DNA of 64,000 nucleotides, from the sequence record MK327937.1. The stretch is one strand, 5' to 3'. The notes under the pieces were generated by a model. That model ran no database searches and was not told where the DNA came from. It saw only the letters and a program-made list of their open reading frames with translations. This DNA is from Escherichia phage vB_EcoM_G10400. Positions 1 through 64,000 of the stretch are shown piece after piece (positions within the stretch are counted from its first letter, which is position 1; the number at the start of each line of letters is the position of its first letter). Made by a program: the position numbers and the translations under genes.

Positions 1-263
1 AACAACTGTAGGTCTTTATTACTAGAATATTTAAATACACCTAGGTCTTCTAGAAGGTCTGGATTATAATTGCTAAAACCGGTCTCTTCTAAACATTCTC
101 TTCGTGCTGCATCTAATGCGCTTAAATCAGAATTTTCTACACGGCCCTTTGGAATATCCCAACGATGTGCCATCATTCCAGGCTTACGAGAACCAGTAAC
201 CCGACCCATAAATAAATCTTTATCTTCTGTCATAAAAATAATACCAGCTGATAATGTTTTCAT
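1..263 (-). CDS. nudE: Nudix hydrolase (T4 NudE/e.1-like); start codon at 263, 3' end beyond the window
   Basis: Minus-strand translation from ATG (rc of 261-263) gives MKTLSAGIIFMTEDKD...GRVENSDLSALDAARRECLEETG, a Nudix box. Not in the ORF track because it is truncated by the window edge. Confidence 0.7.
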   Translation of the reverse strand, partial: MKTLSAGIIFMTEDKDLFMGRVTGSRKPGMMAHRWDIPKGRVENSDLSALDAARRECLEETGFSNYNPDLLEDLGVFKYSSNKDLQL

Positions 264-748
264 TTTAATTTCCTGCATTCAGTGATAAAGTTATTTAAAT
301 TTTGAGTATATTTCTTTTCATCAAAAATCTTTTGCTGTCTGCGTAACCGCCATGGCATTTCAATGAACGCGCACCATATCCCAGATAATATTGCTGCTGT
401 CAAAATATTAACAAGCATAATTAAAAGAATCCAATCTCCTGTTCTGCCTATTGGACTTTCTCCAAAGAAGCAAAATACGAATGATGACACAGGAAGACTA
501 ATAATATACCACAGAATCATAATTTTATTTGTAAACCAATCAGCATTTGTTAACTTAGCGCGACCGTTTTGAATACATACGAACTTATCATCTGTTATAG
601 TAGATGGCTTAGCTGCTTGATATCCCATTCTAAACTCCCTAATCAAACAAATTTTCATATCTTCGGAACAACCATTCCAGTCAACTCTATCAACTGAAAT
701 GCCATCATCCCCATCATCTAAATCATACCAGCGAGTTTTTAAAATCAT
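260..748 (-). CDS. hypothetical small membrane protein (early region)
   Basis: 162-aa ORF with two hydrophobic segments (IMILWYIISLPVSSFVFCFF, WILLIMLVNILTAAILSGIW); tightly packed with neighbours. Confidence 0.5.
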   Translation of the reverse strand: MILKTRWYDLDDGDDGISVDRVDWNGCSEDMKICLIREFRMGYQAAKPSTITDDKFVCIQNGRAKLTNADWFTNKIMILWYIISLPVSSFVFCFFGESPIGRTGDWILLIMLVNILTAAILSGIWCAFIEMPWRLRRQQKIFDEKKYTQNLNNFITECRKLK

Positions 749-1107
749 TTAATTTTCCTACAATCACTCACAAACTCTTCCATTGATTCTTTTTCAATAT
801 AAGACATGTAGCTATTATATTCTTTTAATTGTATTTTGTAATCTTTTTTTCTTTGCCAATTTATTTTAAAATTATCATAATGAAAATATAACATGGTACC
901 AAAGAATGAAAATAATGAAATCGCTATAGTATAACGAAGTTCACTCCAAACCTCTGTTATAATTACTGTGCCGTCAATGTTTAAAATAAAACAGTCAATT
1001 AACAATCCAATAAGACTACCCGCAAGAGCTGCAAATACTGATACAGCAAGAATTAATAGTGACTCAGGAAACGAATATTTGACTTTATTTAATTTTGGCT
1101 TTTGCAT
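745..1107 (-). CDS. hypothetical small membrane protein
   Basis: 120-aa ORF with hydrophobic segments (LLILAVSVFAALAGSLIGLLI); 4-bp overlap with the downstream gene. Confidence 0.5.
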   Translation of the reverse strand: MQKPKLNKVKYSFPESLLILAVSVFAALAGSLIGLLIDCFILNIDGTVIITEVWSELRYTIAISLFSFFGTMLYFHYDNFKINWQRKKDYKIQLKEYNSYMSYIEKESMEEFVSDCRKIK

Positions 1108-1502
1108 CGTGATTCCTTAACAAATTTCATAATTTCATCAAATTCATACATATCAAGTTTAAGCTGATGTTCTTTTTTAATCTTTTTGCACTGGGCTTTC
1201 CAATCACGTACACGTTTACGATAGTGTCTTCCTTGATACCAGTATCCTATCCAATTTATAGGTACTAATAAAATTGGAACTACAAATGGAAGAATTAGCG
1301 TTGACGCAAATATTGTATTAGATTCAATATCAGTCATAACGTCTATAACCATTCCAGCAATCAGCAGAATCACAAATGATACAGCTACCACAGGACCTAT
1401 TAACACATCAGTAGAAATTATCTGACGCTTTAATTCATACTTCAACGGTTTACTTGGAAGGTATAGTGATGGTTTTGACATATTCTCTGCATTCCTTAAC
1501 AA
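1089..1502 (-). CDS. hypothetical small membrane protein
   Basis: 137-aa ORF with hydrophobic segments (VAVSFVILLIAGMVI, ILPFVVPILLVPINWIGYW). Confidence 0.5.
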   Translation of the reverse strand: MLRNAENMSKPSLYLPSKPLKYELKRQIISTDVLIGPVVAVSFVILLIAGMVIDVMTDIESNTIFASTLILPFVVPILLVPINWIGYWYQGRHYRKRVRDWKAQCKKIKKEHQLKLDMYEFDEIMKFVKESRCKSQN

Positions 1503-2055
1503 ATTTTTCTAATAATAAATCGCTTTCAAAATTGGGATTTTCTACGAATTTATCAAAAAGATCATCAACAATAGTTAAGATATTCTTTTTACTAAGAATA
1601 CGTTTATTTTCATGCTTCGTTTCAGAATCAACTATAAGAGTAAAGAAATATTTCTTGCCCTGAAATTTTACAGTAGTATCAATATAAAATAAATTTGACT
1701 TTTGTAAATTACGTTTAAACCATGTGTCACTTAAACTATAAATACCGAGATAATCATAATCGTCGTTTAAATAACATACTGTCCATTCAGGAGAAATGAA
1801 ATCAGTAAATTCAACATCAAAATCACACGTCAATGAATGAATTGATTCAATACTGTTAATAAGTATTCCAGGACGTATTAAAGACTTTTTACCTTTATAA
1901 AATCCAGAAAGACTTTCATCAGTTTCATATGAAGAACCCCAATAATAATTACGTCCTTCTGCCATACGTTTAAGAGCATTTAGTAATTGGTCTGGAACAT
2001 CAACCTGTCTTTGAAACTCTTCAAACATTGAATTGAAATCACTTTGCATTTTCAT
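1450..2055 (-). CDS. hypothetical protein
   Basis: 201-aa ORF in a co-oriented gene array; followed by GC hairpin ggggcccgaagcccc (~2077-2091). Confidence 0.5.
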   Translation of the reverse strand: MKMQSDFNSMFEEFQRQVDVPDQLLNALKRMAEGRNYYWGSSYETDESLSGFYKGKKSLIRPGILINSIESIHSLTCDFDVEFTDFISPEWTVCYLNDDYDYLGIYSLSDTWFKRNLQKSNLFYIDTTVKFQGKKYFFTLIVDSETKHENKRILSKKNILTIVDDLFDKFVENPNFESDLLLEKFVKECREYVKTITIPSK

Positions 2056-2097
2056 TCCTATTTACTCCAAGTAATAGGGGCCCGAAGCCCCTTATCA

Positions 2098-2691
2098 TTA
2101 TTTCAGAGAATTAATATATTCCTGAACATCGGCAGAGGTAGTTTCAACCCCAGAAATATTACCATTAAAGGTTTCAACTCGAGCAAGAGTATCTTCAATA
2201 TCAACCTTAGTCAGTGCTGCAATTTCAACTACATCATCAGCAGTACTAATTCCAAGGGCATTCGCTGCACGAGTTTCACGGATATATTCCAATTTAACCG
2301 CAAGTTCTTGACGAGCATCATCTAACTCAACTACTTTCTTGGCGATTTCAATTCGCATTTCAGCATAACCGTCAGCCTTAGTAGTCAACTGCTCAGCTGT
2401 TCGACGATATAGTAAACCGAGTTTAGCATGCATTGTTACATCTTGACCTTCGGAAAGAAGCTTGCGAATTTCACGCTCTTTTGATTCGGCTTGCTTATTC
2501 TTTTCGACAATAAGTTCACGAATACGCTTTTCTTCATTAATAGATTTAACGGAAGCAGTTTTTAGATCTTTAATCTTATCAAGTAGTTTTGCTGCCGCAG
2601 CAGTATACTGTTCTTCAACAGATAGATTTTTAGCCATAGCAGAACCAAGTTTAGTGCGAATAAACTCAACAATTTTCTTCAGTGTGTTCAT
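2098..2691 (-). CDS. hypothetical coiled-coil protein (heptad-rich; possibly PspA/IM30-like, unverified)
   Basis: 197-aa ORF rich in K/E/A/L heptads; preceded on minus strand by a GTTTAC -35 and TATTAT -10 early-promoter-like element. Confidence 0.5.
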
Positions 2692-2748
2692 AGTATTTCC
2701 TTAGGTTGGTATAATTAGATAATATCACGTTTCTAATAGATTGTAAAC

Positions 2749-3084
2749 TTATTCTTCGTCTAGCTCGTCGATAAAGGCGTTGATGGCCTCGATAACGGCA
2801 TCATTGATAGCTAATAAAATAAAATCATCGTCAGTACCTTTAGAAGATTCTAAAGCATTGATATATGCTTGGTTGGCGAGTTCCCAAGCCTTTTTAAAAT
2901 AAGGAGCTTCATCATCAGGACAAATATCCCGCACGCCTTCAAAGATACGTTTGGCATAATCTAACACCCATTGTACAGGCATGTTTTGAGAACGTTCGTT
3001 AAACTCTTTAAAGTCCTTAGATTCAAAAAGCTCTTCAGGATAATTATTTCTATTACAAAAAGCTTTGCTAAAATTACGTTTCAT
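2749..3084 (-). CDS. hypothetical protein
   Basis: 111-aa acidic ORF; early-promoter cassette upstream at 3111-3140. Confidence 0.5.
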   Translation of the reverse strand: MKRNFSKAFCNRNNYPEELFESKDFKEFNERSQNMPVQWVLDYAKRIFEGVRDICPDDEAPYFKKAWELANQAYINALESSKGTDDDFILLAINDAVIEAINAFIDELDEE

Positions 3085-3140
3085 AATGTTTTCCTCATTT
3101 GTATAGGCTCATAATATCTCAATCATGAGCCTATGTAAAC

Positions 3141-3416
3141 TTATTTCATATTATTGAAATATTCTTCTGCGATTTCATCGTTATCATGGTAAACTTTAGA
3201 AGACAGTTTAACATAACCTTCAGCAGTGAACATGTTAATCACAACCTTTACAGTATACCACTGACCATCTTCATTACCCATTACTGCGTAAGTTTCAAAC
3301 ATCGGATGATCAGGACCGATAACTTTAATATCATTCACTGTACGACCGAAATCTTCTGAAACACATTTCATAAAGAAGTTGAACAGTTCGCCGTAATTAT
3401 CCATTTCGTTCTCCAA
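3141..3416 (-). CDS. hypothetical protein
   Basis: 91-aa ORF; early-promoter cassette upstream at 3448-3477. Confidence 0.5.
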   Translation of the reverse strand: MENEMDNYGELFNFFMKCVSEDFGRTVNDIKVIGPDHPMFETYAVMGNEDGQWYTVKVVINMFTAEGYVKLSSKVYHDNDEIAEEYFNNMK

Positions 3417-3605
3417 GTTGTTTTCTGTATCAGTAGTTGATAGTTGTATAGTACCATGGAAGAACAGGGATGTAAACAGTTTTGTGAAAAAATTTTTAAA
3501 AAGTTTTAGGGAATTCTAGGGTCAGGAGGGGCAATTAAAAGATAGGATAATATATTATAAAGGGTAGAAACTAAATGATGCCTAGAGAGGCCCGGAAAGG
3601 CCTAG

Positions 3606-3641
3606 ATACCAAAAAGCCCCAACCTTTTGGTCGGGGCTAAG
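3606..3641 (-). terminator. intrinsic terminator hairpin, copy A of a 36-bp repeat
   Basis: ataccaaaaagccccaaccttttggtcggggctaag: on minus strand a GC stem (gcccc/ggggc) followed by a T-run; 35/36 identical to 4165-4200. Confidence 0.6.
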
Positions 3642-3645
3642 AATG

Positions 3646-4119
3646 TTATTTGATTTGTTTAGCAGACCAAATGCGGTCTTTAATAATTTTTTGGATGTCT
3701 TCAACATACTCAAGAGAGTGAGCATGTGGGTTATCTTTGAAACTATAAGCACGAGCTAGCTTTTGGCCTTCAGTTTTGATTACTAAAAGCTCTTTAAGGA
3801 TAGCTTCATATTTAGAGATAATTCCTTTAACAATATTTTTTTCTTGTGCAGCTTTAGGATCTGCTTTAGGAGCAGGTTTACCTGAAGCCTTTGCAAAAGC
3901 AGCGCCAGTAGCAACTAAACTTTTCCAGGCCATACTAACTGCATTTCCCGTAAATCCTTCCGCTTTCATGTCGCGTGCGAACTGGAATCGCGATTCATCA
4001 GAAGCATCTTTATAAGAATATTTACCCGCTGCAATGGCTGCTTTTGCGACAGCTTGAATTTCGGTGCTAGATGCTTCATTTAACACCGCTTCATTTAAAA
4101 ATTGAGTATATGATTTCAT
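3646..4119 (-). CDS. candidate capsid-targeted internal protein (IP-like; N-terminal CTS-like MKSYTQFLNEA with LxE cleavage motifs)
   Basis: 157-aa ORF whose N-terminus resembles the T4 internal-protein capsid-targeting sequence (MKTYQEF-like) with two LNE/A putative gp21 sites; own TATAAATA late promoter on minus strand at 4160-4167; flanked by 36-bp terminator repeats. Confidence 0.5.
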   Translation of the reverse strand: MKSYTQFLNEAVLNEASSTEIQAVAKAAIAAGKYSYKDASDESRFQFARDMKAEGFTGNAVSMAWKSLVATGAAFAKASGKPAPKADPKAAQEKNIVKGIISKYEAILKELLVIKTEGQKLARAYSFKDNPHAHSLEYVEDIQKIIKDRIWSAKQIK

Positions 4120-4159
4120 CTTATTTCCTGTTTTAATTTGTAGATATTTAATATACTAA

Positions 4160-4167
4160 TATTTATA
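4160..4167 (-). promoter_or_regulatory. T4-type late promoter (TATAAATA) for ORF 3646-4119
   Basis: Plus strand tatttata = TATAAATA on minus strand, ~40 nt upstream of the ATG at 4119. Confidence 0.5.
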
Positions 4168-4200
4168 CCAAAAAGCCCCAACCTTTCGGTCGGGGCTAAG
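4165..4200 (-). terminator. intrinsic terminator hairpin, copy B of the 36-bp repeat (end of tRNA/stable-RNA transcript)
   Basis: ataccaaaaagccccaacctttcggtcggggctaag; hairpin plus T-run on minus strand. Confidence 0.6.
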
Positions 4201-4510
4201 CCTTGCGGCAACCTTGTCGGGGTTCCACCTGCTAAGGCAAGTGTTTGTACGAAACGCCGGGATTCGAACCCGGTTATTAAGCAGTTGACGCTACTCAATA
4301 TTTTTAAAAGGCCATATCTCGACCATATCCGAACGTTCCGTCAAAAACACTACTCGGCTTACGGCAAAGATATTTCCTCGAATCGATAATTCGGTGCGCC
4401 GTTTCTGCTGTGATGTAAGAGGGCATCAATAAACGCAAAGATTATTAACGCAATTCCTTACTCAGGGAACATCAGTCCGACGACTTGCCGGTAGCGACCC
4501 GGCTTCTTGT
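4201..4510 (-). ncRNA. tRNA-like stable RNA(s), by position equivalent to T4 species 1/2 RNAs (rnaC/rnaD); boundaries approximate
   Basis: ~310 nt with no credible ORF between tRNA-Arg and the terminator; contains a T-arm-like element (rc of gggattcgaacccgg) but no complete cloverleaf. Confidence 0.35.
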
Positions 4511-4511
4511 C

Positions 4512-4587
4512 TGGTCGAGGCAGTAGGGATCGAACCTACGACCCAGGACTTAGAAGGTCCTTGCTCTTCCTTCTGAGCTATGCCCCG
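4512..4587 (-). tRNA. tRNA-Arg (anticodon UCU), CCA encoded
   Basis: Minus-strand CGGGGCATAGCTCAG...CCTTCTAAGTCC...GGTTCGATCCCTACTGCCTCGACCA; 7-bp acceptor stem, T-loop, anticodon loop CTTCTAA. Confidence 0.85.
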
Positions 4588-4590
4588 TAA

Positions 4591-5256
4591 TTAAAATTTC
4601 ATTTTTCGACCTTTAAACCATCCTTCTGGAATTGGGTCAGTTTTCTTAATACGTTTAGAAACTTTTTCATCTAATGAATGAATCCACATCATGCCAAATT
4701 GGGAATTCTTTTCACCTTGTTGGTGTTTATTTCTGGCGTGAGATTCTTTCATTTTATTAATAGTTTCAGGAGTATGGGTCTTACCCAAGAAAGATTTAGT
4801 ATTTAAAAATTTCTCTCTATACTTAGGATTATCCCAAAGCTGTTTAAACCTTTCTGAACCCATTTTACGATATTTTTCTTTAAGGTCTGGGTCGTTCTCA
4901 AATCTGGTTTTAAAAGCGGCAGCTCCTTTTAAGGAAGCTTCTTTCTTTTTATCCAAATATTCTTTAGTGTTTAAATGGTCCCAACCACCTTCACCACCTA
5001 ATTTCAAATTATAAACATCAGAGCGCTTTAAAAACTCTTCAGTCACAATATTCTTTTCTGACTCAAACATAGAGGTTTTATCGTCAAAGAACTCTAATAT
5101 TTCTTTAGAAAAATTTTCTATACCATACTTATCTTGGGCTCTTTTTAATAATTTACCAGAACCCATATATCCATCATCTAAATTTTCGGTAGAATGAGCG
5201 CCTATATAGATTTTATTATTAATTTTATTTGTTATTTTATAAATGTAATGGAACAT
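4591..5256 (-). CDS. segB: GIY-YIG homing endonuclease (SegB-like) inside the tRNA cluster
   Basis: 221-aa ORF, N-terminus MFHYIYKITNKINNKIYIGAHS...GYMGSG (GIY-YIG motif); position between tRNA-Ile and tRNA-Arg as in T4. Confidence 0.8.
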   Translation of the reverse strand: MFHYIYKITNKINNKIYIGAHSTENLDDGYMGSGKLLKRAQDKYGIENFSKEILEFFDDKTSMFESEKNIVTEEFLKRSDVYNLKLGGEGGWDHLNTKEYLDKKKEASLKGAAAFKTRFENDPDLKEKYRKMGSERFKQLWDNPKYREKFLNTKSFLGKTHTPETINKMKESHARNKHQQGEKNSQFGMMWIHSLDEKVSKRIKKTDPIPEGWFKGRKMKF

Positions 5257-5297
5257 AAATATCTCCTATTTCTAAGAGTATTTATGTTCTCAAAATA

Positions 5298-5369
5298 TGG
5301 CCCTGGGTGGAATTGAACCACCATCTGGCGATTATGAGTCGCTTGCTTGAACCTTCCAGCTACAGGGCC
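5298..5369 (-). tRNA. tRNA with CAU anticodon (Ile, lysidine type as in T4, or Met)
   Basis: Minus-strand GGCCCTGTAGCTGG...GCGACTCATAATCGCC...GGTGGTTCAATTCCACCCAGGGCCA; anticodon loop CTCATAA; coordinates +/-2. Confidence 0.75.
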
Positions 5370-5375
5370 TTGATA

Positions 5376-5448
5376 TGCTGATTGACGGAATCGAACCGCC
5401 GACGTCCTCATTACAAGTGAGGTGCTCTACCTACTGAGCTAAATCAGC
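5376..5448 (-). tRNA. tRNA-Thr (anticodon UGU)
   Basis: Minus-strand GCTGATTTAGCTCAGTAGGTAGAGCACCTCACTTGTAATGAGG...GGTTCGATTCCGTCAATCAGCA. Confidence 0.85.
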
Positions 5449-5455
5449 GAAATTA

Positions 5456-5542
5456 CGGAGGCGATAGGATTTGAACCTATGAGTCGCCGGAGCGACTGCC
5501 GGTTTTCAAGACCGGTGCATTAAACCACTCTGCCACGCCTCC
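5456..5542 (-). tRNA. tRNA-Ser (anticodon UGA), long variable arm
   Basis: Minus-strand GGAGGCGTGGCAGAGTGG...GGTCTTGAAAACC...GGTTCAAATCCTATCGCCTCCG; abuts tRNA-Pro like the T4 Pro-Ser dimeric precursor. Confidence 0.85.
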
Positions 5543-5544
5543 AG

Positions 5545-5618
5545 TCTCCGCGGCAGGATTTGAACCTACGACATTCTGCTCCCAAAGCAGATGCTCTACC
5601 AAACTGAGCTACACGGAG
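5545..5618 (-). tRNA. tRNA-Pro (anticodon UGG)
   Basis: Minus-strand CTCCGTGTAGCTCAGTTTGGTAGAGCATCTGCTTTGGGAGCAGA...GGTTCAAATCCTGCCGCGGAGA. Confidence 0.85.
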
Positions 5619-5630
5619 TAAATTAAATTT

Positions 5631-5702
<72 letters not shown>

Positions 5703-5708
5703 AAACTT

Positions 5709-5795
5709 TGGTACGAGAAGTGGGACTCGAACCCACAAGGAAATCATTCCGCAGCATTTTAAGTGCTGTGCCTTTACCAATTTGACCATTCTCGC
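5709..5795 (-). tRNA. tRNA-Leu (anticodon UAA), long variable arm, CCA encoded
   Basis: Minus-strand GCGAGAATGGTCAAATTGGTAAAGGCACAGCACTTAAAATGCTG...GGGTTCGAGTCCCACTTCTCGTACCA. Confidence 0.85.
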
Positions 5796-5801
5796 GCTAT
5801 A

Positions 5802-6434
5802 TTATTTATTACGTGAAAAAGACTGTTCTATCAATTCTGGACACTTTCGTTCTATCCATTTTCTAGCTTTTTGTGGGCTTATACCTATTATTTTAGCAGC
5901 TTTACTAACCCATCCAAATTTAGAATAATCGATTTTAACTAATTCTTCGTAAATTTCATCAGTTAAAATCTTTTCATTAATATTTACCAGTAAATGATAT
6001 AATTTATTATCATTAGCAATTTTAATGAATCTTTTATAGTTTCCGCCTTTACTTAAACCTAATGAAGTAATTGCAGATGATATAGTAGCCGAATTTAATA
6101 GTGCGTTTAAAATTTCTTCATCACTAACATTATAACGCTTTTTATTATTTTTAATATTTTTACCAGCAAAAGTATCAGTTTGCGAATGGCAATTTGGACA
6201 TAATAATCTTAAATTTGATTTAAGATGATTTTTGTTATTTCCATCAATATGGTCTAATTGCAGAACAATATGCTTATTTTGCCATTTTGAAATTTTACAA
6301 ATTGCACACTCATATGGAAAAATATTTTCTTTTATTATTTTGTCTTTCAGCTTTCCTGTACTAAAATTTGGATGTTTTCCTTCAAAAATTTCAGCTAATT
6401 TAGTATCCATAATATGATTCCCAATTATTAACAA
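5802..6434 (-). CDS. HNH homing endonuclease-like protein, directly upstream of the tRNA cluster
   Basis: 210-aa ORF with HNH motif region LQLDHIDGNNKNHLKSNLRLLCPNCHSQTD and paired CxxC residues; stop codon 6 nt from the tRNA-Leu 5' end. Confidence 0.7.
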   Translation of the reverse strand: MLIIGNHIMDTKLAEIFEGKHPNFSTGKLKDKIIKENIFPYECAICKISKWQNKHIVLQLDHIDGNNKNHLKSNLRLLCPNCHSQTDTFAGKNIKNNKKRYNVSDEEILNALLNSATISSAITSLGLSKGGNYKRFIKIANDNKLYHLLVNINEKILTDEIYEELVKIDYSKFGWVSKAAKIIGISPQKARKWIERKCPELIEQSFSRNK

Positions 6435-6520
6435 AGGCTCTCAAACAAGAACCCTTGATGATAGAGGGTATTAATCAGTGCGGTATGAGTTAATAATAAC
6501 AAATAATTCTTAAAGCATAT

Positions 6521-6808
6521 TTACCATTTATGATAATACATATTTACGATGCATTCAAGGCCCAAAGGATTCCTGAAAATATCATATTCAAGAGGACCTT
6601 TTTCTGTTTCAATAAAGAAATCAAAATTTACTGTATTAAATTTACGGTCTTCCTTCACTAATTTAACTTGGGAAGATGAACGGTCAACATAAACCTTTTC
6701 AACTTCAAAACACGTTAAAACGCCATAATCATCAATCAAGGCTTTAGCCGCGTCTTGATCATATTTATATCCATTTTCAATGGACGATACTTTTGCATAA
6801 AGAATCAT
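6521..6808 (-). CDS. hypothetical protein (probable ATG start at 6808; the track start at 6814 is GTG)
   Basis: ~95-aa ORF beginning MILYAKVSSIENG; its first 7 codons are duplicated as a gene-start fragment at 7241-7261. Confidence 0.5.
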   Translation of the reverse strand: MILYAKVSSIENGYKYDQDAAKALIDDYGVLTCFEVEKVYVDRSSSQVKLVKEDRKFNTVNFDFFIETEKGPLEYDIFRNPLGLECIVNMYYHKW

Positions 6809-6810
6809 TA

Positions 6811-7191
6811 TCACACTCCGTAGTCTATCTTGACCAATCTACCTTTGTAGTAGCCAAAGTTCTTTGGAAAGGCATCATACTCAAAGAAATCACGGTCAAG
6901 CGTTCTGCATTCATCACCATCAACATCATTATAGAGCTTTTGCAAATCAGATTTAAAAAGCTCCTTATCCTCAACTGGCTCTGCTTTGTGCATCACAACC
7001 ATGAGACCAAATCTGTTTGAGTATGCTATTGGGCATAGGTATTTGTTATCATACCCCTTCCACTGACCTTCTGTAAGATTGCTGAGCATACCCTGCACGA
7101 AGTGTTTCCATGTCTTGGGGATAGGGAACTTAATAGCATACTTATGTGTTAGTAGTACCCATCTGGTTCCACCCGATTTAATTAATTTCAT
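6811..7191 (-). CDS. hypothetical protein
   Basis: 126-aa ORF in a co-oriented array; 4-bp overlap with the downstream gene. Confidence 0.5.
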   Translation of the reverse strand: MKLIKSGGTRWVLLTHKYAIKFPIPKTWKHFVQGMLSNLTEGQWKGYDNKYLCPIAYSNRFGLMVVMHKAEPVEDKELFKSDLQKLYNDVDGDECRTLDRDFFEYDAFPKNFGYYKGRLVKIDYGV

Positions 7192-7265
7192 AGTCTCAGC
7201 TACCTCAATATTAATTTAAGCAATATCATTCCTGTAAGGTAGTACTTTAGCATAAAGAATCATTG

Positions 7266-7676
7266 TCAGCCTCTATCAACGATAGCATGAGTATGGGCAT
7301 TTACGATTTGCCACCAGTCGAAACGATTGAAACCATAATCTGGTTTATTTTCATTTTCTTTAATGATATCACGCAGCTTATCTTCTGTTTCAGCATACGC
7401 AATTAAATCATCATATCCACCACAAGGGTAATAATTATCACCTGCGAATAAAAGAAAATTTACCTTAGATGGATTTACATAATAATGGTCTTTAGGATAT
7501 TTAGTTCCTCTCCAATCAGTTACTTCAACATAACGGTAAGAAAATCCATTTTTACTTTCAATCCAACTCCACGCTTCAAAAGGAGTATTAAAAACTTTAT
7601 CAGGTATTAAATTACCTTCAAAATGAGAAGGATTTGCATAATCCCCAGCATAAACATAATATTCGTTAATACTCAT
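7266..7676 (-). CDS. hypothetical protein
   Basis: 136-aa ORF; start is adjacent to the upstream gene's stop (7677). Confidence 0.5.
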   Translation of the reverse strand: MSINEYYVYAGDYANPSHFEGNLIPDKVFNTPFEAWSWIESKNGFSYRYVEVTDWRGTKYPKDHYYVNPSKVNFLLFAGDNYYPCGGYDDLIAYAETEDKLRDIIKENENKPDYGFNRFDWWQIVNAHTHAIVDRG

Positions 7677-7862
7677 TTATTCACCTTTAGAAATTTTATC
7701 CATAACGATAGCAATTAAACCAATTAAAAATGCTACTACAAGTGAAAACGCATTTTCTGCTGTAGTTAATAATCCGCATATAAATCCAACAAACATTGAA
7801 AAACTAAAAGCAGAAGCAGAAATTGCAATAGCAACATTTCGAATTAATTCACAGCGTTTCAT
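7677..7862 (-). CDS. hypothetical small membrane protein
   Basis: 61-aa ORF, largely hydrophobic (FSFSMFVGFICGLLT...LVVAFLIGLIAIV); early-promoter cassette upstream at 7892-7921. Confidence 0.45.
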   Translation of the reverse strand: MKRCELIRNVAIAISASAFSFSMFVGFICGLLTTAENAFSLVVAFLIGLIAIVMDKISKGE

Positions 7863-7938
7863 TTTATTCTCCTCAGTAGTTGATAGGGTAATAGTATCAC
7901 AACTAAAACCCTATGTAAACAACTTTGTGAAAAATTTA

Positions 7939-8223
7939 TTACAAAAGATTTTTAGCAATAATTTTAAGCTGAGCTACTGAAATATGCTTGGCTTTAAACA
8001 AAGCAGTTTCTTCAGCAGGGGAGATAATGATTGTAGCACCATCTTTCTTAGCGGACCATCCATCACCCAGGTAAACAGTACCTTTAACTTCTTCGCCATC
8101 AACCAGGCTAATCATCGGTTTACCTTCACGTCCTTTGTTTGCTTTAATAACTTCAGAAGTAAGGGTCGCTTCAGTCAAAGTAGAAGCGTTAGTCGTTGAA
8201 GTGAATTCTTGATAAGTTTTCAT
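7939..8223 (-). CDS. ipI: internal protein I-like capsid-targeted protein
   Basis: 94-aa ORF starting MKTYQEF (T4 internal-protein capsid-targeting sequence) with an LTE/A candidate gp21 cleavage site; located next to 57B as ipI is in T4. Confidence 0.65.
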   Translation of the reverse strand: MKTYQEFTSTTNASTLTEATLTSEVIKANKGREGKPMISLVDGEEVKGTVYLGDGWSAKKDGATIIISPAEETALFKAKHISVAQLKIIAKNLL

Positions 8224-8295
8224 TTTATTTTCCTAATTAATTTTGATGAGGTAATAGTATCACTACCTCATCAGCATGTAAACAACTTTGTGAAA

Positions 8296-8992
<697 letters not shown>

Positions 8993-8993
<1 letters not shown>

Positions 8994-9718
8994 TATAGTA
9001 CCTTTAGTGTATTTTTAATTTTAGAAAAAAGTTCTTCAAGAGAACCATCGTTTGTAATTACTAAATCGCCATCACGAATTGGCAATCCAGCTTCTGTAAT
9101 ATGTGTATCATTGGATTTTTGACCAGGACGAACTACATGAATTACTGTAGCACCCATCGCCCTAGCCGCATCCATTTCATGATCTTGACGAGTATCAGGA
9201 ACGATATAATAATCATAACCTGAGTTAAATTTATCAAGATAATCTAAAGCAAATAATTTTACCCAGTACATGCGATCGAAGTTATTAACAATCAAATCCG
9301 TACCTAGGGCTTGCATCAGACGACGGACTGACCATTGATCTTCAATATTATTTATAACGTCAATAATCTTGTTAAATGCTACGGAATTAACTGATTCTTG
9401 TCCTTCGTCATCAAAAACAAACACACCTTTAATTGGGCTTTTACCATTAAGATAGCAAAATGCTTGTTCCATAATCGTGATTACTTCTGATTTAGTCAGA
9501 TTTAAATTAGTCTCACGATCATAGTCAATTCCTTCAAACTCTTTACGAGTTAAGCAAGGATAGTCAGTGTTTGCTGCAAATACTCCCCATGCATAAGCCA
9601 ATGCATCCTTAATAGGACCAGCAAGTTGGTATTTAACTGCAGAATAATTGCTCATGATAAAATCAGCAGTAGTATCTTTTCCACTACGCTTTACACCGCT
9701 TAAAAAGATTAGTTTCAT
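8993..9718 (-). CDS. 1: deoxynucleoside monophosphate kinase (gp1); start trimmed to MKLIFLSG
   Basis: P-loop GVKRSGKDT; 241 aa from the internal ATG (the track ORF extends 13 codons further upstream). Confidence 0.8.
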
Positions 9719-9767
9719 GTGTTTCTCCTCAAATTTAATTAAGATTATAACACACAAAACTGAAGCA

Positions 9768-10298
9768 TTAAACTTCTGCTATAATTTTTCCATCTTTTTC
9801 TACTTGAAAATAGGTGTAAGGAATCGTTGCAGTACATACTAAAGCCGGGTCTGAATCTTCCGTATAGCTAAATTCTACTTCAGATAGGTCAGAAACCCAA
9901 GGCTTATAAAAATTTATTGACATCACGATTTCAGTTTTGCTATTATCTAAGATGTAAAGCGTAATGTACTCAGGACCTGTTTTTTGGGCAGTATTTTCAC
10001 CTGTAAGATAGTTGCTAGTTCCTAGCATCCATTCATACATTCCTATCCATGACTTAAGTTCTTCATCAACTATAAATCTCACAATGAGTGGATCATACTC
10101 AAATGTAACACCTGGACGTTGTGCTCGGCCCAGTCCAAACGGCCCAGTCACGGTATCAGTAACAGGTATTCTAATTCCTGGAATAGGAACTGACTGAGCA
10201 TTTAAAGTAAAAGCAGATGTAGTATTACTATGTGGTATTGATACTACAAAGTTAGTTGTATTTGCTTGGTTAAAAATTTGTTGCAGAGCTTGCGACAT
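9768..10298 (-). CDS. 3: tail completion/sheath stabiliser gp3; start trimmed to MSQALQQIFNQ
   Basis: 176 aa from the internal ATG, matching T4 gp3 length; gene order 1-3-2-4. Confidence 0.75.
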   Translation of the reverse strand: MSQALQQIFNQANTTNFVVSIPHSNTTSAFTLNAQSVPIPGIRIPVTDTVTGPFGLGRAQRPGVTFEYDPLIVRFIVDEELKSWIGMYEWMLGTSNYLTGENTAQKTGPEYITLYILDNSKTEIVMSINFYKPWVSDLSEVEFSYTEDSDPALVCTATIPYTYFQVEKDGKIIAEV

Positions 10299-10404
10299 AT
10301 ATTCCTCATAATGCTTTATAACTGTTAGTGGTATAATGGGTCTAAGTCCCTTCCATTCAATTCCATTTAGAACAAACAACAGAAAAGAATGGAAGATAAT
10401 AGAA

Positions 10405-11229
10405 TTAGATATTTGACCAGACTTTGTTTGCAGAGAAACGTTTTCCTTTTGAAACGAACTGCTGAAGTGGCATCAACACAACGTTCGCCCAGTCTTTCGG
10501 GGCGATTTCAACAAGGCTACCCATAATATTACCAGGTATATATGCCTTAATCATTTGGTCTGCGCCCCTAAATCCTTTCACTTGACTCCAATCAATTTTT
10601 AATTTCGTTTTATTAGTAATAGTAGGTGTATTTGAATATTGCTTTAAAAGCTCTTCTAGAAATTGCTGACGAGCTTTAGGTGGAATATAGTGCAAGTTTA
10701 ATCCGTACATTAAATTGTGCTTACCTAAACCAAGGTAAATTATCAAAGGAAATTTATCCCAGTAAGGAAGAGTTTCCTTGTGTTTAGCATCATAAGCAAA
10801 AGCATATATTCGTCCCGGCTGCGGGCGAACAACTTTATGTCCTTTTACTTGCTTAATAGTTTCAGCAAACCATTTTCTGGTTTTATTATTAATTGCTGCG
10901 CCTTCATTACGAATTTTATCACGCAATGTTTGTCTGAATGAATTTATCATAAGCAGTTGTCTTTCTTGCTTATTGAGTTTATTCATTGGTTTTGATTCAA
11001 GCTTTTGAATCTTTTCAGCCGTTTTAATTCCTGAAGCATATTTTGACATTGCTGAAGTAAACGTAGAGTATTTGATTCCTCTTTCTTCAGCAAATTGCTT
11101 TCCTGTCATTCCTTTTGCTTTGGCCTTTTTATATTCAAGACCTATCTGAATCCATTTCTTTTCGTTTAATGATTGCTTAACCTTTGGAACTTGGGGAGTG
11201 CTTTCATTAATTATTTGAAAAATAGCCAT
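10405..11229 (-). CDS. 2: DNA end-protector protein gp2
   Basis: 274-aa basic protein; order and length match T4 gp2. Confidence 0.8.
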
Positions 11230-11681
11230 TATGCCCCCTTAAAGCCAAGAGCTCGTAATCCATCTTCTGTTAGAATTCTAAATTTTATTCCACGCTTTTC
11301 AGCTAAAGATTGTGCTGCTTTCCATTTGTCAGTGTTCACAGACCAGGTATAAATTTCATTCATAAATCTTTTCTTCGCTGCGGTTGTTAGATGTGCTGGT
11401 TTAACTGGTGGTTGTGTTTCTTTTTTAGGTTTTATTTCAATAAAAAATTCTTGTCCAGAAGAATCTTTCATCCAAATATCCATGAAGTATCTACGTTTTT
11501 TCCCTTCGGCATTACAAAAATAAGGAATTACTGCTGTTTCACTACCCCATGCAATAATTTCTGGATTTTTATCTAACCATTCAAAAAAGAATTTTTCCCA
11601 ATTTGATCTATACGTAATTTTTTTAGGGTCACCTCTATATTTTGATATATTTTTAGGAACCCATTTTCCAGAATATGCCAT
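11229..11681 (-). CDS. 4: head completion protein gp4
   Basis: 150-aa ORF; length and position match T4 gp4; divergent from gene 53. Confidence 0.8.
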
Positions 11682-11692
11682 TGGATTCTCCT

Positions 11693-11715
11693 TATAAATA
11701 GATAATATATTTATA
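11693..11715. promoter_or_regulatory. back-to-back late promoters (TATAAATA on plus at 11693-11700 for gene 53; on minus at 11708-11715 for gene 4)
   Basis: Exact TATAAATA octamers on both strands in the 47-bp divergent intergenic region. Confidence 0.6.
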
Positions 11716-11728
11716 AACAGGAGGGCCC

Positions 11729-12319
11729 ATGCTCTTTACATTTTTTGATCCGATTGAATATGCGGCCAAAACGGTGAATAAAAACGCGCCGACTATTCCT
11801 ATGACAGATATTTTTAGAAACTATAAAGACTATTTTAAACGCGCTCTTGCGGGATACCGCTTACGTACTTATTATATTAAAGGTTCACCACGCCCGGAAG
11901 AATTAGCAAATACTATATATGGAAATCCACAGTTGTATTGGGTTTTATTGATGTGTAATGATAATTATGACCCGTATTATGGATGGATTACTTCGCAAGA
12001 AGCTGCTTATCAGGCATCTATACAAAAATACAAAAACGTAGGTGGAGACCAAATAGTATATCATGTAAATGAGAACGGTGAAAAATTTTATAATTTAGTA
12101 TCATACGATGATAATCCATATGTTTGGTATGACAAAGGTGATAAAGCTAGAAAATATCCTCAATATGAAGGAGCACTTGCTGCTGTTAATACGTATGAAG
12201 CTGCTGTTCTTGAAAATGAAAAACTTCGTCAAATAAAAATAATAGCAAAATCAGACATCAATTCATTTATGAACGACCTTATACGTATAATGGAGAAATC
12301 TTATGGAAATGATAAGTAA
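11729..12319 (+). CDS. 53: baseplate wedge protein gp53
   Basis: 196-aa ORF directly upstream of gene 5; length matches T4 gp53. Confidence 0.8.
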   Translation: MLFTFFDPIEYAAKTVNKNAPTIPMTDIFRNYKDYFKRALAGYRLRTYYIKGSPRPEELANTIYGNPQLYWVLLMCNDNYDPYYGWITSQEAAYQASIQKYKNVGGDQIVYHVNENGEKFYNLVSYDDNPYVWYDKGDKARKYPQYEGALAAVNTYEAAVLENEKLRQIKIIAKSDINSFMNDLIRIMEKSYGNDK

Positions 12320-14030
12320 TAACCTTAATTGGTTTGTTGGTGTTGTTGAAGATAGAATGGACCCATTAAAATTAGGTCGTGTTCGTGTTCGTGTGGTTGG
12401 TCTGCATCCACCACAAAGAGCACAAGGTGATGTAATGGGTATTCCAACTGAAAAATTACCATGGATGTCAGTTATTCAACCTATAACTTCTGCAGCAATG
12501 TCTGGAATTGGAGGTTCCGTTACTGGACCGGTAGAAGGAACTAGAGTTTATGGTCATTTTTTGGACAAATGGAAAACTAACGGAATTGTTCTTGGCACGT
12601 ATGGTGGAATAGTTCGCGAAAAACCGAATAGACTTGAAGGATTTTCTGACCCGACTGGGCAATATCCTAGACGTTTAGGAAATGATACTAACGTACTAAA
12701 CCAAGGCGGAGAAGTAGGATATGATTCGTCTTCTAACATTATCCAAGATAGTAACTTAGACACCGCAATAAATCCCGATGATAGACCACTATCAGAGATT
12801 CCAACTGATGATAATCCAAATATGTCAATGGCTGAAATGCTTCGCCGTGATGAAGGATTAAGACTAAAAGTTTATTGGGATACAGAAGGATATCCGACAA
12901 TTGGTATTGGTCATCTTATCATGAAGCAGCCAGTTCGTGATATGACCCAAATTAATAAAGTTTTATCAAAACAAGTTGGTCGTGAAATTACCGGAAATCC
13001 AGGTTCTATTACAATGGAAGAAGCGGTAACTTTATTTGAACGCGATTTGGCTGATATGCAACGTGACATTAAATCACATTCTAAAGTAGGACCAGTCTGG
13101 CAAGCTGTCAACCGTTCTCGTCAAATGGCATTAGAAAATATGGCATTTCAGATGGGTGTTGGCGGTGTAGCTAAATTTAACACAATGTTAACTGCTATGT
13201 TAGCAGGAGATTGGGAAAAAGCATATAAAGCCGGTCGTGATTCATTGTGGTATCAACAAACAAAAGGCCGTGCATCCCGTGTTACCATGATTATTCTTAC
13301 GGGGAATTTGGAATCATATGGTGTTGAAGTGAAAACTCCAGCTAGGTCTTTGTCGGCAATGGCTGCTACTGTGGCGAAGTCTTCTGATCCAGCTGACCCT
13401 CCTATTCCAAATGACTCAAGAATTTTATTCAAAGAACCAGTTTCTTCATATAAAGGCGAATATCCTTATGTGCATACAATGGAAACTGAAAGTGGACATA
13501 TTCAGGAATTTGATGATACCCCTGGGCAAGAACGATATAGATTAGTTCATCCAACTGGAACTTATGAAGAAGTATCACCGTCAGGGAGAAGAACAAGAAA
13601 AACAGTTGATAATTTATATGATATAACCAACGCTGATGGTAATTTTTTGGTAGCCGGTGATAAAAAGACTAACGTCGGTGGTTCAGAAATTTATTATAAC
13701 ATGGATAATCGTCTTCACCAAATAGATGGAAGCAATACAATATTTGTACGTGGCGATGAAACTAAGACGGTTGAAGGTAATGGAACTATCCTAGTTAAAG
13801 GTAATGTTACTATTGTAGTTGAAGGTAATGCTGACATTACAGTTAAAGGAGATGCTACTACTTTAGTTGAAGGAAATCAGACTAATACAGTAAATGGAAA
13901 TCTTTCTTGGAAAGTTGCTGGGACAGTTGATTGGGACGTTGGTGGTGATTGGACAGAAAAAATGGCATCTATGAGTTCTATTTCATCTGGTCAATACACA
14001 ATTGATGGATCGAGGATTGACATTGGCTAA
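12303..14030 (+). CDS. 5: baseplate central spike gp5 with lysozyme domain
   Basis: 575 aa; internal T4-lysozyme-like segment AEMLRRDEGLRLKVYWDTEGYPTIGIGHL; C-terminal VEGN/VKGN beta-helix repeats. Confidence 0.9.
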   Translation: MEMISNNLNWFVGVVEDRMDPLKLGRVRVRVVGLHPPQRAQGDVMGIPTEKLPWMSVIQPITSAAMSGIGGSVTGPVEGTRVYGHFLDKWKTNGIVLGTYGGIVREKPNRLEGFSDPTGQYPRRLGNDTNVLNQGGEVGYDSSSNIIQDSNLDTAINPDDRPLSEIPTDDNPNMSMAEMLRRDEGLRLKVYWDTEGYPTIGIGHLIMKQPVRDMTQINKVLSKQVGREITGNPGSITMEEAVTLFERDLADMQRDIKSHSKVGPVWQAVNRSRQMALENMAFQMGVGGVAKFNTMLTAMLAGDWEKAYKAGRDSLWYQQTKGRASRVTMIILTGNLESYGVEVKTPARSLSAMAATVAKSSDPADPPIPNDSRILFKEPVSSYKGEYPYVHTMETESGHIQEFDDTPGQERYRLVHPTGTYEEVSPSGRRTRKTVDNLYDITNADGNFLVAGDKKTNVGGSEIYYNMDNRLHQIDGSNTIFVRGDETKTVEGNGTILVKGNVTIVVEGNADITVKGDATTLVEGNQTNTVNGNLSWKVAGTVDWDVGGDWTEKMASMSSISSGQYTIDGSRIDIG

Positions 14031-14559
14031 TATACTTCCAATGAGCGCTGATTTAGGAGAATCCATGGAAGGTTCTTCTATCGACGTCACCTTTACCGCT
14101 CAATTAGAAACAGGTGAAACGTTAGTATCTATAAATATAACTAGTTACGAAGAAACTCCTGGGGTTTTAGTAGAAGAAAATCGCTTATATGGAACATATG
14201 AATCTGTGTTTGGATTTGGAAATGACGCGTTGAAATATCGTTTAGGTGATGAATTTAAAACTGTTGCTTCATGGGAAGAACTTCCTACTGATTCTGATAC
14301 TCAGTTGTATTTGTGGAAAGCTCCTCAAAATCTCCAGAAGACATTCACTTACGAAGTAACATTAATATATGACTACCAAGAACAAAGTGAATCTGGAGGT
14401 TCTGGCAGTAATTCTAGGTCATCTTCTGATACTACTGAACCAACAGATCCTCCTGCTCCAGTAAGAAAAACTCTCGTTAAAAATTATACTAAAACTATAG
14501 TTGGAAATTGGAGTCGTTGGGCTAATAAATTAAGAAGCTATGTGTATGAGAGGTCATAG
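14002..14559 (+). CDS. gp5.1-like hypothetical protein (start uncertain; internal ATG at 14041 is possible)
   Basis: 185-aa ORF between genes 5 and 5.4. Confidence 0.5.
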
Positions 14560-14853
14560 ATGTCAGGATTAAGTTATGATAAATGTGTTACTGCTGGTCA
14601 TGAAGCATGGCCTCCAACAGTTGTGAATGCTACACAAAGTAAAGTATTCACTGGAGGAATTGCTGTTCTCGTAGCAGGTGATCCAATTACAGAACATACA
14701 GAAATTAAAAAGCCATATGAAACACATGGCGGAGTGACACAACCTAGAACTTCTAAGGTATATGTCACAGGAAAGAAAGCTGTTCAAATGGCTGATCCAA
14801 TATCATGCGGTGATACTGTGGCTCAGGCATCATCTAAAGTATTCATTAAATAG
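14560..14853 (+). CDS. 5.4: PAAR-repeat spike-tip protein gp5.4
   Basis: 97-aa ORF; length and position match T4 gp5.4. Confidence 0.75.
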
Positions 14854-14861
14854 GATTTAAA

Positions 14862-16844
14862 ATGGCAAATACCCCTGTAAATTATCAATTAACAAGAACA
14901 GCAAATGCTATTCCCGAGATATTCGTCGGGGGTACGTTTGCTGAAATAAAACAAAACCTCATTGAATGGCTTAATGGCCAAAATGAATTTTTGGATTATG
15001 ATTTTGAAGGCTCAAGATTAAACGTTCTGTGCGACCTTTTAGCTTATAATACATTGTACATTCAGCAGTTTGGTAATGCTGCTGTGTATGAAAGCTTTAT
15101 GCGTACTGCTAACTTACGAAGTTCAGTTGTTCAGGCTGCACAAGATAATGGATATTTACCTACTTCAAAATCCGCTGCACAGACCGAAATTATGTTAACA
15201 TGCACCGACGCATTGAATAGGAATTACATTACTATTCCTCGCGGAACTCGCTTTTTAGCATATGCAAAAGATACTTCTGTTAATCCATATAACTTCGTTT
15301 CTACCGAAGACGTTATTGCTATTCGTGATAAAAATAACCAATATTTTCCACGATTAAAATTAGCCCAGGGACGTATAGTAAGAACTGAAATCATTTATGA
15401 TAAATTAACACCTATTATCATTTATGACAAAAACATAGATAGAAACCAAGTTAAACTATACGTTGATGGAGCAGAATGGATTAACTGGACAAGAAAGTCA
15501 ATGGTTCATGCTGGTTCTACATCAACAATTTACTACATGCGTGAAACTATTGATGGAAACACTGAATTCTATTTTGGCGAAGGTGAAATTTCTGTTAATG
15601 CGGCAGAAGGAGCTCTAACTGCTAACTATATTGGAGGTCTTAAACCTACCCAGAACTCTACTATTGTTATTGAGTACATCAGTACTAACGGTGCAGATGC
15701 GAATGGTGCAGTCGGATTTTCATACGCAGATACATTAACAAATATAACTGTCATCAATATTAACGAAAATCCAAATGATGACCCAGATTTTGTTGGGGCA
15801 GATGGCGGTGGCGATCCAGAAGATATTGAGCGTATTCGCGAATTGGGTACTATTAAACGCGAAACCCAGCAACGCTGCGTAACTGCGACCGACTATGATA
15901 CATTCGTTTCAGAGAGATTTGGTTCTATTATTCAAGCTGTGCAGACTTTCACTGATTCTACTAAACCTGGGTATGCATTTATTGCTGCTAAACCTAAATC
16001 AGGACTATATTTAACTACTGTGCAACGTGAAGATATTAAAAATTATCTCAAAGACTATAATTTAGCGCCTATTACACCGTCAATTATTTCTCCTAATTAT
16101 CTTTTTATTAAGACTAATTTAAAAGTCACATATGCTTTAAATAAACTACAAGAATCCGAACAGTGGCTTGAAGGTCAAATAATTGATAAAATTGATCGCT
16201 ATTATACCGAAGATGTAGAAATTTTTAACTCATCTTTTGCCAAGTCTAAGATGTTAACTTACGTAGATGATGCAGATCATTCTATCATTGGTTCATCAGC
16301 GACTATTCAAATTGTTCGTGAAGTACAAAACTTCTATAAAACGCCTGAAGCAGGTATTAAATACAATAATCAAATAAAAGATCGTTCTATGGAATCTAAT
16401 ACGTTTTCATTTAATTCTGGACGAAAGGTTGTAAATCCTGATACTGGTTTAGAAGAAGATGTATTATATGACGTTCGTATAGTATCAACAGACCGAGATT
16501 CTAAAGGAATTGGTAAAGTTATTATTGGTCCATTTGTTTCTGGCGATGTTACAGAAAATGAAAACATTCAGCCGTATACGGGCAACGATTTTAACAAATT
16601 AGCAAATTCTGATGGACGCGACAAATACTATGTTATCGGTGAAATAAATTATCCAGCTGACATGATTTATTGGAATATCGCTAAAATTAATTTAACATCT
16701 GAAAAATTTGAAGTTCAGACTATTGAATTATATTCTGACCCAACTGATGATGTTATCTTTACTCGCGATGGTTCACTGATTGTATTTGAAAATGACTTAC
16801 GTCCACAATACTTAACTATCGATTTGGAGCCTATATCACAATGA
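14862..16844 (+). CDS. 6: baseplate wedge protein gp6
   Basis: 660 aa; length and order match T4. Confidence 0.85.
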   Translation: MANTPVNYQLTRTANAIPEIFVGGTFAEIKQNLIEWLNGQNEFLDYDFEGSRLNVLCDLLAYNTLYIQQFGNAAVYESFMRTANLRSSVVQAAQDNGYLPTSKSAAQTEIMLTCTDALNRNYITIPRGTRFLAYAKDTSVNPYNFVSTEDVIAIRDKNNQYFPRLKLAQGRIVRTEIIYDKLTPIIIYDKNIDRNQVKLYVDGAEWINWTRKSMVHAGSTSTIYYMRETIDGNTEFYFGEGEISVNAAEGALTANYIGGLKPTQNSTIVIEYISTNGADANGAVGFSYADTLTNITVININENPNDDPDFVGADGGGDPEDIERIRELGTIKRETQQRCVTATDYDTFVSERFGSIIQAVQTFTDSTKPGYAFIAAKPKSGLYLTTVQREDIKNYLKDYNLAPITPSIISPNYLFIKTNLKVTYALNKLQESEQWLEGQIIDKIDRYYTEDVEIFNSSFAKSKMLTYVDDADHSIIGSSATIQIVREVQNFYKTPEAGIKYNNQIKDRSMESNTFSFNSGRKVVNPDTGLEEDVLYDVRIVSTDRDSKGIGKVIIGPFVSGDVTENENIQPYTGNDFNKLANSDGRDKYYVIGEINYPADMIYWNIAKINLTSEKFEVQTIELYSDPTDDVIFTRDGSLIVFENDLRPQYLTIDLEPISQ

Positions 16845-19800
16845 CAGTAAAAGCACCTTCAGTCACTAGTCTCAGAATTTCCAAGTTATCCGCTAATCAG
16901 GTGCAAGTACGCTGGGATGACGTTGGTGCTAATTTCTACTACTTTGTAGAAATCGCTGAGACAAAATCAAACTCGGGAGAAAATCTCCCGAGTAATCAAT
17001 ATCGTTGGATTAATTTAGGATATACAGCAAATAATAGTTTCTTTTTTGATGATGCTGATCCACTGACATCATATGTTATTAGAGTAGCTACAGCTGCGCA
17101 AGATTTTGAGCAGTCTGATTGGATTTATACCGAAGAGTTTGAAACTTTTGCTACAAATGCTTATACATTTCAAAACATGATTGAAATGCAATTAGCCAAT
17201 AAATTCATTCAGGAAAAATTTACTCTTAATAATTCTGATTATGTTAATTTCAATAATGACACAATAATGGCTGCGTTGATGAATGAATCATTTCAGTTCA
17301 GCCCATCGTATGCTGATGTCTCATCAATCAGTAATTTTATTATTGGTGAAAACGAGTATCATGAAATACAAGGTTCTATTCAGCAAGTATGTAAGGATAT
17401 TAACCGAGTTTATTTGATGGAATCAGAAGGGATTCTATATCTTTTTGAGCGTTATCAACCTGTAGTTAAAGTATCCAATGATAAAGGACAAACCTGGAAA
17501 GCTGTAAAGCTCTTCAATGACCGTGTAGGATATCCTTTATCTAAGACTGTATATTACCAATCTGCAAACACAACATACGTTCTAGGATACGATAAGATTT
17601 TCTATGGCCGTAAATCGACTGACGTTAGATGGTCAGCAGATGATGTCAGATTCAGTTCACAGGATATAACATTTGCTAAATTAGGAGACCAACTTCATTT
17701 AGGATTCGATGTTGAAATCTTCGCTACTTATGCGACTTTACCAGCGAATGTATACCGTATAGCTGAAGCCATTACTTGTACGGATGATTATATCTATGTT
17801 GTTGCCAGAGATAAAGTTAGATATATAAAAACGAGTAATGCACCTATAGATTCTGACCCGTTATCACCAACATACTCGGAAAGACTTTTTGAACCTGATA
17901 CAATGACTATAACTGGAAATCCTAAAGCTGTATGCTATAAAATGGATTCTATTGGTGATAAAGTTTTTGCTCTTATTATTGGTGAAGTTGAAACATTAAA
18001 TGCCAATCCGAGAACTTCAAAAATAATTGATTCCGCTGATAAAGGAATATATGTTTTGAATCAAGACACGAAAACATGGAAAAGAGTTTTCGGTAATACC
18101 GAAGAAGAAAGAAGACGTATTCAACCTGGATACGCAAACATGTCAACTGATGGTAAATTAGTTTCTCTGTCTTCGAGTAATTTTAAATTTTTAAGTGATA
18201 ACGTTGTTAATGACCCTGAAACTGCTGCAAAATACCAGTTAATCGGTGCTGTCAAATATGAATTTCCTCGCGAATGGTTAGCTGATAAACATTATCATAT
18301 GATGGCGTTTATAGCGGATGAAAAATCTGATTGGGAGACTTTTACTCCTCAACCGATGAAATACTACGCAGAACCGTTCTTTAATTGGTCTAAAAAATCT
18401 AACACTCGTTGTTGGATAAACAACTCTGATAAAGCTGTTGTAGTTTATGCAGATTTGAAATACACCAAAGTTATTGAAAATATTCCAGAAACGTCACCAG
18501 ATAGATTAGTGCATGAATACTGGGATGATGGCGATTGCACTATAGTAATGCCAAATGTTAAATTCACTGGATTTAAAAAATACGCATCAGGAATGCTTTT
18601 TTATAAATCTTCTGGTGAAATAATTTCTTATTATGATTTTAACTATCGTGTGAGAGATACAGTAGAAATTATTTGGAAGCCGACTGAAGTATTTTTAAAA
18701 GCATTTTTACAAAACCAAGAGCGTGAAACTCCTTGGTCACCAGAAGAAGAACGTGGATTAGCTGACCCTGATTTAAGACCATTAATTGGCACAATGATGC
18801 CTGATTCTTATTTGTTACAAGATTCTAATTTTGAGGCATTTTGCGAAGCATATATTCAGTATCTTTCTGATGGATATGGAACTCAGTATAACAATTTACG
18901 AAATTTAATTCGTAACCAATATCCACGAGAAGAGCATGCGTGGGAATATTTATGGTCAGAAATATATAAAAGAAACATTTATTTAAATGCTGACAAACGC
19001 GATGCTGTTGCAAGATTTTTTGAATCACGTAGCTATGATTTTTATTCTACTAAAGGAATTGAAGCATCATATAAATTTCTTTTTAAAGTTCTTTATAATG
19101 AAGAAGTTGAAATTGAAATTGAATCGGGAGCAGGTACTGAATATGATGTAATCATTCAATCTGATTCTCTTACAGAAGATTTAGTAGGACAAACTATCTA
19201 TACTGCAACTGGAAGATGTAATGTTACTTATATAGAAAGAAGTTATTCTAATGGTAAATTGCAATGGACTGTGACTATACATAATCTTTTGGGGCGGTTA
19301 ATAGCAGGACAAGAAGTTAAAGCAGAAAGACTTCCGGGCTTTGAAGGTGAAATTATTCGTGGGGTTAAAGGAAAAGATTTGCTTCAAAATAATATAGACT
19401 ATATTAATAGAAGTAGATCATATTATGTAATGAAAATTAAATCCAATTTACCTTCTTCCCGCTGGAAATCTGACGTTATTCGTTTTGTTCACCCAGTAGG
19501 ATTTGGATTTATAGCAATCACGCTTTTAACTATGTTTATTAATGTCGGTTTAACTCTTAAACACACAGAGACAATAATTAATAAATATAAAAACTATAAA
19601 TGGGATTCTGGATTGCCTACTGAATATGCTGATAGAGTAGCTAAATTGACTCCAACTGGTGAAATTGAGCATGATTCGGTAACAGGCGAAGCAATTTATG
19701 AGCCTGGCCCAATGGCTGGTGTAGAATATCCTCTTCCTGATGACTATAATGCTGAAAATAACAATTCAATATTTCAAGGTCAATTGCCGTCTGAACGACG

Positions 19801-19939
19801 TAAATTAATGAGTCCTTTATTTGATGCATCTGGAACAACATTTGCGCAATTTAGAGATTTAGTTAATAAACGTCTAAAAGATAATATAGGAAATCCAAGA
19901 GACCCTGAAAATCCAACACAGGTTAAAATAGATGAATGA
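16841..19939 (+). CDS. 7: baseplate wedge protein gp7
   Basis: 1032 aa; length and order match T4. Confidence 0.85.
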   Translation: MTVKAPSVTSLRISKLSANQVQVRWDDVGANFYYFVEIAETKSNSGENLPSNQYRWINLGYTANNSFFFDDADPLTSYVIRVATAAQDFEQSDWIYTEEFETFATNAYTFQNMIEMQLANKFIQEKFTLNNSDYVNFNNDTIMAALMNESFQFSPSYADVSSISNFIIGENEYHEIQGSIQQVCKDINRVYLMESEGILYLFERYQPVVKVSNDKGQTWKAVKLFNDRVGYPLSKTVYYQSANTTYVLGYDKIFYGRKSTDVRWSADDVRFSSQDITFAKLGDQLHLGFDVEIFATYATLPANVYRIAEAITCTDDYIYVVARDKVRYIKTSNAPIDSDPLSPTYSERLFEPDTMTITGNPKAVCYKMDSIGDKVFALIIGEVETLNANPRTSKIIDSADKGIYVLNQDTKTWKRVFGNTEEERRRIQPGYANMSTDGKLVSLSSSNFKFLSDNVVNDPETAAKYQLIGAVKYEFPREWLADKHYHMMAFIADEKSDWETFTPQPMKYYAEPFFNWSKKSNTRCWINNSDKAVVVYADLKYTKVIENIPETSPDRLVHEYWDDGDCTIVMPNVKFTGFKKYASGMLFYKSSGEIISYYDFNYRVRDTVEIIWKPTEVFLKAFLQNQERETPWSPEEERGLADPDLRPLIGTMMPDSYLLQDSNFEAFCEAYIQYLSDGYGTQYNNLRNLIRNQYPREEHAWEYLWSEIYKRNIYLNADKRDAVARFFESRSYDFYSTKGIEASYKFLFKVLYNEEVEIEIESGAGTEYDVIIQSDSLTEDLVGQTIYTATGRCNVTYIERSYSNGKLQWTVTIHNLLGRLIAGQEVKAERLPGFEGEIIRGVKGKDLLQNNIDYINRSRSYYVMKIKSNLPSSRWKSDVIRFVHPVGFGFIAITLLTMFINVGLTLKHTETIINKYKNYKWDSGLPTEYADRVAKLTPTGEIEHDSVTGEAIYEPGPMAGVEYPLPDDYNAENNNSIFQGQLPSERRKLMSPLFDASGTTFAQFRDLVNKRLKDNIGNPRDPENPTQVKIDE

Positions 19940-20936
19940 TTCAAGTGTTATCTATCGTGCGATAGTTACTTCAAAATTTAGAACAGAAAAAATGTTGAAT
20001 TTTTATAATTCAATTGGAAGTGGTCCGGATAAAAACACTATCTTTATCACATTTGGAAGATCAGAACCGTGGTCATCAAATGAAAATGAGGTGGGCTTTG
20101 CCCCACCTTATCCTACCGATTCTGTATTAGGTGTAACTGACATGTGGACTCATATGATGGGAACAGTAAAAGTTCTTCCATCAATGCTTGATGCAGTTAT
20201 TCCTCGTCGAGATTGGGGAGATACTAGATATCCGGATCCATACACATTTAGAATTAACGATATTGTAGTGTGTAACTCAGCTCCTTACAACGCTACTGAA
20301 TCAGGCGCGGGATGGTTAGTGTATCGCTGTTTAGATGTTCCTGATACTGGAATGTGCTCAATAGCATCTTTAACTAATAAGGATGAATGCCTTAAGTTAG
20401 GTGGAAAATGGACTCCTTCTGCTAGGTCAATGACTCCTCCTGAAGGTCGAGGAGATGCTGAAGGAACAATTGAACCTGGGGATGGATATGTTTGGGAATA
20501 TTTATTTGAGATTCCGCCTGATGTATCTATAAATAGATGTACGAATGAATACATCGTGGTTCCTTGGCCTGAGGAATTAAAAGAAGACCCGACTAGATGG
20601 GGGTATGAAGATAATCTCACTTGGCAACAAGATGATTTTGGATTAATTTACCGTGTTAAGGCAAATACTATCCGTTTTAAAGCATATTTAGATTCAGTTT
20701 ATTTTCCTGAAGCTGCATTGCCGGGAAATAAAGGATTTAGACAAATATCAATAATTACGAATCCTCTTGAAGCTAAAGCTCATCCAAATGACCCAAATGT
20801 TAAAGCTGAAAAGGATTATTATGATCCGGAAGATTTAATGAGGCATTCGGGCGAAATGATTTATATGGAAAATAGGCCACCTATTATTATGGCAATGGAT
20901 CAGACAGAAGAAATCAATATTCTGTTTACATTTTAA
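19932..20936 (+). CDS. 8: baseplate wedge protein gp8
   Basis: 334 aa; followed by terminator hairpin and late promoter. Confidence 0.85.
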   Translation: MNDSSVIYRAIVTSKFRTEKMLNFYNSIGSGPDKNTIFITFGRSEPWSSNENEVGFAPPYPTDSVLGVTDMWTHMMGTVKVLPSMLDAVIPRRDWGDTRYPDPYTFRINDIVVCNSAPYNATESGAGWLVYRCLDVPDTGMCSIASLTNKDECLKLGGKWTPSARSMTPPEGRGDAEGTIEPGDGYVWEYLFEIPPDVSINRCTNEYIVVPWPEELKEDPTRWGYEDNLTWQQDDFGLIYRVKANTIRFKAYLDSVYFPEAALPGNKGFRQISIITNPLEAKAHPNDPNVKAEKDYYDPEDLMRHSGEMIYMENRPPIIMAMDQTEEINILFTF

Positions 20937-20941
20937 ATTAA

Positions 20942-20966
20942 GGGAGCCCATGGGCTCCCTTTTTCT
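20942..20966 (+). terminator. intrinsic terminator after gene 8
   Basis: gggagcccatgggctccc perfect hairpin followed by TTTTTCT. Confidence 0.7.
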
Positions 20967-20967
20967 T

Positions 20968-20975
20968 TATAAATA
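20968..20975 (+). promoter_or_regulatory. late promoter TATAAATA for gene 9
   Basis: Exact TATAAATA ~25 nt upstream of the gp9 ATG. Confidence 0.65.
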
Positions 20976-20999
20976 CTATAAACTCATAAGGAAACCGCT

Positions 21000-21866
21000 A
21001 TGTTCATTCAAGAACCAAAGAAATTGATTGATACCGGCGAAATTGGTAACGCTTCTACTGGTGATATCTTATTCGACGGTGGTAATAAAATTAATAGTGA
21101 TTTTAACGCAATTTATAACGCGTTTGGCGATCAACGTAAAATGGCAGTAGCAAATGGCACTGGAGCAGATGGTCAAATTATCCATGCTACTGGATATTAT
21201 CAAAAACACTCTATTGCAGAGTATGCAACTCCAGTAAAAGTTGGCACTAGGCATGATATTGATACCTCTACTGTAGGTGTTAAAGTTATCATTGAAAGAG
21301 GCGAACTTGGCGACTGCGTTGAATTTATTAACTCAAATGGATCAATATCAGTTACTAATCCTTTAACGATTCAAGCTATTGATTCAATTAAAGGCGTTTC
21401 AGGTAATTTAGTAGTAACTAGTCCATATAGTAAAGTTACCTTACGTTGTATTTCATCTGATAATTCTACGTCGGTTTGGAATTATTCTATTGAAAGTATG
21501 TTTGGTCAAAAGGAATCACCTGCTGAAGGTACATGGAATATTTCTACATCTGGATCAGTTGACATTCCACTATTTCATCGCACTGAATACAATATGGCTA
21601 AATTGCTAGTTACGTGCCAATCAGTAGATGGAAGAAAAATTAAAACAGCAGAAATAAATATTCTTGTGGATACTGTTAATTCAGAAGTTATTTCTTCTGA
21701 GTATGCTGTCATGCGAGTTGGAAATGAAACAGAAGAAGACGAAATCGCTAATATTGCATTTAGTATTAAAGAAAATTACGTAACGGCGACTATAAGTTCT
21801 TCAACTGTCGGTATGAGAGCAGCAGTTAAAGTTATCGCTACGCAGAAAATCGGGGTGGCTCAATAA
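21000..21866 (+). CDS. 9: baseplate protein gp9 (long tail fibre socket)
   Basis: 288 aa; length and order match T4. Confidence 0.85.
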   Translation: MFIQEPKKLIDTGEIGNASTGDILFDGGNKINSDFNAIYNAFGDQRKMAVANGTGADGQIIHATGYYQKHSIAEYATPVKVGTRHDIDTSTVGVKVIIERGELGDCVEFINSNGSISVTNPLTIQAIDSIKGVSGNLVVTSPYSKVTLRCISSDNSTSVWNYSIESMFGQKESPAEGTWNISTSGSVDIPLFHRTEYNMAKLLVTCQSVDGRKIKTAEINILVDTVNSEVISSEYAVMRVGNETEEDEIANIAFSIKENYVTATISSSTVGMRAAVKVIATQKIGVAQ

Positions 21867-23671
21867 TGAAACAAAATATTAATATCGGTAATGTTGTAGA
21901 TGATGGTACCGGTGACTACCTGCGTAAAGGTGGTATAAAAATAAATGAAAACTTTGATGAGCTTTATTATGAACTCGGTGATGGTAATGTTCCATATTCA
22001 GCCGGTGCCTGGAAAACTTATAATGCTTCATCTGGGCAAACATTAAAAGCTGAATGGGGAAAATCATACGCTATTAATACTTCGTCTGGAAGAGTAACAC
22101 TGCAACTTCCTAAAGGAACTGTTAATGATTATAATAAAGTAATTAGAGCTAGGGATGTATTTGCAACATGGAATGTTAATCCAGTTACTTTAGTAGCCGC
22201 TTCTGGTGATACTATCAAAGGATCATCGTCATCGGTTGAAATTAACGTTCAATTTAGTGATTTAGAGCTAGTTTATTGCGCTCCGGGTCGTTGGGAATAT
22301 GTCAAAAATAAACAAATTGACAAAATTATTAGTTCAGACATTAGCAATGTAGCTCGTAAAGAATTTTTAGTCGAAGTTCAAGGACAAACAGACTTTTTAG
22401 ATATTTTCCATGGAACTAGTTATAATGTTAATAACATCAGAGTAAAACACCGCGGTAATGAATTGTATTACGGCGATGTTTTTAGCGAAAACAGTGACTT
22501 TGGCTCTCCAGGGGAAAATGAAGGAGAATTGGTTCCTCTTGATGGATTTAATATTAGATTAAGACAGCCTTGTAATATTGGTGACACTGTTCAAATTGAA
22601 ACATTTATGGACGGTGTATCGCAGTGGAGAAGTTCATACACAAGACGTCAAATAAAAGTATTAGATTCAAAATTAACATCAAAAACTTCTTTGGAAGGAA
22701 GTATTTACGTTACTGATTTATCGACAATGAAATCAATTCCATTCTCCGCATTTGGATTAATTCCAGGAGAACCTATTAATCCTAATTCTCTTGAAGTTCG
22801 TTTTAATGGAATTTTACAACAACAAGCTGGAACAGCAGGATATCCTCTGTTTTTATGTGAAGGCGCTAATTCAGATACACAAGAAGGATGTATATCTCTT
22901 GGTGGTGAATGGAAAGAATCAAACACAGATTATTCTATAGAATATGAAGATGGAAAACCGATCAGTCTTTTATTTGATAGAAAATTTGAATCAGGTGATA
23001 TAATCGTTATAACATGGTTCAATAATGATTTAGGAACTCTTTTGGAAAAAGATGACATTATTGAATTAACTGATGAACGCTATGTTAGCAAAGGATCATC
23101 TACTGAAGTTACTGGTGATGTAGCCTTAACTGATTTTGATAAAATCGGTTGGCCAAATGTTGAAAAAGTTGATTCTTATACTAGAACATATAATTCAATA
23201 TCATCTATTTTCGATAGCATTTATCCCATTGGTTCAATTTATGAAAATGCTATAAACCCAAATAATCCGGTGACTTATATGGGATTTGGTTCATGGAAAT
23301 TATTTGGTAAAGGACAAGTTTTAGTAGGATGGAATGATGATGTTACGGATCCAAACTTTGCATTAAATAACAATGATTTAGATTCTAGCGGAAATCCTTC
23401 GCATACTGCCGGTGGAACAGTTGGAACAACATCAGTGACACTTGAGAACGCAAATCTTCCTGCAACTAAAACTGATGAAAAAGTTTTAATTGAAGATGAA
23501 AACGGATCAGTTATTATTGGAGGTTGCCAATATGACCCAGATGAAACTGGTCCTATATATACAAAATATCGTGAAGACTACGCAACAACAAACTCTTCAC
23601 ATACTCCTCCTGCTAATATTAGTAATATTCAACCGTCTATTACTGTATACCGTTGGATAAGGATTGCATAA
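21866..23671 (+). CDS. 10: baseplate wedge protein gp10
   Basis: 601 aa; length and order match T4. Confidence 0.85.
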
Positions 23672-24330
23672 TGAGTTTACTTAATAATAAAGCGGGAGTT
23701 ATTTCCCGCTTAGCAGATTTTCTTGGTTTTAGAACTAAGAAAAATGATATTTCGGTTATGAATAATCAGCCAGTAGGTGCTGTAACAATTTCACAAATAG
23801 CAAAAGGTTTTTATGACCCAAATGTAGAATCTGCTATCAATGATGTTAGAAATATGGCAGAGCAACAGGTTGGAGCTGTATTAGTTAATATAAGTGGCGT
23901 ATCTCCTACTGGCGTGCAGCAAACAGACTATTGGTCATTTGAAGGAACTGTTACTGATACTTCAGCCAAACCAGGTGACCCAGTTATTGTTAATATGTTT
24001 GGCATTCCTGTTAAAGCTACTAATGGAATGACTTCAATCGAATTTACCAGTGCCGTTAGAACAGCTCTACAGGAAATGGTTGCAAAATTTATTGCAATTG
24101 ATTCATTTGAAGACCATCCTACCATAGGAAATAAAATACAAGTTAAGTATTTAGATAACCAAGAACATATCTTAGAACAATACTCTGATAAAGGAATTAC
24201 TTTCAAACAGGAAATAATTTCTCCTTCTAAACCTGGGTATGGAACTTGGCAATTATTAGGTGCGCAAACTGTTACGCTAGATAGTCACACCCAACCTACA
24301 GTATTTTATTATTTTGAGAGAATAGCATGA
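23671..24330 (+). CDS. 11: baseplate wedge protein gp11 (short tail fibre attachment); start trimmed to MSLLNNKAG
   Basis: 219 aa from the internal ATG; the track ORF begins 6 codons earlier, overlapping gp10. Confidence 0.8.
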
Positions 24331-25877
24331 GTAACAATACATATCAGCACGTATCAAATGAATCAAAATACGTTAAATTCGATCCTGTAGGATCGAATTT
24401 TCCTGACACTGTCACGACAGTGCAGTCAGCATTATCAAAAATAAGTAATATCGGCGTAAATGGTATTCCTGATGCAACTATGGAAGTTAAAGGAATAGCA
24501 ATGATTGCATCGGAGCAAGAGGTTTTAGATGGAACTAATAATTCTAAAATCGTTACACCAGCTACATTAGCAACAAGATTATTGTATCCAAATGCTACTG
24601 AAACTAAATATGGATTAACACGCTATTCAACAAATGAAGAAACTTTAGAAGGCTCAGATAATAATTCATCAATAACGCCACAAAAACTGAAATACCATAC
24701 TGACGATGTATTCCAAAATAGGTATTCATCTGAATCATCAAATGGAGTTATTAAAATATCATCTACTCCTGCGGCTTTGGCTGGAGTTGATGATACTACG
24801 GCAATGACTCCATTAAAAACCCAAAAACTTGCAATAAAATTAATTTCACAAATAGCTCCTTCAGAAGACACAGCATCAGAATCTGTTAGAGGTGTAGTTC
24901 AGTTATCAACTGTCGCTCAAACTCGTCAAGGAACTCTTCGCGAAGGATATGCAATTTCTCCGTATACCTTTATGAATTCTGTTGCAACACAAGAATATAA
25001 GGGTGTTATACGTTTAGGAACACAATCGGAAATTAACAGTAATTTAGGAGATGTTGCAGTAACAGGCGAAACATTAAATGGTCGAGGAGCTACTGGTTCT
25101 ATGCGCGGTGTAGTAAAATTAACGACGCAAGCCGGTATTGCCCCCGAAGGTGATGGCTCTGGAGCATTAGCATGGAACGCAGATGTAATTAATACTCGCG
25201 GTGGACAAACTATTAACGGTTCTTTAAATTTAGACCATCTTACAGCAAATGGAATTTGGTCACGCGGCGGTATGTGGAAAAATGGCGATCAACCTGTTGC
25301 CACTGAAAGATATGCGTCTGAAAGGGTTCCAGTTGGAACTATTATGATGTTTGCGGGTGATTCTGCACCTCCAGGTTGGATTATGTGCCATGGTGGAACC
25401 GTGTCAGGAGATCAATATCCTGATTATAGAAACACAGTTGGAACAAGATTTGGTGGTGATTGGAATAACCCTGGCATTCCTGATATGCGAGGTCTTTTCG
25501 TCAGAGGAGCTGGCACAGGAGGTCATATTTTAAATCAACGAGGACAAGATGGTTATGGAAAGGATAGACTTGGCGTAGGATGTGACGGAATGCATGTTGG
25601 CGGTGTTCAAGCACAACAAATGTCATACCATAAACATGCTGGTGGCTGGGGAGAATACCAAAGACATGAAGCTCCATTTGGCGCGTCCGTTTATCAAGGA
25701 TATCTTGGAACTAGAAAATATGCCGACTGGGATAACGCTTCATACTTCACTAATGATGGATTTGAATTAGGTGGACCGAGAGATGCCCTTGGTACACTTA
25801 ATCGTGAAGGATTAATTGGTTATGAAACTAGACCATGGAATATATCATTAAACTATATTATTAAAATTCATTACTAA
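24327..25877 (+). CDS. 12: short tail fibre protein gp12
   Basis: 516 aa; position between 11 and wac; repetitive Gly/Thr-rich fibre sequence. Confidence 0.85.
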
Positions 25878-25886
25878 GGATTACAA

Positions 25887-27344
25887 ATGATTGAATTAAA
25901 AGAGTTACCTTTTGTTGATAGCGTTCCTGGCGAAGGTCAGGAACGTATTTCATGGATTAAAAATGGTGAAGAAATATTAGGAGCTAGTACTAAGTATGGA
26001 AACGATGGGTCAATGAATAGACCAACTGTTTCCGTGTTTAAAAACGTCGAGGTTCTCGACGAAAATGTAGGAATTCTTAAAACTGCCATTGAAACATCTC
26101 AGGAAGATATTAAAACTATTCAAGGCATTTTAGATGTATCAGGAGATATAGAAGCGCTATCACAGATCAGCGTTAATAAAAATGATATATCAAGTTTAAA
26201 GACGCTCACAAGTGAACATACTGATATATTAAATGGTACAAATACTACGGTTGATAATATTCTTTCTGATATTGGTCCATTTAATTCGCAAGCAAATTCA
26301 GTTTATAGAACGATTAGAAATGATTTGTTATGGATTAAAAGGGAATTAGGACAATATGCTGGACAAGATATTAATGGTCTTCCTGTTGTAGGAAATACCA
26401 GCACGGGAATGAAGCATCGTATTATTAATAATACAGATGCTATAACTTCCCAAGGAATACGTCTAAGTGATTTAGAAGAAAAATTTATTGAATCTGATGT
26501 AGGTTCGCTTACAATCGAAGTAGGAAATCTTAGACAGGAATTAGGACAAAGACCACCTTCATTTAGTGAAAGTATATATTCACGTGTGCATAATTTAGAT
26601 CAATCTCAAATTAATCTTAGTTCCGAAATTAAATCTATCAAAACTTCTATTGGATATCCAGGAAATACTTCAATAATCACAGATGTTAACACTAATACAC
26701 GAGAAATTTCAGCTTTAAATGATGAACTAAATAAAAGTGGCGGCGTTAAACAGCGATTAACTGTTATTGAAACATCGATTGGTTCAGATGATATTCCTTC
26801 TAGTATTAAAGGTCAAATTAAAGATAATACCACTTCTATTGAATCTTTAAATGGAATTGTAGGTGAAAACACCTCGTCCGGTTTAAGAGCTAACGTTTCA
26901 TGGCTAAATCAGATAGTTGGAACTGATTCTAGCGGAGGTCAACCTTCTCCTCCGGGGTCTCTTTTAAATAGAGTTTCAACAGTTGAAACCTCTGTTAATA
27001 GACTTAACAATGATGTTCAAAACTTACAGGTTGAAATTGGTAATAACAATTCCGGAATTAAAGGGCAAGTTGTAACATTAAATAAATTAGTAAATGGAAC
27101 AAATCCGAATGGTTCAACTGTCGAAGAACGCGGATTGACTAATTCAATAAAAGCTAATGAGACTAACATTTCTTCAATTAATCAAGAGATTCGTAGTATT
27201 AAAGGTAATGTGTCCTCATTACAGAGGGATGTCCAGACTTTACAAGAAGCTGGTTATATTCCTGAAGCTCCAAAAGATGGTCAAGCTTACGTTCGTAAAG
27301 ACGGCGAATGGGTATTGCTTTCTACCTTTTTATCACCAGCATAA
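25887..27344 (+). CDS. wac: fibritin (whisker antigen control)
   Basis: 485 aa, coiled-coil-rich; C-terminal foldon-like [27 protein letters not shown]. Confidence 0.9.
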
Positions 27345-27348
27345 CATG

Positions 27349-27362
27349 GGGCCGCAAGGCCC
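27349..27362 (+). terminator. hairpin after wac
   Basis: gggccgcaaggccc stem-loop with GNRA-type loop. Confidence 0.5.
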
Positions 27363-27375
27363 TAAAGGATTTTAA

Positions 27376-29077
<1,702 letters not shown>

Positions 29078-29118
29078 TAAATATTATAAACTAATTAAAG
29101 CCCAGATTAGGAGAAATC

Positions 29119-32256
<3,138 letters not shown>

Positions 32257-32287
32257 ATATATTAAAGCATATTAAAGAGGATTAAAA

Positions 32288-34267
32288 ATGACTTTATTAT
32301 CTCCGGGCATTGAGCTCAAAGAAACTACGGTTCAAAGCACCGTGGTTAATAACTCTACTGGTACAGCAGCTTTGGCCGGTAAATTCCAGTGGGGTCCTGC
32401 TTTTCAGATTAAACAGGTTACAAACGAAGTAGATTTAGTTAATACTTTTGGTCAACCTACAGCTGAAACTGCTGACTATTTTATGTCTGCAATGAATTTC
32501 TTACAATATGGAAATGATTTGCGAGTTGTGCGCGCTGTCGATAGAGATACCGCTAAAAACTCATCTCCGATTGCTGGTAATATTGAATACACAATTTCTA
32601 CCCCAGGTAGTAACTACGCGGTTGGAGATAAAATCACGGTCAAATATGTTTCAGATGATATTGAAACTGAAGGTAAAATTACTGAAGTAGACGCAGATGG
32701 AAAAATTAAGAAAATTAATATTCCTACTGCAAAAATTATTGCTAAAGCTAAAGAAGTTGGCGAATACCCAGCATTAGGTTCTAACTGGACTGCAGAAATT
32801 TCTTCATCTTCTTCCGGTTTAGCTGCAGTAATAACTCTTGGAAAAATTATTACTGATTCCGGTATTTTATTAGCTGAAATCGAGAGCGCTGAAACTGCTA
32901 TGACAGCAGTTGATTTTCAGGCAAATCTTGAAAAATATGGAATTCCAGGAGTAGTAGCTCTCTATCCAGGCGAATTAGGCGATAAAATTGAAATTGAAAT
33001 CGTATCTAAAGCTGACTATGCGAAAGGCGCTTCTGCATTACTCCCAATTTATCCAGGTGGTGGTACTCGCGCATCTACTGCCAAAGCAGTGTTTGGATAT
33101 GGACCACAAACTGATTCACAGTACGCCATTATAGTTCGTCGTAATGATGCTATTGTTCAAAGCGTTGTTCTTTCAACTAAGCGTGGTGAAAAAGATATTT
33201 ACGATAGTAACATCTATATCGATGACTTTTTCGCAAAAGGTGGTTCAGAATATATTTTTGCAACTGCACAAAACTGGCCAGAAGGCTTCTCTGGAATTTT
33301 AACTCTGTCTGGTGGATTATCATCAAATGCTGAAGTAACAGCAGGAGATTTGATGGAAGCTTGGGACTTCTTTGCTGACCGTGAATCTGTTGACGTTCAA
33401 CTGTTTATTGCGGGTTCTTGTGCTGGTGAATCTTTAGAAACAGCATCTACTGTCCAAAAACACGTCGTTTCAATTGGTGATGCTCGCCAGGATTGCTTAG
33501 TATTGTGCTCTCCTCCGCGTGAAACTGTAGTTGGAATTCCTGTAACTCGTGCAGTAGATAATTTAGTTAACTGGAGAACTGCGGCAGGTTCATACACTGA
33601 TAATAACTTTAATATCAGTTCAACCTATGCAGCAATTGATGGTAACTATAAGTATCAGTATGACAAATATAATGATGTGAATCGTTGGGTTCCATTAGCA
33701 GCTGATATTGCTGGTTTATGCGCAAGAACTGATAACGTATCTCAGACTTGGATGTCTCCAGCTGGTTATAATCGTGGCCAAATTTTGAACGTTATTAAAC
33801 TGGCTATTGAAACTCGCCAGGCTCAGCGCGACCGTTTATACCAAGAAGCTATCAACCCGGTAACCGGTACAGGTGGTGATGGTTACGTATTGTATGGTGA
33901 TAAAACAGCTACTTCTGTTCCTTCTCCATTTGATCGTATTAACGTTCGTCGTCTGTTTAATATGTTGAAAACGAATATCGGACGTAGTTCAAAATATCGT
34001 TTGTTCGAATTAAACAACGCGTTTACTCGTTCATCATTCCGCACAGAAACTGCCCAGTACTTGCAGGGAATTAAAGCTCTCGGTGGAATTTATGAATATC
34101 GTGTAGTTTGCGATACAACAAATAATACTCCGTCAGTAATTGATAGAAATGAGTTTGTTGCAACATTCTACATCCAACCGGCTCGTAGTATAAATTATAT
34201 CCAACTTAATTTCGTCGCAACTGCTACTGGTGCAGATTTTGATGAGTTAACTGGTCTTGCAGGTTAA
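32288..34267 (+). CDS. 18: tail sheath protein gp18
   Basis: 659 aa; length and order match T4. Confidence 0.9.
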   Translation: MTLLSPGIELKETTVQSTVVNNSTGTAALAGKFQWGPAFQIKQVTNEVDLVNTFGQPTAETADYFMSAMNFLQYGNDLRVVRAVDRDTAKNSSPIAGNIEYTISTPGSNYAVGDKITVKYVSDDIETEGKITEVDADGKIKKINIPTAKIIAKAKEVGEYPALGSNWTAEISSSSSGLAAVITLGKIITDSGILLAEIESAETAMTAVDFQANLEKYGIPGVVALYPGELGDKIEIEIVSKADYAKGASALLPIYPGGGTRASTAKAVFGYGPQTDSQYAIIVRRNDAIVQSVVLSTKRGEKDIYDSNIYIDDFFAKGGSEYIFATAQNWPEGFSGILTLSGGLSSNAEVTAGDLMEAWDFFADRESVDVQLFIAGSCAGESLETASTVQKHVVSIGDARQDCLVLCSPPRETVVGIPVTRAVDNLVNWRTAAGSYTDNNFNISSTYAAIDGNYKYQYDKYNDVNRWVPLAADIAGLCARTDNVSQTWMSPAGYNRGQILNVIKLAIETRQAQRDRLYQEAINPVTGTGGDGYVLYGDKTATSVPSPFDRINVRRLFNMLKTNIGRSSKYRLFELNNAFTRSSFRTETAQYLQGIKALGGIYEYRVVCDTTNNTPSVIDRNEFVATFYIQPARSINYIQLNFVATATGADFDELTGLAG

Positions 34268-34275
34268 TTGATTAT

Positions 34276-34289
34276 GGGGCTTCGGCCCC
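34276..34289 (+). terminator. stem-loop after gene 18
   Basis: ggggcttcggcccc perfect hairpin with UUCG loop, 9 nt after the gp18 stop. Confidence 0.6.
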
Positions 34290-34306
34290 TATTCTCGAGG
34301 AAACAA

Positions 34307-34912
34307 GTGATTATTTCTAAGTTTGTTACAATAAAACCAAGAAATCATTCAAAAATGTGGTCGACAATTCTGGGATATAAAGTATCATATCATGATACAG
34401 TATCTGTTCCAATAGAATTAATGCCAAAGAATAGTAATAAAATAGTTGACGCTAAATGTGATTTGTGTGGTACTAAATTTAGTAGAAGCATTCAACTTTT
34501 AAATAGAACACCCACACATGCATGTAGAAAATGTAGCATTAAACAAGTTGCTATTAAAAATTCGGAAGTTCAATCTGGAATAAGCAGACCATGGCAAAGA
34601 GGCGATAAACATCCTCGATGGACTGGTAAAAGAAAAGAGTTTGCATTATATGCTAGTAGAGTTCATTCTATAACTAAGTCAGCTAAAATAAGAAAAATTT
34701 GGTCAAAATGGCCGAATGCTGATAAAATAGGAGTGTGTGGAGTAGAAGGTGCTTACCAACTCGATCATAAAGTATCTATCAAATATGGATTTGATAATTT
34801 AATTCCGCCGGAAATTATAGCAAGCGTAAAAAATTTAGAAATAATCACTTGGGAATCTAACCGAGAAAAGTCAAAAAGAAATAGCGTAGATCTTTGGGAT
34901 TTACTAGAATGA
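34307..34912 (+). CDS. HNH homing endonuclease inserted between genes 18 and 19 (start uncertain: GTG 34307 after GAGG, or ATG 34355)
   Basis: C-terminal HNH signature YQLDHKVSIKYGFDNL...LEIITWESNREK and a four-Cys pattern (CDLCG...CRKC); the track ORF (34268-34912) runs through the gp18 terminator hairpin, so the true start is downstream of it. Confidence 0.65.
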   Translation: MIISKFVTIKPRNHSKMWSTILGYKVSYHDTVSVPIELMPKNSNKIVDAKCDLCGTKFSRSIQLLNRTPTHACRKCSIKQVAIKNSEVQSGISRPWQRGDKHPRWTGKRKEFALYASRVHSITKSAKIRKIWSKWPNADKIGVCGVEGAYQLDHKVSIKYGFDNLIPPEIIASVKNLEIITWESNREKSKRNSVDLWDLLE

Positions 34913-34919
34913 TTCTAAA

Positions 34920-34937
34920 GGCCTGTTTCGACAGGCC
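34920..34937 (+). terminator. hairpin after the HNH gene
   Basis: ggcctgtttcgacaggcc inverted repeat. Confidence 0.55.
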
Positions 34938-34938
34938 A

Positions 34939-35005
34939 TATAAATACACTATATCCTTAATTCTTTAATTCTATATGCCCTAGGTTAAACATAGGGATAT
35001 AAATA
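34939..35005 (+). promoter_or_regulatory. two late promoters (TATAAATA at 34939-34946 and 34998-35005) upstream of gene 19
   Basis: Two exact TATAAATA octamers; the second is ~15 nt upstream of the gp19 ATG. Confidence 0.6.
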
Positions 35006-35019
35006 CTACAGAGGCTAAT

Positions 35020-35511
35020 ATGTTTGTAGATGATGTAACACGAGCGTTTGAATCTGGTGATTTTGCTCGACCTAACTTATTCCAAGTAGAAATTTCTTAT
35101 CTTGGACAAAATTTTACGTTCCAATGTAAAGCCACTGCTTTACCAGCTGGTATTGTAGAAAAAATTCCAGTCGGATTTATGAACCGTAAAATTAACGTAG
35201 CAGGCGATCGTACATTCGATGACTGGACTGTTACAGTAATGAACGATGAAGCTCATGATGCTCGCCAGAAGTTCGTTGATTGGCAAAGCATTGCTGCTGG
35301 TCAAGGAAACGAAATTACTGGTGGAAAACCTGCAGAGTATAAAAAGAGCGCTATTGTTCGTCAATATGCTCGTGATGCTAAAACAGTAACAAAAGAAATT
35401 GAAATTAAAGGTCTGTGGCCTACTAACGTGGGTGAACTTCAATTAGATTGGGATTCAAACAATGAAATCCAAACCTTTGAAGTAACTCTTGCTCTCGATT
35501 ATTGGGAATAA
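35020..35511 (+). CDS. 19: tail tube protein gp19
   Basis: 163 aa; length and order match T4. Confidence 0.9.
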   Translation: MFVDDVTRAFESGDFARPNLFQVEISYLGQNFTFQCKATALPAGIVEKIPVGFMNRKINVAGDRTFDDWTVTVMNDEAHDARQKFVDWQSIAAGQGNEITGGKPAEYKKSAIVRQYARDAKTVTKEIEIKGLWPTNVGELQLDWDSNNEIQTFEVTLALDYWE

Positions 35512-35517
35512 AATGAA

Positions 35518-37168
<1,651 letters not shown>

Positions 37169-37169
<1 letters not shown>

Positions 37170-37408
37170 TGGAAGGTTTAATTGAAGCTATTAAATCAAA
37201 CGACCTCGTAGCCGCTCGTAAATTATTTGCTGAAGCCATGGCTGCAAGAACGACTGATTTAATTAAAGAAGAAAAAATCGCTATCGCTCGTAATTTCTTA
37301 ATCGAAGGTGAAGAACCTGATGACGAGGATGATGACGAAGACGAAGATAGTGATGATAAAGACGACAAAAAAGACAAAGACTCTGACGAAGACGAGGATG
37401 ATGAATAA
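37169..37408 (+). CDS. 67: prohead core protein gp67
   Basis: 79 aa with a highly acidic C-terminus ([18 protein letters not shown]). Confidence 0.8.
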
Positions 37409-37833
37409 TGCTTCTGATCCCTGAAACTCATGAATTAGTTCTCGAGAATGTCGAAGCACTTATTCCTGAAGCACAGGGTCGCTTTGACGAATTGTCTTCT
37501 GCTTTAAATAAAGACGATATAAATACAATTGTCGAGAATATGCTTGATGATGAAACTGATTTAGCGGTTGCATTAGCTTCTATTAATGAAAATATGCCGT
37601 TAAATGAATTTATCGTTAAACATGTTTCTGCCCGTGGTGAAATTACTCGCACTAAAGATCGCAAAACCCGCGAACGTAATGCATTTCAAACTACCGGGTT
37701 GTCTAAAGCAAAACGTAGACAAATTGCTCGTAAAGCTACCAAAACGAAGATTGCCAATCCAGCAGGTCAATCTCGTGCTCAGCGTAAGCGTAAAAAAGCT
37801 CTTAAACGCCGTAAAGCATTAGGATTAAGCTAA
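37408..37833 (+). CDS. 68: prohead core protein gp68
   Basis: 141 aa with a basic C-terminal tail; order 67-68-21. Confidence 0.8.
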
Positions 37834-38471
37834 TGAATGAACCCCAATTACTAATTGAAACTTGGGGTCAACCTGGCGAAATTATTGATGGCGTACCAAT
37901 GCTTGAATCTCATGATGGAAAAGACTTAGGTTTAAAACCGGGTTTATACATCGAAGGAATATTCATGCAAGCGGAAGTCGTCAATAGAAATAAACGTCTT
38001 TATCCAAAACGTATATTAGAAAAAGCGGTAAAAGACTATATTAATGAGCAAGTTTTAACTAAACAAGCTCTCGGAGAATTAAATCATCCTCCACGCGCTA
38101 ATGTTGACCCGATGCAAGCCGCTATCATTATAGAAGATATGTGGTGGAAAGGAAATGACGTATACGGACGAGCTCGTGTTATTGAAGGTGACCACGGTCC
38201 TGGAGATAAATTAGCAGCTAATATTCGTGCCGGATGGATTCCAGGAGTTTCTTCTCGTGGATTAGGTTCATTGACTGACACAAATAAAGGTTATCGTATC
38301 GTAAACGAAGGATTCAAATTAACTGTAGGTGTTGATGCAGTATGGGGTCCAAGTGCTCCAGATGCATGGGTAACTCCTAAGGAAATTACCGAATCACAGA
38401 CGGCGGAAGCCGATACAAGTGCCGATGACGCCTATATGGCTCTCGCAGAGGCCATGAAAAAAGCGTTATAA
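37833..38471 (+). CDS. 21: prohead core protease gp21
   Basis: 212 aa; length and order match T4. Confidence 0.9.
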   Translation: MNEPQLLIETWGQPGEIIDGVPMLESHDGKDLGLKPGLYIEGIFMQAEVVNRNKRLYPKRILEKAVKDYINEQVLTKQALGELNHPPRANVDPMQAAIIIEDMWWKGNDVYGRARVIEGDHGPGDKLAANIRAGWIPGVSSRGLGSLTDTNKGYRIVNEGFKLTVGVDAVWGPSAPDAWVTPKEITESQTAEADTSADDAYMALAEAMKKAL

Positions 38472-38501
38472 ATATTATTATCTAAACAACAGGACTACAA
38501 A

Positions 38502-39311
38502 ATGCTTAAAGAACAACTGATTGCCGAAGCGCAGAAAATTGATGCTTCCGTTGCTCTTGATAGTATTTTCGAATCAGTTAATATTTCTCCGGAAGCAAAA
38601 GAAACTTTCGGCACTGTATTCGAAGCTACCGTCAAGCAGCACGCCGTTAAATTAGCTGAATCTCATATCGCTAAAATTGCTGAAAAAGCAGAAGAAGAAG
38701 TAGAAAAAAATAAAGAAGAAGCAGAAGAAAAAGCTGAGAAGAAAATCGCTGAGCAAGCTTCTAAATTCCTTGACCATCTTGCAAAAGAATGGCTCACTGA
38801 AAATAAATTAGCAGTAGATAAAGGTATCAAAGCCGAACTGTTTGAATCCATGCTTGGTGGATTGAAAGAGCTCTTCGTTGAACACAACGTTGTTGTTCCA
38901 GAAGAATCAGTTGATGTTGTAGCTGAAATGGAAGAAGAACTGCAAGAACATAAAGAAGAATCAGCTCGTCTGTTCGAAGAACTCAATAAGCGTGACGCAT
39001 ATATCAATTATGTGCAGCGTGAAGTGGCATTGAGCGAAAGTACTAAAGATCTGACTGAGTCTCAAAAAGAAAAAGTCTCTGCTCTGGTCGAAGGTATGGA
39101 TTATTCAGATGCATTCTCAAGTAAATTGAGTGCAATCGTAGAAATGGTGAAGAAATCTAATAAAGATGAAAGCACTATTACTGAGAGTATAAATACTCCT
39201 GATACTGAAGCAGCCGGACTGAATTTCGTCACTGAAGCTGTAGAAGATAAATCTGCACAAGGTGCAGAAGATATTGTAAGTGTATATGCGAAAGTCGCAT
39301 CTCGTTTCTAA
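38502..39311 (+). CDS. 22: prohead core scaffold protein gp22
   Basis: 269 aa, acidic coiled-coil; length and order match T4. Confidence 0.9.
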   Translation: MLKEQLIAEAQKIDASVALDSIFESVNISPEAKETFGTVFEATVKQHAVKLAESHIAKIAEKAEEEVEKNKEEAEEKAEKKIAEQASKFLDHLAKEWLTENKLAVDKGIKAELFESMLGGLKELFVEHNVVVPEESVDVVAEMEEELQEHKEESARLFEELNKRDAYINYVQREVALSESTKDLTESQKEKVSALVEGMDYSDAFSSKLSAIVEMVKKSNKDESTITESINTPDTEAAGLNFVTEAVEDKSAQGAEDIVSVYAKVASRF

Positions 39312-39329
39312 TTTTAAAGGTTAACACAA

Positions 39330-40895
39330 ATGACTATCAAAACTAAAGCTGAACTTTTGAACAAATGGAAGCCATTACTGGAAGGTGAAGGTTTACCGGA
39401 AATTGCTAATAGCAAACAAGCGATTATCGCTAAAATCTTTGAAAACCAGGAAAAAGATTTCCAGACAGCTCCGGAATATAAAGACGAAAAAATTGCTCAG
39501 GCATTCGGTTCTTTCTTAACAGAAGCTGAAATCGGTGGTGACCACGGTTACAATGCTACCAACATCGCCGCAGGTCAGACTTCTGGCGCAGTAACTCAGA
39601 TTGGCCCAGCTGTTATGGGTATGGTACGTCGTGCTATTCCTAACCTGATTGCTTTCGATATTTGTGGTGTTCAGCCAATGAACAGCCCGACTGGCCAGGT
39701 ATTCGCGCTGCGCGCAGTATATGGTAAAGATCCAATCGCTTCCGGCGCTAAAGAAGCATTCCACCCAATGTATGGTCCAGATGCAATGTTCTCTGGTCAG
39801 GGTGCTGCTAAGAAATTCGCTGCTTTGAAAGCAAGTGATACTCTTGAAGTCGGAACTATTTACACTCACTTCTTCCAGGAAACTGGTACAGTATATCTGC
39901 AAGCTACAGCAGCTAAACAAATTGATTCAGGCGCATCTGACGCAGACAAATTAGATGCTGAAATTAAGAAACAAATGGAAGCTGGTGTACTGGTAGAAAT
40001 CGCTGAAGGTATGGCTACTTCTATCGCTGAACTTCAGGAAGGTTTCAACGGTTCTACCGATAACCCATGGAATGAAATGGGCTTCCGTATCGATAAACAA
40101 GTTATCGAAGCTAAATCTCGTCAGCTGAAAGCTGCTTACTCTATTGAATTAGCACAAGACCTTCGCGCTGTTCACGGTATGGATGCTGATGCTGAACTGT
40201 CTGGTATTCTGGCTACCGAAATTATGCTGGAAATCAACCGCGAAGTTGTTGATTGGATTAACTACTCCGCTCAGGTTGGTAAATCTGGTATGACCCTGAC
40301 TCCGGGTTCTAAAGCTGGTGTATTTGACTTCCAGGACCCAATCGATATTCGTGGTGCTCGCTGGGCAGGTGAATCCTTTAAAGCTCTGTTGTTCCAGATT
40401 GACAAAGAAGCAGTTGAAATTGCTCGTCAGACTGGTCGCGGCGAAGGTAACTTCATTATCGCTTCCCGTAACGTAGTTAACGTTCTGGCTTCAGTTGATA
40501 CCGGCATTTCTTATGCTGCACAAGGTCTGGCTACTGGCTTTAACACTGATACTACCAAGTCAGTATTTGCTGGTGTTCTGGGTGGTAAATACCGTGTATA
40601 TATCGACCAGTATGCTAAACAGGATTATTTCACCGTAGGTTATAAAGGTCCGAACGAAATGGATGCTGGTATTTACTATGCTCCATATGTAGCTCTGACT
40701 CCGCTGCGTGGTTCTGATCCGAAGAACTTCCAACCGGTAATGGGATTCAAAACTCGTTACGGTATCGGTATCAACCCATTTGCAGAATCCGCTGCTCAGG
40801 CTCCGGCTTCTCGCATCCAGAGCGGTATGCCTTCTATTCTGAATAGCCTTGGTAAAAACGCTTACTTCCGCCGTGTATATGTTAAAGGTATCTAA
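39330..40895 (+). CDS. 23: major capsid protein gp23
   Basis: 521 aa; N-terminus MTIKTKAELLNKWKPLLEGEG recalled as T4 gp23. Confidence 0.95.
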   Translation: MTIKTKAELLNKWKPLLEGEGLPEIANSKQAIIAKIFENQEKDFQTAPEYKDEKIAQAFGSFLTEAEIGGDHGYNATNIAAGQTSGAVTQIGPAVMGMVRRAIPNLIAFDICGVQPMNSPTGQVFALRAVYGKDPIASGAKEAFHPMYGPDAMFSGQGAAKKFAALKASDTLEVGTIYTHFFQETGTVYLQATAAKQIDSGASDADKLDAEIKKQMEAGVLVEIAEGMATSIAELQEGFNGSTDNPWNEMGFRIDKQVIEAKSRQLKAAYSIELAQDLRAVHGMDADAELSGILATEIMLEINREVVDWINYSAQVGKSGMTLTPGSKAGVFDFQDPIDIRGARWAGESFKALLFQIDKEAVEIARQTGRGEGNFIIASRNVVNVLASVDTGISYAAQGLATGFNTDTTKSVFAGVLGGKYRVYIDQYAKQDYFTVGYKGPNEMDAGIYYAPYVALTPLRGSDPKNFQPVMGFKTRYGIGINPFAESAAQAPASRIQSGMPSILNSLGKNAYFRRVYVKGI

Positions 40896-40910
40896 TCTTT
40901 GACGATTTAA

Positions 40911-40951
40911 GGGACCTTCGGGTCCCTTTAGTTGTTTTTATGGTATAAATA
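40911..40951 (+). promoter_or_regulatory. terminator hairpin after gene 23 (40911-40926) plus late promoter TATAAATA (40944-40951) for gene 24
   Basis: gggaccttcgggtccc hairpin, then TATAAATA ~27 nt upstream of the gp24 ATG. Confidence 0.65.
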
Positions 40952-40978
40952 AATCATATAAACTGAAAGGAAAGCGCA

Positions 40979-42262
40979 ATGGCTAAAATCAACGAACTTC
41001 TGCGCGAATCAACCACAACGAATAGCAACTCAATCGGTCGCCCAAATCTCGTTGCTTTGACTCGCGCTACCACTAAATTAATATATTCTGACATTGTAGC
41101 AACGCAAAGAACTAATCAACCTGTTGCTGCTTTTTATGGTATCAAATACCTTAACCCGGATAACGAATTTACATTTAAAACTGGTGCTACTTACGCCGGC
41201 GAAGCTGGATATGTAGACCGAGAACAAATCACAGAATTAACAGAAGAGTCTAAATTAACTCTCAATAAGGGCGATTTATTCAAATATAATAATATCGTTT
41301 ATAAAGTATTAGAAGATACACCATTTGCTGATATTGAAGAAAGCGATTTAGAATTAGCTCTTCAGATTGCAATTGTTCTTTTAAAGGTTCGTCTATTTTC
41401 TGACGCAGCGTCAACAAGCAAATTTGAAAGCTCTGATAGTGAAATTGCGGATGCTAGATTCCAGATTAATAAATGGCAAACCGCAGTTAAATCTCGTAAA
41501 CTTAAAACTGGTATCACAGTTGAATTAGCACAAGATTTAGAAGCAAATGGATTCGATGCTCCTAATTTCTTGGAAGATTTGCTTGCAACCGAAATGGCAG
41601 ATGAAATCAATAAAGATATTCTGCAGTCTTTGATTACAGTGTCAAAACGCTATAAAGTTACAGGAATTACTGATACTGGATTCATCGATTTGAGTTATGC
41701 ATCTGCACCTGAAGCTGGTCGTTCATTATACCGAATGGTATGTGAAATGGTTTCACATATCCAGAAAGAATCAACTTATACAGCAACGTTCTGTGTTGCT
41801 TCAGCTCGTGCCGCTGCGATTCTTGCTGCATCAGGTTGGTTAAAACATAAACCAGAAGATGACAAATATCTTTCACAAAATGCCTACGGGTTCTTAGCTA
41901 ATGGTTTACCGCTTTATTGCGATACCAACAGCCCATTAGATTATGTAATCGTTGGCGTAGTAGAAAATATCGGTGAAAAAGAAATTGTTGGATCAATTTT
42001 CTATGCTCCGTATACAGAAGGTCTTGACTTAGATGACCCTGAACATGTAGGTGCATTTAAAGTTGTAGTTGATCCAGAAAGTTTGCAGCCATCTATCGGT
42101 TTATTAGTTAGATATGCTTTATCTGCAAATCCTTACACTGTAGCAAAAGATGAAAAAGAAGCAAGAGTAATTGATGGTGGAGACATGGATAAAATGGCGG
42201 GTCGTTCAGATTTGTCTGTTTTATTAGGTGTTAAGCTACCAAAAATTATCATTGATGAATAA
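40979..42262 (+). CDS. 24: capsid vertex protein gp24
   Basis: 427 aa paralog of gp23; no segD-like ORF lies between 23 and 24 here. Confidence 0.9.
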   Translation: MAKINELLRESTTTNSNSIGRPNLVALTRATTKLIYSDIVATQRTNQPVAAFYGIKYLNPDNEFTFKTGATYAGEAGYVDREQITELTEESKLTLNKGDLFKYNNIVYKVLEDTPFADIEESDLELALQIAIVLLKVRLFSDAASTSKFESSDSEIADARFQINKWQTAVKSRKLKTGITVELAQDLEANGFDAPNFLEDLLATEMADEINKDILQSLITVSKRYKVTGITDTGFIDLSYASAPEAGRSLYRMVCEMVSHIQKESTYTATFCVASARAAAILAASGWLKHKPEDDKYLSQNAYGFLANGLPLYCDTNSPLDYVIVGVVENIGEKEIVGSIFYAPYTEGLDLDDPEHVGAFKVVVDPESLQPSIGLLVRYALSANPYTVAKDEKEARVIDGGDMDKMAGRSDLSVLLGVKLPKIIIDE

Positions 42263-42268
42263 AACAAA

Positions 42269-42284
42269 GGGACCTTTCGGTCCC
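42269..42284. terminator. bidirectional terminator between gene 24 (+) and rnlB (-)
   Basis: gggacctttcggtccc perfect hairpin flanked by A/T runs on both sides. Confidence 0.65.
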
Positions 42285-42291
42285 TTTTTAT

Positions 42292-43296
42292 TTAACTTAC
42301 CAATTCAATCCAAGCCGGACGAAGTACATCTTGTACCATTTTAACTAATTCCTTCTTAATCAAAGAAGGATTATCCGCTTGAGTTAGAGTAATACCTTCA
42401 CGAGAAGTTTCTTCCAAAATATCTTGAACCGTTAGTCCCATCACCTTTCCAAAATCTTTTGGACCAATTTCACCAATTTTAGAAATAACGTTATTTACTC
42501 GGTTCAGTGTAACATAACAAGCTAAAATTCCCAGCAATTTATTATCAGCTTCTGACAACTCAACTTTAGCTTTAATAGGCTTATCAGACTTTTTCTTTTC
42601 ACTAAATTTAGAGTTCTTGCATTTGATGGCTACACGATTGCGATTAGGCAGCCAAGAAGGATAACAAGGTTTCAATACATATCCTTCAGCGGTAAATACT
42701 TCGCCTTTTGCTTCAGCATTCCAAACGCATTTATTTGCATCAACTAATCCAGCATGGTCTACCGTAAAATTATAATCCTGTACGACAGAATCTAAATCAT
42801 TTGGCAATTTAATAAGTTCTTCAAATTTACCACGACCTAAAAGTGGAGCCATTTTAAATTTAAATGTATTACAGAATGATTCCATCATATAATCATCGAC
42901 ATAAATTACATCACCACTTTCTGTAGTAACAATAATGTCAAATACATAAAAATCTTTATCACCATAATCGACATTCTTCTGAATGCCAGGTCCGGCGAAT
43001 TCACCAAAGACTTGATAAGATACAACCGCTGAAGTTTCCATAATATCTTGTACTGCTTTAATGGAATCAGCGTAATTCTTCAAAATAATTTCATACCCAA
43101 AGAAATCTTCAGCAGGAAGAATAGGACCAGTTCGTTTAGCACAAGTTACTTTATCACGCTCAATAATCAATGAGAAATTTGTGCCGTGAATCTTTTCACG
43201 AGCTACCCATTCGCCGCCAGTCAATCCTAAACTGTAAAGTTTTTCAATAAATTTAGAGTTGTAATGATTTTCAAGACTGCTATACTTTTTAAACAT
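42292..43296 (-). CDS. rnlB: RNA ligase 2 (Rnl2)
   Basis: 334 aa; ligase motif I around EKIHGTN; N-terminus [25 protein letters not shown]. Confidence 0.9.
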
Positions 43297-43305
43297 AATT
43301 AATCC

Positions 43306-43584
43306 TCAAAATGTAATTTCTAACCAATCACCATCACGCTGATCACTATTGACTTTAAAGCTAAATCCTTCTTTTCTCAGCCAATCACCAATTTCTTCAG
43401 TAATCAATTTATCGCGAGCAGTACAATAATAACTAAAATATGTTTTACCTTGTTCAGCTGCTTTATTAGCAAGTTCCGAAAAATCTTTAATAAAACACTC
43501 TAGCTTAAACTGTTTACTTTTAAGTGCTTTTTCGCGTAATCGATTAGCAAAAGATTCATTTTCATAAAGATCATACTGTTCCAT
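43306..43584 (-). CDS. hypothetical protein (24.2-like by position)
   Basis: 92-aa ORF between rnlB and hoc. Confidence 0.5.
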   Translation of the reverse strand: MEQYDLYENESFANRLREKALKSKQFKLECFIKDFSELANKAAEQGKTYFSYYCTARDKLITEEIGDWLRKEGFSFKVNSDQRDGDWLEITF

Positions 43585-43587
43585 TTT

Positions 43588-43785
43588 TCACCTTTTATTA
43601 ATATGTCTTTTTCTATAGACAACTTTTTCTCGAGTTTCAAATTTATTCTTAGCAGTCATAGCTCGAGCCCATAATACAGCCACTTCTTTCGCCTGTAAGT
43701 TTAATTCACGAGCAATTTCAATGAATGACTTTCCAGACTCATGAAGAGTAAACACCACAACCTCAGTTCTCATAATCAATCTCAT
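43588..43785 (-). CDS. hypothetical small basic protein, possible HTH (24.3-like by position)
   Basis: 65-aa ORF with an HTH-like segment SFIEIARELNLQAKEV. Confidence 0.45.
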   Translation of the reverse strand: MRLIMRTEVVVFTLHESGKSFIEIARELNLQAKEVAVLWARAMTAKNKFETREKVVYRKRHINKR

Positions 43786-43886
43786 GTTATCGAGTTGATG
43801 CCATTATATACATCATTTTCTGAGTATGTTTTGTGTGCTTTCAAAATGAAGAAAGGGGCCGAAGCCCCTTATGATTATGATTATGA

Positions 43887-45305
43887 TTATGGATAGGTAT
43901 AGATGATACCAGTTTCTAAAGCAGTTTTATGAATGATGTATCCATTGCGTGATTCTTGAACATCAACTTCTGGATAGTCTTTCATCATCTTCTGAAGAGT
44001 GTAACGATGCAGGTAGTATTTACTGTCTGGATCTTCAGTTTTCCAATCTTTACCTTCTTCGGTCATTTTTTGGATTTCATCCATAACCCACCAACCGCAC
44101 CAGATATAAGCTGAAGTACGATGTGGAAGAGGATGAACATAAGGTAATTCACCTTCTGGCTCTGGAGCAACTTTATCAGTTACCTGAACTTGACCTTCCG
44201 CCGTAATAGTTTTGCTATCATAATCAGTTGCAGTAACGACAGCAGTAACTTCAATAGTTTGACTTCCAATAGATGAGGTATCAACGGTATATACATTAGT
44301 TGACCCTTCTACAGGAGAAGAATCTTTCTTCCATGAATACGCAATTTGCGCTTCTTCTGGAGCATCAGTGACATTAGCAGTAAATGTAGCCGAAGCATCT
44401 TGTTGAACGTTAATAGAAGGAGGAGTCAATGTAACCTGTGGATTCATTGTCTTCTTATTAACTGTTAATGATACTTCATTCGAAGTAACTTCCTTTTCAT
44501 TGTAATTTTCAGCAGTTACTTGGGCTACGCATTTAATTCTTTTTACTCCACTTGTAGTAGGAGTATAGCTAAATGTAGCGTTAGTTGCTTCACCCACAGG
44601 AGAATCATCTACATACCACTGATACGTAGCAGATGCCCCATCAGGTTGAGAAGCTAAGGCAGCAGTAAATTCAACGGCTGTTCCAATCACTCCAGCTGGA
44701 GGACTATCAGGAGTTACTGCCAAGGTAGTCGTCTGCGTCTTTTTATTAACAGTCAATGATACTTCATTAGAAGTAACGCTTAGTGCATCATAATCTGCCG
44801 CAGTTACTTGAGCTACACACTTGATTTTTTTAACTCCGCTTGTGTCAGGAGTGTAATTGAATGTAGCGTCAGTTGCTTCGTCTACAGGAGAACCGTCAAC
44901 GTGCCATTGATACGTAGCGTTTGCACCTGATGGCTGTGAAGCTAAGGCAGCGGTAAATTCAATTGGAGTTCCAATCACTCCAGCATCAGGGCTACCAGGA
45001 GTTACAGCTAAAGTAGTTGTTTGTGTCTTATTTTGAACTGTGATAGTTGTACTAATTTCTGCTGTTTCAGGTTCAGATTCTGCAACTTGATTGGTTGCAA
45101 CTACTTTAATAGTCTTTTGACCGGCAGGTCCTTTTAGTACATAACTAAAAGTTGCTGACGTTTCTTCCTGTGGAGCGTCGTCTACAGTCCAAGCATATGT
45201 AATAGGTCCATCTCCAGTTTGACCACTGGGTGTAGCAGTAAACTGCTGAGTCTGATCTATAACTCCAGTAGGTGTTTTAGGAGTTATATCAACTGTAAAA
45301 GCCAT
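43887..45305 (-). CDS. hoc: highly antigenic outer capsid protein Hoc with four Ig-like domains
   Basis: 472 aa; repeated Ig-like modules (two near-identical ~96-aa repeats) plus a C-terminal capsid-binding region. Confidence 0.85.
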   Translation of the reverse strand: MAFTVDITPKTPTGVIDQTQQFTATPSGQTGDGPITYAWTVDDAPQEETSATFSYVLKGPAGQKTIKVVATNQVAESEPETAEISTTITVQNKTQTTTLAVTPGSPDAGVIGTPIEFTAALASQPSGANATYQWHVDGSPVDEATDATFNYTPDTSGVKKIKCVAQVTAADYDALSVTSNEVSLTVNKKTQTTTLAVTPDSPPAGVIGTAVEFTAALASQPDGASATYQWYVDDSPVGEATNATFSYTPTTSGVKRIKCVAQVTAENYNEKEVTSNEVSLTVNKKTMNPQVTLTPPSINVQQDASATFTANVTDAPEEAQIAYSWKKDSSPVEGSTNVYTVDTSSIGSQTIEVTAVVTATDYDSKTITAEGQVQVTDKVAPEPEGELPYVHPLPHRTSAYIWCGWWVMDEIQKMTEEGKDWKTEDPDSKYYLHRYTLQKMMKDYPEVDVQESRNGYIIHKTALETGIIYTYP

Positions 45306-45314
45306 AAGTTATCC

Positions 45315-45995
45315 TTATTTTAATGTTACGAAAGAAGAATTACGTGTTTCACGAATTAGAACTGATCCGTCACGATTAATGTAGTAAATTAAGCTAAATA
45401 AAGTTTGGTGTGCCGACGCATGTTCAAAACTAGTTGGGTGAGATTTCCAATCTGGGGTTTCAGCAATCCATTGATAAATCCACCAAGGAACAGTGCAGAA
45501 TCCTGGATTTTTTCCAATCAGCTGAAGATTCGGACTAAAGTTTTCCGGAAGAGTAAATACAGACGGCTTTTCGGATTCAATAATCTCAGCTACAGCCTGT
45601 TCGAATTTTTCTTCAACAAAAGGAGTATCTTCAATTAAAACAGTGGTATTTTCAGGAATTTTATCCGTTTCTACTACTTCAATTTTAATGTCAGATTTAA
45701 CCGGAGAATCAATCAGAAGTGCTGCCTCTGGATTGACTTCTTCATCGTCATATTTTAATCCGTCTGCGGCATCAGCAGCATCAATTAAGTCTTTAATAGA
45801 TAACCCATCAGTCTCTGGCATAGGTTCACTAGCGAGCTTCTGGAGAGCTTCTTCAATATCATTAACGATATTATCAAAAGATTTATTCTTTTTGACCTTT
45901 ATACCAAACTGTTCAGCATATTCAGCTAATTTAGCTTTAGCTTCTTTATTATCATCAAGAGCCTTCAGCTCTGCAATATAATCTTTATCTATCAT
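45315..45995 (-). CDS. inh: Inh, inhibitor of prohead protease
   Basis: 226 aa; position between hoc and segE. Confidence 0.75.
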   Translation of the reverse strand: MIDKDYIAELKALDDNKEAKAKLAEYAEQFGIKVKKNKSFDNIVNDIEEALQKLASEPMPETDGLSIKDLIDAADAADGLKYDDEEVNPEAALLIDSPVKSDIKIEVVETDKIPENTTVLIEDTPFVEEKFEQAVAEIIESEKPSVFTLPENFSPNLQLIGKNPGFCTVPWWIYQWIAETPDWKSHPTSFEHASAHQTLFSLIYYINRDGSVLIRETRNSSFVTLK

Positions 45996-46017
45996 AATAT
46001 TTCCTCAGTATAAATAT

Positions 46018-46141
<124 letters not shown>

Positions 46142-46221
46142 TCAGCTCTGCAATATAATCTTTATCTATCATAATATTTCCTCAGTATAAATATAGATAT
46201 ATTTATTACTCGGAAAATAGT

Positions 46222-46839
46222 ATGTACCACTTTGTATATGAAACAACAAATCTAATAAATGGTAAAAAGTATATAGGAAAACACTCTACTGATGACTTGA
46301 ATGATGGTTACCTTGGTTCCGGTAAGGCAATTCAGCAGGCTATAAAGAAATATGGTGAAAACAATTTCTCTAGAACAATACTAAAAGAGTTTAAAACTTC
46401 CGAAGAAGCGTACATGTATGAAGAAGAAATTATAACTCCTGAAATAATAAAAAGCAAAAATTATTATAATATGAAACCTGGTGGAATTGGTGGAATTGTT
46501 ATGACTACAGAGGTTATAGCAAAGATGAAAGAATCTTCCGCTAAGAGATTTGAAAACTCACCGGGCACGGTATTAGGTACAACTTGTTACACTAATGGAA
46601 CTAAAAATATTTTTATTAAACCTGGAGAACTTGTTCCAGAAGGATTTGTAAAAGGAATGGTTCATCCTAATAGAAAGTCCAGAAAAGGATGTAAAGTCAA
46701 ACCGACTACCACAGGAACTTTTTGGGTCAATAACGGTGCAATAAATAAATTAATACAACCAGACGGTATTATTCCCGACGGATTTATTAAAGGTCGTCTC
46801 ATGAAAAGAGATTCTAAAGGCAAATTTAGTAAGGCATAA
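46222..46839 (+). CDS. segE: GIY-YIG homing endonuclease (SegE-like)
   Basis: 205 aa; MYHFVYETTNLINGKKYIGKHS...GYLGSG GIY-YIG motif; paralogous to SegB at 4591-5256. Confidence 0.8.
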   Translation: MYHFVYETTNLINGKKYIGKHSTDDLNDGYLGSGKAIQQAIKKYGENNFSRTILKEFKTSEEAYMYEEEIITPEIIKSKNYYNMKPGGIGGIVMTTEVIAKMKESSAKRFENSPGTVLGTTCYTNGTKNIFIKPGELVPEGFVKGMVHPNRKSRKGCKVKPTTTGTFWVNNGAINKLIQPDGIIPDGFIKGRLMKRDSKGKFSKA

Positions 46840-46841
46840 TT

Positions 46842-48350
46842 ATGGATATTAAAGTACATTTTCACGACTTCAGCCATGTACGCATCGATTGTGAAGAGAG
46901 CACGTTCCACGAATTAAGAGATTTCTTTTCGTTTGAGGCCGATGGATATAGATTTAATCCTCGCTTCAGATATGGCAACTGGGATGGACGAATCCGTCTT
47001 TTAGATTATAATCGTCTTCTTCCATTTGGCTTAGTCGGGCAAATTAAAAAGTTCTGTGATAACTTTGGCTATAAAGCCTGGATTGACCCACAAATTAACG
47101 AAAAAGAAGAATTATCAAGAAAAGATTTTGATGAATGGCTTTCTAAATTAGAAATCTATTCAGGAAATAAAAGAATTGAACCGCATTGGTATCAAAAAGA
47201 TGCAGTGTTCGAAGGATTAGTTAATCGTCGTAGAATTCTTAATCTTCCAACATCCGCTGGTAAATCTTTAATTCAAGCTTTGCTTGCGCGATATTATTTG
47301 GAAAATTATGAAGGCAAAATTCTTATCATTGTTCCAACAACTGCTCTGACAACTCAGATGGCTGATGACTTTGTTGACTATCGTTTATTCAGTCATGCAA
47401 TGATAAAGAAAATCGGCGGTGGAGCATCAAAAGATGATAAATATAAAAATGATGCACCGGTCGTTGTTGGTACATGGCAAACTGTAGTTAAACAACCAAA
47501 AGAATGGTTCTCACAGTTTGGAATGATGATGAATGATGAATGCCATCTTGCTACAGGAAAAAGTATTTCATCTATCATATCAGGTTTAAATAACTGTATG
47601 TTTAAATTTGGTCTATCTGGTTCATTACGTGATGGCAAAGCCAATATCATGCAGTATGTTGGAATGTTTGGTGAAATATTTAAGCCAGTAACGACTTCTA
47701 AGTTAATGGAAGATGGACAAGTAACTGAGCTAAAAATTAATAGTATTTTTCTTCGCTATCCCGATGAGTTCACTACTAAATTAAAGGGAAAAACTTATCA
47801 AGAAGAAATAAAAATTATTACTGGGCTTAGTAAAAGAAATAAATGGATCGCTAAATTAGCTATTAAGCTTGCGCAAAAAGATGAAAACGCTTTTGTCATG
47901 TTTAAACATGTATCACATGGTAAAGCTATTTTCGATTTAATTAAAAATGAATACGATAAAGTTTATTACGTATCAGGGGAAGTTGATACCGAAACCCGCA
48001 ATATAATGAAAACCTTAGCTGAAAATGGTAAAGGAATAATTATAGTAGCTAGTTATGGTGTATTTTCTACTGGTATTTCAGTTAAAAATCTGCATCACGT
48101 TGTTTTAGCGCACGGTGTTAAATCAAAAATCATTGTATTACAAACAATCGGTCGTGTATTACGTAAGCATGGTTCTAAGACAATAGCAACCGTCTGGGAC
48201 CTCATAGATGATTGTGGCGTTAAGCCAAAATCTGCTAATACGAAAAAGAAATATGTTCATTTGAACTATCTTTTAAAACACGGCATTGATCGTATTCAGC
48301 GCTACGCAGATGAAAAATTTAATTACGTAATGAAAACAGTTAATTTATAA
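46842..48350 (+). CDS. uvsW: UvsW ATP-dependent DNA/RNA helicase
   Basis: 502 aa; Walker A PTSAGKS, DECH box, SF2 helicase motifs. Confidence 0.9.
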   Translation: MDIKVHFHDFSHVRIDCEESTFHELRDFFSFEADGYRFNPRFRYGNWDGRIRLLDYNRLLPFGLVGQIKKFCDNFGYKAWIDPQINEKEELSRKDFDEWLSKLEIYSGNKRIEPHWYQKDAVFEGLVNRRRILNLPTSAGKSLIQALLARYYLENYEGKILIIVPTTALTTQMADDFVDYRLFSHAMIKKIGGGASKDDKYKNDAPVVVGTWQTVVKQPKEWFSQFGMMMNDECHLATGKSISSIISGLNNCMFKFGLSGSLRDGKANIMQYVGMFGEIFKPVTTSKLMEDGQVTELKINSIFLRYPDEFTTKLKGKTYQEEIKIITGLSKRNKWIAKLAIKLAQKDENAFVMFKHVSHGKAIFDLIKNEYDKVYYVSGEVDTETRNIMKTLAENGKGIIIVASYGVFSTGISVKNLHHVVLAHGVKSKIIVLQTIGRVLRKHGSKTIATVWDLIDDCGVKPKSANTKKKYVHLNYLLKHGIDRIQRYADEKFNYVMKTVNL

Positions 48351-48362
48351 GGGCTTCGGCCC
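48351..48362 (+). terminator. hairpin after uvsW
   Basis: gggcttcggccc hairpin with UUCG loop. Confidence 0.5.
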
Positions 48363-48363
48363 T

Positions 48364-48606
48364 TTGGAGAAAAAGATGTTACTAGAATTTAAACAATTTC
48401 TTTATGAAGCTTCTATTGATGAATTTATGGGTAAAATTGCCTCTTGTCAAACATTAGAAGGTTTAGAAGAACTTGAAGCTTATTATAAGAAAAGAGTTAA
48501 AGAAACTGAATTAAAAGATACTGATGACATCTCTGTGAGAGATGCTTTGGCAGGAAAAAGAGCTGAATTAGAAGATTCAGATGATGAAGTAGAAGAAAGC
48601 TTTTAA
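48364..48606 (+). CDS. UvsW.1-like small acidic protein
   Basis: 80-aa ORF immediately after uvsW. Confidence 0.6.
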   Translation: MEKKMLLEFKQFLYEASIDEFMGKIASCQTLEGLEELEAYYKKRVKETELKDTDDISVRDALAGKRAELEDSDDEVEESF

Positions 48607-48661
48607 ATTAAAAAAGGCCCAACCAAAAAGGAAGGGCCAAAACTATAGACTAAAGGTCACA

Positions 48662-48829
48662 CTATAGCAAAAGTTGTGTTTCATTTAATTGTTCTTCCGA
48701 ACTTTCTGAAACTGGTAGTTCTTTAATGTAATTATAGCAAGGCCCAGGATGTACAGGACCTTTGTCTGTTTCAACAACCAATGCAGAATCGATTGGAGTT
48801 TTACAGACAACACAAATCTTATCTGACAT
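48662..48829 (-). CDS. small Cys-containing ORF (55 aa; uvsY.-1-like by position), not in the ORF track
   Basis: Minus-strand ATG (rc of 48827-48829) with AGGAGA RBS 5 nt upstream; translation MSDKICVVCKTPIDSALVVETDKGPVHPGPCYNYIKELPVSESSEELLNETQLLL; CxxC pair. Confidence 0.4.
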   Translation of the reverse strand: MSDKICVVCKTPIDSALVVETDKGPVHPGPCYNYIKELPVSESSEEQLNETQLLL

Positions 48830-48857
48830 GATTGTCTCCTCTGAATTATATATCTAT

Positions 48858-49082
48858 TTATACAACTCTCATATGCATATCAATGCCCATATCTTTAGAA
48901 TAAAAATATTCATCAAGATATCCAGCAAATTTTCCTTTAATATAAAGGACATCTTCACCACACGGGTGGTCGGCCAGGATACGAATATCCTGACGCTTAA
49001 GATTATACTTTTTCATTAAGAATTGAATCTCAGTTTCAAATTCTTCTTCATAATTAAAAGCATCATCAATGCTATATCTCAT
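48858..49082 (-). CDS. hypothetical protein (uvsY.-2-like by position)
   Basis: 74-aa ORF directly downstream of uvsY. Confidence 0.55.
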   Translation of the reverse strand: MRYSIDDAFNYEEEFETEIQFLMKKYNLKRQDIRILADHPCGEDVLYIKGKFAGYLDEYFYSKDMGIDMHMRVV

Positions 49083-49495
49083 TATTTTCCAGCCTCAAAT
49101 GCTCGCATGTCTTGAATGTGCTTAATAGCAAATCCACGTGATTTAATAGCATCAAGAGCTCCGCTACAGAAATCTAATAAAATCCCCCAATACTGTAACG
49201 AGGTATCAACCTTTAAAACATCCTTATCAGCTGATAGAACTGTCTTCATTTCTGATTTCTCGTAACGATCCATACTAAATTCATCACCATCTCCTCGTCC
49301 CGAGTAGTAGTCTAATTTAGCTTTAAGAGCAACTTTCTTTTGCGCGTCAATTCTAAGCATTTCCTTTTTAATACTTGAATGCTTATTAAGCCATTTACTA
49401 TATAACATCACATTATTAGCTGCTTCATACTGTAATTTAGTCGAATCTATAAACACATCTTTCTTCAATTCTTCTTGAAGATCTTCTAATCTCAT
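49082..49495 (-). CDS. uvsY: UvsY recombination mediator
   Basis: 137 aa; length and position match T4 UvsY. Confidence 0.85.
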   Translation of the reverse strand: MRLEDLQEELKKDVFIDSTKLQYEAANNVMLYSKWLNKHSSIKKEMLRIDAQKKVALKAKLDYYSGRGDGDEFSMDRYEKSEMKTVLSADKDVLKVDTSLQYWGILLDFCSGALDAIKSRGFAIKHIQDMRAFEAGK

Positions 49496-49525
49496 ATTGT
49501 TCTCTATTCAATTGTTATTGGATGG

Positions 49526-49551
49526 ACTTAGATTCATTATACCACGTTTTA
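49526..49551 (-). promoter_or_regulatory. middle-mode promoter (MotA box TGCTTCA plus -10 TATAAT) for uvsY
   Basis: Minus strand reads TGCTTCA, 13 nt, TATAAT, ~30 nt upstream of the uvsY ATG. Confidence 0.5.
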
Positions 49552-49561
49552 ACGTGAAGCA

Positions 49562-49960
49562 TTATACTCTATTACTAGAAGCCAGTTGCAGTTTTATCTG
49601 CTCAATATCATCAGGGTTATCGATGACCGAAAAACGTATTTCTACTATCAGAGTATAATCATCATAAACGGGTATCACATTAACTGCTAATTTATCAATA
49701 CGTGGCTCATAGTTTCTTACTGCGCTTTCGATATTACGCTCAACTGTGTCAGCAGTAAGAGGAGTCATATTTTCAAAAAGCTGGTCTGATAAATCACATC
49801 CAAATTCAGGGTCAAACGGTCTTGAACCTTTTCTTGTTGTAATAATTCCCAAAAGACTGTTTTTAATTGACCTTAATCCAAGTGATCTGGAAACGTCTTT
49901 GTTCCAATCCATTTTCATTTCCGGGTCAATGTCAGAATAAAGCTTATTAATATTTGACAT
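49562..49960 (-). CDS. 25: baseplate wedge protein gp25
   Basis: 132 aa; length and position match T4 gp25. Confidence 0.85.
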   Translation of the reverse strand: MSNINKLYSDIDPEMKMDWNKDVSRSLGLRSIKNSLLGIITTRKGSRPFDPEFGCDLSDQLFENMTPLTADTVERNIESAVRNYEPRIDKLAVNVIPVYDDYTLIVEIRFSVIDNPDDIEQIKLQLASSNRV

Positions 49961-50586
49961 TATAGTAACTCAAAGAACTCTTTGAGGCCTCTTATTACGT
50001 GAGCATGGGTTTTTCCACACTCTGGACACTTAATTGGAACAGCCAAATAAACAGTAGGCTTTAAAAGCATATCTTTTATAGCTACAATATCTGACTCTGT
50101 GATGATAGAATATAAATCTTCCAGTTCTTTTTCATTTAAGTCTTCAACTGGAATGCTTTCCCCGTTAGCATGAATCGTTTCTATACATGATACTATCATG
50201 TGGGCTATATTTTTATCATCAAAAATTTTAGGGTATCGGAATTTAATTTTAATGTCACCCAGTGTATACCAGAGGTCTTCTGGTGCATCTATTTGTGTAT
50301 GTAATAGATTTATATGGGTTGGTATTTCAGTTCCACAGGTGCACTTCCAGGAGTTTTCGTGATTAACTTCACCGAGAGAATGTGCCCATAAATGAATCAA
50401 CAATAGTTCTGATTCTTGGCGGTTTAAATCTTTTGCATTTGTGCAGTCTTTGATTAGCTTTTTAACAATTACTTCTACGGAACCATTATTTTTGGCAGTA
50501 ATAAGTTCTAGATATTCTTTAAGCGTGAATGCGCGACAATTGATTATTTTAGAACCAACTCTCACATCAAATTTGTATTCATACAT
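49960..50586 (-). CDS. 26: baseplate hub protein gp26
   Basis: 208 aa; length and position match T4. Confidence 0.8.
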
Positions 50587-50607
50587 ATTTAGCTCCTTTA
50601 TTTATCA

Positions 50608-50619
50608 TATTTATAAATA
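50608..50619. promoter_or_regulatory. overlapping divergent late promoters (TATTTATAAATA; TATAAATA on both strands) for 26/25 (-) and 51 (+)
   Basis: Palindromic tatttataaata in the 50-bp divergent intergenic region. Confidence 0.6.
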
Positions 50620-50636
50620 GAATAAAAGGAGCATCT

Positions 50637-51386
50637 ATGGCAAACATTATTCGTTGTAAATTACCAGATGGTGTTCATCGTTTTAAACCATTTACGGTAG
50701 AAGATTATCGAGATTTTTTGTTAGTTCGAAACGATATAGAACATCGGTCACCGCAAGAACAAAAAGAAATAATTACTGATTTAATTGATGATTATTTTGG
50801 AGACTATCCGAAGACTTGGCAACCATTTATATTTTTGCAGGTATTTGTAGGGTCGATAGGTAAAACTAAAGTACCGGTCACATTTGTATGTCCAAAATGT
50901 AAAAAAGAAAAGACAGTTCCATTTGAAATATACCAAAAAGAATTAAAGGAACCTGTTTTTGATGTAGCTAATGTTAAAATTAAATTAAAGTTTCCTTCTG
51001 AGTTTTATGAAAATAAAGCAAAGATGATTACTGAAAATATTCATTCTGTCCAAGTAGATGAAATATGGTATGATTGGAAGGAAATTAGTGAATCAAGCCA
51101 AATAGAACTTGTTGATGCCATCGAGATAGAAACATTAGAAAAAATTCTCGATGCAATGAATCCTATTAATTTAACTCTACATATGTCATGCTGTAATAAG
51201 TACATTAAAAAATACACTGATATAGTAGATGTGTTTAAGCTATTAGTTAACCCAGATGAAATATTTACTTTTTATCAAATTAATCACACACTCGTAAAAA
51301 GTAATTATAGCTTAAATTCAATAATGAAAATGATTCCTGCCGAGCGCGGATTCGTATTAAAACTGATTGAGAAGGATAAACAATAA
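50637..51386 (+). CDS. 51: baseplate hub assembly protein gp51
   Basis: 249 aa; length and order match T4. Confidence 0.8.
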
Positions 51387-52561
51387 TGAGTATGTTGCAA
51401 CGCCCCGGATATCCAAATCTCAGCGTTAAATTATTTGATAGCTACGACGCTTGGAGTAATAATAGATTTGTTGAATTAGCTGCTACTATTACCACATTAA
51501 CTATGCGGGATTCTCTTTATGGCCGAAATGAAGGAATGTTGCAGTTTTATGATTCTAAAAACATCCATACAAAAATGGATGGAAATGAAATAATTCAGAT
51601 TTCTGTAGCTAATGCAAATGATATTAATAATGTTAAAACACGAATTTATGGATGTAAGCATTTTTCCGTGTCAGTAGATTCAAAAGGTGATAACATCATT
51701 GCTATTGAATTGGGAACTATTCATTCTATAGAAAATCTTAAATTTGGTAGACCATTTTTCCCTGATGCGGGTGAATCAATAAAAGAAATGCTTGGTGTCA
51801 TTTATCAAGACCGTACACTATTAACTCCAGCAATAAATGCTATAAATGCTTATGTTCCTGATATTCCATGGACTAGCACATTTGAAAACTATTTGTCATA
51901 TGTAAGAGAAGTTGCTCTAGCTGTAGGAAGTGACAAATTTGTATTTGTGTGGCAAGACATCATGGGAGTTAACATGATGGACTATGATATGATGATAAAC
52001 CAAGAACCATATCCAATGATTGTCGGCGAGCCATCTTTAATAGGTCAATTCATCCAAGAATTAAAATACCCATTAGCATATGATTTCGTTTGGTTGACTA
52101 AATCGAATCCTCACAAACGTGACCCAATGAAAAATGCTACTATCTATGCTCATTCATTTTTAGATTCTTCATTGCCAATGATTACTACGGGAAAGGGCGA
52201 AAACTCTATTGTAGTGTCAAGGTCAGGTGCTTATTCTGAAATGACTTATAGGAATGGTTATGAAGAAGCTATTCGTCTTCAAACTATGGCACAATATGAC
52301 GGCTATGCTAAATGTTCTACTGTCGGTAATTTTAACTTGACTCCTGGTGTTAAAATTATTTTTAATGATAGTAAAAACCAATTTAAAACAGAATTTTACG
52401 TTGATGAAGTTATCCATGAATTATCAAATAATAATTCAGTAACTCATCTTTATATGTTCACTAATGCAACGAAACTGGAAACAATAGACCCAGTTAAGGT
52501 TAAAAATGAATTTAAATCTGATACTACCACTGAAGAAAGTAGTTCTTCCAATAAGCAATAA
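51386..52561 (+). CDS. 27: baseplate hub protein gp27
   Basis: 391 aa; length and order match T4. Confidence 0.85.
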
Positions 52562-53039
52562 AGAAGTTTCTATTCCTAAAATGGGTCTTAAACATTATAA
52601 CATTTTAAAGGATGTTAAAGGTCCTGATGAAAATTTAAAACTTCTTATTGATTCTATTTGTCCGAATTTATCACCGGCAGAAGTTGATTTCGTTTCTATT
52701 CATTTATTGGAATTTAATGGAAAGATTAAATCTCGTAAAGAAATAGATGGCTATACTTATGACATTAATGATGTCTATGTATGCCAAAGATTGGAATTTC
52801 AATACCAAGGAAATACATTTTATTTTAGACCTCCTGGAAAATTTGAACAATTTTTAACGGTGAGCGATATGTTATCTAAATGCTTGCTTAAGGTCAACGA
52901 TGAAGTTAAAGAAATTAATTTTCTTGAGATGCCAGCATTCGTTTTAAAATGGGCAAATGATATTTTTACAACTTTAGCAATTCCTGGCCCTAATGGTCCA
53001 ATAACTGGAATTGGCAATATTATTGGATTATTTGAATGA
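52506..53039 (+). CDS. 28: baseplate hub protein gp28
   Basis: 177 aa; overlaps the gp27 3' end. Confidence 0.8.
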
Positions 53040-54808
53040 AAAAGCCACAAGAAATGCAAACGATGCGTAGAAAAGTTATTTCAGATAATAAACCAACACA
53101 GGAAGCGGCTAAATCCGCTTCCAACACTTTATCTGGACTTAATGATATATCTACGAAATTGGATGATGCTCAAGCTGCTTCTGAATTAATAGCTCAAACT
53201 GTCGAAGAAAAATCGAATGAAATAGTTGGAGCAATTGGTAACGTAGAAAGCGCAGTGAGTGATACTACTGCCGGTTCTGAGTTAATTGCCGAGACTGTTG
53301 AAATTGGCAATAATATCAATAAAGAAATAGGCGAATCACTCGGAAGTAAATTAGATAAATTAACAAGTTTACTAGAGCAAAAAATTCAGACAGCTGGAAT
53401 TCAACAGACTGGAACTAGTTTAGCCACAGTTGAAAGCGCTATTCCTGTTAAAGTCGTTGAGGATGATACTGCTGAATCTGTGGGTCCTTTATTACCGGCC
53501 CCTGAAGCAGTTAATAATGATCCTGACGCTGATTTTTTCCCTACCCCTCAGCCAGTTGAACCCAAACAAGAATCGCCAGAAGAAAAACAGAAAAAAGAAG
53601 CATTTAACTTAAAATTATCTCAAGCTTTAGATAAATTAACGAAGACTGTTGATTTTGGATTTAAAAAATCCATTTCAATTACTGATAAAATATCAAGCAT
53701 GTTATTTAAGTACACCATCAGTGCTGCTATTGAAGCTGCTAAAATGACTGCAATGATATTGGCTGTTGTTGTTGGAATAGACCTGTTGATGGTTCATTTT
53801 AAATACTGGTCAGATAAATTTTCAAAAGCCTGGGATTTATTTAATACTGACTTTACTAAATTCTCTAGCGAAACCGGAACATGGGGTCCTTTATTACAGA
53901 GCATCTTTGATTCTATTGATAAAATTAAACAACTTTGGGAAGCGGGAGATTGGGGTGGATTGACAGCAGCTATTGTTGAAGGACTCGGAAGTGTTCTTTT
54001 TAATTTAGGTGAACTTATTCAATTAGGTATGGCTAAATTATCTGCAGCAATTCTTCGAGTCATTCCTGGTATGAAGGATACTGCTGATGAAGTAGAAGGA
54101 AGAGCATTAGAAAATTTCCAAAATTCTACTGGAGCATCTCTCAATAAAGAAGACCAGGAAAAAGTTGCAAATTATCAAGATAAACGAATGAACGGAGACC
54201 TTGGTCCGATAGCAAAAGGATTAGATAAAATTGCTAATTGGAAAACTCGTGCATCTAATTGGATTCGTGGGGTTGATAATAAAGAAGCACTAACTACCGA
54301 CGAAGAACGTGCAGCAGAAGAAGAAAAATTAAAGCAACTTTCACCTGAAGAAAGAAAAAATGCTTTAATGAAGGCTAATGAAGCCCGTGCCGCAATGATT
54401 CGCTTTGAAAAATATGCTGATTCAGCTGATATGAGTAAAGACTCAACGGTTAAATCTGTTGAATCTGCCTATGAAGACCTTAAAAAACGGATGGATGACC
54501 CGGATTTAAATAATTCACCGGCAGTTAAAAAAGAACTTGCTGCTAGATTTTCTAAAATTGATGCTACTTATCAAGAGCTCAAGAAAAATCAGCCTAATGC
54601 CAAACCTGAAACTTCTGCTAAATCGCCAGAAGCAAAACAAGTCCAGGTAATAGAAAAGAACAAAGCACAGCAAGCTCCTGTTCAACAAGCATCTCCTTCA
54701 ATCAATAATACTAATAATGTTATTAAGAAAAATACTGTCGTTCATAATATGACACCTGTCACAAGCACAACTGCTCCTGGTGTATTTGATGCGACTGGGG
54801 TTAATTAA
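53036..54808 (+). CDS. 29: tail tube-associated hub/tape-measure protein gp29
   Basis: 590 aa; length and order match T4. Confidence 0.85.
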   Translation: MKKPQEMQTMRRKVISDNKPTQEAAKSASNTLSGLNDISTKLDDAQAASELIAQTVEEKSNEIVGAIGNVESAVSDTTAGSELIAETVEIGNNINKEIGESLGSKLDKLTSLLEQKIQTAGIQQTGTSLATVESAIPVKVVEDDTAESVGPLLPAPEAVNNDPDADFFPTPQPVEPKQESPEEKQKKEAFNLKLSQALDKLTKTVDFGFKKSISITDKISSMLFKYTISAAIEAAKMTAMILAVVVGIDLLMVHFKYWSDKFSKAWDLFNTDFTKFSSETGTWGPLLQSIFDSIDKIKQLWEAGDWGGLTAAIVEGLGSVLFNLGELIQLGMAKLSAAILRVIPGMKDTADEVEGRALENFQNSTGASLNKEDQEKVANYQDKRMNGDLGPIAKGLDKIANWKTRASNWIRGVDNKEALTTDEERAAEEEKLKQLSPEERKNALMKANEARAAMIRFEKYADSADMSKDSTVKSVESAYEDLKKRMDDPDLNNSPAVKKELAARFSKIDATYQELKKNQPNAKPETSAKSPEAKQVQVIEKNKAQQAPVQQASPSINNTNNVIKKNTVVHNMTPVTSTTAPGVFDATGVN

Positions 54809-54816
54809 GGAATAAT

Positions 54817-55911
54817 ATGGCAATTGTTAAAGAAATAACTGCTGATTTAATTAAAAAGTCCGGTGAGAAAATTTCAGCCGGACAGAGTACTAAATCAGAA
54901 GTAGGAACTAAAACATACACAGCCCAGTTTCCAACTGGGCGTGCTAGTGGTAATGACACTACAGGGGACTTCCAGGTAACAGATCTATATAAGAATGGAT
55001 TATTATTTACTGCATACAATATGTCATCTAGGGATTCTGGAAGTCTTAGATCGATGAGATCTAACTACTCTTCTTCATCTTCGAGTATTTTACGTACAGC
55101 CAGAAACACTATCAGTAATACAGTATCAAAACTGTCAAATGGATTAATATCAGATAATAATTCAGGAACAATAAGTAAAGCCCCTGTTGCAAATATTCTT
55201 TTACCAAGATCTAAATCCGATGTTGATACATCATCACATAGATTTAATGATGTTCAAGAAAGTCTTATCAGCAGAGGCGGAGGTACTGCTACTGGTGTGC
55301 TAAGTAATATTGCTTCAACTGCAGTATTTGGAGCACTGGAAAGTATAACACAAGGTATAATGGCTGATAATAATGAACAAATATACACTACGGCTCGAAG
55401 TATGTATGGTGGTGCTGAAAATAGAACTAAAGTGTTTACTTGGGATTTGACTCCACGTTCAACAGAAGATTTAATGGCTATTATTAATATCTATCAATAT
55501 TTTAACTATTTTTCTTATGGTGAAACTGGTAAATCTCAATATGCTGCTGAAATAAAGGGGTATTTAGATGATTGGTATCGTTCTACGTTAATTGAACCTT
55601 TATCTCCGGAAGACGCAGCTAAAAATAAAACACTATTTGAGAAAATGACATCGAGTTTAACTAACGTTCTAGTAGTTTCAAACCCGACAATTTGGATGGT
55701 GAAAAACTTTGGTGCAACATCTAAGTTTGATGGAAAAACGGAAATATTTGGCCCATGCCAAATACAAAGCATCAGATTTGATAAAACACCTAATGGTAAC
55801 TTTAACGGATTAGCTATTGCTCCAAACCTCCCTAGTACATTTACTCTTGAGATTACTATGAGAGAAATTATCACGTTAAACCGTGCTTCTTTATATGCGG
55901 GGACTTTTTAA
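54817..55911 (+). CDS. 48: baseplate/tail tube initiator gp48
   Basis: 364 aa; length and order match T4. Confidence 0.85.
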   Translation: MAIVKEITADLIKKSGEKISAGQSTKSEVGTKTYTAQFPTGRASGNDTTGDFQVTDLYKNGLLFTAYNMSSRDSGSLRSMRSNYSSSSSSILRTARNTISNTVSKLSNGLISDNNSGTISKAPVANILLPRSKSDVDTSSHRFNDVQESLISRGGGTATGVLSNIASTAVFGALESITQGIMADNNEQIYTTARSMYGGAENRTKVFTWDLTPRSTEDLMAIINIYQYFNYFSYGETGKSQYAAEIKGYLDDWYRSTLIEPLSPEDAAKNKTLFEKMTSSLTNVLVVSNPTIWMVKNFGATSKFDGKTEIFGPCQIQSIRFDKTPNGNFNGLAIAPNLPSTFTLEITMREIITLNRASLYAGTF

Positions 55912-56876
55912 TGTATTCTTTAGAGGAATTTAATAATCAAGCAATAAACGCAGATTTCCAACGTAATAATATGTTTAGCTGCGTTTTTGCGACAACTCCA
56001 TCAACTAAAAGCTCTTCGTTGATAAGTTCAATTAGCAACTTTTCTTATAATAACTTGGGCCTAAATTCAGATTGGTTAGGATTGACTCAAGGTGATATTA
56101 ATCAGGGAATTACCACGCTAATTACTGCTGGCACACAAAAACTGATAAGAAAATCAGGGGTTAGTAAATATCTTATTGGTGCCATGAGTCAACGTACAGT
56201 TCAAAGTTTATTAGGCTCATTTACAGTTGGTACATATTTAATTGACTTCTTTAACATGGCATATAACTCATCTGGATTGATGATATACTCTGTAAAAATG
56301 CCAGAGAATAGATTATCCTATGAAACTGACTGGAACTACAATTCTCCTAATATTCGCATAACCGGGAGAGAATTAGACCCTTTGGTTATTTCATTTAGAA
56401 TGGATTCAGAAGCTTGTAACTATCGTGCAATGCAAGACTGGGTTAACTCCGTTCAAGACCCAGTAACTGGATTACGCGCTTTGCCACAGGATGTCGAGGC
56501 AGATATTCAGGTTAATCTTCATTCTCGTAATGGATTGCCTCATACTGCGGTGATGTTCACTGGATGCATTCCAATATCAGTGAGCGCTCCTGAGTTATCA
56601 TATGATGGAGATAACCAAATAACTACATTTGACGTTACTTTTGCGTATAGAGTGATGCAGGCTGGAGCAGTTGATAGGCAAGCTGCGCTTGAATGGCTTG
56701 AATCTGCTGCTATAAATGGTATTCAAAGCGTTCTCGGAAATAGTGGAGGTGTTACTGGACTATCTAATTCGCTTTCACGACTCAGTAGATTAGGGGGAAC
56801 TGCAGGAAGCATTTCAAACATTAATACTATGACAGGAATTGTCAATTCGCAAAGTAAAATATTAGGAGCAATATAA
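55911..56876 (+). CDS. 54: baseplate/tail tube initiator gp54
   Basis: 321 aa; length and order match T4. Confidence 0.85.
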   Translation: MYSLEEFNNQAINADFQRNNMFSCVFATTPSTKSSSLISSISNFSYNNLGLNSDWLGLTQGDINQGITTLITAGTQKLIRKSGVSKYLIGAMSQRTVQSLLGSFTVGTYLIDFFNMAYNSSGLMIYSVKMPENRLSYETDWNYNSPNIRITGRELDPLVISFRMDSEACNYRAMQDWVNSVQDPVTGLRALPQDVEADIQVNLHSRNGLPHTAVMFTGCIPISVSAPELSYDGDNQITTFDVTFAYRVMQAGAVDRQAALEWLESAAINGIQSVLGNSGGVTGLSNSLSRLSRLGGTAGSISNINTMTGIVNSQSKILGAI

Positions 56877-56880
56877 CAAT

Positions 56881-56898
56881 GGGGACCTTTCGGTCCCC
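56881..56898. terminator. bidirectional terminator between gene 54 (+) and the alt region (-)
   Basis: ggggacctttcggtcccc perfect hairpin followed by a T-run. Confidence 0.65.
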
Positions 56899-56904
56899 AT
56901 ATTT

Positions 56905-57195
56905 TTATTTACGGAATGAAATAAAAGCAGCAACTGAAGCAACTAAACTGTCTTCAATATAAACCTCAATTTTTACCGGAGCTTCTGACTCAAATTTACC
57001 TGTTACTACACCTTGGAAAATACTTTCAGTCTGTTCTGGCTTTGAAAAATTTTCAGAAGGAAAAATTCCGAACTTTTTATCTGTTCCAAAAATTTTGATA
57101 AATTCATCGTAAACTGCTTCATTAAAAGCATTATCAGCAGGAATAACTCCTTCAACTACAAGTTCTTGACCTAAAAAGCGCAAAGAAGATTTCAT
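56905..57195 (-). CDS. hypothetical protein (alt.-3-like by position)
   Basis: 96-aa ORF downstream of the alt paralogs. Confidence 0.5.
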   Translation of the reverse strand: MKSSLRFLGQELVVEGVIPADNAFNEAVYDEFIKIFGTDKKFGIFPSENFSKPEQTESIFQGVVTGKFESEAPVKIEVYIEDSLVASVAAFISFRK

Positions 57196-57255
57196 TTTGT
57201 GTTCCTCATGTTATGTCAGTAAGACTACTATAACACAACACGAGGGACTTGTAAA

Positions 57256-59313
57256 CTACATTTTGAACTTTTTAGACATTCCGTTGATGTTAACCAAAGA
57301 AGCCAAGATTTGAGAAACTTCATTTTCCTCTTCTTTTGATTCTTCTACAAGGAATTGATTAAATCCAGCCATTGGACGAACTTCACCAGTTTCCATTAGA
57401 TGGTCTCCATCATATACTGATTCTTCTAATTGTTCAGAAGGAGGAACGATTGTACCTTCGATTAGATACTTGTTATAAGCAGTTTCTTTCATAAAGTACG
57501 TACTTACTTTATTAATCTTCAGTAAAATTCCACGTGGTAGAATAACTTCAGCTTCTGATGGAAATCCTGATAAATGACCTGGAACGATAACTTTGATTCG
57601 CTCAGCTCCTTTAATTATCATACCCACGCTAGTTTCTGCATCTTCATTAGCATATGTAGAATGACTACCCATATGCATCAAATCTTCTGCATCAACGGAA
57701 CCTTCTCCTTCACCAGAAAATACTGCGCCGGAATCATCTAGAGCCATATAGTTTTTACCATGCTCACCGAAGATATTTGGTTTAAGCGATGTGGATACGA
57801 AGTTCTTGAAATAGAACATTTTATTTTCAATGTTATGACGCAAAGTTTTAAAGGTAACTTCTTGCCCACGGTAAAGTGTAGTTCCTGGAGGAAGAACTGA
57901 TCCTTTGGCAAAGGCAGAATCTAACGTCTCGATGTGCTTAATAGCTCGTTCCATGTATTCTTCACGGGTAGAATCTGGTTTACCCAAAAGGAACGAGTTC
58001 ATTTCAACATATGAATCTGCACAATAATCTTCAATTACATCAGATTCAGCCTGAGTCAGTCCTTTTGGAGCTACTTCGGTGCTTGCGTATTCATATGCCT
58101 GGGCAGCAGATTCATTAATCAATTTATAAATGCCATTCATGACAAATTGAATAATAGCTGTCTTTTCATCTGGTGTGGTTTTAGAACCTTTAACTAAATC
58201 ATTAATAATTTTCTTAATAACATCAAAGCTATTAGAAATATTAATGTCAGCAAGATCGCTTAAAATTTTATCAGTTTTATAATCAAAGAATTCTTTATTC
58301 TTTAAATATTCTTGAGAACCTTGATATGTTATATCGCTCTGCAACTTGATAGATGGATCACGTAAACGTGCATGGGCCAATGCAATATGATTTCGGAAGC
58401 TTTCTAGTTCATAATCGTTAGATTTAAAACGAGAAGCACTTCTCATACCACCGATAGCTCCTTTGCTGAAGTTTGAACCAATCTGGATAACGCCAGAGTT
58501 CATCGGACCTTCTGCTTTATATACCGGAACTTTAGATTCAAACTCTTGATATTTCTTGGCAGCAAAGCTATCACCCTGAAGTGAAGCATCAACAGTAGAA
58601 TATTGAGCTTGTGCTGCTAATCGACGACTTATTTTAGTTTTCTGAATAACAGCTTGGTCCGTGCGCTTATCATTTTCTAAAGCAATAGAAGCAGCAACAG
58701 CGACAGCTTTAGGAACAGCATTTCCTGTTTTAACGTCTACATAAACATCACCGACCTTTGATTCAACTTTTGTGAATAACTCAGTTGAAATAGGAGGTAC
58801 ACCTGGAATGTCTTCTAAATTGGCATTTTTACGGTAAACCATAATATATGCATATTTCTTATCATAGTCCCAGATTTCCTTTAAAAGAACATATCGACCT
58901 GCTCCTTTAGTACGTACTAAACGGTCAGCAATAACTTGCATTTGACGAGCTGCGCCATTTGTTTTACTTTTTAGTACGCGGAATAGGCATGCGTCGATTT
59001 TATACTGTTTCATTGTTTGAAGAGCAGTATCAAAAACGGCATTAATGACACCAATTGGATTTCCACCCAAGTTTTTAAGCTTAACTAATGATAGTTTCTC
59101 ATTAACACCTATCATTACGATATGCATCATTTTATCGCCTGGCTTAACGTTTTTATTCGTATCACCACCAGAGGTGTATGTACAAAATCTAAATCCAGGA
59201 AGCACGCTTTCTTCGCCGGCTTGAATAGCAAAAATTTGTGGTATTTTATGCTTAGGATTTAAGTTAACAACCGGCGCCGAAGCGCCGTCAAATAATTCTG
59301 TAATAAGTTCCAT
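57256..59313 (-). CDS. Alt-like ADP-ribosyltransferase paralog (capsid-packaged injected effector family)
   Basis: 685 aa; N-terminus MELITELFD shared with the adjacent ORF; ART-like motifs TTLYRGQ, FVSTSL, SEAEVILPRG (R / STS / E-x-E). Confidence 0.7.
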   Translation of the reverse strand: MELITELFDGASAPVVNLNPKHKIPQIFAIQAGEESVLPGFRFCTYTSGGDTNKNVKPGDKMMHIVMIGVNEKLSLVKLKNLGGNPIGVINAVFDTALQTMKQYKIDACLFRVLKSKTNGAARQMQVIADRLVRTKGAGRYVLLKEIWDYDKKYAYIMVYRKNANLEDIPGVPPISTELFTKVESKVGDVYVDVKTGNAVPKAVAVAASIALENDKRTDQAVIQKTKISRRLAAQAQYSTVDASLQGDSFAAKKYQEFESKVPVYKAEGPMNSGVIQIGSNFSKGAIGGMRSASRFKSNDYELESFRNHIALAHARLRDPSIKLQSDITYQGSQEYLKNKEFFDYKTDKILSDLADINISNSFDVIKKIINDLVKGSKTTPDEKTAIIQFVMNGIYKLINESAAQAYEYASTEVAPKGLTQAESDVIEDYCADSYVEMNSFLLGKPDSTREEYMERAIKHIETLDSAFAKGSVLPPGTTLYRGQEVTFKTLRHNIENKMFYFKNFVSTSLKPNIFGEHGKNYMALDDSGAVFSGEGEGSVDAEDLMHMGSHSTYANEDAETSVGMIIKGAERIKVIVPGHLSGFPSEAEVILPRGILLKINKVSTYFMKETAYNKYLIEGTIVPPSEQLEESVYDGDHLMETGEVRPMAGFNQFLVEESKEEENEVSQILASLVNINGMSKKFKM

Positions 59314-59316
59314 GAT

Positions 59317-61374
59317 TTATCCTTGAACGAACTTGTAAGGCATGTTTGCAATATCTATACAAGACGCAATAATTCCAAGAGATGATTCTACTTTCTGTTT
59401 AACATTTGATGAAACAAATGATGCAAAGTCAACTCTGTCTTCTACTTCAATATCACCTGTCATTGTAACTACTTCGCCGGTTTCCATTAGACGGTCACCG
59501 TCATAAATTACCGATTCGGTGAGTTCTTCTGTGGTCATAACTTCAGCTTGAATAAGCTTGTTGTTAGTTTTAACTGTTCCATCATTGTAAGATGCATCGG
59601 TTATTTTATTAACTTTGACCATTAATCCACGTGGCAAAATGACTTCCATTTCATTTGAAGGTGCTAAACTTCCACCTGGTAAAACAACATTGACTTTATC
59701 AGCCCCAGTAATAACCCATCCAATTCCAACTAAATTATCGCTAGAATTTACTAGTCCTTCATCAGTTTTATCAATAGAAACACTTAAACGCTTTTCGTCT
59801 GGTAAAACACCCACAGATGAATCAGTCATCCAGGTACCAAAAATATTTGGATATAATGATGTTGACACAAAGTTTCTAAAATAAAAAACTCGATTTTTTA
59901 CCATTGCTTCATATATTGAAGGTAACATTCGTTGTGAACGATACAAAGTAATACCTTTTGGTAATCGTTCACCATTTTTAAAGGCTGAATCTAAATTATC
60001 AATAGCTTTTTCTATGTCAGATGCTGTCAAAATACTTGTACGCTCATCTGGATTATATAATCCCAAAAGAGCATTATTTATATCTACATATCCTGAACCT
60101 ACGTATTCACGAATTCCGCGTTTTTGCGCCGGTGTGTATTTAGATGAATCTTTATTTTCGACTATAGGATGTAATGACCATCCAGCGGTAAGAGCATATC
60201 CACGTAATTCTCTTCGAATAATCTTTGTTTTTATTGCATTCCAAGAATTTTGTACTAACTCATTTGCAGCATCTTGGTTTAAATGCGAATGTTTGTTAAT
60301 ATTTCTTTCAAACCAAGCACCTTTATATTTTTCTAAGGTATCATCGACGATAGAAGCAATAGTTTCTAAAGTTTTTATTGAAGTAATAGATTCTTTTTTT
60401 AATTTTTCTAAAGCTTTATTTTTTATTTCTGCATTAATAATGGATTCTTTATCTTCAGGAATTATAGAAGCTTCTCTGAATGCCATCCCAGCTGTAACAC
60501 TGCTAAGAGCATTCTCTAGTGCAAATCCTGAAGTAGAAATTACCGTTAATTCATTAGAATCAGAAATTAAAGGCGCGTCCGCTGGTTTATTTAATTCTGC
60601 CGCTGAAGCCTCAAATTTTTGAAACATCGGTGTTTCAAATCTAGAAGATTCCAATGACTGACTTTGTGCAATTGCTCTACGGGAAATTTTAACTTTAACG
60701 ATTACAGCTTGGTCAGAACGTTTATCATTTTCTTGTGCAATAGATGCTGCAATTGCCTCATTTTTAGTTACTTGAGCTCCAGTATCTTTATTGATATAAA
60801 CATCACCGACCTTCGATTCAACTTTAGTAAAGAGCTCGGTACTAATTTCTGGAACTCCTGGAATGTCTTCTAGTGATACATTTTTGCGATGTATAAGAAT
60901 ATATGCATACTTTTTATCATAATCCCAGAGTTCCTTAAGAAGGACGTATCTGCCACCTGAACGACTACGGATAAGTCTATCAGCAATAACTTGAATTTGT
61001 CGAGCTTGACCAGCGGTTTTAGACTTAAGAATACGAAGCATACAGGCATCAATTTTATACTGACGCATTGTTTGCATCGCAACAGTAAAAACTGAATTGA
61101 TATAATTAATTGGGCTTGGACCAAGACCTTTTAATTTAGCAATTGAACCTTTAGCAGTTAATGTAAAAGGAACAATATGCATCATTTTATCGCCCATCTT
61201 TAAATCGCGATTAGTATCACCTCCAGATGTATAGGTACATAAACGAAAGCCTGGTTGTTCAATTGCATCATCAACATGAACTGAAAAAATTTGCGGTATT
61301 TTCTTCTTTGGATTTAAGTTTGTAATCGGAAGAGTAGTATCTTCGTCAAATAATTCTGTAATAAGTTCCATCAT
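59317..61374 (-). CDS. alt: Alt ADP-ribosyltransferase (adjacent to gene 30, as T4 alt)
   Basis: 685 aa; MMELITELFDEDTTLPITNL...; ART motifs ITLYRSQ, FVSTSL, EMEVILPRG; TATAAATA late promoter on minus strand at 61395-61402. Confidence 0.8.
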   Translation of the reverse strand: MMELITELFDEDTTLPITNLNPKKKIPQIFSVHVDDAIEQPGFRLCTYTSGGDTNRDLKMGDKMMHIVPFTLTAKGSIAKLKGLGPSPINYINSVFTVAMQTMRQYKIDACMLRILKSKTAGQARQIQVIADRLIRSRSGGRYVLLKELWDYDKKYAYILIHRKNVSLEDIPGVPEISTELFTKVESKVGDVYINKDTGAQVTKNEAIAASIAQENDKRSDQAVIVKVKISRRAIAQSQSLESSRFETPMFQKFEASAAELNKPADAPLISDSNELTVISTSGFALENALSSVTAGMAFREASIIPEDKESIINAEIKNKALEKLKKESITSIKTLETIASIVDDTLEKYKGAWFERNINKHSHLNQDAANELVQNSWNAIKTKIIRRELRGYALTAGWSLHPIVENKDSSKYTPAQKRGIREYVGSGYVDINNALLGLYNPDERTSILTASDIEKAIDNLDSAFKNGERLPKGITLYRSQRMLPSIYEAMVKNRVFYFRNFVSTSLYPNIFGTWMTDSSVGVLPDEKRLSVSIDKTDEGLVNSSDNLVGIGWVITGADKVNVVLPGGSLAPSNEMEVILPRGLMVKVNKITDASYNDGTVKTNNKLIQAEVMTTEELTESVIYDGDRLMETGEVVTMTGDIEVEDRVDFASFVSSNVKQKVESSLGIIASCIDIANMPYKFVQG

Positions 61375-61394
61375 AGCCTCTCTAGTGTTTATTC

Positions 61395-61425
61395 TATTTA
61401 TAAAATTAAAGGCCCGAAGGCCTTT
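61395..61425 (-). promoter_or_regulatory. late promoter (minus TATAAATA at 61395-61402) for alt, plus hairpin 61408-61425 ending the gene-30 transcript
   Basis: Plus strand tatttata = minus TATAAATA; aaaggcccgaaggccttt perfect hairpin. Confidence 0.55.
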
Positions 61426-61612
61426 AATAATCTAGTGGTAAGAGAGTACGGTATATTTCAAACTTTGGACCTTTTTCATAGGCATCAAATGTTTCTGTGA
61501 ATTTATTATAAGCATATGCATCTACAAATTCGAGAATGACTTGTGATACAGAAGTAGAAACATCTCCACCTTCTTTTTGAGCAATGACAATTGTTTCTAA
61601 GTAAGCTTTCAT
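61424..61612 (-). CDS. hypothetical small protein between gene 30 and alt
   Basis: 62-aa ORF overlapping the ligase stop by 4 bp. Confidence 0.45.
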   Translation of the reverse strand: MKAYLETIVIAQKEGGDVSTSVSQVILEFVDAYAYNKFTETFDAYEKGPKFEIYRTLLPLDY

Positions 61613-63072
61613 AAACCAGTTACCTCATGAAAATCACCAAATACATCCTCGAATGTATTAGCTTTAGTTTTATCTTCACGCAAACGAATCGCAATCGGAA
61701 GAAATAATTTAACGTAATCAGTGCGGCCATCAGATTTTAACCAACCGTTGCATTCGCACTCTAGAATTTTTCCAATATAATAATTTTGGTTTTCCATAAT
61801 GCGAGTACGGTCAAGTTCATGCGATTTTACACCGGCTTTATCTTTTAAGCCTGAACCAGCATTTACTTTAATTTTTCCACACTCTGACTCAAGAATAAAT
61901 CCACCTGCTTTAGTAGGGTCTTTACGGTGAGGATAAATTCCTACAATTTTTAAATCAACATCAATTACTTCTTTAAATTTATAGAGATTTTTTGAACGAG
62001 CATTTTCCCATAATCCATCGATATTTTTGAGAATAATACCTTCAAGACCTTGGTCAATATACTTTTTATAAATTATCTTGGCTTCGTCTAGGTTATTTAC
62101 TACCTGGTTTTCAATTAAAATTACTTTATCATAGCCTGATGTCATTTGTTCTAGTTTAGAAAAACGTACATCATATTTCAAACGAAATGCAGGAAGACCG
62201 TATATTTCTACCAACGGTACATAATCCCAGACCTGAAACTTCATGCATTGTGCTTCTTTTTCAGAAATGGTTCCCTTTAAAGATTTATTGGCGATGCCAT
62301 TAGATGCAGTACGTGATTCAGCTACTTCGGCGAATTCTTTAGCTTTACTGTTTTCAGGATAAGCATCAAAAAGAAAATCTAGGCCTTCTGGCTCCTTTTT
62401 AACTTGCTCATGATATACCAATTCGCCATCAATTAACACGCCTTCTGGATGAATCTGGCGGGCTTCAGCGGTCATTTTGATTAATTCTTCCTTAAGAAGA
62501 TCTAATCCTAGATATTCATTACCAGCTCGTGATAAAAGACGAACGTCATCTAATTCATCACCTCTGACTTCGGCAAAGCACCGAGCTCCATCAGCTTTTA
62601 ACTGGGCAAAGGCTGGAAATTTGATATTCTTATTAATGCCTTTTTCATCATAAGAACTTGCAAGCATTTGAGGTTGTTCAGGAATTAAACCTGGCCAAAC
62701 TTTGTTCGCAATAGATACTGAAGCGCCACATTCAAGGTCTCGCATCATCACTCGACGCAAAACTTCAACATCATCTTTTTTACCGTCAGTAATATAACCT
62801 ACTAATTCCTCAATTGCCGCATTTCCGGTCAATTTTCGAGTAGCTAATGTAAATTCAATGAAGTCAAGCATATCAGTAATAGTCAGCATTCCAAAACTCT
62901 GGGTAGCAATACCAGGTTTAGGCCATTTCTTGATATAATACTGTAACCCACGAGAATAAGTCAGACGATATACTCGTTTAAGCAATTCATTATCTTTATT
63001 CTTTTCAAGAATTGCTTGCTTCTGCTTAGTTGAACCAATAGATGCTATTTCGTTCAGAATTTTAAGAATCAT
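61609..63072 (-). CDS. 30: ATP-dependent DNA ligase (gp30)
   Basis: 487 aa; N-terminus MILKILNEIASIGSTKQKQAILEKNKDNELLKRVY and adenylation motif around QLKADGARCF recalled as T4 DNA ligase. Confidence 0.95.
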   Translation of the reverse strand: MILKILNEIASIGSTKQKQAILEKNKDNELLKRVYRLTYSRGLQYYIKKWPKPGIATQSFGMLTITDMLDFIEFTLATRKLTGNAAIEELVGYITDGKKDDVEVLRRVMMRDLECGASVSIANKVWPGLIPEQPQMLASSYDEKGINKNIKFPAFAQLKADGARCFAEVRGDELDDVRLLSRAGNEYLGLDLLKEELIKMTAEARQIHPEGVLIDGELVYHEQVKKEPEGLDFLFDAYPENSKAKEFAEVAESRTASNGIANKSLKGTISEKEAQCMKFQVWDYVPLVEIYGLPAFRLKYDVRFSKLEQMTSGYDKVILIENQVVNNLDEAKIIYKKYIDQGLEGIILKNIDGLWENARSKNLYKFKEVIDVDLKIVGIYPHRKDPTKAGGFILESECGKIKVNAGSGLKDKAGVKSHELDRTRIMENQNYYIGKILECECNGWLKSDGRTDYVKLFLPIAIRLREDKTKANTFEDVFGDFHEVTGL

Positions 63073-63338
63073 TGTTCATCCTTTAGAGTTTGGTTTACAG
63101 CTCTATTATAAATCAATTCATCATTAAGCTCAGTCAAAGACCTGTGGTACGTTGTTCTAACTTTATTTCCTTGCATCCAGTGCTTGACGTAAATGAAACC
63201 TTGCTCTACACATTTTTTAAAAATTCGTTCGTCTTTTTGAGCTCGGAATTCTGGATTGCATCTAAAAAATTGATTTACGTGACCGTAATCACGTGTAGTA
63301 TTACCTTCATTTTCATAAATAGTGTGAACAACAAACAT
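63069..63338 (-). CDS. hypothetical protein (30.1-like by position)
   Basis: 89-aa ORF directly downstream of the ligase gene. Confidence 0.55.
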   Translation of the reverse strand: MFVVHTIYENEGNTTRDYGHVNQFFRCNPEFRAQKDERIFKKCVEQGFIYVKHWMQGNKVRTTYHRSLTELNDELIYNRAVNQTLKDEQ

Positions 63339-64000
63339 TAGAATGCTCCTTGGAAAATATTATTAGCACCAGTAGGTCTATTATACAAATACTCTATGCC
63401 ACCGGGTTTAATATAGTTCCATGTCTGAAACGGATGCGTCTGATATGGATGATATAGATGATTATAAGGATTAAATCCAGGAGTTCTCCAGGTAGTGTTC
63501 CAAGGAAAAGAATCGTTTTTAATCATCTTTTCAATTACATCTTTTATAGCTTTTTCACTATCAAAACTTTCTTTATTTTCCTTCGGTGAAAAAAGCTTAT
63601 TTTCTACATCATTCCATGTATAAACTCGCTGAGCAGTTTTTGGAATATTGTCACGCTCTCCTCGAGCCATCCAATAAACAGGAACATTTAATATTTCACT
63701 CGCATGATCGCAATGGTGAGCGAGATCGTCAATATAACAAATCACGTTATATTTCTCTTTTGCCTTTTTAAACAACTCTTCTTTTGAAGAATCATGACCA
63801 CACATCAGTACTTCTGAGAAGGCACCAGGAAAAAGAGCGTTCAAATTAAATTGACGATTCAGCAGAGCGTCAATAGAATCACCCAATGCTGTAACAGCTA
63901 CAAAATTATAATCTTCTTTTAATTTGTTAATTACACACAGAGCATCTTTATATGGAGACAAGTAACGAATAAAATCTGAACGATTGTATTTTTCAATTAG
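63338..64000 (-). CDS. 30.2-like protein (possible HAD/5'-nucleotidase-like), 5'-partial: the reading frame stays open to the window end
   Basis: The track start at 63961 is a TTG; the in-frame minus-strand translation has no stop up to position 64000, so the true start lies outside the window. Confidence 0.5.
   Translation of the reverse strand, partial: LIEKYNRSDFIRYLSPYKDALCVINKLKEDYNFVAVTALGDSIDALLNRQFNLNALFPGAFSEVLMCGHDSSKEELFKKAKEKYNVICYIDDLAHHCDHASEILNVPVYWMARGERDNIPKTAQRVYTWNDVENKLFSPKENKESFDSEKAIKDVIEKMIKNDSFPWNTTWRTPGFNPYNHLYHPYQTHPFQTWNYIKPGGIEYLYNRPTGANNIFQGAF

What the first reader, a model, noticed from the sequence alone, without database searches (positions are those of the whole stretch)
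2719..8283. Recurring early-promoter cassette (GTTTAC, 18 nt, TAyTAT) often embedded in stem-loops, upstream of five small ORFs
On the minus strand, five intergenic regions carry the same architecture: GTTTAC directly after the upstream stop codon, an 18-nt spacer, then TATTAT or TACTAT. The plus-strand coordinates are -35 at 2743-2748, 3135-3140, 3472-3477, 7916-7921 and 8278-8283, with -10 at 2719-2724, 3111-3116, 3448-3453, 7892-7897 and 8254-8259. Three of them have an inverted repeat spanning the spacer (e.g. taggctcat...atgagccta at 3103-3130; tgatgaggta...tacctcatca at 8244-8273), and two share the downstream motif ATCAACTACTGA. This resembles the promoter-early stem-loop (PeSL) modules reported to flank shuffled novel ORFs in T4-type phages, so each small ORF here may be an independently mobile early-gene cassette.
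Basis: partly seen in the sequence, partly recalled or inferred. Interest (0 to 1): 0.45.

Follow-up and report, generated by a model that had tools for sequence, protein, structure and literature searches.

The report
T4 early promoters flanking swappable genes
These five repeats are the ordinary strong early promoters of a T4-like phage, three of them folded into conserved hairpins. Two of them flank genes that related phages swap in and out, a pattern already published for T4-type phages under the name PeSL.

Summary
GTTTAC-N18-TAYTAT occurs exactly five times in 64 kb, all on the minus strand, against 0.04 expected by chance. One site is mis-placed by 1 nt.

All five read GTTTACA, so they are sigma-70 promoters of the form TTTACA-N17-TAYTAT. 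Four have a TGn extended -10 and four have AT-rich upstream DNA.

The window is a Tequatrovirus. The same five promoters and the same inverted repeats sit at orthologous positions in T4, upstream of e.6, e.7, e.8, trna.4 and ipI. All five genes are early at RNA level in T4.

Three promoters (e.7, trna.4, ipI) carry a significant hairpin. Its 5' arm lies in the spacer, its loop holds TGn/-10, and its 3' arm ends near +1. Compensatory changes preserve it across relatives. It has no U-run, and the promoter's own transcript lacks it.

ATCAACTACTGA is the common start of T4 early transcripts.

The mobile-cassette idea holds for two slots only. The e.8-e.6 slot holds 0, 1 or 2 different ORFs. The 57B-trna.4 slot holds 0 to 5 internal-protein genes. 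Homology breakpoints fall at or inside the promoters. e.6, e.8 and trna.4 stay in place, and two of the promoters head operons.

All of this matches published work (Arbiol 2010; Comeau 2014, T4/PST consensus TTTACW-N17-TAYWAT; Repoila 1994). Verdict: known biology, low interest.

The parts
2719..2748 (-). Early promoter P_e.6: GTTTACA, 17-nt spacer, TGn, TATTAT. It starts directly after the e.7 stop codon. No significant hairpin.
   Evidence: Pattern match. Identical site in T4. Fold z about 0 to +1.5.
3111..3140 (-). Early promoter P_e.7: GTTTACA-N17-TATTAT, no TGn. It starts directly after the e.8 stop codon.
3103..3134 (-). Hairpin enclosing the -10 of P_e.7. Arms are ATAGGCTCATGAT and ATTATGAGCCTAT; -18 kcal/mol as RNA.
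   Evidence: (z -5.4 to -5.5). Compensatory variants in relatives: TGGGCTCAT/ATGAGCCCA and CAGGCTCAT/ATGAGCCTG.
3448..3489 (-). Early promoter P_e.8 with upstream consensus TTTCACAAAACT, then GTTTACA-N17-TGg-TACTAT. It belongs to a near-identical promoter repeat dispersed through T4. No local hairpin. Weak complementarity between the spacer and the Shine-Dalgarno (SD) region.
   Evidence: T4 copies at 27080, 53943, 166807 and others. Duplex z -1.5.
7891..7932 (-). Early promoter P_trna.4: TTTCACAAAGTT upstream element, GTTTACA-N17-TGa-TACTAT. It heads trna.4, trna.3, orf126, trna.2 and the tRNA cluster.
7883..7914 (-). Hairpin enclosing TGn/-10 of P_trna.4 (ATAGGGT ... ACCCTAT, with an inner TAGT/ACTA stem).
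   Evidence: Present in 24 of 25 distinct relatives with different stem sequences. Covariation.
8254..8295 (-). Early promoter P_ipI: TTTCACAAAGTT upstream element, GTTTACA-N17-TGa-TACTAT. It is 78% identical over 81 nt to P_trna.4, which lies 363 nt downstream in direct orientation.
8244..8273 (-). Hairpin enclosing TGn/-10 of P_ipI (TGATGAGGTAGTG ... TATTACCTCATCA; -17.4 kcal/mol).
   Evidence: z -3.8 to -4.6.
3430..3441 (-). ATCAACTACTGA, the predicted first bases of the P_e.8 transcript (initial transcribed region).
   Evidence: Predicted start 7 nt after the -10. The shorter core ATCAACTAC follows 8 of the 36 early-strand promoter matches in T4.
7873..7884 (-). ATCAACTACTGA, the predicted first bases of the P_trna.4 transcript.
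2098..2691 (-). e.6 homologue (197 aa; PHROG 1203, function unknown). Conserved in synteny.
2749..3084 (-). e.7 homologue (111 aa; PHROG 7266, function unknown). Variable cassette. The replaced unit is about 2708-3105, made of the e.7 leader, the ORF and the -35/-10 of P_e.6.
3141..3404 (-). e.8 homologue (87 aa from the ATG at 3404). Conserved.
7677..7862 (-). trna.4 homologue (61 aa, predicted membrane protein in T4). Conserved.
7939..8223 (-). ipI-type internal head protein (94 aa; Pfam IPI_T4 nuclease inhibitor; 89% identical to T4 IpI). Variable cassette. The variable body is about 7933-8203, downstream of the conserved MKTYQEF leader.
57227..57256 (-). It lies directly after the stop of an Alt-like ORF and upstream of an alt.-3 homologue.

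Best explanation
The five sites are the early promoters of a T4-like (Tequatrovirus) genome. They drive the homologues of T4 e.6, e.7, e.8, trna.4 (and the tRNA operon) and ipI.

Host sigma-70 RNA polymerase recognises an AT-rich upstream element, the -35 TTTACA, a 17-nt spacer, usually an extended -10 TGn, and TA(C/T)TAT. Transcription should start about 7 nt later. That gives unstructured leaders beginning AT(C/A)..., of which ATCAACTACTGA is one.

In three of the five, the spacer is complementary to the bases between -10 and +1. A hairpin therefore forms only in RNA that reads through from the upstream gene, or in extruded DNA. The promoter's own transcript lacks the 5' arm.

The likely role of the hairpin is to mark and insulate the end of the upstream message, either by attenuating read-through or by protecting its 3' end. 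This step is inferred, not shown.

These promoters are 65-80% identical repeats of 60-85 bp in direct orientation. They also act as portable homology for the phage's recombination system. The gene between two of them can therefore be lost, gained or replaced, each arriving with a promoter.

Comparison with relatives shows this for the e.7 slot and the internal-protein slot, but not for e.6, e.8 or trna.4. This is the published PeSL (promoter-early stem-loop) picture.
For: - The motif is non-random: 5 matches against 0.04 expected, all on the gene strand and all in gaps between genes.
- In T4, the looser GTTTAC-N17-19-TANNWT gives 36 matches on the early-gene strand and 3 on the other. Nearly all are 25-60 nt upstream of an SD plus ATG.
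- The window is a Tequatrovirus, with 937 related phage records at 90-97% identity.
- The same five promoters and hairpins are at orthologous sites in T4.
- T4 early promoters are described as UP/-35/TGn/-10 promoters (PMC2988021).
- e.6, e.7, e.8, trna.4 and ipI are classed early at RNA level in T4 (PMC9697503 supplement).
- Hairpin z-scores are -3.8 to -5.5. The predicted own leaders fold at -1.2 to 0.0 kcal/mol.
- Covariation: 84.8% of cells are paired, against 33-55% when the partner is slid. 8 of 11 pairs have changes on both sides, and 0 of 500 shuffles reach the observed score.
- Stem variants include GGGT/ACCC, GGGCT/AGCCC, GGACTA/TAGTCC, GGGATA/TATCCC and GGGTTAT/ATAACCC.
- Cassette behaviour: the e.8-e.6 slot is empty in L011. 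It holds e.7 in the window, T4 and L034. It holds an unrelated 132-aa ORF in L012, L013, L014 and L017, and two ORFs in L007. Each ORF is preceded by a promoter with a hairpin.
- L011 and L012 differ by a unit flanked by the direct repeat AAATAAAAnGTTTACA.
- The IP slot holds 0-5 genes.
- Breakpoints in 13 close relatives cluster at 2707-2717, 3082-3105, 7900-7903/7932 and 8204-8209.
- Chimeric promoters exist. L027 combines the 5' half of a P_trna.4-type promoter with the 3' half of a P_ipI-type promoter. L035 has a whole P_trna.4-type promoter after 57B.
- Prevalence: e.7 182 records against e.8 596; IpI 290 against trna.4 778.
- Published model: PMC2839356 and PMC4122927.
Against: - No transcription start was measured for this phage. 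Early timing is transferred from T4 by orthology.
- The hairpins have no U-run, and the terminator scan does not call them. A terminator role, shown only for a G/C-rich phi1 element in the literature, is doubtful here.
- RNA-level and DNA-level function could not be separated: 6 G.U against 4 A.C pairs.
- Two of the five promoters have no hairpin.
- The e.7 replacement boundaries lie at the 3' edges of the promoters and the leaders. L004 and L035 carry extra sequence (a promoter remnant lacking its -35), not a clean promoter-to-promoter crossover.
- Many other breakpoints in the region are unrelated to promoters.
- No mini-circle or recombination event was observed; only its presumed products were seen.
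Confidence: 0.82

Rival explanations
1. These are ordinary, vertically inherited early promoters. The hairpins and the neighbouring gene turnover are unrelated to each other. Gene content changes through general homologous or illegitimate recombination and homing-endonuclease activity. Promoters appear at junctions simply because they fill the intergenic DNA.
For: - e.6, e.8 and trna.4 with their promoters are stable across distant relatives.
- Most breakpoints in 1-10 kb are at terminator repeats (3611-3641, 4165), around segB (4592-5298), around the HNH gene (5798-6417) and around orf126 (6813-7243).
- The L004/L035 junction is not a clean promoter crossover.
Against: - Junctions fall repeatedly inside the conserved boxes, for example just upstream of GTGATACTAT at 7900-7903 in six relatives.
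- Chimeric promoters exist.
- The L011/L012 indel is bounded by a -35 direct repeat.
- Every inserted ORF brings its own promoter.
Confidence: 0.25
2. The stem-loops are transcription terminators for the upstream gene, so each element is a back-to-back terminator and promoter. This is the function the PeSL authors proposed.
For: - A phi1 PeSL stem-loop terminated transcription in a lacZ reporter (PMC2839356).
- The hairpins lie just after the upstream stop codon and exist only in read-through RNA.
- The structure is conserved.
Against: - No U-run follows any of the three stems, and the terminator scan ignores them. The same scan finds canonical terminators at 3615-3638 and 4174-4197.
- The PeSL authors themselves describe the T-even IP-associated stems as weaker and AT-rich.
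- In T4 the downstream genes are also reached by read-through (general T4 knowledge, PMC2988021).
Confidence: 0.3
3. The inverted repeats act in DNA. Cruciform or hairpin extrusion at the promoter creates a recombination hot spot, for example a target for a structure-specific nuclease, or it helps the promoter to open.
For: - Complementarity is conserved irrespective of sequence.
- Junctions map inside the loop and -10.
- The PeSL authors raise the idea of a structure-specific DNA-binding protein.
Against: - G.U-type pairs occur (6 outside the promoter boxes), and DNA would tolerate these poorly. A.C pairs occur almost as often (4), so the test is inconclusive.
- The stems are short, 7-13 bp.
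- There is no direct evidence.
Confidence: 0.12
4. The motif is a chance recurrence in AT-rich DNA.
For: A generic sigma-70 scan is noisy here: 57 hits against 39 expected.
Against: - The specific pattern gives 5 hits against 0.04 expected.
- The extended 19-nt upstream consensus occurs 3 times against 0.01 expected.
- The sites show strict strand and intergenic placement and are orthologous in T4.
Confidence: 0.01

Closest known systems
Bacteriophage T4 early promoters (Pe), sigma-70 'UP/-35/TGn/-10' class (Hinton 2010, PMC2988021; lists in Miller et al. 2003, not held)
   Same: - GTTTACA -35, 17-nt spacer, TGn, TA(C/T)TAT and an AT-rich upstream element.
- The same sequences at the same five gene boundaries in T4 itself.
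- The downstream genes are early in T4.
   Different: Nothing material. The window differs from T4 by a few substitutions in spacers and flanks. Transcription starts were not measured for this phage.
PeSL (promoter-early stem-loop) cassettes of T4-type phages (Arbiol et al. 2010, PMC2839356; Comeau et al. 2014, PMC4122927)
   Same: - A composite of an AT-rich region, an early promoter, a stem-loop, an SD and a start codon.
- The T4/PST consensus TTTACW-N17-TAYWAT is matched 5 of 5 times.
- The stem lies between -35 and -10 and overlaps -10, as is most common in phi1.
- Association with indels and replacements of small ORFs in hyperplastic regions.
   Different: - Only 3 of 5 promoters have a stem.
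- The stems are not the GGGG...CCCC type and lack U-runs.
- For PST the 2014 legend places the stems just upstream of the promoter, whereas here they span the -10.
- Only 2 of 5 downstream ORFs are actually variable.
- Mini-circles and terminator activity were not tested.
Promoter/leader repeats flanking the internal-protein (IP) genes of T-even phages (Repoila et al. 1994, as cited in PMC2839356)
   Same: - It is the ipI locus between 57B and trna.4, with IP genes of different sequence.
- Each IP gene sits behind a T4 early promoter with an AT-rich stem-loop and the conserved MKT(Y/F)xEF leader.
- The slot holds 0-5 IP genes in relatives.
   Different: None found. The primary paper could not be read here.
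T4 genes e, soc, 49 and I-TevI: a promoter embedded in the 5' strand of an RNA structure that exists only in longer read-through transcripts (Uzan & Miller 2010, PMC3014915)
   Same: The logic is the same. The promoter lies inside the structure, so its own transcript lacks one arm. In some relatives (L005, L010, L021, L036) the 3' arm contains the SD of trna.4.
   Different: - Those cases use late promoters and sequester the ribosome-binding site.
- In the window the three hairpins end 8-20 nt before the SD and do not sequester it.
- Only P_e.8 shows weak spacer-SD pairing.

Membership tests
T4-type early promoter | -35 GTTTAC(A/T), read as TTTACA, with a 17±1-nt spacer to a TAnnnT -10 | tested here: met
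   5 of 5 sites are GTTTACA-N17-TA(C/T)TAT.
T4-type early promoter | Extended -10 (TGn) and an AT-rich upstream (UP-like) region | tested here: met
   TGn is present in 4 of 5, the exception being P_e.7. AT content of -60..-36 is 0.84-0.88 in 4 of 5 and 0.60 at P_e.6, where that stretch is coding. TTTCACAAARYT occurs at 3 of 5.
T4-type early promoter | Located upstream of, and co-oriented with, prereplicative genes, with a strand bias genome-wide | tested here: met
   All five are intergenic on the gene strand. In T4 there are 36 matches on the early-gene strand against 3 on the other.
T4-type early promoter | Transcription starts immediately after infection by unmodified host RNA polymerase, independent of phage protein synthesis | not testable with these tools
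   Only indirect evidence: the orthologous T4 genes are classed early at RNA level.
PeSL cassette | Early promoter matching the group's consensus (T4/PST: TTTACW-N17-TAYWAT), followed by an SD and a start codon | tested here: met
   5 of 5 match. The ATG lies 26-43 nt after the -10 and is preceded by an SD.
PeSL cassette | Stable stem-loop within or next to the promoter | tested here: inconclusive
   Met at P_e.7, P_trna.4 and P_ipI (z -3.8 to -5.5). Not met at P_e.6 and P_e.8 (z about 0 or positive). Conserved by covariation where present.
PeSL cassette | The stem-loop terminates or attenuates upstream transcription | not testable with these tools
   The sequence argues against a canonical terminator, because there is no U-run. 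A reporter assay or 3'-end mapping is needed.
PeSL cassette | Flanks ORFs that are inserted, deleted or replaced between close relatives, with junctions in or near the element | tested here: inconclusive
   Met for the e.7 slot and the IP slot. Not met for e.6, e.8 and trna.4, which are syntenic throughout.
PeSL cassette | Recombination between tandem elements yields excised mini-circles | not testable with these tools
   Only presumed products were seen: the L011 vs L012 indel bounded by AAATAAAAnGTTTACA and chimeric promoters.
T4 middle (MotA-dependent) promoter | MotA box (a/t)(a/t)TGCTT(t/c)A centred near -30, replacing the -35 | tested here: not met
   No TGCTT lies at the right distance in any of the five. 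P_ipI has TGCTGA in the window and TACTGA in T4, so it is not conserved.
Intrinsic terminator | G+C-rich stem followed by a run of T | tested here: not met
   None of the three promoter hairpins is called. The canonical examples nearby, at 3615-3638 and 4174-4197, are called.

The most novel reading that the evidence does not exclude
The hairpin across TGn/-10 may be more than a by-product or a weak terminator. It could be one form of a general device in T4-like early promoters, in which the promoter sits inside an RNA structure that can form only in read-through transcripts. The origin of a transcript would then decide its fate.

Local hairpins would insulate or stabilise the upstream message. 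In a second class the promoter spacer would act as an anti-Shine-Dalgarno sequence that silences translation of the downstream gene from read-through RNA.

Support in T4 is partial. 9 of 32 early promoters show spacer-TIR complementarity beyond shuffles, about 5% being expected by chance. The strongest are ndd.4, nrdC.8, regB and denV at -17 to -21 kcal/mol. The mean shift across all 32 is not significant (p = 0.08). Several trna.4 promoters in relatives pair spacer CTCC with SD GGAG. This arrangement is documented for late promoters (genes e, soc, 49, I-TevI). I did not find it described for early promoters.
Probability: 0.2. Interest if true: 0.45.

Novelty: already known. Interest (0 to 1): 0.15.

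Why it matters
The practical value is in annotation. These sites give ready-made early-promoter coordinates for this phage. They mark the e.7 slot and the ipI slot as the places where accessory genes are exchanged. IpI is an anti-restriction (nuclease inhibitor) protein, so these may be host-range or anti-defence genes.

Conceptually nothing new is added. T4 early promoters, their consensus, and their role as portable homology for gene shuffling (PeSLs, IP-locus repeats) are all published.

The one open point worth a specialist's attention is why the stem across the -10 is kept by compensatory change when it is not a canonical terminator.

Tried and rejected
- Generic sigma-70 scan: too noisy in this AT-rich DNA to be informative, 57 hits against 39 expected.
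- Rfam at E<=1 over 1-10 kb: only the tRNAs plus four weak below-threshold matches inside the tRNA cluster; nothing at the promoter hairpins.
- RNA versus DNA level of the hairpin, by G.U against A.C counts: inconclusive, 6 against 4.
- Spacer-SD (anti-SD) pairing in the window: not significant. The best case is P_e.8, z -1.5, reached by 41 of 500 shuffles. Folding the whole P_e.8 leader gave z -1.1.
- Hairpin as a general property of T4 early promoters: rejected. Only about 11 of 33 T4 promoters have z <= -2.7.
- MotA-box reading of P_ipI (TGCTGA): rejected, because it is not conserved in T4.
- IMG/VR scan with the 19-nt upstream consensus: returned only 19 loci and few Tequatroviruses. It showed that the consensus precedes many unrelated genes, so it is generic.
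- Miller et al. 2003 (the T4 promoter list) is not held, and the supplements of PMC4122927 are not held. I could not check whether these exact sites are listed as PeSLs or as mapped Pe starts.
- Two literature searches for T4 start-site maps found none usable.

Full report
**1. What is in the sequence**

On the minus strand, GTTTAC-N18-TAYTAT matches exactly five times in the 64-kb window: 2719-2748, 3111-3140, 3448-3477, 7891-7920 and 8254-8283. Dinucleotide shuffles give a mean of 0.04 matches and never five.

It should be 7915-7920 and 7891-7896.

All five continue GTTTACA. The element is therefore TTTACA, a canonical 17-nt spacer, and TA(C/T)TAT. Four of the five have TG one base upstream of the -10.

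Three share the 19-nt upstream string TTTCACAAA(A/G)(C/T)TGTTTACA, against 0.01 expected. The 25 nt upstream of the -35 are 84-88% A+T at four sites.

The -35 abuts the upstream stop codon at only two sites. The gaps at the other three are 12, 18 and 168 nt.

As RNA they fold at -17 to -18 kcal/mol, with z = -5.5, -3.9 and -3.8 against shuffles. The other two promoters fold no better than shuffles.

ATCAACTACTGA occurs twice, at 3430-3441 and 7873-7884.

**2. What the locus is**

The region matches 937 phage records at 90-97% identity. They are nearly all T4-like phages of Escherichia, Shigella, Yersinia and Salmonella.

By synteny with T4 and tblastn, the genes behind the five sites are e.6 (2098-2691), e.7 (2749-3084), e.8 (3141-3404), trna.4 (7677-7862) and an ipI-type internal head protein (7939-8223). 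The last is 89% identical to T4 IpI and hits Pfam IPI_T4.

The other four belong to PHROG families of unknown function.

T4 itself has the same five promoters, with the same inverted repeats, at the orthologous boundaries.

**3. Are they promoters?**

In the whole T4 genome, the looser pattern GTTTAC-N17-19-TANNWT is found 36 times on the early-gene strand and 3 times on the other. Almost every hit lies 25-60 nt upstream of an SD and a start codon.

Hinton's review describes T4 early promoters as UP/-35/TGn/-10 promoters with extra regions of consensus (PMC2988021).

In the T4 time-course data of Wolfram-Schauerte et al., e.6, e.7, e.8, trna.4 and ipI are all early at RNA level (PMC9697503 supplement).

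Direct start-site data for this phage do not exist here. Early timing is inferred by orthology.

With a start 7 nt after the -10, the transcripts would begin ATACC, ATACA, ATCAAC, ATCAAC and ATCAAA. Their leaders are unstructured, at -1.2 to 0.0 kcal/mol.

ATCAACTACTGA is therefore the initial transcribed sequence. The shorter core ATCAACTAC follows 8 of the 36 T4 early-strand matches. It is part of the promoter family consensus, not a separate element.

**4. The hairpins**

In all three cases the 5' arm lies in the spacer, the loop holds TGn and the -10, and the 3' arm fills -6 to +1. The structure cannot form in the promoter's own transcript. It can form only in RNA reading through from the upstream gene, or in DNA.

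None of the three is followed by a T-run, and the terminator scan does not call them. The same scan does call the two canonical terminators at 3615-3638 and 4174-4197.

The structure is nevertheless under selection. Upstream of trna.4, 24 of 25 distinct relatives have a hairpin in this position with different stems: GGGT/ACCC, GGGCT/AGCCC, GGACTA/TAGTCC, GGGATA/TATCCC and GGGTTAT/ATAACCC.

On a 15-sequence alignment, 84.8% of cells pair, against 33-55% when the partner is slid. Eight of 11 pairs carry changes on both sides, and no shuffle reaches the observed score.

The e.7 hairpin also shows compensatory variants.

The hairpin is not a universal feature of T4 early promoters. About 11 of 33 in T4 have one.

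I could not tell whether it acts in RNA or DNA.

**5. Are the ORFs mobile cassettes?**

Two of them are.

*The e.8-e.6 slot.* It is empty in L011. It holds e.7 in the window, T4 and L034. It holds an unrelated 132-aa ORF in L012, L013, L014 and L017, and two ORFs in L007. Annotated relatives carry a 172-176-aa ORF there, sometimes together with an e.7-like ORF.

Every ORF in the slot is preceded by an early promoter with a hairpin. L011 and L012 differ by a unit bounded by the direct repeat AAATAAAAnGTTTACA.

*The slot between 57B and trna.4.* It holds 0 to 5 internal-protein genes, all with the MKT(Y/F)xEF leader but with different bodies.

*Prevalence in the phage collection.* e.7 is found in 182 records against 596 for e.8. 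The IpI type is found in 290 against 778 for trna.4.

*Breakpoints.* In 13 close relatives, homology to the window breaks at these positions:
- 2707-2717, just downstream of the -10 of P_e.6.
- 3082-3105, at the end of the P_e.7 hairpin.
- 7900-7903, just upstream of GTGATACTAT of P_trna.4 (six relatives).
- 7932, the upstream edge of that promoter.
- 8204-8209, just after the IP leader codons.

*Chimeric promoters.* L027 joins the 5' half of a P_trna.4-type promoter to the 3' half of a P_ipI-type promoter. L035 has the whole P_trna.4-type promoter after 57B.

P_ipI and P_trna.4 are 78% identical over 81 nt and lie in direct orientation 363 nt apart.

*Where the idea fails.*
- e.6, e.8 and trna.4 keep their place even in relatives whose neighbours are only 40-60% identical.
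- P_e.6 and P_trna.4 are each followed by several genes.
- The junctions in L004 and L035 carry a promoter remnant lacking its -35, not a clean crossover.
- Most other breakpoints in the first 10 kb lie at terminator repeats, around segB, around an HNH gene and around orf126.

**6. Comparison with the literature**

Arbiol et al. 2010 defined PeSLs in phi1/RB49 as an AT-rich region, a strong sigma-70-like promoter, a stem-loop, an SD and a start codon. The stem lies most often between -35 and -10 or overlaps the -10. The authors showed terminator activity for one stem, and mini-circles (PMC2839356).

The same paper notes that Repoila et al. 1994 had seen analogous elements at the T-even IP loci. 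Those are built on T4 early promoters, with weaker AT-rich stems.

Comeau et al. 2014 extended PeSLs to the T4/PST pair, with the consensus TTTACW-N17-TAYWAT (PMC4122927). All five sites here match it.

The finding therefore re-describes known elements in another Tequatrovirus.

The related idea of a promoter buried in an RNA structure that exists only in longer transcripts is documented for the late promoters of e, soc, 49 and I-TevI (PMC3014915).

**7. Residual lead**

In T4, 9 of 32 early promoters have a spacer complementary to the translation initiation region of the gene they drive, beyond shuffles. ndd.4, nrdC.8, regB and denV reach -17 to -21 kcal/mol. The mean shift across all 32 promoters is not significant (p = 0.08).

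Several trna.4 promoters in relatives pair spacer CTCC with SD GGAG.

In the window this is weak. It is a lead, not a result.

**8. Verdict**

- The elements are known T4 early promoters of the PeSL type.
- Interest is low.

Noticed in passing
window 57227-57256 (minus): A sixth early-promoter-like site, GTTTACA-N17-TGt-TATAGT. It lies directly after the stop of an Alt-like ORF and upstream of an alt.-3 homologue (56905-57195, DUF5498).
   Followed up: partly
window 57256-59313 and 59317-61374 (minus): Two tandem full-length 685-aa ORFs sit at the alt locus. T4 has one alt gene plus the remnants alt.-1 and alt.-2, which its record annotates as an old partial duplication. This phage appears to keep two complete Alt (ADP-ribosyltransferase) paralogues. 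The identification is by position and length only; no homology search was run.
   Followed up: no
window 3646-4119 (minus), with flanks 3615-3638 and 4174-4197: A 157-aa ORF absent from T4 (PHROG 2280, function unknown). It is flanked by two copies of the same canonical terminator hairpin, AGCCCCGACC(G/A)AAAGGTTGGGGCTTTTTGGTAT. It is preceded by TATAAATA, the T4 late-promoter consensus. Its N-terminus, MKSYTQFLNEA, resembles the internal-protein leader. It looks like a cassette bounded by terminator repeats rather than by promoters.
   Followed up: partly
window 6811-7191 (minus), with repeats near 7240-7262 and 6786-6808: A 126-aa ORF between trna.3 and trna.2, absent from T4. It is flanked by a direct repeat, (G/A)CAATGATTCTTTATGC(T/A)AAAGTA, which duplicates the start of trna.2. 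Homology to relatives breaks at 6813 and 7243.
   Followed up: partly
window 5802-6410 (minus): An HNH-type ORF (annotated as a homing endonuclease in relatives) occupies the position of tRNA-Gln, upstream of tRNA-Leu. Homology breaks at 5798 and 6417. segB (4591-5256) is likewise present or absent, with breaks at 4592 and 5298. Relatives differ in tRNA content, carrying His, Asn, Tyr or Lys genes.
   Followed up: partly
window 8296-8751 (minus); loci L005-L039: 57B (annotated as the anti-CBASS protein Acb1 in some records) is 74-88% identical in relatives whose adjacent gp1 and 57A are only 35-65% identical. Part of this is search bias. It could also reflect strong constraint or exchange of this gene.
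   Followed up: no
loci L005, L010, L021 and L036, upstream of trna.4; T4 promoters at 166807, 65413, 62797 and 53943: The promoter spacer is complementary to the Shine-Dalgarno region of the downstream gene, for example ATCTCCATTTG...CAAATGGAGAT. Only read-through transcripts could therefore sequester the ribosome-binding site. This holds for 9 of 32 T4 early promoters beyond shuffles.
   Followed up: partly
window 2056-2097 (minus), between e.6 and e.5: A G+C-rich hairpin, AGGGGCTTCGGGCCCCT, lies directly after the e.6 stop with no promoter attached. It is annotated as a putative terminator in phage G4507.
   Followed up: no
T4 genome (L059-L062): 27080, 53943, 55384, 70696, 146875, 163673, 166807, 167086: A family of near-identical promoter repeats of about 60 bp (TTTTTCACAAAAC-GTTTACA...GTTCTTCC-TGGTACTATACAACTATCAACTACT) is dispersed through the early regions. 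P_e.8 in the window belongs to it. Such repeats are obvious substrates for homologous recombination and deletions.
   Followed up: partly

Follow-up and report, generated by a model that had tools for sequence, protein, structure and literature searches.

ORF157, a 157-codon gene lying between two nearly identical terminator hairpins, probably encodes a previously unrecognised internal head protein of the T4 type that would be processed by gp21, packaged and injected. The window, by which we mean the whole 64-kb stretch of DNA analysed here, comes from the genome of a T4-like phage (Tequatrovirus), and the locus is 98.6% identical to its best database match. The exact ORF157 protein is already present in public databases, where it is labelled 'hypothetical protein'. 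A first-pass annotation of this DNA had also raised it as a candidate novel internal protein, and this is the reading we favour given its leader, its late promoter motif, its absence from T2, T4 and T6, and the lack of a known function.

ORF157 is a gene under purifying selection

The 157-aa reading frame singled out in the first-pass annotation is present on the minus strand, within a minus-strand gene order that is that of T4 (Table 1). The encoded protein has a pI of 9.5, and its predicted mature form comprises 142-147 aa (~15.5-16 kDa). In the region around the gene, Rfam at the gathering threshold returned tRNAs only.

Short length and the lack of an annotated function are all that speaks for a chance ORF between duplicated terminator copies, with no gene there, and this reading has next to no probability. 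Compared with its homologues in RB68, JLBYU22, G4507 and PhAPEC2, ORF157 shows dN/dS values of 0.04-0.08; dS is as high as 1.7 for PhAPEC2, a Mosigvirus. Upstream of the frame lie a promoter motif and a ribosome-binding site. A profile search against ~1.8 billion representative proteins returned related sequences representing 13 clusters (E <= 0.001), and tblastn homologues occur in T4-like phages of several genera. Finally, peptides of a near-identical protein, g140, have been recovered by LC-MS/MS (see below). Selection, homologues, expression signals and peptides together exclude a chance ORF: ORF157 is a real gene under purifying selection.

Table 1. Positions of ORF157, its expression signals and other features in the window
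Feature	Position	Strand	Remarks
e.2 to e.8	260-3416	-	T4-order neighbours of ORF157
Early-type promoter for e.8	3448-3476		Hairpin of the downstream repeat copy stands ahead of it
Downstream repeat copy	3606-3641	-	Terminator hairpin, stem 3615-3638; ends the ORF157 transcript
ORF157 coding sequence	3646-4119	-	157 aa, ATG start, begins MKSYTQFLNEAVLNEA; PHROG 2280
Capsid-targeting-like leader, codons 1-15	4075-4119	-	MKSYTQFLNE/AVLNE/A; L-x-E sites after residues 10 and 15
Ribosome-binding site AGGA	4126-4129	-	6 nt 5' of the ORF157 ATG; read from sequence
T4-type late promoter motif TATAAATA	4160-4167	-	Plus strand tatttata; 48 nt 5' of the ATG
Upstream repeat copy	4165-4200	-	Terminator hairpin, stem 4174-4197; closes off the tRNA/rnaC transcription unit
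rnaC and rnaD small-RNA homologues	~4248-4511	-	Coordinates taken by offset from RB68/T4 annotations
tRNA-Arg, GIY-YIG SegB-like gene, six further tRNAs, trna.2-4-type ORFs		-	Beyond rnaC/rnaD
IPI homologue	7939-8223	-	Pfam IPI_T4 (PF11634), 3.5e-51; followed by 57B
gp21 prohead protease homologue	37833-38471	+	Pfam Peptidase_S77, 1.5e-111
gp22 scaffold	38502-39311		T4_CASP, 5.2e-90

A late promoter motif and two terminators frame the gene

Both expression signals pointed out in the first-pass annotation held up on inspection. The late promoter motif TATAAATA is present on the minus strand, and its first three bases fall within the upstream copy of a 36-nt direct repeat. Alignment and folding confirm that the two copies of this repeat (35 of 36 positions identical) are terminator hairpins. 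Read on the minus strand, each has a stem of 10 bp, 7 of them G-C, which closes a 4-nt loop and is followed by a run of U (UUUUU). The two are predicted to fold at -21.5 and -19.5 kcal/mol (z ~ -3.8), and none of 200 shuffled sequences folds equally well.

We found no TATAAATA within 90 nt upstream of T4 ipI, ipII or ipIII, of RB68 Ip4 or Ip5, or of the window's own ipI. The regulation of ORF157 therefore differs from that of the internal-protein genes checked, which, unlike ORF157, also lack the combination of a canonical late promoter with a terminator pair of their own.

The N-terminus resembles a capsid-targeting sequence

Amber-suppressor mutagenesis of IPIII has assigned positions 4 and 7 of its N-terminus to targeting and positions 8 and 10 to processing (PMC9026906). 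With Y4, F7, L8 and E10, followed by Ala, the ORF157 leader matches all four mapped positions of the capsid-targeting sequence (CTS), which bears out the likeness to this T4 element that had been noticed at first reading. Known internal proteins start with MKTYQEFIAE/A (T4 IPII and IPIII), MKTYQEFITE/A (RB68 Ip4) or MKTYKEFATE/T (RB68 Ip5), where / denotes the cleavage position. MKSYTQFLNE and the canonical MKTYQEFIAE are the same at M1, K2, Y4, F7 and E10 and equivalent at position 8, where ORF157 has Leu for the Ile of IPII and IPIII; they part at positions 3, 5, 6 and 9. Sharing of positions 1, 2, 4, 7 and 10, with Ala after the cleavage Glu (Thr in RB68 Ip5), extends from IPII and IPIII to Ip4 and Ip5 of RB68, T2 and T6.

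The two L-x-E/A motifs previously likened to gp21 protease sites are found after residues 10 and 15 and read LNE/A in both cases, the leader repeating its cleavage-type site as AVLNE/A. Comparable sites occur in two shell proteins encoded in the window: gp23 carries GSFLTE/AEIGG and gp24 carries ELLRE/S. We take FLTE/A and LLRE/S, from what is known of T4, to be the maturation cleavage sites of these proteins. Like them, the ORF157 sites (QFLNE/A and VLNE/A) consist of L-x-E followed by a small residue; outside this motif, ORF157 is unrelated to gp23 and gp24. The gp21 homologue in the window is the enzyme expected to take off the leader.

To gauge how specific this N-terminus is, we consider the pattern MK[ST][YF]x[EQ]FxxE: of the 558 ORFs in the 64-kb window that start with Met and reach 40 aa or more, ORF157 alone matches it. 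The ORF157 N-terminus is thus no chance feature, and judged by its residues it would make a good capsid-targeting sequence. The sequence also implies distinct peptides for the two possible states of the protein: an intact N-terminus would yield the tryptic peptide SYTQFLNEAVLNEASSTEIQAVAK, and a processed one the semi-tryptic peptides AVLNEASSTEIQAVAK and ASSTEIQAVAK.

ORF157 belongs to a family without assigned function

ORF157 matches PHROG 2280 with an E-value of 2.2e-60, its residues 1-157 aligning to profile positions 1-172 of 178. This group carries no function. Its other members include ORF187 (= PhAPEC2_133), which is related to RB69ORF149c and RB14ncORF136c, as well as gp153 and gp154 of fHe-Yen9-01 and Klebsiella phage KP1_122. 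The named homologues belong to T4-like phages that infect Escherichia, Shigella, Salmonella, Yersinia, Klebsiella, Enterobacter, Erwinia, Serratia and related hosts.

Mature parts of family members share 22-50% identity, and the best-conserved columns are M1, F7, L8, F47, G55, K66, F75 and K85. The three of these that lie in the leader, M1, F7 and L8, are invariant or nearly so family-wide, and leaders from other genera differ at positions 2-4 (ML.Y, M-KFKEF). The number of L-x-E sites in homologues is one (MKSYAEFLTE/QSS, MKFKEFLAE/ASS) or two, and these sites stand before a conserved 'ASS(S/T)(D/E)(V/I)' start. In sequence terms, this is how a removable propeptide would look. We accordingly put forward the reading of PHROG 2280 as a family of putative internal proteins as a new proposal.

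The structure prediction and fold comparison suggested in the first-pass annotation gave an all-helical model and no fold or sequence match that hints at function. The AlphaFold2 (AF2) model of ORF157 is of moderate confidence (pLDDT 76.7). Residues 1-17 are modelled with low confidence and scant regular structure; these are followed by a predicted three-helix domain (residues 18-71), a Lys/Pro/Ala linker (KASGKPAPKADPK) and a long helical hairpin (residues 88-154). Fold searches gave no functional clue. Sequence searches of Pfam, NCBIfam, PADLOC and the PDB returned nothing informative, the two hits at E ~0.1 lying far below curated cut-offs, and neither P0017 nor P0019, two distant homologues, gave a hit when scanned against IMG/VR.

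Comparison with known internal proteins

Beyond the leader, we could not establish kinship between ORF157 and any of IPI, IPII, IPIII, Ip4 or Ip5. An hhalign comparison with T4 IPIII aligns the leader region only, at 2% probability; ORF157 has no Pfam match to IPI_T4 (PF11634); Ip4 and Ip5 belong to other PHROGs; and IPII was compared by eye. Processed T4 IPI (IPI*) has an alpha/beta fold (PMC3012670), in contrast to the all-helical prediction for ORF157, and nothing links ORF157 to GmrSD. The features that ORF157 does share with the known internal proteins are those of a class: it is small, basic, unlike other internal proteins apart from its leader, non-essential and patchily distributed among T-even phages, in a genome that has the gp21/gp22 machinery. 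This comparison is drawn from sequence; cleavage and injection of ORF157 are predicted.

The genomic position of ORF157 is also distinct. In T4-like phages, ipI lies by 57B and ipII/ipIII lie near e/denV, and recent work speaks of "two Ip loci" (PMC12373910). The locus of ORF157, flanked by the rnaC terminator and e.8, is a third one. Unlike the described internal proteins, its family is spread over many Tevenvirinae genera and includes tandem paralogues, and it keeps one fixed position across genera where the ipI and ipII/III loci are hypervariable.

The locus architecture is shared by at least seven Tevenvirinae lineages

We asked how far this arrangement extends. The same succession, from tRNA cluster through terminator, late promoter and leader-bearing ORF to another terminator, is found in at least seven Tevenvirinae lineages, the others being Mosigvirus, Jiaodavirus, Tegunavirus, Karamvirus, Winklervirus and an unclassified Yersinia phage. 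In these six, TATAAATA or its ATAAATA core lies 31-48 nt 5' of the homologue.

In the Mosigvirus PhAPEC2, the gene follows rnaC, is flanked on both sides by a variant terminator and has AATAAATA at -37. The tRNA-cluster terminator of the Jiaodavirus KP1 abuts TATAAATA at -44, which is followed by MKFKEFLAE... and by a terminator after the gene. The Tegunavirus fHe-Yen9-01 has a terminator, TATAAATA at -38 and the tandem paralogues gp154 (MLQYNEFLKE...) and gp153 (MLEYSEFLKE...). Annotated tRNA genes lie within ~0.5-0.6 kb upstream in CW742 (Karamvirus) and in Gravdalen and X20 (Winklervirus). In these three phages and in the unclassified Yersinia phage MHG19, a hairpin precedes TATAAATA or CATAAATA, which is placed ~30-35 nt before the start. 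The leaders read MKPFSEFLNE in CW742, MKFKEFLSE in Gravdalen and X20, and MLNFNEFLAE in MHG19. The X20 copy of the homologue is interrupted.

Some phages carry a second such cassette. Directly downstream of the first, in some Tequatroviruses (JLBYU22, RB14, Shfl2) and Mosigviruses, lies ORF187, which begins MKTYAEFLTE/AAKLP and has its own terminator. At 95-99% identity, 165 records from both of these genera contain it, and RB69 has a split version of ORF187 only. The locus thus holds zero, one or two cassettes depending on the phage. We considered whether ORF187 might be an unrelated internal protein, as hhalign with a shallow profile saw the leader alone. PHROG 2280, however, unites both proteins, and by this sequence grouping ORF157 and ORF187 are distant paralogues.

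T2, T4 and T6 carry a precise empty site

T4 has a single terminator copy between e.8 and rnaC, and the 559 bp that it lacks correspond to one repeat, the promoter and ORF157. Its flanking sequences match the window base for base, to the left of the copy at 3606 and to the right of the copy at 4165. T2 and T6 show the same precise empty site with identical flanks, and the upstream repeat copy in the window is the counterpart of the single terminator in all three phages. The repeat boundary falls inside the promoter (GGTAT-AAATA in the filled site versus GGTAT-CTAGG in the empty one, with the hyphen marking the boundary). Because the boundary cuts the promoter, the empty site is without a late promoter. 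By its absence, ORF157 is non-essential in T2, T4 and T6.

In sequence databases, by contrast with these three phages, the gene is common. Of 635 phage records with a match to the locus, 452 contain the whole ORF157-bearing stretch, and tblastn with the ORF157 protein finds 511 records, with coverage of at least 80% in 469. The gene (~450-500 phage records) is thus unrecognised rather than rare. It is annotated as 'hypothetical protein' practically everywhere, for example as RB32ORF132c and phiD1 g140; we saw one exception, a Klebsiella phage homologue whose UniRef entry bears the name 'Internal head protein'. Truncated homologue entries in some phages read like frameshifted copies. Our literature search found no paper that mentions RB32ORF132c, and the ORF157 protein is absent from the supplements of Silas et al. 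2025.

The first-pass annotation had described a self-contained cassette inserted next to the tRNA cluster and had suggested comparing the locus among T-even relatives. Much of this description stands: the gene has its own promoter, insulating terminators and a real indel, with empty sites in T2, T4 and T6. Recent insertion does not, since the family is syntenic and occupies the same place in many genera; with synteny retained in at least seven lineages, we reject the arrival of a foreign cassette in recent times. Synteny this broad points to a gene that is probably ancestral and that the classical T-evens have lost. The empty site is most simply explained by a deletion through recombination between the terminator repeats, the direction of the event being our inference. 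More generally, duplicated terminators would let such genes be lost precisely. Absence from three laboratory T-evens probably also explains why the 'hypothetical' label has lasted.

A near-identical protein is detected in virions of a sister phage

The sister phage fD1 (= phiD1, HE956711.1) encodes g140 (67942-68415), a 157-aa protein 99.4% identical to that of ORF157. In an LC-MS/MS study of purified fD1 virions, g140 was classed as 'PPAP' at the strict threshold, and the same table remarks that T4 expresses no similar protein (PMC8309999, Table S3). That table, however, flags 113-137 of the 277 phage proteins together with 672 host proteins, among them DenV, lysozyme and NudE (PMC8309999). 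Because so many non-structural and host proteins are flagged, we regard the detection as supportive of packaging and not specific. The search was fully tryptic and is therefore silent on leader removal. The paper on fPS-2 and fPS-65 has no proteomics in it.

The composition of this dataset also lends itself to a different explanation, in which ORF157 encodes a late cytoplasmic protein that is never packaged, its CTS-like start being a relic of recombination with an internal-protein gene or a coincidence at the translation start, and the mass-spectrometry signal reflecting carry-over. The many non-structural and host proteins in the fD1 'virion' proteome would fit this account, as would the departures from MKTYQEFIAE at leader positions 3, 5, 6 and 9. 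Several observations argue against it nonetheless, and we consider it decidedly improbable. First, conservation in the family peaks in the leader, even where mature parts are only 22-30% identical, and the leader matches at each of the four functionally mapped positions. Second, no other ORF among the 558 in the window has this motif. Finally, promoter motifs that are exclusively of the late type suit a head component.

A proposed path from prohead to host

Under the reading we favour, that of a T4-type internal head protein, ORF157 would be transcribed late only, from its own promoter, and the leader would dock the protein on the scaffolding core of the prohead. Cleavage by gp21 after Glu10 and/or Glu15 (LNE/A) would free a basic, all-helical protein of ~15.5 kDa in which a Lys/Pro/Ala linker joins a three-helix domain to a helical hairpin. 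This mature protein would remain in the head with the DNA and enter the host along with it. In the most speculative step, the injected protein would then disable a first-line host defence. Counting against this reading are the low specificity of the fD1 dataset, the fixed position of the family, the missing TATAAATA at the internal-protein genes checked, the leader changes at positions 2-4 in other genera and the uninformative fold searches. The two 36-bp terminator repeats would ease loss of the gene by homologous recombination, which would give rise to the empty site of T2, T4 and T6.

Packaging could also serve the head itself. ORF157 might be a Lys/Ala-rich, histone-like structural protein that neutralises or organises the head DNA or aids core assembly, any effect after injection being incidental. 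Its basic character (pI 9.5), the KASGKPAPKADPKAAQEK linker and the predicted helical fold are in keeping with such a role, and lysines of T4 internal proteins are known to touch DNA phosphates (PMC3012670). So is its single conserved position in at least seven lineages, where it is more conserved than typical internal-protein genes; a position fixed across genera could mean a more conserved, non-defence role. On the other hand, the gene is dispensable in T2, T4 and T6, its mature region changes quickly from genus to genus (22-50% identity), tandem paralogues exist in some phages, and all three functionally tested T4 internal proteins are specific defence inhibitors (PMC12373910). We judge a purely structural role unlikely.

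For the injected internal protein that we prefer, an anti-defence role is suggested by analogy, as T4 Ip1, Ip2 and Ip3 are inhibitors of type IV restriction enzymes, each acting on a GmrSD enzyme of its own (PMC12373910; PMC9391042). We hold this part of the proposal only tentatively, and rate it as possible rather than probable. A broader version is no more likely: PHROG 2280 may constitute a third internal-protein locus, ancestral to the Tevenvirinae and situated after the tRNA/small-RNA cluster, whose zero to two cassettes would encode injected products that counter a defence other than the GmrSD variants met by Ip1-3. Such a locus would have gone unnoticed because T2, T4 and T6 have all lost it.

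The same precedent of three proteins each blocking a different GmrSD enzyme would make every further leader-bearing protein a candidate inhibitor of some first-line defence. The family occurs widely among T4-like phages, therapeutic and environmental, that infect Escherichia, Shigella, Yersinia, Klebsiella, Enterobacter, Serratia and Erwinia, and T2, T4 and T6 provide natural nulls with a clean empty site.

A second PHROG 2280 paralogue and its terminators

Directly downstream of ORF157 (the 157-aa candidate internal head protein), some Tequatro- and Mosigviruses carry a second PHROG 2280 paralogue, ORF187, which is 187 aa long. ORF187 begins MKTYAEFLTE/AAKLP (/ denotes the predicted gp21 cleavage point) and has a terminator of its own. 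Because its copies share 95-99% identity between the two genera (165 records), the sequences suggest that ORF187 has been exchanged recently between them. RB69 has ORF187 only as a split copy (ORF149c/148c), and the window lacks it.

The window terminator downstream of ORF157 (3606-3641) resembles a hybrid of two terminators from JLBYU22. Its stem is that of the post-ORF157 terminator in two-cassette phages, while its tail (TTTTTGGTATCTAGGCC) is that of the terminator 3′ of ORF187. This hybrid arrangement fits a stepwise loss of cassettes, which would have proceeded through terminator-terminator recombination.

Upstream regions of classical internal protein genes

The classical internal protein genes differ from the PHROG 2280 genes in their upstream regions. 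For T4 ipI, ipII and ipIII, RB68 Ip4 and Ip5, and the window ipI, TATAAATA was not found within 90 nt upstream, and early-type GTTTACA...TATACT-like motifs are present instead.

Gene content of the tRNA cluster

The tRNA set of the window is unlike those of T4, T2, T6 and RB68, indicating from sequence comparison that this cluster is highly mosaic among relatives. The SegB-like gene occupies the same place as in T4. The 5′ end of tRNA-Leu marks the point where homology to T4 is lost. The HNH-like ORF lies at the exact position of T4 tRNA-Gln, a tRNA absent from the window's 7. This ORF has no Pfam match at E ≤ 0.001; it looks like a homing-endonuclease-type replacement.

The rnaC and rnaD homologues, whose coordinates were transferred by offset from annotated RB68 and T4, have no Rfam match at the gathering threshold. 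One public record, G4507, bears a 'tRNA-Lys(ttt)' label on a stretch in roughly this place, immediately ahead of the rnaC-side terminator.

Coordinates of features in the window and of ORF187 copies in other phages
Feature	Location	Strand	Remarks
rnaC and rnaD homologues (T4 stable RNAs)	about 4248-4386 and 4392-4511	minus	
GIY-YIG SegB-like homing endonuclease gene	4591-5256	minus	between tRNA-Arg and tRNA-Met
tRNA-Leu	5709-5795		adjoins HNH-like ORF
HNH-like ORF, 210 aa	5802-6434	minus	CAICK...DHIDGNNKNH...LCPNCH, spotted by eye
True IPI homologue	7939-8223	minus	leader MKTYQEFTSTTNASTLTE/A
ORF187, JLBYU22	L011 385-948		
ORF187, PhAPEC2	L005 3089-3652		
ORF187, RB69	L010 2851-3413

Follow-up and report, generated by a model that had tools for sequence, protein, structure and literature searches.

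SegB of phage T4 is a proven homing endonuclease, whose 27-bp site contains the tRNA T-psi-C motif and which drives the inheritance of its own tRNA region in crosses of T4 with T2L (Brok-Volchanskaya et al. 2008, PMC2330249). The enzyme recognises tRNA gene sequence, and its homing alters the tRNA set of the recipient. We found an HNH endonuclease gene in the same tRNA cluster of Escherichia phage vB_EcoM_G10400 (MK327937.1), of which a stretch of 64,000 nt, referred to here as the window, was analysed. Like segB, this endonuclease gene is free-standing, has tRNA genes for neighbours and is polymorphic in T-even relatives. The two differ in family, SegB being a GIY-YIG enzyme, and in position, since the HNH gene stands at the head of the cluster in the slot of tRNA-Gln. 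Unlike segB, moreover, the HNH gene lies inside the remains of a tRNA gene, and its nuclease activity is a prediction from sequence.

The nearest named relative of the HNH protein is the product of T5 hegA, F-TflIV (34.7% identity over 84% of the query), which Akulenko and colleagues reportedly described in 2004 as an HNH site-specific endonuclease. F-TflIV is regarded as a classic HNH enzyme (PMC5714182), and the SegB study cites hegA as one of the rare examples of a homing endonuclease gene within a tRNA cluster of a phage (PMC2330249). It belongs to a different phage family and, with about one-third of its residues identical, is not an ortholog. A second parallel is offered by MobA-MobE of T4, which by description have a matching architecture, with a presumably DNA-binding C-terminal region behind the HNH domain, and are likewise free-standing and patchily distributed among T-even phages (PMC2988022). 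The Mob genes possess their own promoters, middle or late (PMC2988022), and T4 itself carries neither a copy of the HNH gene nor a Mob gene at this locus. Finally, HNH genes embedded in the tRNA arrays of mycobacteriophages and other phages have been proposed to diversify tRNA repertoires (Morgado and Vicente 2019, PMC6409571). That report describes an association only, whereas here three lineages provide both the empty and the occupied allele, which allows the overwritten tRNA gene to be named exactly. By analogy with these systems, the HNH element appears to work like SegB and the Mob enzymes and to be distantly related to T5 F-TflIV.

The window comes from a Tequatrovirus, a T4-like phage, and its best match in the phage collection is G4507, which is 98.8% identical across 93% of the window's initial 25 kb. 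ARAGORN, run over the whole window, detected seven tRNAs, all on the minus strand, in the cluster order Leu, Gly, Pro, Ser, Thr, Ile(CAU), segB, Arg; Rfam at a permissive E-value recovered the same seven over 3500-7800 and nothing tRNA-like upstream of tRNA-Leu in this interval. The canonical T4 set comprises eight tRNAs (Gln, Leu, Gly, Pro, Ser, Thr, Ile and Arg), of which tRNA-Gln is absent here and the other seven are present. The T4 reference shows the identical order plus a tRNA-Gln that directly abuts tRNA-Leu, with no ORF between trna.2 and tRNA-Gln. Both programs and the comparison with T4 thus bear out a preliminary description of this DNA, which had noticed T4-ordered tRNAs without tRNA-Gln. 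Behind the conserved order, several alleles are divergent, with 51 of 69 aligned bases identical to T4 in tRNA-Arg, 47 of 72 in tRNA-Ile(CAU) and 62 of 75 in tRNA-Pro.

The cluster is now headed by tRNA-Leu(UAA) (5709-5795, minus strand; ARAGORN anticodon taa), which is identical to its T4 counterpart at 86 of 87 positions and has a G1:U72 wobble pair where T4 has G1:C72. It is followed on the minus strand by tRNA-Gly (5631-5702), tRNA-Pro (5544-5618), tRNA-Ser (5455-5543), tRNA-Thr (5376-5448) and a tRNA with a CAU anticodon (5298-5369) in the slot that is annotated as tRNA-Ile in T4. The second endonuclease gene of the cluster, segB (4591-5256, minus strand), encodes a free-standing GIY-YIG homing endonuclease (Pfam GIY-YIG, E = 7.5e-6, above cutoff) and lies, as in T4, between tRNA-Ile(CAU) and tRNA-Arg(UCU) (4512-4587, minus strand; ARAGORN anticodon tct), the latter in an allele that is divergent from T4. 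The small stable RNAs rnaD and rnaC of T4 have homologs at 4220-4507 on the minus strand (281 of 288 nt identical to T4). An intrinsic-terminator-like hairpin with a T-run follows at 4174-4197 on the same strand. This hairpin is the sole minus-strand terminator-like site that the scan found in 4000-8400, and the transcription unit likely ends there.

We aligned the window with T4 and with further phages, some with tRNA-Gln retained and others with the HNH gene. Homology to T4, T2, G4507, RB18 and PaulHMueller is unbroken from the stop codon of trna.2 through a conserved 94-nt leader, enters the first 7 nt of tRNA-Gln, stops, and resumes exactly at position +1 of tRNA-Leu. The remnant of the 5' acceptor strand of tRNA-Gln, TGGGAAT, is located at 6417-6423 on the minus strand, and in some HNH-carrying phages it extends to 9 nt, TGGGAATTA. 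At the other end, a 6-nt spacer, TATAGC (5796-5801, minus strand), separates the HNH stop codon from tRNA-Leu. Its last 3 nt, AGC, equal the final 3 nt of the T4 tRNA-Gln gene and could be a 3' remnant, which is merely suggestive because some HNH-carrying phages have AGA instead. About 62-64 nt of the interior of tRNA-Gln have thus been exchanged for a cassette of about 620 nt that contains little beyond the ORF. The alignment shows a precise replacement of a tRNA by an ORF, with a remnant of 7-9 nt of the tRNA 5' end before the start codon, and so confirms the earlier view that an HNH endonuclease gene stands in place of the absent tRNA-Gln.

The HNH gene (5802-6410, minus strand) comprises 609 nt and encodes 202 amino acids plus the stop codon, with the zinc-finger HNH domain at the N-terminus of the protein. 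Its TAA stop codon at 5804-5802 lies 6 nt before tRNA-Leu +1 at 5795. The preliminary description had delimited the ORF as 5802-6434 and placed its end 6 nt from tRNA-Leu. ORF and stop stand as described, but position 6434 is merely the first in-frame TTG, and the start is most likely the ATG at 6410-6408 (MDTKLAEIF...), as every homolog starts at this position and the relatives are so annotated. The match to PHROG 14736, 'HNH endonuclease', covers the full length (E = 5e-124), and the gene, to which this family exactly corresponds, is already annotated as 'HNH endonuclease' in RefSeq. In an alignment of 31 homologs, C35, C38, H54, N66, C71, C74 and H75 are invariant. They form the zinc-finger HNH core C35xxC38 ... 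DH54IDGN ... N66LRLLC71PNC74H75, in which the beta-beta-alpha-metal residues, namely the catalytic H54, the structural or metal-associated N66 and the metal-binding H75, and the CxxC...CxxC cysteines of the zinc finger are all kept. By these motifs the protein classifies as an HNH endonuclease, and it is 100% identical to a 42-member cluster.

More general searches gave weaker matches. The Pfam HNH profile (PF01844) reached 17.3 bits, below its gathering cutoff of 21.4 bits, NCBIfam yielded sub-threshold matches only, to the HNH domains of IscB and ZorE, and a sequence search of the PDB returned no significant match. The AF2 model has a mean pLDDT of 89 and a pTM of 0.49, the relative placement of its domains being uncertain. 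With Foldseek against the PDB, the top matches of the N-terminal part were the HNH nucleases Cap5 and McrA, with no match at E <= 1e-3. The C-terminal half is helical in the model, shows a weak, non-significant likeness to homeodomain and helix-turn-helix proteins, and presumably binds DNA. The sub-gathering Pfam score and the lack of a significant PDB match by sequence or by fold are observations that speak against the reading as an HNH homing endonuclease. By genomic criteria, the gene would be classed as a free-standing homing endonuclease gene. The ORF is bounded by trna.2 and tRNA-Leu, no intron or intein encloses it, and no tRNA exons are left.

How the gene may be expressed can be read from its surroundings. 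Just past the stop codon of trna.2, a middle-promoter-like element (6493-6519, minus strand) combines a MotA-box-like TGCTTTA (6517-6511), a 12-nt spacer and the -10 hexamer TATTAT (6498-6493); a MotA-like box with such a hexamer matches the consensus of T4 middle promoters. The element is conserved in all 13 Tequatrovirus loci compared, with HNH gene and with tRNA-Gln alike, and the record of phage Lutter has a 'promoter' annotated at the equivalent position. It is predicted to drive both the HNH gene and the tRNA cluster. No minus-strand terminator-like site was found by the terminator scan between this element and 4197, so that a common transcript for the HNH ORF and the tRNAs is probable. 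The GGGA of the tRNA-Gln remnant lies 8 nt upstream of the HNH ATG, at Shine-Dalgarno distance, and may serve as a weak Shine-Dalgarno sequence. In the 5' leader common to both alleles, RNAfold (MFE and centroid) places a hairpin, AAGGGUUCUUG-UUUG-AGAGCCUUU (6432-6457, minus strand), which is descriptive only because the fold of the leader as a whole does not surpass that of shuffled sequence (z = -0.85). A hairpin that would sequester the ribosome-binding site, as in segB, mobE and I-TevI, was considered as well; GGGAAUCA can pair with an upstream UGAUU..CCC, but this candidate was rejected at the same z-score.

Six of the eight T4 tRNAs derive from dimeric precursors that are cut by RNase P. 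RNase P recognises the tRNA body, while its protein subunit contacts positions -8 to -3 of the leader and its RNA subunit positions -2 and -1 (reviewed in PMC11143913). Leader positions -1 to -3 of tRNA-Leu (AGC) are the same here as in T4, and positions -4 to -8 are the A/U-rich tail of an mRNA where T4 has the acceptor strand of tRNA-Gln. Only the upstream leader is altered, from a tRNA-Gln body to an mRNA 3' tail. The expectation that processing of the tRNA-Leu 5' end must change was overstated, as RNase P reads the tRNA body and positions -1 to -3 are those of T4. Judged from these positions, 5' maturation of tRNA-Leu should need RNase P alone. Through the same cleavage, the HNH mRNA would also acquire its 3' end, 6 nt beyond the stop codon, and an mRNA end defined in this way might limit expression of the endonuclease.

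To assess how widespread the allele is, we used a query of 761 nt that spans the HNH gene and its tRNA-Leu junction and required a coverage of at least 80%. The cassette was detected in 63 phage records, with 98.6-99.9% identity among the 60 matches listed, and this recurrence of the junction in 63 independent records rules out an assembly artefact. By tblastn, the protein was likewise present at no less than 95% identity in 63 records, at a single place in every record listed. The T4-type junction of leader, tRNA-Gln and tRNA-Leu is intact in 448 records, so that the HNH allele accounts for about 12% of both states combined (63 versus 448). The exchange of tRNA-Gln for the HNH gene is a recurrent minority allele and not the common state; ACG-C40, slur03 and HY03 are other phages with the HNH gene. 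A rarity, as the first account had implied, it is not: the same cassette is found in 63 T4-like records, is already annotated and has its own PHROG family, so that part of the reference genomes share this state. We found no paper that describes the allele, which, as coverage of the literature was incomplete, is a weak sign of its being undescribed.

The junctions of different phages are uniform. From the promoter box to tRNA-Leu, the distance is 722 nt in all eight HNH-carrying loci examined and 168 nt in all five loci with tRNA-Gln, and the identical spacing in the former points to a single origin of the cassette. Mean pairwise diversity, calculated for the eight HNH-carrying loci only, amounts to 0.76% in the cassette and 2.3% in the adjacent 101-nt leader, compared with 6.8% among tRNA-Gln alleles. 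Flanking SNPs, such as C72 versus T72 in tRNA-Leu, are common to haplotypes with the HNH gene and with tRNA-Gln. In this small sample, low cassette diversity together with shared SNPs fits a recent lateral spread with short conversion tracts. The backgrounds of the cassette are diverse: among HNH-carrying phages, the downstream tRNA sets vary in the presence of Tyr, Thr, Asn and segB, and the ORFs upstream of trna.2 vary as well. Lutter, for example, has the order Arg-Asn-Tyr-Ile-ORF-Ser-Pro-Gly-Leu, without segB and without Thr, and GBLB0003, Pu-Krd-SF5 and BP32 possess an additional tRNA-Tyr.

A protein search extended this picture to more distant T4-like contigs, in which homologs with 68% (P0002) and 58% identity (P0003 and P0004) hold the same syntenic position at the head of the tRNA cluster, preceded by gp2, gp3, gp1, 57A, 57B and trna.x ORFs. 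The contig encoding P0002, L009, resembles Marfavirus phages. Compared with the HNH-less PhiKpNIH-6, its HNH ORF exactly replaces a tRNA annotated as 'Asn' that follows an intact tRNA-Gln, and it is located 14 nt downstream of the latter. The idea of tRNA-Gln as a fixed target is weakened by this contig: as it retains an intact tRNA-Gln adjoining the HNH gene, tRNA-Gln cannot be the universal target of the lineage. The contigs of P0003 and P0004 resemble Erwinia phage Cronus, a Roskildevirus. Here, the HNH cassette replaces about 220 nt of Cronus sequence, tRNA-Gln included, and the last six codons of the gene are recipient sequence. Presence/absence polymorphism with conserved flanks thus occurs in Tequatrovirus and also in Marfavirus-like and Roskildevirus-like lineages. 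RB18 provides a case with another nuclease family, a segB-like GIY-YIG ORF exactly in place of tRNA-Pro. HNH identity between genera ranges from 58 to 76% and varies in step with that of gp1 and 57B, which are encoded nearby. Because of this parallel, the HNH lineage may be an old resident of the locus that was repeatedly lost and regained. The same tracking of core neighbours also fits long vertical residence with repeated loss, which speaks against homing.

We consider it likely that a free-standing, SegB-like HNH homing-endonuclease gene overwrote tRNA-Gln at the head of a T4-type cluster in a single event and then spread. One event in an ancestor would have exchanged the interior of tRNA-Gln for the cassette, leaving behind 7-9 nt of the 5' end and perhaps 2-3 nt of the 3' end, and recombination or homing would later have carried the cassette into many Tequatrovirus backgrounds, including that of the phage studied here. 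In this way the HNH gene would have taken over the slot of tRNA-Gln in the transcription unit, behind the conserved promoter-like element and leader, and the former acceptor-stem GGGA would have come to lie at Shine-Dalgarno distance from the ATG. From its conserved residues and the location of the gene, the protein is predicted to be active and to nick or cleave HNH-less genomes at a specific site, in or beside the tRNA gene being replaced. Carriers would be immune because their target site is deleted, and repair from an HNH-carrying genome would copy the cassette in and thereby delete the tRNA. RNase P would cut the co-transcript at tRNA-Leu +1, as with the T4 Gln-Leu dimer, and would thereby free tRNA-Leu and leave the 3' end of the HNH mRNA short and unprotected.

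The same arrangement could have arisen by two unrelated neutral events, namely insertion of the HNH gene beside tRNA-Gln and a later spontaneous deletion of the tRNA in which the nuclease was not involved. Such a course agrees with L009, where the homolog lies so close to an intact tRNA-Gln, with the known occurrence of endonuclease-free tRNA deletion (contig L010 precisely lacks the tRNA-His of Cronus), and with the finding that T4 can develop without its tRNA region (PMC2330249). However, the HNH gene of L009 itself replaces another tRNA, so that 'beside' means replacement there too, and a swap of a tRNA for an ORF is seen in each of three lineages. Furthermore, no Tequatrovirus intermediate with both the HNH gene and tRNA-Gln is present among the records listed, and one junction is common to all eight HNH-carrying loci examined. 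Two independent events are thus an unlikely explanation.

It is also conceivable that the HNH protein does not act, or has ceased to act, as a homing enzyme and is instead a degenerate passenger or a co-opted nuclease, for instance one that excludes competing phages or nicks phage DNA, and that the cassette spreads only by ordinary recombination and hitch-hiking. The parallel divergence of the HNH protein and its core neighbours between genera, suggesting long residence, would agree with this. So would the T4 Mob-type HNH enzymes, which only nick, and for which the activity of mobA-D is listed as not determined and the target of mobB-D as unknown (PMC2988022, table). Against this reading speaks an intact ORF that is at least 95% identical in 63 records and in which catalytic and zinc ligands are invariant. 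The cassette is, moreover, less diverse than the DNA immediately flanking it, and its patchy presence and absence in otherwise syntenic genomes is the classic pattern of homing endonucleases. We regard a protein without homing function as quite improbable.

The persistence of tRNA-Gln, either relocated elsewhere in the genome or split by an intron with the HNH ORF inside, is close to refuted and highly improbable: although the window represents only 64 kb out of about 168 kb, T4_ev151, a complete genome with the same segB/seven-tRNA/HNH arrangement, has exactly seven tRNAs, none of them Gln, a megablast with the T4 Gln-Leu junction matched flanks only, in HNH-carrying genomes among the matches listed, the remnants of 7-9 nt (5') and 2-3 nt (3') are far too short for exons, and no Rfam intron family was found in 3500-7800. 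With T4_ev151 as proxy for the rest of the genome, tRNA-Gln was therefore lost rather than moved, and the absence proposed from the window alone withstands this check. CAA makes up 70% of the Gln codons in the long ORFs of the window, and with the loss of tRNA-Gln its decoding now depends on the host tRNA-Gln(UUG).

Relatives of the HNH domain are widely associated with tRNA genes. An IMG/VR scan with the single HNH protein confirmed nothing, and a scan with the HNH alignment gave 80 loci that encode relatives of the domain. At 69 of these 80 loci, at least one tRNA lies within 2 kb, a count that comes from the relatives' loci alone. The loci contain 393 tRNAs in all, 86% of them on the strand of the HNH gene, at a density of roughly 1.2 per kb as estimated from locus lengths. 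T5, a tRNA-rich phage, has 24 tRNAs in about 122 kb and is thus well below this density. These associations leave room for the tentative idea, towards which we remain somewhat sceptical, that the present HNH lineage and the wider clade in phage tRNA arrays are homing endonucleases that recognise tRNA genes and overwrite them one at a time. If true, an overwriting cassette would inherit the promoter, the leader and the RNase P-defined boundaries of the tRNA, and homing, not selection on codon usage, would be one of the chief forces by which tRNA genes are rapidly gained and lost in the tRNA clusters of many phage families.

The usual explanation for the tRNA repertoires of phages is codon usage or the evasion of anticodon nucleases of the host. 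The locus described here offers an alternative view, in which a selfish endonuclease gene can remove a tRNA despite an apparent continuing need of the phage for it. Since dozens of public genomes and PHROGs already contain the allele, the case is genuine, though a rather ordinary one. As coliphages with the HNH gene and with tRNA-Gln are both in culture, it offers an easy experimental system for the target site of the HNH enzyme and for the processing of an mRNA that ends 6 nt before a tRNA. The locus is an example of mobile nuclease genes that reshuffle phage tRNA clusters, and the deletion of tRNA-Gln in spite of the prevalence of CAA means that the tRNA content of these phages partly reflects the dynamics of mobile elements.

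We found that the tRNA cluster of vB_EcoM_G10400 is a mosaic at the level of its tRNA alleles. The tRNA-Ser and tRNA-Gly genes are the same as those of T4, and tRNA-Thr and tRNA-Leu differ from theirs by one base each, while tRNA-Arg (window 4512-4587), the CAU-anticodon tRNA (5298-5369) and tRNA-Pro (5544-5618) share only 51 of 69, 47 of 72 and 62 of 75 positions with their T4 counterparts. In tRNA-Leu (5709-5795), a wobble pair, G1:U72, tops the acceptor stem where T4 has G1:C72, and the Leu-Gly spacer of the window contains one additional G. Both variants occur among phages with the HNH endonuclease gene and among those with tRNA-Gln alike.

The interval between trna.2 and trna.4 is a further small mosaic indel region. 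In the window it holds a 126-aa ORF (6811-7191), which resembles the 'ORF3, 16.0 kDa' of Lv5cm, and a trna.3-like 136-aa ORF (7266-7676), neither of which had a match in Pfam. Both ORF types are also found together in G4507 and PaulHMueller; T4 has trna.3 only, and Lv5cm only the 126-aa type.

The HNH gene of the window, which occupies the tRNA-Gln slot, adjoins tRNA-Leu(UAA). Isoacceptors of tRNA-Leu are likewise the commonest nearest tRNAs of HNH-domain relatives in the 80 IMG/VR loci compared, where they account for 27 or more of the 113 slots for nearest neighbours, as against 56 of the 393 tRNAs overall. Within its final codons, the HNH gene contains the late-promoter-like sequence AATAAATA (5803-5810, minus strand), which agrees with the T4 late-promoter consensus at 7 of 8 positions, ends 7 nt upstream of the tRNA-Leu +1 and is kept in all 8 HNH-carrying loci. 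This sequence may serve as a tRNA promoter embedded in the gene, or it may be a chance match in A/T-rich DNA. At the other end of the gene, an upstream UGAUU...CCC element pairs with the tRNA-Gln remnant GGGAAUCA in the predicted leader fold (6411-6487, minus strand), which had no statistical support (z = -0.85). A T-to-C exchange at remnant position 8, present in the window and some other HNH-carrying phages, would turn a G-U pair of this fold into a G-C pair.

A comparison of RB18 with T2 (L017 3620-3693) revealed that a segB-like GIY-YIG ORF (L018, from RB18, 3614-4264) exactly fills the tRNA-Pro slot of T2 and T4. This ORF starts immediately 3' of the Gly-Pro spacer and ends, directly before tRNA-Ser, in ...TATAAATATT, which agrees with the consensus of T4 late promoters, TATAAATA, at every position.

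In the Roskildevirus-like contig L010, the tRNA-His gene of Erwinia phage Cronus (L020 1655-1727) is precisely missing at 4823-4824 with no ORF substituted, which is a clean single-tRNA deletion close to the HNH cassette.

The closest overall relative of the window, G4507, has tRNA-Gln, and its tRNA cluster is free of endonuclease genes. In the stretch corresponding to window 4500-6450, 12 tRNAs are annotated, of which Gln, Leu, Gly, Pro, Ser, Thr, Met(cat), Tyr, Asn, His and Arg belong to the cluster and tRNA-Lys lies about 500 nt downstream, past an ORF. Because the window, in contrast, combines 7 tRNAs with 2 endonuclease genes, our data suggest that gains of endonuclease genes are associated with tRNA losses.

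Follow-up and report, generated by a model that had tools for sequence, protein, structure and literature searches.

The window analysed here is the whole 64,000-nt stretch of DNA from Escherichia phage vB_EcoM_G10400 (MK327937.1). It derives from a Tequatrovirus; its segment 33800-35500 was 99.9% identical to Escherichia phage vB_EcoM_G4507, and comparison of the same segment with phage T6 gave 98.2% DNA identity at the junction of genes 18 and 19. The initial annotation had placed an open reading frame between the tail sheath and tail tube genes, and the mechanical call of this frame (34268-34912, plus strand) was confirmed. Its statement that T4 has no gene at this junction was also correct: in T4, genes 18 and 19 are separated by a 116-nt interval with no gene. 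The features of the locus are listed in Table 1.

Table 1. Features at and around the gene 18-gene 19 junction, with positions in the window.
Feature	Position	Strand	Basis or remark
Gene 17 (large terminase)	end at 32256		
Gene 18 (tail sheath), upstream host gene	32288-34267	+	homologous loci annotated tail sheath
Recoded patch in gene 18, codons A-R-S-I-N-Y-I-Q-L-N-F-V	34184-34216	+	clustering of substitutions versus T4
Insert (leader and gene), 645 bp	34268-34912	+	alignment with empty sites
Cassette-borne C(UUCG)G tetraloop hairpin, GGGGC-TTCG-GCCCC	34276-34289	+	in T6-type and RB3-type, not in T4
GAGG Shine-Dalgarno sequence, 6 nt 5' of the GTG start	34297-34300	+	sequence
CDS, 201-aa gp19.1-family protein	34307-34912	+	GTG start; TGA stop at 34910-34912
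Cys4 zinc-finger core, C51, C54, C73 and C76	34457-34534	+	N-terminal putative DNA-binding domain
Predicted HNH-like beta-beta-alpha-metal core	34754-34876	+	beta1 150-154, beta2 177-181, helix 182-190
Native T4-type UUCG hairpin, GGCCTGT-TTCG-ACAGGCC	34920-34937	+	-13.6 kcal/mol, z = -4.8
Late promoter TATAAATA, native	34939-34946	+	identical in T4
Second late promoter TATAAATA, native, for gene 19	34998-35005	+	
Gene 19 (tail tube), downstream host gene	35020-35511	+	gene 20 next

The boundaries of the insert were determined from an alignment that set the window against seven insert-free Tequatroviruses, T4 among them, with T6 and RB3 included as carriers. The insert starts at the base after the TAA stop of gene 18, ends with the inserted gene's own stop, and replaces 9 nt of the empty site, TACGGTGCA (TACGATGCA in JEP6). 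Both the window and T6 have an insert of 645 nt, and RB3 has one of 656 nt; the corresponding interval is 9 nt in the seven insert-free genomes, whose empty sites are identical or nearly identical and whose flanks are about 97-99% identical. The first start codon past the preceding stop is the TTG at 34268. The true start is almost certainly the GTG at 34307 instead, since GAGG lies 6 nt upstream of it, the homologues all begin with MIISK or MIITK, the alignment with phrog_5104 runs from that residue, and the annotation of the gene in T6, at 606 nt, matches this start. Initiation at TTG 34268 would also put the upstream hairpin inside the reading frame.

That upstream hairpin had been taken for the terminator of gene 18. 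A hairpin is indeed found 9 nt past the gene 18 stop, but it is part of the insert and not native to gene 18: both the T6-type and the RB3-type allele have it and T4 does not. With UUGA/UCGA added, its stem extends onto the first two bases of the Shine-Dalgarno sequence. The downstream hairpin and the two TATAAATA promoters before gene 19 were found where they had been described and are native T4-type elements; T4 has this hairpin after gene 18, with one base different. No T-run follows either hairpin and a terminator scan returned no intrinsic terminator, so both were rejected as intrinsic terminators. A search of Rfam with 33900-35200 gave no RNA family. Possibly, the cassette hairpin serves as a replacement 3' hairpin for gene 18, in which case the host transcript would keep its usual end structure.

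The late promoter sequence TATAAATA occurs 24 times in the window, where 10.4 copies are expected. The cassette of Tequatrovirus has no TATAAATA of its own and the nearest one upstream is the promoter of gene 18, at 32252; the gene is therefore likely to be expressed by late read-through from that promoter, as judged from the positions of these elements. A true TATAAATA is located just 5' of the homologues in VR7, Mokit, CHI14 and Bp7. Separately, the recoded patch in gene 18 (see below) creates TATAAATT at 34189-34196; this was considered as a late promoter and rejected because, unlike TATAAATA, it is no commoner in the window than expected (11 copies against 13.7).

The encoded protein of 201 residues contains the Cys4 pattern noticed at the outset (CDLC...CRKC, residues 51/54/73/76), which is conserved in the family. 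The HNH motif claimed for it is likewise present and conserved, in the form DH...NL...N (D153, H154, N176 and N185), and no part of the family is better conserved than the C-terminal sequence YQLDH...GF...NL...W.xN..K that contains it. None of D153, H154, N176, L177, N185 and K188 varies among 39 closer homologues. In a wider set of 144 representatives, which share 24-44% identity with the window protein, each of these six residues, the proposed catalytic His and Asn among them, is kept by at least 90%. AF2 models (pLDDT 87) predict a beta-beta-alpha topology matching that of nucleases, in which a beta-hairpin and an alpha-helix would form the metal site, as in the HNH superfamily. Strand beta1 ends in D153-H154, N176 stands immediately before beta2, and the helix carries N185, which places the histidine and both asparagines at the positions typical of HNH enzymes.

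Curated domain libraries did not recognise this domain. Neither the whole window protein nor its C-terminal half matched an HNH model or any other nuclease family in Pfam or NCBIfam. A few relatives gave weak matches to Pfam HNH or HNH_4 (best E = 9.5e-4). A treble-clef match to Pfam DUF4379 was below threshold here (E = 0.013) and reached 7e-6 in relatives. The family profile, when compared with PDB sequences, found no HNH protein and only chance zinc-finger matches, and the sole match in PHROGs was phrog_5104, of 'unknown function'. From the motif, the predicted fold and the weak matches of relatives, the protein is likely to be an HNH nuclease, and the family is best described as an uncharacterised divergent HNH family that the curated libraries miss.

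A linker with a GxxHPRW(N/T) motif and the Cys4 finger precede the nuclease domain, and the most likely organisation, as predicted from sequence and models, is that of a two-domain enzyme whose N-terminal domain would bind DNA through a Cys4 zinc finger and whose C-terminal domain would be a divergent HNH nuclease. An exhaustive profile search for the family retrieved 6200 clusters (E <= 0.001, clustered at 50% identity), in which longer relatives fuse the same catalytic domain to NUMOD3, HTH arrays, DUF7487 or DUF4379. A predicted nuclease domain is thus joined to a separate DNA-binding module, and a modular build of this kind is typical of homing enzymes.

Two other roles for such a protein were weighed against these data. 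In the first, it would be a zinc-finger regulator that binds DNA or RNA and controls the expression of late tail genes, with no nuclease activity. The near-threshold curated matches of the window protein are zinc-finger models only (DUF4379 and Zn_ribbon_8), and the gene sits in the late operon beside hairpins and promoters, both of which agree with a regulator; yet the most conserved positions of the family are those of the C-terminal DH...N...N, the fold matches nucleases, and the gene is optional. Regulation without cleavage is therefore considered very improbable. In the second, it would be a terminase-associated HNH protein of the HK97 gp74 or GVE2 type that assists DNA packaging. These proteins are the closest structural matches, and the large terminase (gene 17) is encoded one gene upstream. 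A terminase partner should, however, be present in all members of a phage group, and neither T4 nor the majority of Tequatrovirus records, which package normally, have this gene. T4-type phages carry out headful packaging with gp16 and gp17 alone, and the additional zinc-finger DNA-binding domain is of the sort typical of site-specific enzymes. A packaging role is accordingly given hardly any credence. The preferred reading remains a divergent HNH nuclease with its own DNA-binding domain.

The gene itself has been in the databases since 1994, when it was deposited as ORF19.1 of T6, the product of which is 99.5% identical to the window protein over 201 aa; gp19.1 of VR7 is 59% identical. The suggestion of a homing-endonuclease acquisition is thus supported by the comparisons reported here but is not novel, and the element is of a well-known kind. 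No paper characterising the gp19.1 protein was found in a literature search. The T6 and VR7 records, like nearly all others, name the product 'hypothetical protein', and a few name it HNH or homing endonuclease; the near-universal use of the former can be ascribed to the curated domain libraries missing the catalytic-domain family. Some records are clearly misannotated, as 'holin' or 'type II restriction endonuclease'. What is new here is the corrected anatomy of the insert, its wide locus specificity, the mosaic pair of alleles and the prediction of a target site.

Distribution was examined among approximately 500 Tequatrovirus-like records, taken as junction matches at >=90% identity, with RefSeq/GenBank duplicates included in the counts. 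The T6-type allele was present in 69 of these and the RB3-type allele in 48, an occupancy of about 23%, and the remainder have a precise empty site; the insert is therefore not ubiquitous at this junction in T-even genomes. Full-length matches numbered 40 among about 140 records of Jiaodavirus (>=90% identity), and the insert was found in 13 of about 51 records of T4-like (Hadassahvirus-like) Acinetobacter phages and in 6 of about 34 of Gaprivervirus. An intergenic gene that is optional among close relatives, and whose absence leaves a precise empty site, has the distribution of a homing-endonuclease gene.

The position of the gene is constant. In all eight of the other loci examined the sheath-tube interval houses a homologue: RB3, VR7, Merci (Jiaodavirus), CHI14 (Winklervirus), Bp7 (Dhakavirus), Mokit (Twarogvirinae), AS-zj (Emmerichvirinae) and Sinorhizobium phage phiM7, the last of which lies outside Straboviridae. 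These homologues are 31-66% identical to the window protein; by tblastn the figures are 33-59% over full length, with AS-zj at 48% over a partial (45%) match. Such strict fidelity to one locus over so broad a divergence, in a gene that is itself optional, would be expected of a site-specific mobile endonuclease gene.

The same distribution bears on the proposal that the protein is an accessory nuclease retained for some advantage to the phage, perhaps in degrading or excluding the DNA of competitors or in countering host defences, with self-copying not its main role. The size of the family, the strong conservation of its catalytic residues and the occupation of the locus across very distant phages would all suit such a function; moreover, homing endonucleases are reported to take part in phage-phage competition (PMC11620839) and in defence evasion in T6 (PMC13096335). 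About 77% of Tequatrovirus records nevertheless do without the gene, which is also optional in three other genera, and a PADLOC scan of the protein gave no match to any defence family. The proposal further overlaps with homing, marker exclusion being the same act seen from the side of the phage. As the main role, an accessory function is judged unlikely, and homing is retained as the preferred reading.

The two Tequatrovirus alleles share the leader and hairpin but differ within the gene. Over the last 76 codons the T6-type and RB3-type genes are 85% identical in protein and in DNA, whereas over residues 13-125 identity drops to 27% in protein and 40% in DNA. The N-terminal domain of the RB3-type protein resembles those found in Klebsiella, Serratia and Shewanella phages. 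The shared nuclease domain and differing N-terminal domains indicate that, at this locus, one nuclease domain has been combined by recombination with two different DNA-binding domains.

This pair of alleles argues against the element being a decaying or inactive homing endonuclease that persists by linkage to the essential tail genes, with the 69 near-identical T6-type copies explained by descent and recombination. Those copies are 97.5-99.5% identical and occur in closely related genomes, the Tequatrovirus gene lacks its own promoter, and defunct endonucleases such as I-TevIII of T4 are known to persist (PMC2790892), as decay would have it. On the other hand, neither the window nor any listed copy has an interrupted reading frame, all catalytic and zinc-binding residues are retained, and the coexistence of two alleles that have an 85% identical nuclease and different DNA-binding domains suggests an active, evolving element. 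Decay is thus distinctly unlikely as an explanation of the locus, and an active homing endonuclease continues to be the favoured one.

A candidate for the target of such an enzyme was found in the adjacent sheath gene. Gene 18 of the window is almost identical to that of T4 over the last 330 nt, except for 14 substitutions at positions -93 to -49 relative to the stop codon. Within this 45-nt segment nearly every third codon position of A-R-S-I-N-Y-I-T-L-N-F-V is changed, and all the substitutions are synonymous except for a replacement of Thr by Gln. The recoding affects about 12 codons of the sheath gene (PARSINYITLNF) and lies 50-90 bp upstream of the insert: the T4 segment of approximately 40 bp reads ...GCT AGA AGC ATT AAC TAC ATT ACC TTA AAC TTC..., and ATT AAC TAC of T4 is ATA AAT TAT in the window.

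The 45-nt segment was defined on Tequatrovirus and then tested in three other genera, each carrier being compared with its nearest non-carrier. With only one or two pairs compared per genus, clustering of the substitutions gave Fisher p values of 6e-9 (window versus T4) and 2.5e-7 (RB3 versus T4) in Tequatrovirus, 2e-7 (YP11 versus TNG87 and Merci versus TNG87) in Jiaodavirus, 4e-4 (Mokit versus Maestro) in Hadassahvirus and 6e-7 (VR7 versus VR25) in Gaprivervirus. Carriers in these four genera have ATA AAT T(A/T)T; most non-carriers have ATT or ATC, then AAC or AAT, then TAC, TAT or TTT.

The record counts relate the patch to the insert. The T4-type patch is present in 246 records, and the counts of patch and insert imply that few or none of these have the insert. 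The exact T6-type patch is present in 67 records, close to the 69 with the T6-type insert. The RB3-type patch is found in 108 records, of which 48 have the insert and about 60 are insert-free. Genomes that are recoded yet insert-free include JEP6, EC121, QOTSP, Sf23, Ac3 and Apostate; they are the resistant empty alleles expected under a homing cycle, yet they weaken the association between patch and insert. Carriers of the most divergent alleles (CHI14, Bp7 and AS-zj) keep ATT/ATC AAC TA(C/T), and since they are not recoded the specificity of their enzymes may differ.

The peptide PARSINYITLNF is kept in almost every sheath protein examined, that of phiM7 being PARSISYITLNF. Homing enzymes favour as target a sequence that cannot be changed. 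On the strength of these alignments the patch is proposed to be the cleavage and immunity site, ATTAACTAC being the putative target form and ATAAATTAT the putative recoded, immune form. Because the patch is only 50-90 bp from the insert, its association with the insert could also come from linkage, or from a co-converted tract of a diverged donor.

Free-standing homing endonucleases of T4 provide the closest parallels. MobE is a free-standing HNH homing endonuclease encoded between nrdA and nrdB; its gene is promoterless, requires upstream transcription and is regulated by RNA structure, and the enzyme nicks a neighbouring gene while its own genome is protected by polymorphisms at the site (PMC2790892). 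The gene studied here is similarly free-standing and intergenic, with no promoter of its own and with an RNA structure near its start; a target in a neighbouring conserved gene, the carrier copy of which has clustered polymorphisms, is shown for MobE and proposed for gp19.1. There is no detectable sequence similarity between MobE and the gp19.1 family (hhalign probability 0.04%), and MobE passes the Pfam HNH threshold (21.5 versus 21.4 bits), which the window protein does not. The Mob proteins, which resemble one another in sequence, have a common HNH domain at the N-terminus and a C-terminal domain particular to each protein (PMC2790892), whereas the HNH-like domain of gp19.1 is C-terminal and follows the zinc finger. 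Membership of the Mob (mobA-E) family was rejected on account of the reversed domain order and the lack of sequence similarity.

Comparison by hhalign with the Bp7 gene annotated 'HNH endonuclease' showed no relation other than a short resemblance in a NUMOD3-like linker. The Gme HNH (PDB 4h9d) and phage GVE2 HNH (PDB 5h0o) proteins are small single-domain nicking endonucleases of about 95 residues, to which the window protein adds about 95 residues of zinc-finger domain and linker; it has no match to them at the level of sequence. SegG and SegF of T4, which are cited in PMC2993671, have the same lifestyle as is proposed for gp19.1, as free-standing genes between conserved genes. Their 'intronless homing', with cleavage away from the insertion site and co-conversion of flanking markers, is proposed likewise for gp19.1. 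SegG and SegF are GIY-YIG enzymes and gp19.1 is a probable HNH enzyme.

Taken with the boundaries, the sporadic distribution and the fidelity to the locus, these comparisons make it probable that the gp19.1-family gene of the insert encodes a free-standing homing endonuclease. In the mechanism proposed, late transcripts started at the gene 18 promoter would run on into the gene, past the cassette's own UUCG hairpin. During co-infection with an insert-free relative, the enzyme would nick or cut the conserved 3' end of the sheath gene of that relative, presumably within the PARSINYITLNF-coding segment, which lies around ATT AAC TAC and 50-90 bp before the insertion point. Recombinational repair with the carrier genome as template would then give the cut genome both the cassette and the neighbouring stretch of gene 18. 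The carrier would itself be protected because the same codons, in the proposed target, are synonymously recoded (ATA AAT TAT...).

A broader proposal, plausible although we stop short of calling it probable, is that gp19.1 represents a distinct HNH homing clade outside Pfam that tracks a single near-invariant PARSINYITLNF-coding target across the subfamilies of Straboviridae and into the Sinorhizobium phages of Emdodecavirus. Under this proposal two alleles of one genus, with the same nuclease and exchanged binding domains, may compete for the locus, each linked to its own recoded target.

The comparison yields a concrete and testable hypothesis, namely a target of approximately 40 bp, of which a presumably resistant version occurs in nature. 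When related phages infect the same cell, homing endonucleases skew the survival of alleles, and in this way shape phage mosaicism. If the enzyme is active, the sheath/tube junction would be a hot spot of recombination and marker exclusion within the most conserved structural block of T4-like phages. Phylogenies built from genes 18 and 19 would then be affected, as would what results when T-even phages are combined in a therapeutic cocktail.

The late-promoter box TATAAATA was present in the leader of the gene homologous to the insert in phages of other genera (VR7, Mokit, CHI14 and Bp7; coordinates are listed in the table below), and in the VR7 and Mokit leaders the box was enclosed by a strong hairpin. 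A hairpin was also found in the Tequatrovirus and Jiaodavirus leaders, from which the box was absent. Within a single genus, Gaprivervirus, the gp19.1-family alleles of VR7 and VR26 occupy the same site and differ greatly (59% and 33% identity to the window protein, respectively); other members of the genus have an empty site.

A second optional gene separates the tail tube gene of Bp7 from its portal gene; although labelled 'HNH endonuclease', it had only weak Pfam matches, to SegE GIY-YIG and NUMOD3. The portal gene of this phage is split into two CDS in the annotation. In the window, two tandem ORFs of 685 aa each were detected, with a mutual identity of 41% (E = 2e-162). Judged by their map position, they are probably Alt-like paralogues, whereas T4 has a single alt gene there.

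Features located in the window and in related phages
Feature	Record or locus	Coordinates	Strand
Homologue leader with TATAAATA box, VR7	L017	1434-1500	
Homologue leader with TATAAATA box, Mokit	L003	1450-1500	
Homologue leader with TATAAATA box, CHI14	L016	1401-1500	
Homologue leader with TATAAATA box, Bp7	L012	2320-2500	
gp19.1-family allele, VR26 (Gaprivervirus)	NC_028957	around 98158-98805	
Tail tube to portal region, Bp7	NC_019500, L012	3769-4350 and 4408-5630	
Tandem 685-aa ORFs	window	57256-59313 and 59317-61374	minus

Three public records bear non-enterobacterial host labels yet contain Tequatrovirus 18-19 junction DNA: MG010123 (Staphylococcus phage SAJK-IND), with the RB3-type allele at the junction, and OR584013 and PV654520 (Pseudomonas phages), with a junction match of 98-99% and a T6-type insert. 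These host labels look doubtful. Homologues of the insert gene are labelled 'holin' or 'type II restriction endonuclease' in MW883059, OP168898 and PQ657792; these labels are probably propagated mis-annotations.

Klebsiella phage ValerieMcCarty02 (OR354876, locus L021) is without the insert, and the region concerned is the final ~90 nt of its sheath gene. In its gene 18 patch (the sheath codons that are recoded in carriers), N was recorded at the third-codon positions that distinguish carrier from non-carrier Jiaodaviruses, which suggests a mixed population, or the presence of both haplotypes within the sequenced lysate.

Follow-up and report, generated by a model that had tools for sequence, protein, structure and literature searches.

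The hoc gene in the window (the whole 64,000-nt stretch of DNA analysed here, from Escherichia phage vB_EcoM_G10400; the accession number in GenBank: MK327937.1) encodes a head decoration protein with four Ig-like domains against three in phage T4, because one domain is present as two diverged tandem copies. With a probability of about 0.9, we regard it as the common 472-aa, four-Ig allele of the Tequatrovirus head-decoration gene, an array-type locus that holds here one extra D2-type unit. Since an RB30-type Hoc with the same gene, the same length and an annotated repeat has been deposited, the feature of the window is already known, and the four-Ig Hoc is ordinary, widespread and earlier annotated in GenBank. 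Moreover, the two copies are closer to units of other phages (88–99.7% identity) than to each other (77%), and the second copy is recombinant, which points to a recombining array of Ig cassettes.

Identity and genomic context of the hoc gene

The hoc CDS is located at 43887..45305 on the minus strand and encodes the highly immunogenic outer capsid (head decoration) protein with 472 amino acid residues, followed by a stop codon. Compared with T4 Hoc (PDB 5vf3 chain Z, 376 aa), the protein gives an E value of 1.9e-212, and the alignment consists of two blocks, in which aa 1–125 pair with T4 1–125 and aa 201–472 with T4 105–376 (530 bits for the latter), indicating a single 96-aa insertion in the window protein relative to T4. 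It is 100% identical to the deposited Hoc of Escherichia phage vB_EcoM_G10400 (P0009). The exact Hoc sequence gave no contig match in the assembly index, and the exact genome is absent from the copy of the phage collection that was searched, where the best match reached 98.0%. The gene inh (45315–45995, a 226-aa ORF) lies upstream of hoc, and ORFs of 65, 92 and 334 aa (the last RNA ligase 2-like) lie downstream. In the T4 reference record, hoc (1131 nt) is flanked by inh and 24.3/24.2/rnlB, and the position of the window gene between the same neighbours on the same strand agrees with that annotation. The features of a Hoc protein that can be read from a sequence are all present; these are the anchor domain, the string of Ig-like domains and the position in the genome.

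Some differences were seen in the neighbourhood. The ORF at 43588–43785 (minus strand), at the position of T4 24.3, encodes 65 aa against 56 aa (171 nt) in T4, and T4 24.3 runs 14 nt into the start of 24.2, whereas the window counterparts are 3 nt apart. The ORF at 46222–46839 (plus strand, 205 aa) occupies the position of T4 segE, immediately upstream of inh on the other strand, and is as long as segE, which encodes a GIY-YIG homing endonuclease (618 nt); several relatives have no gene at this position, and inh is followed there directly by the helicase gene. A GC-rich, terminator-like hairpin with a T-rich tail, recognized as a consensus match only, is found at 43853..43870 (minus strand; AAGGGGCTTCGGCCCCTT, then TCTTCATTTT) and lies 17 nt past the hoc stop codon; a 'terminator' is annotated in some related genome records inside the query span of hoc plus 100-nt flanks. 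The canonical T4 late-promoter motif TATAAATA is absent on the minus strand from hoc/inh to position 48855, and therefore the promoter for hoc is left unassigned.

Domain organization of Hoc

According to PMC10385173, T4 Hoc is a 180-Å fibre composed of three Ig-like domains together with a C-terminal domain, whose capsid-binding role is given in the same source. The window protein begins with Ig-like domain 1 (aa 1–92; 45030..45305), which aligns to T4 Hoc 1–92. It is followed by D2-type Ig-like unit 1, of the 'u1 type' (aa 93–188; 44742..45029), which is the upstream repeat copy, and by D2-type Ig-like unit 2, of the 'u2 type' (aa 189–284; 44454..44741), which is the downstream copy and the closer counterpart of T4 domain 2. 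Ig-like domain 3 in T4 numbering (aa 285–376; 44178..44453), which is the fourth here, aligns to T4 Hoc 189–280, and the capsid-binding domain at the C terminus (aa 377–472; 43890..44177), which is not Ig-like, matches T4 Hoc 281–376. All five are encoded on the minus strand. Pfam models above their cut-offs were PKD, PKD_4, Ig_2 and BiPBP_C. The best stretches of BiPBP_C (aa 123–165) and Ig_2 (aa 126–186) are in unit 1, and PKD matched two stretches, the better one in unit 2 (aa 195–267). On domain 3, Ig_3 (aa 289–355; 26.8 bits, cut-off 30) and I-set (aa 289–373; 18.1 bits, cut-off 23.7) stayed below the cut-off.

An AlphaFold2 model, for which an alignment of 28 homologues of 472 aa each was used as input, contains four all-beta domains at about aa 4–91, 96–187, 195–283 and 290–376, with block pLDDT values mostly of 80–95. 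The block means are 81–93 for the strands of domain 1 (aa 4–91), and, in domain 3 (strands at aa 290–376), 87–95 as far as aa 370 and 78 over aa 371–380. The best Foldseek matches of the model in the PDB consist of Ig-like or cadherin-like repeat domains arranged in strings, mostly four-Ig fragments, including Sidekick Ig1-4, Dscam Ig1-4 and ICAM-5 D1-D4. The C-terminal domain was modelled poorly (pLDDT below 55), probably owing to the shallow alignment (28 sequences with at least 88% identity), and this part of the model was discarded for its low confidence. At the sequence level the same domain is 95% identical to T4 in DNA with a dN/dS of 0.06, its protein is nearly identical to T4 Hoc 281–376, and it does not resemble the Ig units (z about 0).

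Divergence of the two D2-type units

Tandem Repeats Finder reported one array at 44449–45029 with a period of 288, 2.0 copies, 78% matches and a score of 715, and a second repeat finder gave two copies of 288 nt with 77% identity. The copies at 44742–45029 and 44454–44741 are in frame and encode aa 93–188 and 189–284. Local alignment of copy 1 with copy 2 gave z = 67 against shuffled controls, so the repeat is real and far beyond chance, whereas either copy aligned with domain 1 or domain 3 at z = 11–15 only; between domain 1 and the D2-type units, 33–36 residues are identical. In addition, the peptide SLTVNKKTQTTT, which spans the unit-unit junction and marks the tandem, is present in the window Hoc.

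The initial annotation had described a 472-aa Hoc against about 376 aa in T4, with tandem repeats that give four Ig-like domains instead of three. The ORF does encode 472 aa and T4 Hoc has 376 aa, and the coordinates of the repeats, their frame and the quoted peptides were exact. The alignment with T4 Hoc, which it had proposed as a check, leaves a single D2-type unit and three domains in T4 and one 96-aa gap, and together with the four beta-sandwich domains of the AlphaFold2 model it bears out the domain count. The copies were also called near-identical, which they are not. Identical positions amount to 222/288 in DNA (77.1%) and 77/96 in protein (80.2%), the longest identical run in register is 17 nt, and dS between the units is 1.01 with a dN/dS of 0.13 (Nei-Gojobori), compared with a dS of 0.17–0.36 between orthologous units of the window and other phages. 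Third codon positions hold 41 of the 66 nucleotide differences. Both D2-type units are maintained under purifying selection, and, as judged from their divergence, they are old paralogues and not a fresh duplication.

Distribution of the four-Ig allele and length classes of Hoc

The allele was counted by searching a 40-aa peptide across the unit-unit junction (…SLTVNKKTQTTT…) in the phage collection at E ≤ 1e-7. This peptide was found in 244 phage records at 275 places. Any match to hoc was obtained in 678 phage records, about 654 of them at an identity of at least 80%, and hence the tandem D2-D2 arrangement is carried by about 37% of the close hoc-bearing records. Counting by whole-gene megablast coverage was dropped, as three-Ig genes also reach 100% query coverage there, being reported as two pieces joined together. 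Genes taken at even intervals from the match ranking and classified by their span in the record comprised 18 four-Ig, 33 three-Ig and 2 shorter ones. The junction search and the span sample together indicate that roughly one third of the sequenced T4-type phages have a Hoc with at least four Ig-like domains, and such phages include HP3, ime09, phiD1, PST, RB27, AR1 and wV7. Moreover, Hoc proteins of exactly 472 aa form 27 further clusters at 90% identity, some of which have 58–167 members from independent assemblies.

The known lengths fall into classes. Hoc has 283 aa in Mosigvirus AV112 and in the PNJ-9 type (PMC11853027), with a single D2 and no D3, 376 aa in T4 with one D2-type unit, and 472 aa in the window and in RB30 with two. 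Three D2-type units and five Ig-like domains are found in the class of 568/570 aa (UGKSEcP1 and UGKSEcP2), and four D2-type units and six Ig-like domains in the class of 664 aa (slur03), the last assignment following from 664 = 376 + 3 × 96. The slur03 gene (NC_042129.1, piece positions 985–2979; 1995 nt) encodes the longest Tequatrovirus Hoc met here, and its second unit begins with KEQTTT, where the others begin with KTQTTT. For Hoc homologues in general, PMC10385173 gives one to ten Ig-like domains. In the library searched, the literature yielded general statements of this kind on the domain number only, and no paper on the RB30 repeat or on 'four Ig-like domains' in Tequatrovirus Hoc; PMC10580926 had nothing on the subject.

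Some deposits deserve a remark of their own. The record of 'Staphylococcus phage SAJK-IND' (MG010123.1; 32,172 bp) contains at 18685–20103 a full T4-type hoc with 94.8% identity to that of the window, and this deposit, labelled as a Staphylococcus aureus phage, is probably mislabelled or contaminated. In MZ501066.1 (FriedrichMiescher) and MK327940.1 (vB_EcoM_G29), the annotation divides hoc in two ('Hoc part 1 | part 2' and 'PKD domain protein (x2)'), and the match in G29 consists of two pieces spanning 1474 nt. These two-part genes look like frameshifted or interrupted alleles, which fits the non-essentiality of Hoc.

Recombination among the units

The hoc genes were cut into 288-nt units and compared pairwise. 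In DNA, unit 1 of the window is 99.7% identical to unit 1 of UGKSEcP2, 93% to unit 1 of slur03, 88% to unit 1 of RB30 and 85% to the one D2 that AV112 has, but only 77–80% to unit 2 of the window and T4 D2. Unit 2 of the window is 92% identical to unit 2 of UGKSEcP2, 89% to unit 2 of RB30 and 88% to T4 D2, and 77% to its own neighbour. A third unit type is represented by unit 3 of UGKSEcP2, which is 97.6% identical to unit 4 of slur03. Clustering of the 158 units contained in the 120 best database proteins agreed with this: a few types were obtained, each of which prefers one position and also occurs at others. Since the unit types are shared by position across phages, the paralogues predate the divergence of these phages. 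T4 retains the 'u2' type and AV112 the 'u1' type.

Unit 2 of the window is itself recombinant. It follows unit 2 of UGKSEcP2 over the first 29 informative sites (146/150 identical in the first 150 nt) and then unit 3 of UGKSEcP2 at unit nt 219–251 (63/66 in the last 66 nt). The breakpoint lies between unit nt 213 and 219 (window 44523–44529), with a maximum chi-square of 34.1 and a permutation p of 0.0002. The switch and the patch together occupy 44491..44529 on the minus strand, and the patch encodes the peptide ENYNEKE. The middle section of the unit (nt 143–213) is mixed, and the last informative site reverts to the unit-2 state. The ENYNEKE patch is also present in the position-2 units of P0001 and slur03, which are five- and six-Ig alleles, and thus the history of the window unit is not unique to it. 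By domain, the window is 99.7% identical to UGKSEcP2 in unit 1, 98.6% in the C-terminal domain, 91% in D3 (44178–44453) and 86% in D1 (45030–45305), and the difference of 9–14% in D1 and D3 indicates that the alleles are mosaics produced by several exchanges. Alleles of hoc are mosaic on a fine scale, down to single domains. We also considered that T4 D2 might combine window units 1 and 2 in a mosaic; this was rejected because the unit-3-type patch in window unit 2 explains the pattern better; against the units of UGKSEcP2, T4 D2 gave weak recombination signals (p = 0.04–0.08).

Origin of the tandem units

Tandem repeats are in general prone to mis-assembly, and the exact protein, as mentioned above, has no match in the contig index, so the second copy might be suspected to be a repeat expansion in a genome that truly has one D2 unit like T4. 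We give this suspicion practically no weight and consider it effectively refuted already. Copies that differ at 66 of 288 positions and share no run longer than 17 nt are distinguished by reads and k-mers, and their differences are structured by codon (41/66 at third positions, dN/dS of 0.13). Moreover, the identical protein is deposited for vB_EcoM_G10400, the 27 other clusters of 472 aa include one with 167 members, and the unit-unit junction occurs in 244 phage records. A recent, lineage-specific duplication of 288 bp in the window phage or its immediate ancestors, which was the implicit picture in the initial annotation, would account for an exact in-frame tandem with a period of one domain, but it is very improbable. 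The dS of about 1.0 between the copies is three to six times that between orthologous units of different phages, the units are far closer to their counterparts in UGKSEcP2 (99.7% and 92%) than to each other (77%), and the arrangement is common to RB30, HP3, ime09, phiD1 and many other phages. Taken together, the dS of about 1.0, the 17-nt run, the identical G10400 protein and the many 472-aa clusters exclude, for practical purposes, both an expansion by the assembler and a recent duplication, and the same evidence from divergence and clusters makes 'repeat collapse' an unrealistic worry. The locus had been flagged as a likely site of repeat-collapse or expansion error and, by implication, as a novelty. 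The former is contradicted by the shortness of the shared run and by the presence of the 472-aa architecture in hundreds of independent assemblies, and the latter by the like annotation of RB30 hoc (AY101183) and by the carriage of the feature in about 37% of the close hoc-bearing phage records.

A narrower proposal concerns the last step in the history of this allele. It assumes that, in a five-Ig hoc (u1-u2-u3), units 2 and 3 underwent an unequal crossover which deleted one 288-nt cassette and left a chimeric unit 2. Such a step would be a refinement of the best explanation and is compatible with it, and the unit 2 of the window, with its resemblance to UGKSEcP2 unit 2 at nt 1–213 and to unit 3 at nt 219–251 (p = 0.0002), as well as the identity of 99.7% in unit 1 and 98.6% in the C-terminal domain to UGKSEcP2, are as such a crossover would leave them. 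However, patchy gene conversion fits equally well with the return of the last informative site to the unit-2 state and the mixed section at nt 143–213, the position-2 units of P0001 and slur03 already have the ENYNEKE patch, and D1 and D3 are 9–14% off UGKSEcP2 in alleles that are mosaic through several exchanges. We consider the proposal less likely than not.

Returning to the four-Ig allele of an array-type locus, we note that hoc behaves like a short row of Ig-domain cassettes of 288 nt each, in which the D2-type units number from one to four (376, 472, 568/570 and 664 aa). Their copy number probably varies through gene conversion and unequal homologous recombination, between cassettes as well as between alleles, when infections are mixed. 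The recombinant 3' patch of window unit 2 fits such an exchange-driven array. As to the origin of the tandem itself, an ancestral duplication, a loss in T4-like alleles and a recombination joining diverged alleles are all possible. A wider form of the idea is that D2 units, in at least three sequence types, make up a recombining array that holds between one and four of them and would tune fibre length and glycan valency population-wide; the window allele would then have come from a five-Ig array by contraction or conversion. In this full form it is doubtful and on the whole unlikely to be right, although its parts concerning the copy-number classes and the recombinant unit are observed here.

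Possible function and significance

By homology, the C-terminal domain would anchor the window Hoc at the centres of gp23 hexamers as in T4. The near-identity of the anchor, together with PMC10385173, suggests that Hoc is present as one copy per gp23 hexamer, 155 per capsid, and is non-essential. The extra domain would lengthen the fibre of roughly 180 Å by about one Ig domain, or roughly 45 Å, a value obtained by dividing 180 Å over the four domains of T4 Hoc. In the Hoc of PNJ-9, residues S183, L184 and T185 of domain 2 are reported to bind MUC2 and to form the site of contact with MUC2/fucose (PMC11853027). In the window protein this D2 surface appears to be duplicated, with the S-L-T motif at S183–T185 and again at S279–T281, and the latter is a putative second glycan-binding site. 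Doubling of the D2 surface could raise the reach or the avidity for glycans in mucus adherence, and a longer fibre with altered adhesion would be a reasonable expectation.

The allele of Hoc with an extra Ig-like domain has been deposited and annotated and is widespread, and the variable number of Ig domains in Hoc is already stated in the recent literature on this protein, so that the finding has little value as a discovery; the cassette-like recombination of D2 units is its one modestly interesting aspect. In practice, the 376-aa architecture of T4 should not be assumed for 'T4-like' phages in annotation pipelines, phage display or phage therapy. The residue numbering of the reported mucin-binding sites is shifted by 96 after residue 188 in the window allele, so that D246 of T4 corresponds to D342. 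Furthermore, the series of 283, 376, 472, 568 and 664 aa is a convenient natural panel in which fibre length or D2 valency could be set against mucus adherence.

Comparison with known systems

The closest described counterpart is the Hoc of phage RB30 (the accession number in GenBank: AY101183.1; protein AAM52483.1), which likewise has 472 aa, a CDS of 1419 nt and two tandem 288-nt D2-type units, and in whose record a repeat_region is described as 'intragenic repeat led to appearance of additional immunoglobulin-like domain'. The units are orthologous by position, with a DNA identity of 87.8% between the two first units and 88.9% between the two second units, against 76–80% in the cross-pairs. 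Nevertheless, RB30 hoc is a separate allele with an identity of about 90% over the whole length of the protein, and its unit 2 has DDYNAKE where unit 2 of the window has the ENYNEKE patch. T4 hoc (protein NP_049793.1; PDB 5vf3 and 8t1x) is the orthologous gene at the equal genomic position, and its D2 is the counterpart of window unit 2 with 88% DNA identity, but it has a single D2-type unit and three Ig-like domains, with no counterpart of window unit 1. The Hoc proteins of UGKSEcP2 (570 aa), slur03 (664 aa), and AV112 and PNJ-9 (283 aa) likewise combine a string of Ig-like domains with a C-terminal capsid anchor that is conserved (PMC10385173, PMC11853027). What sets the Tequatrovirus length variants apart from the window is solely how many 96-aa D2-type units they have, three or four in UGKSEcP2 and slur03 against two in the window, and AV112 and PNJ-9 have one such unit and no D3. 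At a greater distance stands the Hoc of Serratia phage Muldoon, a distant homologue of the same design with 1174 aa and 10 Ig-like domains, which is known here from the literature alone.
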